Of a stretch of 25,447 nucleotides of DNA, positions 1 to 25,447 are shown one piece after another. The stretch lies in the IMG/VR virus record IMGVR_UViG_3300033076_000130, positions 1-25,447 of that record; one strand, given 5' to 3'. Source of the stretch: a virus. Taxonomy: Duplodnaviria > Caudoviricetes. The position numbers and the translations under genes were made by a program. The notes beneath the pieces were generated by a model. It ran no database searches. It saw only the letters and a list, made by a program, of their open reading frames with translations, and was not told the origin of the DNA. Each line of letters begins with the position of its first letter. Position 1 is the stretch's first letter.

Positions 1-443
1 AATTCGTTTTTTTCATTGGTATCTTGCAAGGGAACCATGCTTAGAAATCGATATCGGCAACCCCAATGGTCTAGCAGTTGTTTTGCTGCGGCAATGTTGG
101 CCATGTCTCTAATTAAATAGCCACGTTCGCAAGCAAACTTCTTTACGTATTCAGCAGGCAATTCGCTACCTGCTGACCAATACACATTGCCGCCCTCAAT
201 CCAACGATCTCCAACATAACGATCTTCTCTGCTGGTGTTTGTCCACATAATCCAGACTTCGTCATTTGGACCAATTTTGTTTCTCTGATTGCACTCTAAC
301 AGGCTCCAAAGTATGTAACTGTTACCGGCTCCGCATAGTCCCCAGTTTTCAAACTTTTCAAACTCCATACCCAGTGCATCTGCCCAAGTAGGCCAGCGCC
401 AATATTGTGTAAAGCTGCATCCAAAAGTATAAAGTTTAGACAT
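1..443 (-). CDS. SGNH/GDSL hydrolase-like protein, 3'-truncated by the window edge (not in the ORF track)
   Basis: Manual translation from ATG at 443: MSKLYTFGCSFTQYWRWPTWADALG...NWGLCGAGNSYI...IMWTNTSRED. GCSF (block I-like) and GxGN (block II-like) motifs; open to the window edge; start overlaps the stop of the upstream 280-aa ORF. Confidence 0.7.
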   Translation of the reverse strand, partial: MSKLYTFGCSFTQYWRWPTWADALGMEFEKFENWGLCGAGNSYILWSLLECNQRNKIGPNDEVWIMWTNTSREDRYVGDRWIEGGNVYWSAGSELPAEYVKKFACERGYLIRDMANIAAAKQLLDHWGCRYRFLSMVPLQDTNEKNE

Positions 444-1278
444 GGTGTTTTCCAAAAAGTTGACTTTGTTCCCACAAATGATCTGTTATGGTTACGCCAC
501 GTTGTTCAAACCAGCTACGTTCAAATCTCCAATCCTTCAAGGATGAGTGTTCAAAATTACTAGCTGTGTGTCTCCCAACTGGCAGTTGCGTATGATAGTA
601 TCTATATCTAAATAACTCAATGAGTTGAAATTCGCTCATGACCATTGTCTGACTATTTGGGTCGTATGCAACTAATTTTTGTTGTTCAAACAATTCAAGA
701 TGCAACTCAAACAAATTTTTCTGATGTATCGATTCAACTTTGTCTCGTAGTCCTTGTAGTAGGTCTTTCTGTATTAATCTAAACGGAACTCCACTTAGAC
801 ACCAATACTCATCTTCATTGACTACCCAAGGTTTATCGCAATCCAGCATGTTTTGAACATACAACCGATTTCCGATATCTACAGATGTTGGCTCAGTTCT
901 TATTGTTGCACTAACTGTGTCAATCACCGGCTTTTCAGTGAACACAACATCAGCATCAACTACTAACCAGCGGCCTCCAGTGACAAATTTATCTAGGTAT
1001 AGCTTTACAAGTTGTTGCCTAAACCAACCGCCTGTTTGCACACGCTCCATTCCAGAAAACTCGCTAAAATAGTGGAATGTAATGTTGAGACCCGGAAAGC
1101 ATTGTGTGATGTATTGGCGACAATCGTCTACGTAGGTAGGCCAGTTCTTTAGACCAAAATCATCGATAATAATGTCAATAGGAAAACCTGCGGCATGTTG
1201 TTGTATGCTACGCAGGTTTAATATTTGGGTAAAAAAGTAACCCGGAAAAGTGGTTATTACAATACGATCAATGTTCAC
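436..1278 (-). CDS. Putative GT-A fold glycosyltransferase-like protein (DUF6492-like)
   Basis: 280 aa, GTG start. GWFRQQLVKL followed by a hydrophobic strand and DxD (LVVDADVVF); MSEF near the C-terminus. Confidence 0.55.
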   Translation of the reverse strand: MNIDRIVITTFPGYFFTQILNLRSIQQHAAGFPIDIIIDDFGLKNWPTYVDDCRQYITQCFPGLNITFHYFSEFSGMERVQTGGWFRQQLVKLYLDKFVTGGRWLVVDADVVFTEKPVIDTVSATIRTEPTSVDIGNRLYVQNMLDCDKPWVVNEDEYWCLSGVPFRLIQKDLLQGLRDKVESIHQKNLFELHLELFEQQKLVAYDPNSQTMVMSEFQLIELFRYRYYHTQLPVGRHTASNFEHSSLKDWRFERSWFEQRGVTITDHLWEQSQLFGKHHV

Positions 1279-1281
1279 GCA

Positions 1282-2985
1282 TTACTTACCAAGGGCAAGT
1301 CGCTTGAGTTGATTAAGTTGATCGCTTTCTTCTAAACCAAAGTTAGTCCAGTTGCCGGTGTATTCTTCTAAAGGGGCAATGCTGCCAGATACTACGCTGC
1401 ACTCTTCTAGTCCGTGTTCTGGACAGTATGCGCCGGCTTCAGACATGTTGCATTGGCCTTCTGCTACACCTTCTTTATTCCAGCCACGGGCTTGCGCTGA
1501 TTCCCAACCAAGATTCCACTGACTGGCTTCTTCGCTACCTGGCGTATAAGGGCACGTAGTAACATCGTCGTGGAACGCTTTGTATCCTGCGGCCCATGCG
1601 TCTTGACCTGTGCCTTCTGCTACACCTTGTTCTTCAACTTCTTGTGGTAGTTGTTCGTCAGCAGCAACTTCTTGTCCCAAAGCGTCGGCATCAACTTCGT
1701 TGTCTGTGGGTTCTGGTTGATCGAGTTGAATTTGATCTAGCACTGATTGGAAGTCAGGCATGTTGGACAATTGTTGCATACGGGTTATAACAATGCTTCT
1801 TGCATCTGCATTAGCGTCTGCATCTGCTAGCTCTTCTAATTGATCAAACAATTCATCGTCGCCAAAAATATCATACAATTGTTCTTTAGCGTTGGTAGCA
1901 TCCGGACCAACTGGGAAATCCTTGCTTAACAAATCAACTAATGTCTGTCTTGCTTCTGGTGTTTCTGGAATCGCCCAGGTGCCTTCTACTAAGTTGTTGA
2001 TCCACGATTCAAAAATCTGTGCTTCTTTCATGCTGTTCGATTCCTTTGTAATGCGGGCCAGTATTGGCAACGCTTCTTCAATTCTGTGATCAATGGTTTG
2101 TTCTACAAATAGTTGTTTGAGATCTTCAACTACTAAATTGCCGCCTGTTACTTCTGTGGGGCTCCACGATTCAAAATAACCTTGGTATCCGCGATTAGTT
2201 CCAAGATGTTTAAGCACAGAGTGCATATTTTTATAATATGCATCAGTTTGTTCTACTAGACTTTTAGTATCGCCTTCTAAAATCTTGCCAGCATTGGCTC
2301 TGCGGAAACGACTTAATACTGATAACTCCTCAACAATTTCATTGATATGTTGCCCACGGACGTCATACGGGAATCCACCTTGACGCACATGCTCGAGCAT
2401 TGCTTTGCCGGCCATTAGGCTACGGCTTTTTAACTTGAAACGCTCACCCTCGGAAGTTTCAACATAAATGCTTTCAATGAAACGAAAGCGAGCTTCGTCT
2501 TCGTTTAGAGATTTCTTGTGTTTAATAATAAGGCGTGCTTCGGTTGGTTTCCCGTTCCAGCTTATATTGCCTTTGCCTTGCCACGATTCTAACAAGCCTT
2601 CTGTGACAGTAGCTTGTGTGTCGCGAACATATCTTTCTTTGCTAATGTTTGCTGGCTCAAACATCAAGAAATTCTTAGTTGCAAGTTGCTTAATTTGATA
2701 CATGAAATTAAACCACTCAGTCTTGTCGTCGCCTTCCATTGTTTTACCAATGTTGTCACCAAACATCAATGTGATGTTTTTGCTGTTGACATAGATAACA
2801 ACTGTTCCGTAATTTCTGCCGGAACTCGGCACATAATCAAATACAAATTTATCAGCTTGGCTGTTGTCGGGTTCTCCCTCTGCGTTAACCGGGGGATTAT
2901 TTGTTTTGCTATCCAGGGCTTTTAAGTCAAAGTTTTTGCTGACCAAAAGATCATAAAGTTGTTGTGATGCTGTATTTTGTGCCAT
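1282..2985 (-). CDS. Probable head-internal/virion protein, modular, with an acidic C-terminal half and an embedded RMF-like module
   Basis: 567 aa directly downstream of terminase with its own TAAATA. Many hydrophobic-x-E sites (LLE, LNE, MKE, LVE, GVAE twice, MSE, LEE). Confidence 0.55.
   Translation of the reverse strand: MAQNTASQQLYDLLVSKNFDLKALDSKTNNPPVNAEGEPDNSQADKFVFDYVPSSGRNYGTVVIYVNSKNITLMFGDNIGKTMEGDDKTEWFNFMYQIKQLATKNFLMFEPANISKERYVRDTQATVTEGLLESWQGKGNISWNGKPTEARLIIKHKKSLNEDEARFRFIESIYVETSEGERFKLKSRSLMAGKAMLEHVRQGGFPYDVRGQHINEIVEELSVLSRFRRANAGKILEGDTKSLVEQTDAYYKNMHSVLKHLGTNRGYQGYFESWSPTEVTGGNLVVEDLKQLFVEQTIDHRIEEALPILARITKESNSMKEAQIFESWINNLVEGTWAIPETPEARQTLVDLLSKDFPVGPDATNAKEQLYDIFGDDELFDQLEELADADANADARSIVITRMQQLSNMPDFQSVLDQIQLDQPEPTDNEVDADALGQEVAADEQLPQEVEEQGVAEGTGQDAWAAGYKAFHDDVTTCPYTPGSEEASQWNLGWESAQARGWNKEGVAEGQCNMSEAGAYCPEHGLEECSVVSGSIAPLEEYTGNWTNFGLEESDQLNQLKRLALGK
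1456..1628. repeat. Exact 17-bp direct repeat GCCTTCTGCTACACCTT (1456-1472 and 1612-1628), 156 bp apart, encoding GVAEG in frame on the minus strand
   Basis: Read directly from the sequence; period of 52 codons. Confidence 0.92.
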
Positions 2986-2992
2986 AGTATCT

Positions 2993-2998
2993 TATTTA
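2993..2998 (-). promoter_or_regulatory. T4-type late promoter core TAAATA, 7 nt before the ATG at 2985; overlaps the terminase stop codon
   Basis: Minus strand GGTAAATAAGATACT-ATG; matches the 3' six bases of the T4 late consensus TATAAATA. Confidence 0.65.
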
Positions 2999-4564
2999 CC
3001 GCATTACAATGAAAGGCATGGGTTCAATCATCACGTCACCATGATCCCGCATTTGATTGTCCATTTCAGTGTGAAAACTCTGTAATTGTTGCATCATGCG
3101 AATTGCAAGTAATGTGCTCATCACAAGATCGTCTGTTTCCCCGGGTTTAGCAGCATAACTTGTGCCGTGTGCCACAAATGTTTTGAGCTCAGATACCAGC
3201 GGAGCACTACGAACCTTCATGCGCCCAGATTCAACCAGCACTTTGAGCTTGTTACAAGCTGTTAGTTTGGCTTTGTTTGTAGTGTTAAACCCTTTGCGGA
3301 ACCTACGGCCGCTTGCACCAGTTACTGTCCCGTCGCTTAAAAAGTAGCCTGGGATATTTTCTTCGCCGTATTCTGCAATAGATATCAAAGCAGCTTCGCC
3401 GATAGTATTATTTTCCACAGAATAATAAATTGAATTAGGGTTCTTAACGTATTCATTGATATGCTTAACAATGTCAGCTAGTATTCTAATTTGCGTTGGG
3501 ATGTCAGTTTTATTGTGCCTCCACTCGCCGATTTGCTCTGTAGTATTAGCTTCGAATATTTGTATAGCTGCGGGGTCACCACCTGTGCCTAAACTGGGGT
3601 CAAGAGATACAACATAAAATTTATTAGGGTCGGGACGTTTATACCAACGAACTTGACCAGTTTTGTAAAGAGGCTCTATACCCTGCAAGTCCAATAGTTT
3701 AATAGGAGCAATCAGCGTTTCATCGTTAATAATGAACTCGCAGCCAATCTCTCGACGGAAACGATCAGTGCCTAACTGTGCTTCCATATCCTTGCCCCAC
3801 TTTTCATCGCGGTCTGGGTGTTCTTGCCAATAGCTGCGATAACTCTTGAATCCGTTTGTGCCAACATCAGTTGGATTGCCGTATTCATCTTCGCACTTGT
3901 TGGCCATCTTCCAAATCAACGCAAACTGATCTTCGTCTGAGTTAGGGGTAGATGTAATAATCGCTTTACCACCAGTTGCTAGTGTAGGGCTAATAGAAGT
4001 CCAAAACTCCTGAGCAATAGTAGGTCTAACGAATGCAAATTCGTCACAATACAAAAGTGAAATAGACATACCACGACCGGTATTTTCTGTTGTTGTAGCA
4101 GATACAATACGTGATCCGTTTTCAAAGTCTATGCTACCCTTGTTGTAACTAGTAACACCGGCACGAATATGGTCTGGGCACAATTCATATGCAAAGCGAA
4201 TACGCTGCATAATCTCTTGTGAACCTGTGTATTTGTGTGCTGCAATAAGGATAGTTGAATCTGGTACAAACATTGCATACCACAACAAGTAACCAGCTGC
4301 CGAGGTCGACTTGCCTGTTTGTCGCGGCATCATCGATATCGAATAACGATAATTGTGATATGTATGAATTAACTTTTTCTGGTATTCATAGGGATGGTAT
4401 AACATCTTGCCCCGTGTGGGGTGTTGGATGTAGAAAAAGTGATCCATGAAGTATTCTGGACCAGTTATAGGATCTGCACATTGAACAAACTCCATGAGTT
4501 GTTCTTCGGTGAAAATCTGTTTCTTATGCGGGGCTTTAACTAATACGCCTTCTAAAGTGCTCAT
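2996..4564 (-). CDS. terL: Terminase large subunit (T4 gp17-like)
   Basis: Q-motif YEYQ, Walker A PRQTGKS, Walker B LLYCDEFAF, motif III ITSTPN, nuclease domain SLDPSLG ... VENN ... DDLVM. Confidence 0.97.
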   Translation of the reverse strand: MSTLEGVLVKAPHKKQIFTEEQLMEFVQCADPITGPEYFMDHFFYIQHPTRGKMLYHPYEYQKKLIHTYHNYRYSISMMPRQTGKSTSAAGYLLWYAMFVPDSTILIAAHKYTGSQEIMQRIRFAYELCPDHIRAGVTSYNKGSIDFENGSRIVSATTTENTGRGMSISLLYCDEFAFVRPTIAQEFWTSISPTLATGGKAIITSTPNSDEDQFALIWKMANKCEDEYGNPTDVGTNGFKSYRSYWQEHPDRDEKWGKDMEAQLGTDRFRREIGCEFIINDETLIAPIKLLDLQGIEPLYKTGQVRWYKRPDPNKFYVVSLDPSLGTGGDPAAIQIFEANTTEQIGEWRHNKTDIPTQIRILADIVKHINEYVKNPNSIYYSVENNTIGEAALISIAEYGEENIPGYFLSDGTVTGASGRRFRKGFNTTNKAKLTACNKLKVLVESGRMKVRSAPLVSELKTFVAHGTSYAAKPGETDDLVMSTLLAIRMMQQLQSFHTEMDNQMRDHGDVMIEPMPFIVMR

Positions 4565-4569
4565 GCCTT

Positions 4570-4575
4570 TATTTA
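4570..4575 (-). promoter_or_regulatory. Late promoter core TAAATA, 5 nt before the terminase ATG (second copy at 4580-4585)
   Basis: Minus strand CTAAATAATCGTAAATAAAGGC-ATG. Confidence 0.6.
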
Positions 4576-4578
4576 CGA

Positions 4579-4845
4579 TTATTTAGATTGATTTAAAGCA
4601 AACCAAGCCGGTGTTCCCGGGCGTATCCCTAAACGTTTTGCCTCGTCCCTGAGTTTAAAATGCTCGTCTTGTATTTGTTGGCGCTTGTGTGCATCGTAAG
4701 CTGCTGTCACTGATGCAGGAGTTAGTGTGCCTAGTGTGCCTTGACCTTGCAAAGCAAAAAGAGGATCGCTAGGGTCTAAGTAGCAATCCTCGTTGGAGTT
4801 TGTATATTGTAAGTTACTAGAACTAAAACGTATTTCTCTTGTCAT
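4579..4845 (-). CDS. Hypothetical protein (88 aa)
   Basis: Fills the gap between nuclease and terminase; ATGA overlap with the upstream gene; C-terminal GIRPGTPAWF motif. Confidence 0.7.
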   Translation of the reverse strand: MTREIRFSSSNLQYTNSNEDCYLDPSDPLFALQGQGTLGTLTPASVTAAYDAHKRQQIQDEHFKLRDEAKRLGIRPGTPAWFALNQSK

Positions 4846-5549
4846 TGTCCTACATTAAAACGCATGCCAGTAGCTTGCTCTACTACGCTAACTGGGACTT
4901 GATACTTGGGCAAGTCTTGCACAGGCAGTGGAGCGTTTGGCATTAGGTATGCCATTGCTTGACGACTGTTCTTTTCGTAAATAATTTTGTATAAGCGAGT
5001 CGGAATGCCTAAGCCGTTGCCAGTTACAGGATGGCCTTGATCAAAAATTCCACCGGAAACAATATAGAAGTCCCCACCTTTCGAAGCCCAGTCTCTTTCC
5101 CATGTCTCTAGTTGCTTCCAAATGCCACGATTGTTGTTGGCAACTTGGGCTACCATGTTTGTGAGCAAAAAACTTTCACTCATGATTTGATCATTTTGTG
5201 TGTTGTTGCCAGCAGGTGCCATGTGTCCACGGTCATGTGTCTTACCTACAGTAGCATAGTCAGCTAGCGTTGCTTGACATTGCTGGAATACTTGTGGATC
5301 AGCACGGAAGTTGTCTTTGCGTTTTGCCGGGCCGGTCATTGATTCTCGAGTTAAATGCTCAAATACTGCAACTGGTGCCTTTACTGAACATTTGTGGATT
5401 ACTGCATAGTTAGTGCGGCATAGCTCCTGATCGCCTGGTTGTGCTTGATATGCCACAGGACCGTTGGGGAGGAACTGTGGGCATTGTTGTGCAATCTGTG
5501 CAAAAACTGACAGAGGTAGGAATAGAAGGGTTATAATTATTTTTTTCAT
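4842..5549 (-). CDS. Sugar-non-specific DNA/RNA endonuclease (Serratia NucA/EndoG family) with Sec signal peptide
   Basis: DRGHMAP catalytic motif; ESFLLTNMVAQ...NNRGIWKQLE; IPTRLYKI; N-terminal MKKIIITLLFLPLSVFA signal peptide. Confidence 0.93.
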   Translation of the reverse strand: MKKIIITLLFLPLSVFAQIAQQCPQFLPNGPVAYQAQPGDQELCRTNYAVIHKCSVKAPVAVFEHLTRESMTGPAKRKDNFRADPQVFQQCQATLADYATVGKTHDRGHMAPAGNNTQNDQIMSESFLLTNMVAQVANNNRGIWKQLETWERDWASKGGDFYIVSGGIFDQGHPVTGNGLGIPTRLYKIIYEKNSRQAMAYLMPNAPLPVQDLPKYQVPVSVVEQATGMRFNVGQ

Positions 5550-5935
5550 CTTGGGTATCCGTTAAACGGTTTGATAGGACTGACTTTGTCAACGTCCGTT
5601 GCTTCTTCACTGGCTTGAGTGCCAATGCGAACAGCATCACTAGCAGGTAGCCCCATTGCTTGTAATGCATCTCTGATGTAATCTACAACATGTGGGTCGT
5701 AGCTTACAACAATTTCATTTTCGCCAAAAATAGATTCTTTGTGGAATCCATCGACTCCGTCTTCTGCACGTTTTTTTGCACCCTTGGCGCCAGCAATCGC
5801 AACACCAAAGCGATATTGTAAGTAAGGGTCTTGGTTTTTAAGTGCAGGAATTTTAAAAGCACCAGGTAAGGCACGACCCACATCAGCAGTAATCGAGCCT
5901 GTGCGGCCTTCTTTCATGAACTCTCGGGCTCTCAT
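5546..5935 (-). CDS. Small probable head-internal protein, paralog of the adjacent gene
   Basis: N-terminus MRAREFMKE, C-terminus KVSPIKPFNGYPR; ATGA-coupled on both sides. Confidence 0.65.
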   Translation of the reverse strand: MRAREFMKEGRTGSITADVGRALPGAFKIPALKNQDPYLQYRFGVAIAGAKGAKKRAEDGVDGFHKESIFGENEIVVSYDPHVVDYIRDALQAMGLPASDAVRIGTQASEEATDVDKVSPIKPFNGYPR

Positions 5936-6303
5936 CTAGCGTAGCCTTTGAAACCCTTAATTGGACTAACTTTGTGTGTATCGTCCATTTCCATGCTTTT
6001 ACTAAACGGAACAACTGCTTTGTGTTCAGTAGGAATCGTGGCCATTGCTTGATGTAACATATTATGCTCTTCCTCTGTGTAAGGATGAGCTGTGTTATAT
6101 TTTTCGACATAGCTCGCATTGTCCATGTCCACGGGCTTTTTACTCTTGCCGTCTGCTTTGGCCATGGCCATCATAATACGGTTCATGTGATAAGTGCGGT
6201 CATAGCCGCCCTTATCTCGGAGTTTATGGGTACCTTGAGTTGCCTGTTCGGCTCTCTTAGGCATCTTACCTTCTCCTTCAACTATGAACTCGTGTGCTCT
6301 CAT
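5932..6303 (-). CDS. Small probable head-internal protein (123 aa; start corrected to ATG 6303)
   Basis: ATG at 6303 lies just after the upstream stop (6306) and gives MRAHEFIVE, matching the paralog; C-terminus KVSPIKGFKGYAR. Confidence 0.7.
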   Translation of the reverse strand: MRAHEFIVEGEGKMPKRAEQATQGTHKLRDKGGYDRTYHMNRIMMAMAKADGKSKKPVDMDNASYVEKYNTAHPYTEEEHNMLHQAMATIPTEHKAVVPFSKSMEMDDTHKVSPIKGFKGYAR

Positions 6304-6305
6304 TA

Positions 6306-6602
6306 TTATTCGCCTACGTAGCTGCCACCGCCAGTAACACCAGCTGTGCCAGAACTTGCTGTTCCACATTCTGCTGCTGTAAAGTTTGAACCAGTGATAG
6401 TAAGGTAGTTGCCTACGCCCACATACTTGTATTCAGTCTTGTAAGCAGGAACGCTAACAGCGTTTGAGTAAATGCTGTTAGCAAAGCTAGGGGCAAGCCA
6501 AACTTGATAGGTAACCGCGGTGTTACCTGTTGAGATTTCTACTTTGTCTGTTTGCCAAACAACGTTGGCAACCGCGGTGTATACATTTGCTTGACTTGAC
6601 AT
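6306..6602 (-). CDS. Hypothetical small beta-rich protein, possibly virion decoration
   Basis: 98 aa, rich in V/T/S/A/Y, tightly packed in the late operon. Confidence 0.65.
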   Translation of the reverse strand: MSSQANVYTAVANVVWQTDKVEISTGNTAVTYQVWLAPSFANSIYSNAVSVPAYKTEYKYVGVGNYLTITGSNFTAAECGTASSGTAGVTGGGSYVGE

Positions 6603-6604
6603 AA

Positions 6605-8533
6605 TTACCCCTTAAAGCTCTTTAGCTCAGCGTATAGTTTCATGCCAAGGTCTTTGCCTTCGCCCATAACGCCTTGACGACTGTCTTGACGGTTGAACGG
6701 AGCACCTACTGCTTGACCAGTTGACTTAGGACCATTTACGCCACCTGCCCAACGCATCATGTGTGGGTCGTCTTCGCCGGTTGTTTCTTGGTCAGTTGGC
6801 CAATCAGGTTGATTCTCATCTAATTCAGCTTCGCTGCCACATGAGCACGGGCTAGTTTCGCAGCCGCAACCTTCGTCTTGTGCCATGGCGCCTTGAGCTT
6901 GCATACCTGCTAAGTTCAATAACTGTGCCAGTTGCTCTGCTGCTTCGCCTTCTGCGCTAACAGTAATATTCTTACGTGGCTCACCAGTTTCGTCCATTGA
7001 CATGTTAACACTAACGTTCATGCTTTCTGAAATCATGGCTTCTAAGTCACGATTTAAGCTGTCGTAAATGCCTTTGCCAACGATACTGCCTTTTTTAGAT
7101 TTACCGCCTTCTGAAGGTGCTACTGAACCTGCTGTTGTAGTTTCTTCGGTCTTTTCCTTTTTGTTAGGAAGACCTTTTTCCTTTGTAGAAGCAAACTTTT
7201 TCAATTCGCCTTTGGGCATTTTGGCCATTTCTTTACTGGCACCTTTTAGTTTGCTCTTGGGAATCTCGCCCTTTTGTGCAGCGTGTGCAATACCAGCGGC
7301 ACGGCGTTGAGACTTGCTTACTGCTTCTTCTTCAACACCGCCTTTGAGTTCTGCGTTCTTGCGTTCAATGTCAGATACTACATCGTTGCGACGTCTAATA
7401 TCTTTACCCATACCAGCAAAACCTACACCATCATTACCTGAAGAGTGCTTACGCAAGAAGTTTTGTGCCATTTTGCGAGCAGCTTCTAATTGCTCACGAG
7501 TCTGGCACGATGCAATAACTTTGCTCAACTTAACTAAGTCGTTGCCTTCGTCTGGACCTTCTTCAACTTTTTCCTTGCGTCCACCTTTGTGCTTGTATGC
7601 TTTACCAGTTACACGCTCTGGCTTCTTGTCAGTTTTCTTAGGACGACCACGACCGCGCTTTTCGCCGTCTGCTGGCTTGTCATCGTCGGCGCCTACACTA
7701 TAACCTGTGTTGGGATCTACACGACGAGTCACACGGCGACCTGTGCCTGTGTTTTCAATATCGTGCTTGGCACCGTGTGTAATTTCGCCCTTCTTGGTTG
7801 CTGAACGACGACGCTCAACATCCTTGAGCATGTCATCCCAGCCTTCGTCGATGTCACTGTTGTCAGTGTATTCTTTGTTGCCCATTTTAAACTTGCCACC
7901 TTTTGGTGTAGCCTTGAGCTTGCCTGTAAATGCATTGCCTTCGTCGGCGACTTGTTGTTTGCCTCGAATCGCTTGTTTGATTGCATCAGCAGCAACATCA
8001 CCTAACATTTCGTCGACTTCTTTCTTTGCACCAGCAATTTTGTCAGCAAAAGTAATCTTGTCTTTAGGAGGTGCCAGTGCAGCAAATGCTGCCTTGTCGA
8101 CACCTTCTTCTGCCATTGGTTGTTGACCAGTTGGTTGTTGGCCAGGTTGTTGTGGTTGAACTTTTCCAGTTACTGGTACGCCAGCTTTCTTTTGCAAGTC
8201 TTTGATCATGTCTTCGTCACTGCCATGACCTAGTGTATTGCCAATAGCACTAAGAGCTGCTTGAGCGCCACTCTTAACTGTGTCAACAAAGCCTTCGTCT
8301 AATTCTTCTTCTAGCTTGCCAGCTTTGGCCATTTTAGCACGGACTGCGCCTGCTACACGTTCGCCAGCAGCTTTGCTACCGTATTCTTTAGCAGCTTTGT
8401 CAGCCAATGCTTTGAAGCCAGTAGTTTTGTTATTGTGTTTACCTTCATCACGTTCGTTAAGTTGACCGTGTTTGAGTTCTGGCGTAGCACGAATCTCGTC
8501 CAGCTTCTTGTTTAAGTTGTAAAAAAATGTCAT
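6605..8533 (-). CDS. Large K/E-rich probable head-internal polyprotein-like protein with AT-hook and DUF3008-like modules
   Basis: 642 aa; SD GAGGA upstream; more than 10 hydrophobic-x-E sites separating basic segments; KRGRGRPKK at 7634-7660; DUF3008-like segment at 7142-7324. Confidence 0.6.
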   Translation of the reverse strand: MTFFYNLNKKLDEIRATPELKHGQLNERDEGKHNNKTTGFKALADKAAKEYGSKAAGERVAGAVRAKMAKAGKLEEELDEGFVDTVKSGAQAALSAIGNTLGHGSDEDMIKDLQKKAGVPVTGKVQPQQPGQQPTGQQPMAEEGVDKAAFAALAPPKDKITFADKIAGAKKEVDEMLGDVAADAIKQAIRGKQQVADEGNAFTGKLKATPKGGKFKMGNKEYTDNSDIDEGWDDMLKDVERRRSATKKGEITHGAKHDIENTGTGRRVTRRVDPNTGYSVGADDDKPADGEKRGRGRPKKTDKKPERVTGKAYKHKGGRKEKVEEGPDEGNDLVKLSKVIASCQTREQLEAARKMAQNFLRKHSSGNDGVGFAGMGKDIRRRNDVVSDIERKNAELKGGVEEEAVSKSQRRAAGIAHAAQKGEIPKSKLKGASKEMAKMPKGELKKFASTKEKGLPNKKEKTEETTTAGSVAPSEGGKSKKGSIVGKGIYDSLNRDLEAMISESMNVSVNMSMDETGEPRKNITVSAEGEAAEQLAQLLNLAGMQAQGAMAQDEGCGCETSPCSCGSEAELDENQPDWPTDQETTGEDDPHMMRWAGGVNGPKSTGQAVGAPFNRQDSRQGVMGEGKDLGMKLYAELKSFKG

Positions 8534-8539
8534 TTTAAA

Positions 8540-9148
8540 TTATCCTCGTGGGTTACGGCCAGTTGCTGGCTTTGATGGACGCTTGACTGCGCTCATTGGG
8601 CTATTATCTCCCATCGGCAAGTCATTTGTAGTTTCTGCTGGTTTAGTTTTTCCGCCAGCAATAGTAAAGTCTGAACGATATGCGTTCTTGAGAACTTCGT
8701 GATCATAGGGACCAACTGCGTAATCTTTGTTTAGAGCTTTTTGTTTCTTGTCAGGTGCAGGATAGTTAGTATTGTCCAACAATCCTTTGTTCTGGTCTTC
8801 AATATCTGTGCGCTCTTCTTCGTTGTTGTCGCTGTAATTAGGCGTTTGCATTAAAACACGGTTAGGATCAAATCCCAACAACTGTGCAATTTGACGAATT
8901 TGTGCATCAATAGCTGGATAACGGAATTCTACATCTAGTGTAGACATACGCTCATTGCTAAATGCAGGAAAGTCCGGTGTGCGAGCCTGGATTGGGGTAG
9001 TTTTAATATCACCAATTTTGACAGGATCAAACTGTTCTAGCTTTTCCTTGAGCCCTTTTAAAAATTCACTCGGCACATCACCGGCGAATTTGATGCGATA
9101 AGAGTAGGTTCTTTCGCTTTCAATTAGATAATCTCTGAAGTGTTTCAT
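8540..9148 (-). CDS. Probable head-associated protein with a capsid-targeting-like N-terminus
   Basis: N-terminus MKHFRDYLIE resembles the T4 internal-protein targeting sequence MKTYQEFIAE; own TAAATA and AGGGA SD. Confidence 0.55.
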   Translation of the reverse strand: MKHFRDYLIESERTYSYRIKFAGDVPSEFLKGLKEKLEQFDPVKIGDIKTTPIQARTPDFPAFSNERMSTLDVEFRYPAIDAQIRQIAQLLGFDPNRVLMQTPNYSDNNEEERTDIEDQNKGLLDNTNYPAPDKKQKALNKDYAVGPYDHEVLKNAYRSDFTIAGGKTKPAETTNDLPMGDNSPMSAVKRPSKPATGRNPRG

Positions 9149-9165
9149 GTCAGTTCCCTATAAGA

Positions 9166-9171
9166 TATTTA
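9166..9171 (-). promoter_or_regulatory. Late promoter core TAAATA with SD-containing leader (17 nt to ATG 9148)
   Basis: Minus strand CTAAATATCTTATAGGGAACTGAC-ATG. Confidence 0.65.
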
Positions 9172-9177
9172 GCTGAT

Positions 9178-9669
9178 TTATTTGTTTTGCTTCTGCTGCG
9201 ATAGCAGGCGTTCAAGAATGTCGTTGCGATTGAGCACCTGACCTTGGGCAGTTTCTTGCGGACCTTCATCGCCCTGCAAGTCTCGATCTAGCTTGAGTTT
9301 TTTCATTTGTAAGTCGATCATCTTGAGCTTTTTGTTCATCTTGGCTGTTTTAGCAGATAGCGCATGTCCGAGCATCGTTCCTGCTACACCAAAAATCTCA
9401 GCAGCAAATCTGCTGTCGACGTTCATGCCCAAATCGGACAAATCTTGGAAACTTTTCTTGGCTAAGTCGGCAATTTCGTCCAGCTCGTTGTCAGATTTAT
9501 CAACGTCGGATACTTCTGACAGTGCAGCATCAATCTTATCGATGGTGTCATCAACAGTGGTAATAATATTACGTGTTTCCTCAACAGACAACTTGCTGGT
9601 ATCATTTAAATGATCAACAATTGTTTCGTTTGTTGGGAGATCAAAAAGTTCTTCGAGTTTACGGGTCAT
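9178..9669 (-). CDS. Helical protein, possible terminase small subunit (gp16-like)
   Basis: 163 aa; two long helices around SRFAAEIFGVAGTML and a short C-terminal strand-helix (VLNRNDILERL), the architecture of T4-type TerS; late promoter. Sequence similarity is weak by eye. Confidence 0.45.
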   Translation of the reverse strand: MTRKLEELFDLPTNETIVDHLNDTSKLSVEETRNIITTVDDTIDKIDAALSEVSDVDKSDNELDEIADLAKKSFQDLSDLGMNVDSRFAAEIFGVAGTMLGHALSAKTAKMNKKLKMIDLQMKKLKLDRDLQGDEGPQETAQGQVLNRNDILERLLSQQKQNK

Positions 9670-9673
9670 GCCA

Positions 9674-9679
9674 TATTTA
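9674..9679 (-). promoter_or_regulatory. Late promoter core TAAATA, 4 nt before ATG 9669
   Basis: Minus strand CCCATAAATATGGC-ATG; no SD. Confidence 0.65.
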
Positions 9680-9684
9680 TGGGC

Positions 9685-10116
9685 TTACGCACGCCCGTTA
9701 TGAAACATGTCCTGTTCGGTTATAACTCTAAATGTCAGTCCTTGGCGTTGGCACCAGACTTGGGCTGCTGCCCATTTTGCATGATTAACTGCAACTACAG
9801 CACGTTCTTGTGGCTTTTGCTTTTCAGTAATCATACTTTGCCCAGCTGGCTTGATTTCAACTACTTCAGCTTTAACTGTATTGTCTTTGGTTCTATAAAC
9901 AACTAAAAAATCTGGAACATAGATAGTTTGTTTACCAGTTAGTGGATGTCTATAAGGAATATTGATACTTTCGCTTGCCCACTGTAGCACATGGTCGTTT
10001 GTATCGCAAAATCGCATAAATGCAAGTTCCCATCCTGAACGATATCTCGGCGTTCCTTTGCCAACATACTTTTCTGGATTGGTAATTTTGTAAGCGCCTT
10101 GTGCCCACTTGGCCAT
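9685..10116 (-). CDS. Head completion nuclease (T4 gp4-like, TnsA-type PD-(D/E)xK)
   Basis: NPEKYVG, YRSGWE..FM..CD, WASE..IPY.HP..GK...YVPDF, EIKP, N.AKW.AA, FRVITE. Confidence 0.92.
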   Translation of the reverse strand: MAKWAQGAYKITNPEKYVGKGTPRYRSGWELAFMRFCDTNDHVLQWASESINIPYRHPLTGKQTIYVPDFLVVYRTKDNTVKAEVVEIKPAGQSMITEKQKPQERAVVAVNHAKWAAAQVWCQRQGLTFRVITEQDMFHNGRA

Positions 10117-10475
10117 TACTGTCTCACGTTTCTAGCTGCCCAAAAATTAGGAGCAGTTGGCTCAAGTAGTCCTAGCAATGTTGCATTGCTTCTTACGCTG
10201 TTAAGATAATAACAGAGACTGATAGTCAACTGAGGGCCAGTTGTTCCTTGGATTTGATCTAGTATTGTTAAAGCACTAACACCACTTTCTTGTGCTACTC
10301 TAAAAATTGCCACTGTAAAGTTTTGTGCTTGTTCAGCAGTATTGAATACACTTTTAAAATAACTCAATACAATATCATATTCTGCTGCCGGAACATCCTC
10401 GGCGTAATTATAAAATTGATCGTAGATTCTTACCGTCTGGTCAATTCTAGGATTGATAGCATTAATAGTTCCCAT
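10116..10475 (-). CDS. Hypothetical protein (119 aa), probably tail/baseplate associated
   Basis: Coupled between the tube-initiator-like gene and the gp4-like gene. Confidence 0.7.
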   Translation of the reverse strand: MGTINAINPRIDQTVRIYDQFYNYAEDVPAAEYDIVLSYFKSVFNTAEQAQNFTVAIFRVAQESGVSALTILDQIQGTTGPQLTISLCYYLNSVRSNATLLGLLEPTAPNFWAARNVRQ

Positions 10476-10477
10476 GA

Positions 10478-11722
10478 TTACCTCGCAATGGTTCCTTGAC
10501 TAATTGCTTGTTGAGTAGCTTCTGTTACTCCCAGTGCAGGAGATCGTGTATCACCTTTGGGCGGTGTTGGGAAGAATATACCATCGAGAATACCACGTTG
10601 GCCTGTGCCAGGTAGACCTGGAGATCCTTGAGTTCCGATCGCTGCTCTTACTGCACCAGGCAATGCACCTTTAGCAATAGTAGTCGCACTTTGTTTGACT
10701 TCTTGATTAACAATGCTACGAATGTTTTTATCTTTGAAAGTATTGTATGCAGTCAAAGACTTTTGTGCTGCGCCAATCAGTCCAGCAACAGTACCAGATG
10801 CTAAATCTTCAGCAATACCAACACCAGCATCAATCAATCCGCCTTGACCTAATACTGTGGCATTTGAACCTGGGCGGCTAATACCACTACGAATTGTGTC
10901 GTAGTATGCTGGATCTGCAAATCCCTGAACGTTGGTATCTGGACGGACTCCGCCGATTGCGCCTGTTCCATACTTTACAGTTTCATAGCGCAAGGTCATT
11001 CTATGGCTCATAGTGCCGTTGCCTTGACTATAATCATATTGGTCATGTTGCCATTCAGTGATCATTGGATTGATCAATATATAACTGGACCATCTATGTT
11101 GGTCCATACCAAAAATTCGAATGTCTCTAAAGAATGGCATTTTGCCTGGTCGGCCGACACTGTAGAAATCTTTACCATCAGCATAACTTTCGCCGATGTA
11201 ACCCCAGTCGTTTACAGGACGATCATTGTCGTAGATATCTCTAGCATTGTAATTAAACCCTGCTGGACTACCAATTAACGCACCAAGGCTACCATTGGTG
11301 TTAGCTAGGTTATCGTATTTTTGACTTGGGTCTTTGTAGTAGTATGAATAGTAGCTATACCACATTTGTCTAATGAGGTCGCCGCCGTCGTCGTGGAATT
11401 CAAATTGAACTGGTTGGTATTCAATCTTTGTCTGAACCAATCTTTTACGATTGTATTGGTTCATTGTTTCTACGTTAACGTTGTAGTTTGGGAGTTGGAC
11501 ATTTTTTACCATTAACCCAATTGTAGCAATGTCTTGGTTGTTGAACACCGATGCCAGTGCTGGAACATAGGTTGTGTTTATAGTAAAATAAACATGGAAT
11601 AGGTATTTGTGCCGAGGCGCAAACTCAGATCCATTAGTAAGAAAGGTTTTAGCGGCATGAGCGTAATCTTTTAATTGATCACTGCCGGTAAAACCTTTTA
11701 AAAAGTCTTGCCCAAAAGCCAT
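10478..11722 (-). CDS. Tail-tube-fold baseplate protein (gp54/gp48-like tube initiator or cap)
   Basis: PRHKYLFHVYF, VQLPNYNVNVETMNQYNRKR, YQPVQFEFHDD, Y.LINPMITEWQHDQYDYS, MTLRYE: tube-fold pattern parallel to the adjacent gp19. Confidence 0.72.
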   Translation of the reverse strand: MAFGQDFLKGFTGSDQLKDYAHAAKTFLTNGSEFAPRHKYLFHVYFTINTTYVPALASVFNNQDIATIGLMVKNVQLPNYNVNVETMNQYNRKRLVQTKIEYQPVQFEFHDDGGDLIRQMWYSYYSYYYKDPSQKYDNLANTNGSLGALIGSPAGFNYNARDIYDNDRPVNDWGYIGESYADGKDFYSVGRPGKMPFFRDIRIFGMDQHRWSSYILINPMITEWQHDQYDYSQGNGTMSHRMTLRYETVKYGTGAIGGVRPDTNVQGFADPAYYDTIRSGISRPGSNATVLGQGGLIDAGVGIAEDLASGTVAGLIGAAQKSLTAYNTFKDKNIRSIVNQEVKQSATTIAKGALPGAVRAAIGTQGSPGLPGTGQRGILDGIFFPTPPKGDTRSPALGVTEATQQAISQGTIAR

Positions 11723-11725
11723 TTA

Positions 11726-12352
11726 TTAGCCTGTAGCAACGTCGCCAACAATTCTACCAATTGTTTGACCAACACCAACGTTGTTACCAGCGGTATTTGT
11801 CTGGACAGCGTTGTCGAAGCGGATAGTCATTGCAATAGTAGCAGGTTCGCTAGAACCATAGTTCATATCGCCATAGTTGACTTCGTTAAGGTAGCAACCG
11901 TAAATTTCCCAGGTTTCAAGAACAACTGGTTCGTTGGTTCCGTTACCGCCGTCGAGAACTTGGAATTGTGTTACAAACTTATAATCAATACCAGATGCAG
12001 CACTTGCTTGTTCTGCAAAGTCTAATTGCTTCTGAAGTTGTTCGCCAACTAACTTACTAACTGCACCGCTAGCATCATCACGCAATGTGCAAGTAATGTC
12101 GCCCCAGGTGTGTCTACCTGCTAGTTTGATTGTTGAGTTGTAGATTGGAATATCAATTTGATCAAAACTAACTGTAGGACGAGTAAAGTCCATAACTTGC
12201 TTAGTTAATTCAGTTCTAGGTGTAGAAACACCAAAGTTTTGAAATTCAACTCTAAATCTATATTTCAGTTTTGGCATCAGCAAACCCTGTGTAGGGTTAC
12301 TGTCGCTGCTTGCCAAAGGCACTGTCATTTTTGTTAATGATGCTACTGCCAT
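11726..12352 (-). CDS. Tail tube protein (gp19-like)
   Basis: PKLKYRFRV, RPTVSF, LAGRHTWGDITCTLRDD, ETWEIYGCYL..VNYGDMNY, TIRFDNA; directly downstream of the sheath; SD AGGAG. Confidence 0.92.
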   Translation of the reverse strand: MAVASLTKMTVPLASSDSNPTQGLLMPKLKYRFRVEFQNFGVSTPRTELTKQVMDFTRPTVSFDQIDIPIYNSTIKLAGRHTWGDITCTLRDDASGAVSKLVGEQLQKQLDFAEQASAASGIDYKFVTQFQVLDGGNGTNEPVVLETWEIYGCYLNEVNYGDMNYGSSEPATIAMTIRFDNAVQTNTAGNNVGVGQTIGRIVGDVATG

Positions 12353-12359
12353 ATTATAT

Positions 12360-12379
12360 CTCCTGTATACGTTTATTTA
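12360..12379 (-). promoter_or_regulatory. Late promoter TAAATA (12374-12379) and SD AGGAG (12360-12364) for the tail tube gene
   Basis: Minus strand CCATAAATAAACGTATACAGGAGATATAAT-ATG. Confidence 0.75.
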
Positions 12380-12393
12380 TGGTCTTTTGGTCG

Positions 12394-12426
12394 AGAAAAA
12401 AATAGGGCCCAAAGACCCTATTTTCT
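12394..12426 (-). terminator. Rho-independent terminator after the sheath gene
   Basis: Minus strand AAAATAGGGTC-TTTG-GGCCCTATTTTTTT: stem with one G-U pair, 4-nt loop, U7 tail. Confidence 0.85.
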
Positions 12427-12447
12427 TAGCTGCTAATGCTGGATTTA

Positions 12448-15400
12448 TCATCCTGCCGAAGCTACTGTGCTTATACTGCTTGAAATCTCTCCAGTGTTCT
12501 TAATACGCAATGGAATGTAGATGAATTCAACTGCTTTAACTGGTTCAATAGCAATATCAACCCACAACTCATTGTTGTCAATGCGTGCAGGTGTGTTGTT
12601 GGTTAAGTCACAAACTACTAGGTAGTCATAGATACCGCGCTTGTTAACCAAGTCGATCATCAATGAGTTAACTGCATTGCTCATCTCGTTGCGAGTGATC
12701 TGATCGTTGGGTTCAAACAAGAATGTTTTACCAATTTCTTGTAGTCTGCCACGGATAAACGCAATCAAACGTGACACGTTGATTCTGTTCAATGCTGTCG
12801 CTACGCCAGTTGCAGTCTTGTTACCAAAGTTAGTGATACCAACACCTGGCACAAAAGTAATTGGGTTAATACTTAACTCATACAATGCATCACGCAAGCC
12901 TTGATTTACACCTAGTGTTACAAACTCGCCAGTTGCACCATTTACATAACCAATGGTTGCTGCGTTATCGATGACACCACGACGTGTACCAGCCGGAGCT
13001 AACCAAGGATAAGCAACTTCGTCACTACGCAAGATTGTTCGCAACATCATGTGGCTTGGTGGTTGAACTACAACGGAACCGCTTAGGTCATTTGTTTGGC
13101 AACTTGGATAGAAAGTACCTAAGTAAACATCACTTGTTGACAAGCCATCTCCGGTTGTAGTTGCGTTGTTAGCCCAGGCAGCAAAATCGCTAGGGTTCGG
13201 AGCTAGTCTCAACGGAGTATCACCAACAACAAACGCTGTATTGTTACGATCGTTGTTTAATGCTACCATGTTAGGAATCAACTCTGGATATTGTGGGCAA
13301 GCAATCAAATTGTATTGACGTTGCTCTTCACGAATATCAGTTGACGAGTCAATGCCAGCCTTGAGAGCAGCAACAATAATAGCACGTTGTGCATTACGTC
13401 CCATGTATGGGCTACCGTCGGCTTTATTTCCACTAACTGTTACCCAAGCATTAGTTACTGTAGGTAGAACGTCGTCTGGGAAACTTTGTGCGTTAAAGTA
13501 ATCAACTTTGAATTCTTTAACGTTGTAACCTGAACGGCGTGTGTTCCATAACAACATACCTTGTGGATATAAAGCAGGGTTAGGTGCGTCTAGATCAACG
13601 TAATCGCTGGTTAACAAACTAACAATAGATGGAATTGGATCAGAGATCGGATCAGTTGTTCCGTTTGGTGCCCAACGAGCATCATCAAACAAGATACCAT
13701 TTTCTGTTGTTTGATCTGTGTTTACAATCTGTACCCATTGATCAACACTATCAACTGATTCCCAACGATACAACAATGGGTAATTTTCTAAATCACTGGT
13801 GTCAACCCACAAATCGCCATAAGCCAATGGGCTTTGTGCTGTATTTGTTTGTGTTGTCGGTGCTGTTGCTGCAAAGATCGGACCGGTTGCGTTAGTTAAA
13901 CTCAAATCGTAACCACGAACGTCGTTGGTAACGTTTTGATAACCTTGCCAGGTACCGTTGTTTTGAATCATAATGTCAGCTTGTGTAGTAGCACTATAAT
14001 ACCACATACGGTTATTTGCTGGATCTTGACTTGGAGCAGTGTCACTTGCAGTGTATGTGAACCATGGTGTAGAAACAAATGGTGTTAATCCCAATCCGTT
14101 GTTAGATGCTGGTTCACAGAATTCAACGCTTAAATCAAAGCCTGCGTCATTGACCGGATTTCCTACTTGGTCTCGTAGAATAATCAAACCAGCTGTGGCA
14201 TGTGTGAACACAATTGCACCGTCGCTGTTGATAGAAGCAGAAACGTTAGGAATATTTGCAGCACTGACTGCTGCAACAAATGCCGATGATGTTGTTCCTG
14301 TAATCGTAACAGTAGCTACAGTAGATGCTGCTGTTCCAGGCTCACTAGCGGTAATAGTAAACGAATCTCCAGGTGTGAAACTAGGAGAGGTATCAAGACC
14401 TGTAACAACCAATGGACCAGAAGATATTTTTTCATAGATGATAAATCCACCAGTGCCTGGATTATCAAAATCAGGGTTAGTTCTAGCCCATGTAGCCCCA
14501 GCTGGAATGTTTATGCCGCCACCGCTTGGGTCTTGAGCATAAATGTAGTTGAATCCGCTGCTGTAAACAGGAACAGCTTGTTGAATCCAGGTGCCTAACA
14601 CAGCTGAGTATTTCTTAAGAACTAAATTAGTTCCAAGGTTTACTGCGTTTGTTTTTTGCCATACAGAACCAGTTGGTTCTGGTTGAGTGTCAGTTGCTCT
14701 CCAACGTGGAGCACTATAGTTATATCCTGTGTAGAACTCAGGAGCATAGTAAGTTTTTTCTGTGATACCCAACGATGCTAGTGGGGCTGTTCCACTATAA
14801 GAACCGTTGCCGATGAATACTGCACCAACGTTTCCTGTACCTGATGAACCATCAGTAGTGGCTTGAGAATCAGCATAAATCACTAGCTTACCTTGATCAA
14901 CTGCTGCATATACGCCTGTAATAGCTGCATTGTTGATGTTGTCACACAAGTTCTTTACAGATGCAACTCCAGCAACATCAACAGCAACAGATTGTCCATT
15001 GATAATAATAGTATTACCGGCGGTTAATGTAGCAGACGATGTGGTTTGCTGGATAGCTGGCCATGCAGTTTTCCAGTTGTCGCTGCCAAGTAGTTGCCAT
15101 GTGTTGTATAAATCAAGCAATGGGCTACCAGCAGTGGTATAATTTACAGTTGCGCTGTAGCTACTTGTAGAAGGACCGCCGCGCTTGTAATAAATGCGGT
15201 TGCTAGTTTGAGTAGCAGTTACAGCATAATCACCAATTGATCCAATGGTAGTCAATGGGATAGTAGTTGTTGGAGTTAAATCACTGGTGTTAGTGATTAC
15301 TGTAGGAACCTTGTTTGTAAATGATGCTGTGGTTTGGTTCCATTGGAAAATACCCCAGAGACTTTCGCTTGTGTCTAACCAGAAATCGCCATCAGTTGCA

Positions 15401-15786
15401 GCGCCGGTTGGGCGAACTAAACTTGCAGTAAGTTCAGACAAATCAATATCGGCACGTTGAACATAGCAACGATTTGTAACGCCTAGTGCAGAATAAGCAG
15501 CCAATAAGCCGTATTCATTGAGTTCGTAACCGTTGATTGGAGTGCCAGCAGTGGTCTTGTAAAAGAATGGTACACCAAATGTAGCAGACAAGTCACGTTG
15601 ACTTGTAATTAGATATGGTTTGTTTGCATTAGCTGCCAATGTTCCGGCAGCAACGCCAGTTCCTGTTCCAGAAACTTTATTTTGTGCTGTTGCAATCAAC
15701 ACATACGGGACTGAGTTTGTAGCAGCAGGGATATATTGACTCTCGTCAATTACTGTTACTTCTACGCCGGGTGAAATTAGTGCCAT
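12448..15786 (-). CDS. Contractile tail sheath protein (gp18-like) with a large internal insertion
   Basis: N-terminus LISPGVEVTVIDES; C-terminus YPWLAPAGTRRG, LYELSINPI, FGNKT, LNRINVSRL, FEPND, VCDLTNNTP.RID.NEL.VDIAIEPVKAVEFIYI. Confidence 0.97.
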   Translation of the reverse strand: MALISPGVEVTVIDESQYIPAATNSVPYVLIATAQNKVSGTGTGVAAGTLAANANKPYLITSQRDLSATFGVPFFYKTTAGTPINGYELNEYGLLAAYSALGVTNRCYVQRADIDLSELTASLVRPTGAATDGDFWLDTSESLWGIFQWNQTTASFTNKVPTVITNTSDLTPTTTIPLTTIGSIGDYAVTATQTSNRIYYKRGGPSTSSYSATVNYTTAGSPLLDLYNTWQLLGSDNWKTAWPAIQQTTSSATLTAGNTIIINGQSVAVDVAGVASVKNLCDNINNAAITGVYAAVDQGKLVIYADSQATTDGSSGTGNVGAVFIGNGSYSGTAPLASLGITEKTYYAPEFYTGYNYSAPRWRATDTQPEPTGSVWQKTNAVNLGTNLVLKKYSAVLGTWIQQAVPVYSSGFNYIYAQDPSGGGINIPAGATWARTNPDFDNPGTGGFIIYEKISSGPLVVTGLDTSPSFTPGDSFTITASEPGTAASTVATVTITGTTSSAFVAAVSAANIPNVSASINSDGAIVFTHATAGLIILRDQVGNPVNDAGFDLSVEFCEPASNNGLGLTPFVSTPWFTYTASDTAPSQDPANNRMWYYSATTQADIMIQNNGTWQGYQNVTNDVRGYDLSLTNATGPIFAATAPTTQTNTAQSPLAYGDLWVDTSDLENYPLLYRWESVDSVDQWVQIVNTDQTTENGILFDDARWAPNGTTDPISDPIPSIVSLLTSDYVDLDAPNPALYPQGMLLWNTRRSGYNVKEFKVDYFNAQSFPDDVLPTVTNAWVTVSGNKADGSPYMGRNAQRAIIVAALKAGIDSSTDIREEQRQYNLIACPQYPELIPNMVALNNDRNNTAFVVGDTPLRLAPNPSDFAAWANNATTTGDGLSTSDVYLGTFYPSCQTNDLSGSVVVQPPSHMMLRTILRSDEVAYPWLAPAGTRRGVIDNAATIGYVNGATGEFVTLGVNQGLRDALYELSINPITFVPGVGITNFGNKTATGVATALNRINVSRLIAFIRGRLQEIGKTFLFEPNDQITRNEMSNAVNSLMIDLVNKRGIYDYLVVCDLTNNTPARIDNNELWVDIAIEPVKAVEFIYIPLRIKNTGEISSSISTVASAG

Positions 15787-15811
15787 GGTAAATCCTTTTC
15801 TTAGCTAATGA

Positions 15812-15817
15812 TATTTA
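15812..15817 (-). promoter_or_regulatory. Late promoter core TAAATA for the sheath gene, with SD AAGGA leader
   Basis: Minus strand GCTAAATATCATTAGCTAAGAAAAGGATTTACC-ATG. Confidence 0.72.
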
Positions 15818-15869
15818 GCGGATTATCCAAAAAGACGGCTCTACAGACGCCCTTACAGTAAGGTTTACC

Positions 15870-15877
15870 TATAAATA
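15870..15877 (+). promoter_or_regulatory. Perfect T4 late promoter TATAAATA, 4 nt before ATG 15882
   Basis: CCTATAAATAGTCC-ATG; divergent from the sheath promoter. Confidence 0.78.
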
Positions 15878-15881
15878 GTCC

Positions 15882-16229
15882 ATGTCAAGACCGATATGTC
15901 CAGCATGTAACCAACGACCACGAGCTATAAACTGTTATAGAGACGAGAGAGTATACTATCGTAGTCGCTGTGAGATATGCATCAAGAAGAATAAGAAAGT
16001 CAAGCCGCCAGTGCCTCGCTGGCAATCATCCGGGTATAAGAAAAAACCCGCATGTGACAAGTGCGGGTTTCGGGCAAGATATTCAGCTCAACTACTGGTA
16101 TATCATGTGGATGGAAATCTACACAACACAGACGTTCGCAATTTAAAAACTGTTTGCTTGAACTGTGTTGAAGAAATCAAACGCTCGGATCTTCCGTGGA
16201 AGAAAGGCGATCTTGAGCCAGATGCTTAA
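15882..16229 (+). CDS. Zinc-binding HNH-like protein
   Basis: CPAC...CEIC zinc ribbon, then CDKC...YHVDGNLHN...NLKTVCLNC (HNH treble clef). Confidence 0.8.
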   Translation: MSRPICPACNQRPRAINCYRDERVYYRSRCEICIKKNKKVKPPVPRWQSSGYKKKPACDKCGFRARYSAQLLVYHVDGNLHNTDVRNLKTVCLNCVEEIKRSDLPWKKGDLEPDA

Positions 16230-16842
16230 CTTGTTGATACAAATGATCTAGAGTCCCGTTGTTATCGATGATTTGATCAAAATCTGTACCAATCCATGAA
16301 TATTCACTGGCGTGAACACCGAGTTCGTCTAGCTTTTTCTTGCTTAGAGCCCAGCGACTATTGCCATTAGGACCACGATTGTATGCTACCGCAGCATTGT
16401 ACCACTCAGGTTCGTCCCCTCGTCTGATACGCACTACAATACCGCCTGCGGCTTTGATAGCTCGGATCTCGTTGGGAAAACGACAGTCTGTAATAACAAC
16501 ATCATCTGTGGTATTACGCAGTTTGTTTTCTAAACTAGCAATCCAAATGTCGTCGTGGAATCCAGTTCTCAACACATTTGTGCCCCATTGCTGTAGCACC
16601 CAACGTGGGGTAAGCTCGGGCATTTTAAGGCGTTCTGCCCACCATGGATCTACTTGCTCGCGCCACTCTCTTGAGTGTTTTGTGCGGCCTTCTAGCATGG
16701 TTCTGTCCCAACCGAACACTTGGCTCACAGCGTCTTTAAGGGTGTTAGCGAAACTTTCTCTACGAAAGTGATGTAAGTTTACAAGGTAGTCGGCTGCTGT
16801 ATCTTTGCCGGCTCCGATAAGTCCACAAATCCCAATGATCAT
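16177..16842 (-). CDS. Deoxynucleoside monophosphate kinase (T4 gp1-like)
   Basis: IIGICGLIGAGKDT P-loop, SFANTLKD, TPRWVLQQWGT, ITDCRFPNE, HASE, IDNNGT. Confidence 0.93.
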   Translation of the reverse strand: MIIGICGLIGAGKDTAADYLVNLHHFRRESFANTLKDAVSQVFGWDRTMLEGRTKHSREWREQVDPWWAERLKMPELTPRWVLQQWGTNVLRTGFHDDIWIASLENKLRNTTDDVVITDCRFPNEIRAIKAAGGIVVRIRRGDEPEWYNAAVAYNRGPNGNSRWALSKKKLDELGVHASEYSWIGTDFDQIIDNNGTLDHLYQQVKHLAQDRLSSTEDPSV

Positions 16843-17360
16843 TTCAACTCCGTTACGTTGAGATATTTAAGCGTATTTTGTAGCATGCCAATTTGTCTGC
16901 GGCAGTCTTCTAACGCATGGTGTGTTGTAGGCGGGATAGGTTGATCTGGCCACAGTGAAAATACTGTGCGACTATCGCGCACCATGTAGTATTTCCAGGG
17001 CAGTGGCTTGCGATAACTTTTATAAGCATGCTCTAGAATGTTCATGTCGTATGTTGGGCCTTGCGCCCATATCATTTTACTGTGCCAAATCAGCTTGCCT
17101 AATTCATCTAATGCTTGATCCAACGGAACTCTACCTTCTTCATTAAACGCTTCGTCCCGAACAACCGCAGGCTGGGTAGCCCACCACTCAATAGTGCCGT
17201 CGTCAATTATGCGATTTTCCTGGCTTTCCAAGGTCACACGGGCATAATAAGATTGCTCATAGTATCCTCGGCTAAACGGGTCAAAGGCTTGAGCAGCGAT
17301 AGTAAGGATAGTAGCATCTGGGCCAGTTGCTAAACCTTCTAAGTCGATCATTAAGTGCAT
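16839..17360 (-). CDS. DEDDh 3'-5' exonuclease (DexA/RNase AS-like)
   Basis: ExoI MIDLE, ExoII WAQGPTYD, RDSRT, ExoIII HHALEDC. Confidence 0.88.
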   Translation of the reverse strand: MHLMIDLEGLATGPDATILTIAAQAFDPFSRGYYEQSYYARVTLESQENRIIDDGTIEWWATQPAVVRDEAFNEEGRVPLDQALDELGKLIWHSKMIWAQGPTYDMNILEHAYKSYRKPLPWKYYMVRDSRTVFSLWPDQPIPPTTHHALEDCRRQIGMLQNTLKYLNVTELK

Positions 17361-17365
17361 ACTGC

Positions 17366-17395
17366 ATTATAGCAGATTTTATGCAGCGATGTCTA
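17366..17395 (-). promoter_or_regulatory. Sigma70-type early promoter TAGACA-N18-TATAAT with extended -10 TG, 5 nt before ATG 17360
   Basis: Minus strand TAGACA TCGCTGCATAAAATCTGC TATAAT GCAGT ATG. Confidence 0.7.
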
Positions 17396-18101
17396 TTCCA
17401 AAGGTGAGATTTATCCATTCTCGCATGGCATTTCGAGTAGGGTGAAGTTGATCAGATTCTAATCGTTCATTTGATTGATTAGCCCACTCAAACGGAGTAG
17501 TATCGAGTTTTATTTTTGACCAATCAATCAAATTATAATAAGCAGAGTCTTTGTCCACAGTGCCAAAATAATGCTCGTGTCTGGTGTGGGAATAATCCAA
17601 AAATGGATTGTAGATGAAACTCATTTGATACTCAACATCCAACTTTTCTAAAAAACTTTGGGTATAGAGTATATTACGCAAACTATTATCTGTTAAGTAT
17701 CGATTGTCAGCGCCGAGATATTGTGTTTTAAAAATTTGTCTTATATCGCCCGGGCAGGTACTGTCCCATGTCCAAGATCCTGCTTGGCCACCTGAGTGAT
17801 ACCACACAGATCCTTCAAGTGGTGTGCAAAAACTATATGCTGGATTTCCTTCCCAAGCGCCGGGGTAAGTTTCGTGTAGCTCTCTAGTAATAACTGTGTC
17901 TAAGCGATTAATCCCAGTCCAGATAACAACAACTTTATCGTAATTATTTCGCGAACACTCATACGCAACCCTGGCTGCTATAGCTTGGTTGCCAGTGCCG
18001 CTGGTTGCTTTTACTGCGATGTGGGGATGTAGTTTCCAAGATGTAGTTGTTTGTTCGCCCAGTGTGCTACAAAAACTACAACCAACAATCAATGTTTTCA
18101 A
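17379..18101 (-). CDS. SGNH/GDSL hydrolase-like protein
   Basis: IVGCSF (block I), SGTGN (block II), VIWTGINR, DQLHPT (DxxH, block V). Confidence 0.75.
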   Translation of the reverse strand: MKTLIVGCSFCSTLGEQTTTSWKLHPHIAVKATSGTGNQAIAARVAYECSRNNYDKVVVIWTGINRLDTVITRELHETYPGAWEGNPAYSFCTPLEGSVWYHSGGQAGSWTWDSTCPGDIRQIFKTQYLGADNRYLTDNSLRNILYTQSFLEKLDVEYQMSFIYNPFLDYSHTRHEHYFGTVDKDSAYYNLIDWSKIKLDTTPFEWANQSNERLESDQLHPTRNAMREWINLTFGIDIAA

Positions 18102-18863
18102 TTATCCAATGACCCAGGTTAAAGGTTGTGATCCATCCACATAGGTTTTGAGTTGCTCAATCAAGGCGTCCATTTGTGTCTGTGCTTCTGCTTTCATTGC
18201 AGTTCCGTTAAGTGTGCCGCCACCTTGTGGCCCTGCAATTGTTCCAAACTTTTCACGGGCTTCACCTATCATCAACTTACAGTTAGCAACCATGTAATCG
18301 CGGATCCATTGACGGATTTGGAAGTCGCTCAACAAGTTGATTTCGGGCTTTAAGTTGTCTGTCCAGAGCAGGACGTTTTCGCCTGTACCGCGCCAGTCAC
18401 GTGCCATTTGAATCTTCTTTGTAACAGGGTTCCATGTAAACACAACATATTGACCGAACATACGTCCTGCTAGCTCAACATACTGAGTGTAGAAGTCATA
18501 AGTTGCTAGACCACCAGCAACGTTAAAGTTCATCAAATAAACGTTTAAACTTGCTTGTGTAAATGGGTCAAAGTTTGTGGCGTATGGACCTTGTGAGTTA
18601 CCAAATGTTCTACGGAATACTTGGCGCACATTAATAACTTCTTGCGGAAGTGTGTAAATGTTAACGTCCTGAACTAACTCCAAGAAGCTGTAGCTTTCTT
18701 CGTAGGCATTTTGAGCACGTTGGCGATAAGTGCCAATTGTTTTTTGATATGCCGCTTCGTAATGATCCGGGTCGAGTTCTACGTCGATCATGCCACTGCC
18801 CAATTGCAGTTGCACATAATTAATAAGATCTTGTTTTAGAACGTCTAGTGTATTTTCAGCCAT
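18102..18863 (-). CDS. Neck/head-tail adaptor protein (gp13-like)
   Basis: LGSGMIDVELD, WIRDYMVA.CK..IGEAREKF..IAGPQGG.TLNG..MK.EA, P.TWVIG terminus. Confidence 0.87.
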   Translation of the reverse strand: MAENTLDVLKQDLINYVQLQLGSGMIDVELDPDHYEAAYQKTIGTYRQRAQNAYEESYSFLELVQDVNIYTLPQEVINVRQVFRRTFGNSQGPYATNFDPFTQASLNVYLMNFNVAGGLATYDFYTQYVELAGRMFGQYVVFTWNPVTKKIQMARDWRGTGENVLLWTDNLKPEINLLSDFQIRQWIRDYMVANCKLMIGEAREKFGTIAGPQGGGTLNGTAMKAEAQTQMDALIEQLKTYVDGSQPLTWVIG

Positions 18864-18888
18864 ATAGGGAACTCCGTCCCTATATTTA
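18862..18888 (-). promoter_or_regulatory. Late promoter TAAATA (18883-18888) overlapping a perfect 9-bp hairpin that covers the gp13-like SD and start codon
   Basis: Minus strand CTAA-ATATAGGGA-CGGAGT-TCCCTATAT-G. Confidence 0.78.
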
Positions 18889-18890
18889 GC

Positions 18891-20021
18891 TTACCACACA
18901 CGGAGGACAATTAGGTTTTCAGTCCCACGAGCGTTCCATGCTACTTCAGTGGCTTTGATATCCTTGAAGTATTTGCGAGCAGCTGGTTTGCCAACAGTTG
19001 TAATCTGCTTGAGTTGCTCTGCTGGCTTGCGAAGCGTTTTTTGCACAGTTTCTACAGTAGAGAACCCAATGATTGAGTTGTTCTTAACTGTAAACACTTT
19101 GGCATACTCATCTGCCACAAGGTGGATAAGTTTGCGCTTCTTGCTGTCATACAACCATGCTTCGCTCTTGTCCACAAGTTGTGCAGCCGGTAGGCTCTTG
19201 AGTTTGAGTTCTGCAAATTCCGGTTGAATCTTAAACTTAGCCGCTTTCTTCTCTGGAGGTACTGCCTTGACTTTGCGTGGCTTGCGTTCCACTTTCTTGA
19301 TCTGCACATAAGAGCCACAGTCACTCAGTACCAATTCGCAAAACTTAACGCATTGCTTGAGTTGATTCTTGTTCATGTAGTCATATGCTTTAACTAAGTC
19401 AGCATCTTTACCTGCAACAGCATCTTCAAACTCAGCAAGATTCTTAGTCCACTTGTCTTTAACAAGGCTAATCATTTGCGGAGCGATGTTCATGCTTCGC
19501 ATCAGTGCCACAGGTTTGTAGTCAGCATTGAGCTTGGCACCGTTAACAATAAATTCGTCAAACAGTCCATCGAGTTCGCCCATGAACTCTGACACTTTTT
19601 CACGCAACCGATCCTGGATAGTGAGTCTAGCAGGAGCATTTTCATCCACTGCTTCTTCTTCCTTGGGCTCGTCTTTGATTGCCAACAGCTCTTTAATAAG
19701 GTTGTCCAACTTAATTTGCTCATGCTCATCAAGTTGCAGGCCCATCAAGCTCATGCGGGCAAGCCAGCCTGTGGTCAATCGCATTTGGCTGTCACTCAGG
19801 GCGCGAATTTGTTTTGCATCTTTGGTGCGATCATGTGCATCCAAGTAAACGCAAACAAACTCTTTGGCTTCCTTTTTGCCGTAGAAGTAATTGTACCAGT
19901 TGAACGCACGAGTAAGAGCTGTAAAACGTTCCTCTGTAGGCTGGATAGCCCAAGTAGGCTCAAGCCCCACATACTTTGTATCTGGGCTACGAGGATTCAG
20001 TGGTTTGAGAGAAACTTTCAT
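18891..20021 (-). CDS. Hypothetical early protein with a basic C-terminal domain
   Basis: 376 aa; consensus sigma70 promoter and SD AAGGAG; K/R-rich linker KKVERKPRKVKAVPPEKK. Confidence 0.8.
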   Translation of the reverse strand: MKVSLKPLNPRSPDTKYVGLEPTWAIQPTEERFTALTRAFNWYNYFYGKKEAKEFVCVYLDAHDRTKDAKQIRALSDSQMRLTTGWLARMSLMGLQLDEHEQIKLDNLIKELLAIKDEPKEEEAVDENAPARLTIQDRLREKVSEFMGELDGLFDEFIVNGAKLNADYKPVALMRSMNIAPQMISLVKDKWTKNLAEFEDAVAGKDADLVKAYDYMNKNQLKQCVKFCELVLSDCGSYVQIKKVERKPRKVKAVPPEKKAAKFKIQPEFAELKLKSLPAAQLVDKSEAWLYDSKKRKLIHLVADEYAKVFTVKNNSIIGFSTVETVQKTLRKPAEQLKQITTVGKPAARKYFKDIKATEVAWNARGTENLIVLRVW

Positions 20022-20045
20022 TACGGCTCCTTATGTAATCGTGTA

Positions 20046-20074
20046 ATTATAACACTTTTTGGTTAATTGGTCAA
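20046..20074 (-). promoter_or_regulatory. Sigma70-type early promoter TTGACC-N17-TATAAT with extended -10
   Basis: Minus strand TTGACC AATTAACCAAAAAGTGT TATAAT. Confidence 0.82.
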
Positions 20075-20338
20075 GTTCGCAGAAAGTAATACTAAAGTAA
20101 GATCTGCTTCATTGCGGAATGTAATCCAGTATGGGCGCACATCGTAACGGCCCGAACGATCACCGTAGTAGTGGTACCAGCTGTGCTCAGGCATCCAGCC
20201 AGCACTATCAAACCGGTCCCGGCAAATCTTTTCAATTTTCCCTGCGTCCTTTGTGTAGCCGTTTGGGAACTTCAAGGCGATAGTATGCCCTTGTTCTTTG
20301 TATTGCTTAAAGCGACGGTTTAACTTAACAATTTTCAT
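20063..20338 (-). CDS. Hypothetical early protein (91 aa; start corrected to ATG 20338)
   Basis: The ORF-track TTG at 20344 abuts the -10 box; ATG 20338 (MKIVKL) lies 6 nt after TATAAT. Confidence 0.72.
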   Translation of the reverse strand: MKIVKLNRRFKQYKEQGHTIALKFPNGYTKDAGKIEKICRDRFDSAGWMPEHSWYHYYGDRSGRYDVRPYWITFRNEADLTLVLLSANLTN

Positions 20339-20344
20339 ACCCAA

Positions 20345-20373
20345 ATTATAGCAGTTTTGGATTTATTGGTCAA
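20345..20373 (-). promoter_or_regulatory. Sigma70-type early promoter TTGACC-N17-TATAAT with extended -10
   Basis: Minus strand TTGACC AATAAATCCAAAACTGC TATAAT TTGGGT ATG. Confidence 0.82.
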
Positions 20374-20624
20374 ACATACATTAAACGGGCAAGGGTTAAG
20401 TGCTTTTCTAGGTTGACAATTAATTCTTCTGCTTGTGCTCTCAAGGTGTTGTAATGACTAGTAATTTTGTTTAACCTACGGCATTCCACGCTTTCGCTGT
20501 CCAGCTTATTTAGAGCAGAGTCTACTGCACCCAGCATTTTAAGCAAATCGCGGCGTGCCATACGATTGTTTATGTTTAAAATTTGGTCTGAGCAATCTGT
20601 TGCTCTTTGGTATAACTCGTCCAT
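20370..20624 (-). CDS. Hypothetical helical early protein (84 aa)
   Basis: Coiled-coil-like; directly after a perfect sigma70 promoter. Confidence 0.72.
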   Translation of the reverse strand: MDELYQRATDCSDQILNINNRMARRDLLKMLGAVDSALNKLDSESVECRRLNKITSHYNTLRAQAEELIVNLEKHLTLARLMYV

Positions 20625-20630
20625 AATCCT

Positions 20631-20659
20631 ATTATATACCCAAAATCATTTGCTGTCAA
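20631..20659 (-). promoter_or_regulatory. Perfect consensus sigma70 promoter TTGACA-N17-TATAAT, 6 nt before ATG 20624
   Basis: Minus strand TTGACA GCAAATGATTTTGGGTA TATAAT AGGATT ATG. Confidence 0.88.
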
Positions 20660-20667
20660 ACTACCCA

Positions 20668-20673
20668 TAAATA
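20668..20673 (+). promoter_or_regulatory. Late promoter core TAAATA, 6 nt before ATG 20680
   Basis: CCCATAAATAACAGTT-ATG; no SD. Confidence 0.7.
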
Positions 20674-20679
20674 ACAGTT

Positions 20680-21978
20680 ATGCCACGCTTGAGTTTATAC
20701 CGTCCCAATCGCACAAACGATTACCAATTCTTTGACCGCACAATCAGCGAAATGTTCACTGTAGGCGGGCTTGACATGTATGTCCACAAATATTTAGGTC
20801 CAGCCACAGGCGATGCCGGGGACAACGACGCTACATTGCCGGTTTACGATCAATCAAACCCGCTGTTTATTGAAGATTTGCTGTTGCTAGAAAACCGTGA
20901 TCGCAAATACGATCAGGATGTTTATATCATGCGCGGTGTTTATCGTCAACAAGACATTGATTTTAACTTGAGTCAATTTGGGTTGTTCTTAAACAACGAT
21001 ACGCTGTTTATTAGCTTTCACTACAATGACATGATTGATACATTTGGTCGTAAGTTAATGAGCGGCGATGTGTTAGAGTTACCTAACTTAACAGATTATC
21101 ACCCACTGAACAAAACCATTAACAAAGCTCTACCACGATACTACGTTATCCAAGAAGGAAACTTTGGCAGCGAGGGTTTCAGCCAAACTTGGTTGCCACA
21201 CATCTGGCGTGTAAAAGCAACACCAATGGTCAACGCACAAGAATATCATGACATTACAGATAAACCGTTTGAGCCAGACAATATCTGGGACAATGGTAAC
21301 TTTTATCCGTCAGGGTCTACTGTGCTCGATGGCAATACATATTACGAGTCAACGCAAAATGTTCCACCAGGAACACCTATTACAGATACAAACTACTGGC
21401 GTCCGAAAGACCCAGCAACAATTTCAGATCAAATGTCTACAAGACCTGTTGACCTTGCACTCAATGATGCTATACTTGTCCAAGCAGAAGTTGAGTTGCC
21501 ATTGTCGGGTTATGACACTGTTAAATTTTATATTTTGCCCACAACAGAAGATGGGCAACCAGCTTCAAGTGGCCTAACAACTGATAACACAAATACCACT
21601 GTTGATAGCACAGAAGGCGGTGAAGGCACTACGCCTAGAAGTGATGGATACACACTAGGCTACTTAACCGGCGATGGCATTGCACCAAACGGATTGCCCG
21701 TAACACCTGGTGTTAGTTTTCCGCCAAACCCTGTATCCGGAGATTATTGCTTACGTCTAGATTATTTCCCAAATCGTTTATTCCGTTTCAACGGTGCTTC
21801 TTGGACAAAAATTGAAGATAAGGTTCGCACAGGTCTCGACTTTGCTGAAAACGCCAAGACGCTACGTGCCGGATTTGTCAATAACACAAACACAGTTCAA
21901 ACCAACGATCGCGGTACTATCCCAAGTCGCCAGAGTCTATCACAAATTCTCAAACCCAACGCCGATAACGGAGGTTAA
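20680..21978 (+). CDS. Neck/head-closure protein (gp14-like) with added C-terminal modules
   Basis: LSQFGLFL.ND.LFI.FH, GRKLM.GDVLELP, YYVIQE, WLPHIWRVK pattern; positioned before the gp15-like gene. Confidence 0.75.
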   Translation: MPRLSLYRPNRTNDYQFFDRTISEMFTVGGLDMYVHKYLGPATGDAGDNDATLPVYDQSNPLFIEDLLLLENRDRKYDQDVYIMRGVYRQQDIDFNLSQFGLFLNNDTLFISFHYNDMIDTFGRKLMSGDVLELPNLTDYHPLNKTINKALPRYYVIQEGNFGSEGFSQTWLPHIWRVKATPMVNAQEYHDITDKPFEPDNIWDNGNFYPSGSTVLDGNTYYESTQNVPPGTPITDTNYWRPKDPATISDQMSTRPVDLALNDAILVQAEVELPLSGYDTVKFYILPTTEDGQPASSGLTTDNTNTTVDSTEGGEGTTPRSDGYTLGYLTGDGIAPNGLPVTPGVSFPPNPVSGDYCLRLDYFPNRLFRFNGASWTKIEDKVRTGLDFAENAKTLRAGFVNNTNTVQTNDRGTIPSRQSLSQILKPNADNGG

Positions 21979-21980
21979 CA

Positions 21981-23375
21981 ATGGCAGGTCCACTATTTTT
22001 CTACGACGAACAGATACGTCGTTTCTTACTACAGTTTGCTAGAATTTTTTCAAACTTTCAAGTTGAATACGGTCGCAACGAAGAAGGTACGCAACACACC
22101 TTGATTCGTGTACCAGTTCGTTACGGAGATTCAACTCGACAGGTGTCAACTGTAATGCAGAACAACTCTCCTAACGCATTGCCTAGCACTCCTCTAATGA
22201 CGTTTTATATTACCAGTTTAGATTACGATCGTCCACGTATGCAAGAACCGTATCATGTTAGCAAGATGAATGTGCGTCAACGTTACTATGATACAAATAC
22301 TGACACGTATGAAGTAACTCAAGGTAATGCATTTACCATTGAGCGTTTAATGCCTGTGCCTTATAGTTTAACTATTAACTTGGACATTTGGACGTCAAAT
22401 ACCAATCAAAAGTTTCAACTACTAGAACAGATTATTCCGTTGTTTAATCCTGCTCTAGAAATTCAAAGCACCGACAACTTCATTGACTGGACTTCGTTAA
22501 CTGTGGTTGAACTAGACTCTACCCGTTGGTCTAGTAGAACTATACCTGTGGGAACCGAAGACCCAATTGATATTGCTACACTAACATTTAAAATTCCAAT
22601 TTGGATTAGCTCACCTGCTAAAGTTAAGAAACTTGGCGTTGTTGAACGCATTGTGGCATCAATTTACGATGCCAATGGTGATGCTAGTATTGCTATCACT
22701 GATAACGATTTACTAATGGGTACGCGACAAATCTTTACACCATACAATTATCAAGTTTTGTTGATTGGTAACAAATTACAAGCATTGCGTCCACAACAAG
22801 TTGTTGATCAACCAAACACTAGTTTAAATCCAGCTGATTCACCAGCAAGTAACCTAATGTGGCATGCAGTAATCGGAGATCTTGGTGTTCTTCGAGAAGG
22901 TGTGAGTTTAATTAAACTAGAACAAGAAGATGGCACCGAAGTCATGGGAACAGTTGCTTATGACCCAACTGATGATAGATTTTTGTTGTTTAATGTGAAC
23001 GTTGATACTATCCCAGCCAATACACTCGGACCTATTAATGCTGTGATTAACCCACTTGCATCCGGTCCCGGGGAAGGGCTACCGGTTGCAGCAGTTGGCC
23101 AACGATACTTGCTTACCGAAGATACAGGCAGCGAAGATGGCTACGCACAGGCCTGGGCAGGAGCGTTTGGACAATACTTAATTGCAAAAGCAAATGATAT
23201 TGTCGAGTATGACGGTAGTAGATGGATAGTTGTTTTTGACAGCGAGAATAGCACAGTAAATAAGCAATATGTTACCAATCTCACTTCAGAACTACAATAT
23301 GAATGGACCGGTTCTTCGTGGATTAAAAGTTATCAAGGACTTTATCCCGGAGGAACATGGAGTCTAGTCTTGTAA
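21981..23375 (+). CDS. Tail sheath terminator/stabiliser (gp15-like) with C-terminal extension
   Basis: FFYDEQIRRF..QF..IFSN, RVPVRYG, MPVPY.L...LDIW, QLLEQI.PLFNP, LTF; SD GGAGG. Confidence 0.88.
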   Translation: MAGPLFFYDEQIRRFLLQFARIFSNFQVEYGRNEEGTQHTLIRVPVRYGDSTRQVSTVMQNNSPNALPSTPLMTFYITSLDYDRPRMQEPYHVSKMNVRQRYYDTNTDTYEVTQGNAFTIERLMPVPYSLTINLDIWTSNTNQKFQLLEQIIPLFNPALEIQSTDNFIDWTSLTVVELDSTRWSSRTIPVGTEDPIDIATLTFKIPIWISSPAKVKKLGVVERIVASIYDANGDASIAITDNDLLMGTRQIFTPYNYQVLLIGNKLQALRPQQVVDQPNTSLNPADSPASNLMWHAVIGDLGVLREGVSLIKLEQEDGTEVMGTVAYDPTDDRFLLFNVNVDTIPANTLGPINAVINPLASGPGEGLPVAAVGQRYLLTEDTGSEDGYAQAWAGAFGQYLIAKANDIVEYDGSRWIVVFDSENSTVNKQYVTNLTSELQYEWTGSSWIKSYQGLYPGGTWSLVL

Positions 23376-23794
23376 ACGCAGTTGGTATACTTTTCTATTC
23401 ACTAGATACCCAACGCTATCTTTATCTATTACGCAACGATCCAAGACATCCTGGATCTTGGGGACTGCCTGGTGGCAAAATGGACGCTGCCGAAACACTC
23501 ATTCAAACCATTGAACGCGAATGTTTAGAAGAAATGGGATTTATGCCAGAGTATCTTAGACTAGCGCCATTGGAAAAATTCACATCAGCCGATGGTAAAT
23601 TTGTATACCATACATTTTTTTGTAGCGTAAAGAACGAATTTGTTCCTGTGCTCAACGACGAGCACACTGGGTGGGCGTGGATTGCATCCGGACATTGGCC
23701 GAAACCAATGCATCCAGGACTATGGTCTACAGTAAACTTTGAAGCAGTAAAAGATAAAGTTACTGCCATGGAAAGAAGTTATATATCGCAATAG
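23357..23794 (+). CDS. Nudix hydrolase
   Basis: WGLPGGKMDAAETLIQTIERECLEEMG Nudix box; LNDEH..WAW. Confidence 0.9.
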   Translation: MESSLVNAVGILFYSLDTQRYLYLLRNDPRHPGSWGLPGGKMDAAETLIQTIERECLEEMGFMPEYLRLAPLEKFTSADGKFVYHTFFCSVKNEFVPVLNDEHTGWAWIASGHWPKPMHPGLWSTVNFEAVKDKVTAMERSYISQ

Positions 23795-24444
23795 AGAACA
23801 AATTCTCTGTGTGTTAGTTGAACAAAGTTAGAATTATTTTTCCAGATATCAGGTGTTTGTGTAGGGTTTGATACATGAACAAACTTCGTTGACGGATACG
23901 ACATCATCAGTTGATTTAGTTGCCCGGCCCAATCTTTATGCCCTAGCTCTGCATCATCGTGATAACCTAATAAAAATACTTCTTGATGACCGTCAAACGC
24001 AGCAAGGTATGGTAATGCTACTTGAGGAATGATTCTAGGATTGTAAGGTATTGGGTAAAACACGCCAGGATACTCTAGGCACCACTTTGGTGATGTATAT
24101 ATTGTGCATTTATTGTAAGCGTGTTCGTTAATAAGCTCGTGTAGGACTTCGCCATCTCGTTCGATCACAAAATCCAATTGCATTAACTTAGCAATTTCTC
24201 CGGTACCGTATGTTTGTAATTTTTTACTACCTAGCAGTCCACCTTTGTGATGTTGTAATATAGTAAAATCAAAATATTGTGAATCAGCTGTGCTACCAAC
24301 ACAAGCTGCTCGGCCAGAAATATGATTATTTTCAATCGGGTTTGGGATCCATTCTCGACGAACTCTTTTCTTGCCCTCAGCCCATAGTGAATTTGTAATA
24401 ACAAATTCTCCAGTATAATCTTTTCTATAACGTTCTGTAATCAT
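23779..24444 (-). CDS. Hypothetical protein, possibly MptE/GT29-like Rossmann fold
   Basis: 221 aa; AACVGS near the start and LAAFDGHQEVFLLGYH resemble that superfamily; functional assignment is weak. Confidence 0.6.
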   Translation of the reverse strand: MITERYRKDYTGEFVITNSLWAEGKKRVRREWIPNPIENNHISGRAACVGSTADSQYFDFTILQHHKGGLLGSKKLQTYGTGEIAKLMQLDFVIERDGEVLHELINEHAYNKCTIYTSPKWCLEYPGVFYPIPYNPRIIPQVALPYLAAFDGHQEVFLLGYHDDAELGHKDWAGQLNQLMMSYPSTKFVHVSNPTQTPDIWKNNSNFVQLTHREFVLYCDI

Positions 24445-25424
24445 AATCTTCCTACTACTACTTCAATTGATTTAACCGATGACTCAGGCCAATCTTCTAG
24501 TGATTTGCCGATCATACAACCCGGGCGGTATGTTTCTTCGTCTAGTGCTTGTGCCACTCCTGGTAAAACACTACTTACTAATCTATCACCTTTTTTTACA
24601 GGACCTAATACTTGACACGGAACTCGACCTGTTAGTGCAACGGGCACAGAATTTAAATTAGAAAGGCCGCTGTTCATTAGGTAACTTGGATTAGTGGATA
24701 CAACACCAGCAATACGAGTGCTAGATTCGGTTGTAGTTATTGTAACTTCGTGTGTGCCACCAAACTCAACCACTGTGCCAGGCATGTAGGTTTGATCGCC
24801 TTGATACATTTCTGCCAAGTCAGCATATTGTGCAGAAGTTGCTTTGGCAAACACAGTATTGAAATACAATGCTGAACTACCGATATTACCAGTTCCGTTA
24901 GCACCAGTGTTAATAATACTGTTTGTGTAAAGTGTTCCAACAATACCGGTCGAAGTAGTGTTACCTGTTACTGTTACACCAGTTGTAGATATAACAACAA
25001 CGTTGCTTGTGCCGCCAATGGTAATATTAGCGTTGCCACCGCTAGTGCCAATATTAGCTTCAGATGTGCCGTTGAAGATTTTACTTGCGCTTAGGCCAGT
25101 TATAAATGTTCCATTACCAAGTAAGTAAGTTCCTTGGAGGTTACCTGACGCAGTAATGTTTCCTGTTGCACTGATTAACCCAGTTACATATTCTCCAGCT
25201 GTTGAAAAAACAGCTACGTTTGATGTTCCTGCAATGGTTATATTGGCATTGCCATTTGTTGCTGTAGTTACGTTGGTTGTTCCGTTTACAAGAGAGCTTC
25301 CGCCGCCGCCTGCCGATCCGGGCACACGAGTCCACGAACGTTGTGCCGATGCATACACATAAGTTATGCTGTTGACATTTGCTAGTTCGCCGTTTATAGG
25401 GCTAGTGGGAAAAGTTGCTGCCAT
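24441..25424 (-). CDS. Fibre-like virion protein with a C-terminal peptidase-G2-like chaperone/autocleavage domain
   Basis: G/N/T-rich beta repeats; SAQYADLAEMY...GTVV..GG..EV...AGVVSTNP.YLMN...PVALTGRVPC.V.GPV.KGD.LVSS..PG.A...IGKSLE. Confidence 0.8.
   Translation of the reverse strand: MAATFPTSPINGELANVNSITYVYASAQRSWTRVPGSAGGGGSSLVNGTTNVTTATNGNANITIAGTSNVAVFSTAGEYVTGLISATGNITASGNLQGTYLLGNGTFITGLSASKIFNGTSEANIGTSGGNANITIGGTSNVVVISTTGVTVTGNTTSTGIVGTLYTNSIINTGANGTGNIGSSALYFNTVFAKATSAQYADLAEMYQGDQTYMPGTVVEFGGTHEVTITTTESSTRIAGVVSTNPSYLMNSGLSNLNSVPVALTGRVPCQVLGPVKKGDRLVSSVLPGVAQALDEETYRPGCMIGKSLEDWPESSVKSIEVVVGRL
24984..25286 (-). repeat. Two imperfect ~30-aa repeats in the fibre shaft (25200-25286 and 24984-25073)
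   Basis: NGTTNVTTATNGNANITIAGTSNVAVFST versus NGTSEANIGTSGGNANITIGGTSNVVVIST. Confidence 0.8.
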
Positions 25425-25447
25425 TACGTTATCCTAATAGCATATTT

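Follow-up and report, generated by a model that had tools for sequence, protein, structure and literature searches.

Exchange of an in-frame cassette within the gene for a jumbo-phage virion protein, bounded by linkers with a predicted head-protease site

Genomic setting and the host gene

The window, i.e., the whole stretch of 25,447 nucleotides that was analyzed, is a late region of a jumbo myophage with genes for the sheath, two tube proteins, head closure, the terminase and the adaptor. It makes up the entire virus record, and because this fragment is only 7% complete, the phage's own protease and recombinase are not seen in it. On the minus strand, at 1282..2985, lies the gene for P0001, a conserved late/virion protein of 567 aa with a variable C-terminal slot. 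This protein matches PHROG 13484 ('virion structural protein', E 6e-12) and has relatives in 59 phage records of jumbo phages of the Rak2, PA5oct and 121Q type. The distant homolog in PA5oct, gp278, is annotated as detected in the virion by ESI-MS/MS, and the gene order around the terminase is the same in PA5oct and in the window.

All parts of the P0001 gene are read from the minus strand. The conserved N-terminal core (residues 1-410; 1756..2985) is 72-100% identical within the close clade and 100% identical in the ortholog P0005. It is followed by the slot, in which a cargo body (1473..1611) lies between an upstream linker copy (1612..1628) and a downstream linker copy (1456..1472). Downstream of this cassette, a short Cys/His motif (CN...CPEHG..EC, residues 512-530; 1396..1452) forms a possible metal-binding mini-module. 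This motif is optional among orthologs and is missing from L001, L004, P0036, P0041, P0044 and P0048. The conserved C-terminal tail (residues about 540-567; 1285..1368) is present in filled and empty alleles.

Several other genes of the window are also worth describing. Three small late genes on the minus strand, at 5546-5935, 5932-6369 and 8540-9148, encode similar N-terminal peptides that end in Glu (MRAREFMKEG; MRAHEFIVEG, starting from an internal Met at residue 23; and MKHFRDYLIES), and these are, presumably, reminiscent of the capsid-targeting peptide of T4. A similar Glu-ending N-terminal peptide opens P0004, another protein that carries the module described below. The gene at 6605-8533 (minus strand) encodes a late protein of 642 aa that matches DUF3008 (E 5e-15) and shows several short PHROG matches between Glu-ending stretches; it is probably another string of modules, without GVAE linkers. 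Between the terminase and the small head genes, 4842-5549 (minus strand) encodes a DNA/RNA non-specific endonuclease (PF01223, E 7e-41) that seems to possess a signal peptide. Genes resembling sugar- or surface-modifying enzymes are found at 3-455, 436-1278 and 17379-18101 (minus strand); the second matches DUF6492, and the first and third share a similar N-terminal GCSF motif.

A direct repeat in one reading frame

The two linker copies are exact copies of a 17-mer (1456-1472 and 1612-1628), the only exact direct repeat of at least 15 nt in the 25,447 nt of the window. A third site is absent even when 3 mismatches are allowed. The two matches found with up to 3 mismatches compare with a shuffle mean of 0.08, and none of 100 shuffles reached two. 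As the record and the window are the same, scanning the full record for the 17-mer, a check proposed in the earlier note, gives these two matches only. Read on the minus strand, both copies are xAA GGT GTA GCA GAA GGC and encode Q453 or E505, followed by G-V-A-E-G at residues 454-458 and 506-510 of the ORF at 1282-2985. The copies are 156 nt, or 52 codons, apart and in frame. Exact matching and the reading of the ORF therefore confirm that exact in-frame 17-bp direct repeats flank a module, as had been claimed.

Given the peptide, the probability that the same five codons are used twice is 0.0076 under the codon usage of the window, and multiplication by 0.67 for the third base that the Q and E codons have in common gives about 0.005 for the identity of the repeat. 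Across many scanned windows, such a value is not vanishing, which leaves some room for chance or for codon bias in a linker of low complexity as the origin of the repeat, or for an assembly artefact. However, empty and swapped alleles have been found, and independent contigs span both junctions. A Logan contig of 1509 nt from run X1, possibly the source sample, equals 1513-3021 without any difference, and a contig from run X2 matches 1392-1629 with 13 differences. Assembly error is therefore unlikely, and chance or artefact as a whole is largely refuted and scarcely credible. Codon bias alone is ruled out by the sharing of rare codons in 48 linkers.

A joint left by deletion of the 156 nt, which the earlier note had proposed to look for, was not present in the Logan contigs of three runs from one study; since contigs drop rare variants, their silence does not show that such a deletion is absent. 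RNA runs that contain the sequence are not listed.

Filled, empty and exchanged alleles

From 136 loci plus the window, 77 distinct full-length orthologs were obtained, with lengths of 452-1365 aa. At least one GVAE-type linker is present past residue 400 in 51 of these 77. In the close clade, 41 of the 55 proteins examined contain both anchors of the slot; 21 are filled, with inserts of 49-277 aa, and 20 are short, with at most 15 residues between the anchors. The 21 inserts fall into 11 unrelated groups. In integrons, small cassettes accumulate and are exchanged at one site, and the slot resembles them in this variable content.

Replacement of a module is seen between P0001 and P0005. These proteins have an exact prefix of 452 aa and an exact suffix of 61 aa, and their middle modules are unrelated. 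Identity extends to residue 452, the outer boundary of the upstream repeat, and restarts within the downstream repeat, at V507, and the upstream GVAE is entirely missing from P0005. A search of viral contigs did not find the DNA of P0005, whose junctions are therefore known at the protein level only; like P0019 and P0052, it is known as a protein sequence alone.

P0052 is an empty allele that reads VEEQ-GVAEG-QCNM, the expected remnant after the loss of 52 codons, and its alignment with P0001 (73.8% identity) contains a gap of exactly 52 aa. A second empty allele with a single GVAEG, P0019, shows a gap of 53 aa and 74.7% identity with P0001. Both also have a filled near twin: P0027 and P0052 are 97.8% identical apart from an insert of 259 aa, and P0018 and P0019 are 95.9% identical apart from one of 124 aa. 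Alignment of orthologs thus yielded both single-GVAEG empty alleles (P0052 and P0019) and a different module (P0005). The proposal that modules are gained, lost or replaced in frame at this site is borne out by the single-GVAEG alleles, the differing inserts and the occurrence of the same module in other genes. Sequence comparison gives good support to the 156-nt segment as a real, exchangeable cassette.

Two further observations concern the inserts. In P0006, only the first 9 residues of a P0005-type module are retained ahead of the downstream linker, which looks like the result of a deletion within the module, between two short stretches that contain KD. The inserts of P0038 and P0042 open with a stretch that resembles a twin-arginine (TAT) signal (PF10518, E 0.002 for P0038), which is odd within a phage late protein.

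The same module in other proteins

The Rmf/CrpP-like module of the window is found in seven host proteins, i.e., P0001, P0002, P0003, P0004, P0057, P0058 and P0062. Only one of the 21 pairs of these proteins (P0058/P0062) is related outside the module. P0002 and P0003 have the whole end WNKEGVAE in common. At the DNA level, homology with L081 extends over 1605-1458 (124/148 nt), and its end lies within the downstream linker; when a narrower DNA pattern was used to search for the end of the module, it returned the L081 contig again and nothing else. Small free-standing relatives of the module also occur, namely P0060 (50 aa) and P0065 (71 aa), and a different Rmf-like module lies between linkers in a protein of the relative G004.

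The surroundings of some of these modules are also of note. L081 contains, at 1613-8168, a linker-rich run of adjacent genes beside a cytidylyltransferase-like gene, and in P0003 a cytidylyltransferase-like domain (PF01467) is fused to modules that include the Rmf-like cargo. G004 proteins with four and two linkers are encoded at 4028-5863 of L270 and 3192-4583 of L271, both on the minus strand, and among their modules are a zinc-finger-like unit, a further Rmf-like unit and DUF6321.

In runs X1 and X2, which belong to one study, contig breaks lie at the edges of the repeats or at most 4 nt away. One X2 contig joins the C-terminal flank of the window (1283-1476, 7 differences) at 1476 to the end of a P0005-type module. 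The X2 contig that holds the module and its flank (1392-1629) departs after 1629, and its coding sequence ahead of the first repeat is foreign. In an X1 contig, the module departs at 1458 into foreign sequence, and in another contig, it is preceded by a GVAEG written in different codons. With depths of 5.4 and 5.9 and an overlap of 30 nt, the last two may be one molecule. A deep contig contains two linker matches that are 333 nt apart and also in frame. Logan assemblies presumably use words of 31 letters; the repeats are shorter than this, which makes false joins through repeats unlikely. The homology of the module stops at the identical base, 1458, in two independent records, i.e., the contig and L081.

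Linker DNA and the likely route of recombination

Codon use was compared across 48 linkers whose two flanks are both distinct, taken from 137 loci selected by protein. The 38 loci with the exact 17-mer were picked by DNA and were excluded from this test; three of them belong to frames shorter than 100 aa, and some of the remaining ones, in unrelated long proteins, appear to be chance matches. The linker Ala is GCG in 19 of 48 cases versus 2.1 expected (GCG makes up 2.8% in other AE pairs), Gly is GGT in 33 versus 15.7 expected, and Val is GTG in 21 of 28 versus 11.4 expected. For 26 pairs of adjacent linkers, the summed matches were 354 against 328 +/- 5 in simulations, and none of 1000 simulations was as high. 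As the linkers are related by descent, these codon and match counts are not independent, and the shared codons may reflect common descent of the linkers and not present-day selection at the DNA level.

Conservation of linker codons therefore exceeds codon bias, as shown by the excess of GCG, GGT and GTG and by the simulated pairs. The exact identity of the two copies, which the earlier note pointed out, is less general. The GTA-GCA variant of the window is a minor one (2/48 linkers), adjacent linkers are hardly closer to each other (mean 13.6/17 matches) than random linkers (13.0/17), and exact identity, found in 1/26 adjacent pairs, is not a rule. The perfect match in the window therefore likely marks a recent duplication or conversion and not a requirement.

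Among orthologs with DNA, all 13 clean indels are in frame. A linker was called at both ends in 6, at one end in 3 and at neither in 4. In 10 of the 13, at least 13/18 nt are repeated, and one indel used a non-linker repeat of 24 nt. Local-alignment ends fall in linker zones in 130 of 779 cases versus 37.9 expected; most lie elsewhere, and the ends are not independent. Three genes of G004 contain a linker pattern, 7 times in total, and the reversed control gave none.

The recurrence of breaks at one base, and the distribution of the linker over many phages (the 38 exact 17-mer loci), are features that a dedicated site-specific recombinase or mobile-element enzyme could explain, acting on the linker in integron fashion with excised circles as carriers. 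A precedent is found in the promoter early stem loop (PeSL) elements, for which the available text describes mini-circles formed by the repeats (PMC2839356). However, tyrosine integrase (PF00589) was found in none of four partial relatives (39-62% complete) and is not among the listed ORFs of the window. The coding strand at 1450-1635 folds no better into a hairpin than shuffles do (z +0.53), linkers differ on average at 3-4 of 17 nt, and other repeats serve too. A dedicated recombinase is therefore regarded as very unlikely. Of the integron-like shuffling suggested in the earlier note, the variable cassette content at one site stands, and the strict sense is not supported, as neither an integrase in the four partial relatives nor a hairpin was found. 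A strict integron is rejected; the site is a direct repeat that lacks an attC-like fold.

A RecA/UvsX gene is present in all five partial relatives, and the recombination system of T4 needs less than 50 bp according to the available text of PMC2839356. Recombination at the linkers is likely, and recombination by short homology is its simplest reading.

The linker as a predicted cleavage site

All 21 inserts of the close clade end in a hydrophobic residue, any residue and Glu ([VILMF]-X-E), no more than 3 residues away from the downstream anchor; the background is 0.085. The insert ends are G[VM]AE in only 5 of the 21 and x[VM]AE in 11, so the peptide signal is more widespread than the repeat in the DNA. 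A gp21-type Peptidase_S77 is encoded in two of five partial relatives, G001 of the close clade and G003, and many [ILM]-X-E strings are found towards the N-termini of the core and capsid proteins beside this protease in G001. Head-protease sites that end in Glu are described in the accessible part of PMC5694885 for SPN3US (A-X-E), phiKZ (S/A/G-X-E) and T4 Alt (ITE and LTE). V-A-E is not among the motifs documented there, and valine at position -3 is assumed from its likeness to I and L. A word search of the available text of PMC7318152 found no cleavage sites. Together, the Glu-ending inserts, the S77 protease in relatives and the cutting of head proteases after Glu make cutting at V-A-E plausible, and the linker peptide is a plausible candidate for a head-protease cut site, with cuts predicted after E457 and E509.

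One alternative is that the linker acts in recombination and as a flexible spacer but stays uncut, by which modules would remain attached and be displayed, on the virion or inside it, as a variable multidomain protein. This is quite unlikely, as the Glu at the joint is found in 21/21 inserts though the rest of the linker varies, and the [ILM]-X-E strings beside the S77 protease of G001 also argue against it.

The wider reach of the peptide signal agrees with another alternative, in which the linker serves solely as a protease site. Modules would then arrive anywhere through rare illegitimate or micro-homology recombination, those in frame and bounded by Glu would be selected, recombination in the long flanks would spread the alleles, and the linker DNA would be inherited baggage without preference for crossovers. 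The indels that employ non-linker repeats, the majority of alignment ends outside linkers and the lack of an upstream GVAE in P0005 fit this well. On the other hand, rare codons are common to 48 linkers with distinct flanks, homology stops at base 1458 in two independent records, exactly one linker is left in empty alleles, and the linker pattern recurs in G004 against a clean control. A protease site alone is therefore considered unlikely.

The explanation held to be probable is that of an exchangeable in-frame cassette that is moved by homologous recombination between short linkers, each linker being predicted to be cut by a T4-type prohead protease so that the 52-residue module is freed inside the head. 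Each module would travel with one linker. Since the linkers share one frame, crossovers cause no frameshift, and any two linkers that cross over would add, remove or swap whole modules. The crossovers would likely be driven by phage machinery of the UvsX/RecA type and not by a site-specific integrase, and the long identical flanks would then spread alleles among strains. Selection would preserve hydrophobic-X-Glu at all joints, since cargo left uncut would interfere with the host protein or would be unable to leave the head.

The cargo module

The cargo body resembles a helical hairpin of the Rmf/CrpP type, with its core at 1492-1602 (residues 462-498; minus strand), as judged from PF04957, NF041886 and a structure model. 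The peptide predicted to be released (residues 458-509, 52 aa) is acidic, with 3 K/R versus 8 D/E. Both family scores are below the cut-offs (PF04957, 22.2 bits versus 27.9; NF041886, 23.6 bits versus 28). The best match in the atlas was an RMF cluster (0.86), which is a lead only. In an alignment to 6h4n_v (E 0.49), residues G16, C29, P30, Y31, W40, G43 and W44 of Escherichia coli RMF are aligned, and alignment and model agree on a two-helix G...CPY...W..GW core. The predicted model has helices at 4-20 and 29-43 with modest confidence (mean pLDDT 66.8). Foldseek with this modest-confidence model gave no match to solved RMF, VIA-align gave generic helical hairpins (best Z 4.7) with RMF not among the best 50 matches listed, and a single-sequence PDB search with the module returned nothing.

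Compared with RMF, the module has D at R11 and E at R45, shows a gap at G23 and lacks the basic N-terminus. Ribosome binding or dimerisation of RMF needs R3, K5, R11, R45 and G23, as reported in the accessible text of PMC8126665. A role in ribosome hibernation is rejected, as the key ribosome-binding residues of RMF are missing; the module is therefore likely a small acidic binding protein and not a ribosome hibernation factor. A word search of the available text of PMC7824862 found neither a passage on RMF nor one on polyproteins. By analogy with T4 IPI, the cargo likely acts on a host factor early in infection.

Comparison with known systems

PeSL cassettes of the T4-type phages RB49 and phi1 (Arbiol et al. 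2010, PMC2839356) are alike in that short repeated linkers mark the insertion, deletion and replacement of small genes of unknown function. In the available text, the authors liken them to integrons, and a dedicated recombinase was not identified. PeSLs, as described there, are intergenic promoter-terminator or stem-loop elements around whole genes, whereas the linkers described here are coding, in frame, within one ORF and similar to protease sites. The T4 proteins IPI-III and Alt, processed by gp21, are alike in their Glu-ending sites at the joints (a motif fit only in the present case) and in the S77 protease, which is found in relatives of the window. T4 IPs are small, variable proteins that are packaged into the head, where the prohead protease cuts them after Glu, and that are injected (according to the text seen of PMC9958956 and PMC5694885), and more than 30 IP variants at repeat-associated loci are mentioned in the available part of PMC2839356. 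They are separate genes with an N-terminal targeting peptide, whereas the cargo described here is internal to a protein of 567 aa, with a site on each side.

Polyvalent proteins (Iyer et al. 2017, PMC5512222) also combine unrelated domains in one polypeptide. In the sections available, early delivery and release by peptidases are predicted for them, and cassette-like recombination is suggested at one locus. They differ in that release is by embedded, mostly zincin-like peptidases, and no repeated coding joint is described in these sections; the word 'linker' is absent from the main text. Profile searches of P0001 gave no embedded peptidase or known effector domain and only the weak RMF match. 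Members of the Rmf/CrpP family share the two-helix hairpin core, and the module differs from them in scoring below both cut-offs, in being acidic and in having lost the ribosome-binding residues. Integrons differ from the slot in that here no integrase was found in the four partial relatives, no attC-like folded site is present and the cassettes are protein domains in one frame.

On the features tested, the slot is a member of neither integrons, PeSLs nor IP genes. It resembles PeSL shuffling that has been moved into a reading frame and coupled with T4-style head processing, the latter being predicted here. No description of in-frame linker cassettes in phage virion proteins was found in the open-access literature; cleavage sites of PA5oct- and Rak2-type phages may sit in supplements or subscription papers.

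Meaning for jumbo phages

The virion-protein gene is likely a slot into which small proteins can be plugged for packing into the virus particle. A broader reading is put forward tentatively, as quite possible and no further than that: in a clade of giant freshwater phages, one coding word of 15-17 bases may be both the crossover point by which modules move among genes and phages and the head-protease site that releases them, giving these phages a shared and rapidly reshuffled library of injected mini-proteins. In the window, the swap at the slot may then have taken place inside a single strain lineage, and the Rmf-like cargo of the slot may be a repurposed host-takeover or anti-defence peptide. 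The window is an unusually clean case, with a pair that is identical outside the cassette, exact empty alleles and co-sampled contig breaks at both repeat edges. With it, the old 'linker' theory of modular phage evolution can be put to the test below the level of the gene, among domains. The linkers would also provide objective boundaries for hundreds of small uncharacterised modules, and the modules bounded in this way would form a list of candidate counter-defence and host-takeover peptides for use with laboratory strains. If the proposed explanation is true, jumbo phages could vary their injected content without new promoters, start sites or targeting signals, as a module would need a linker only.
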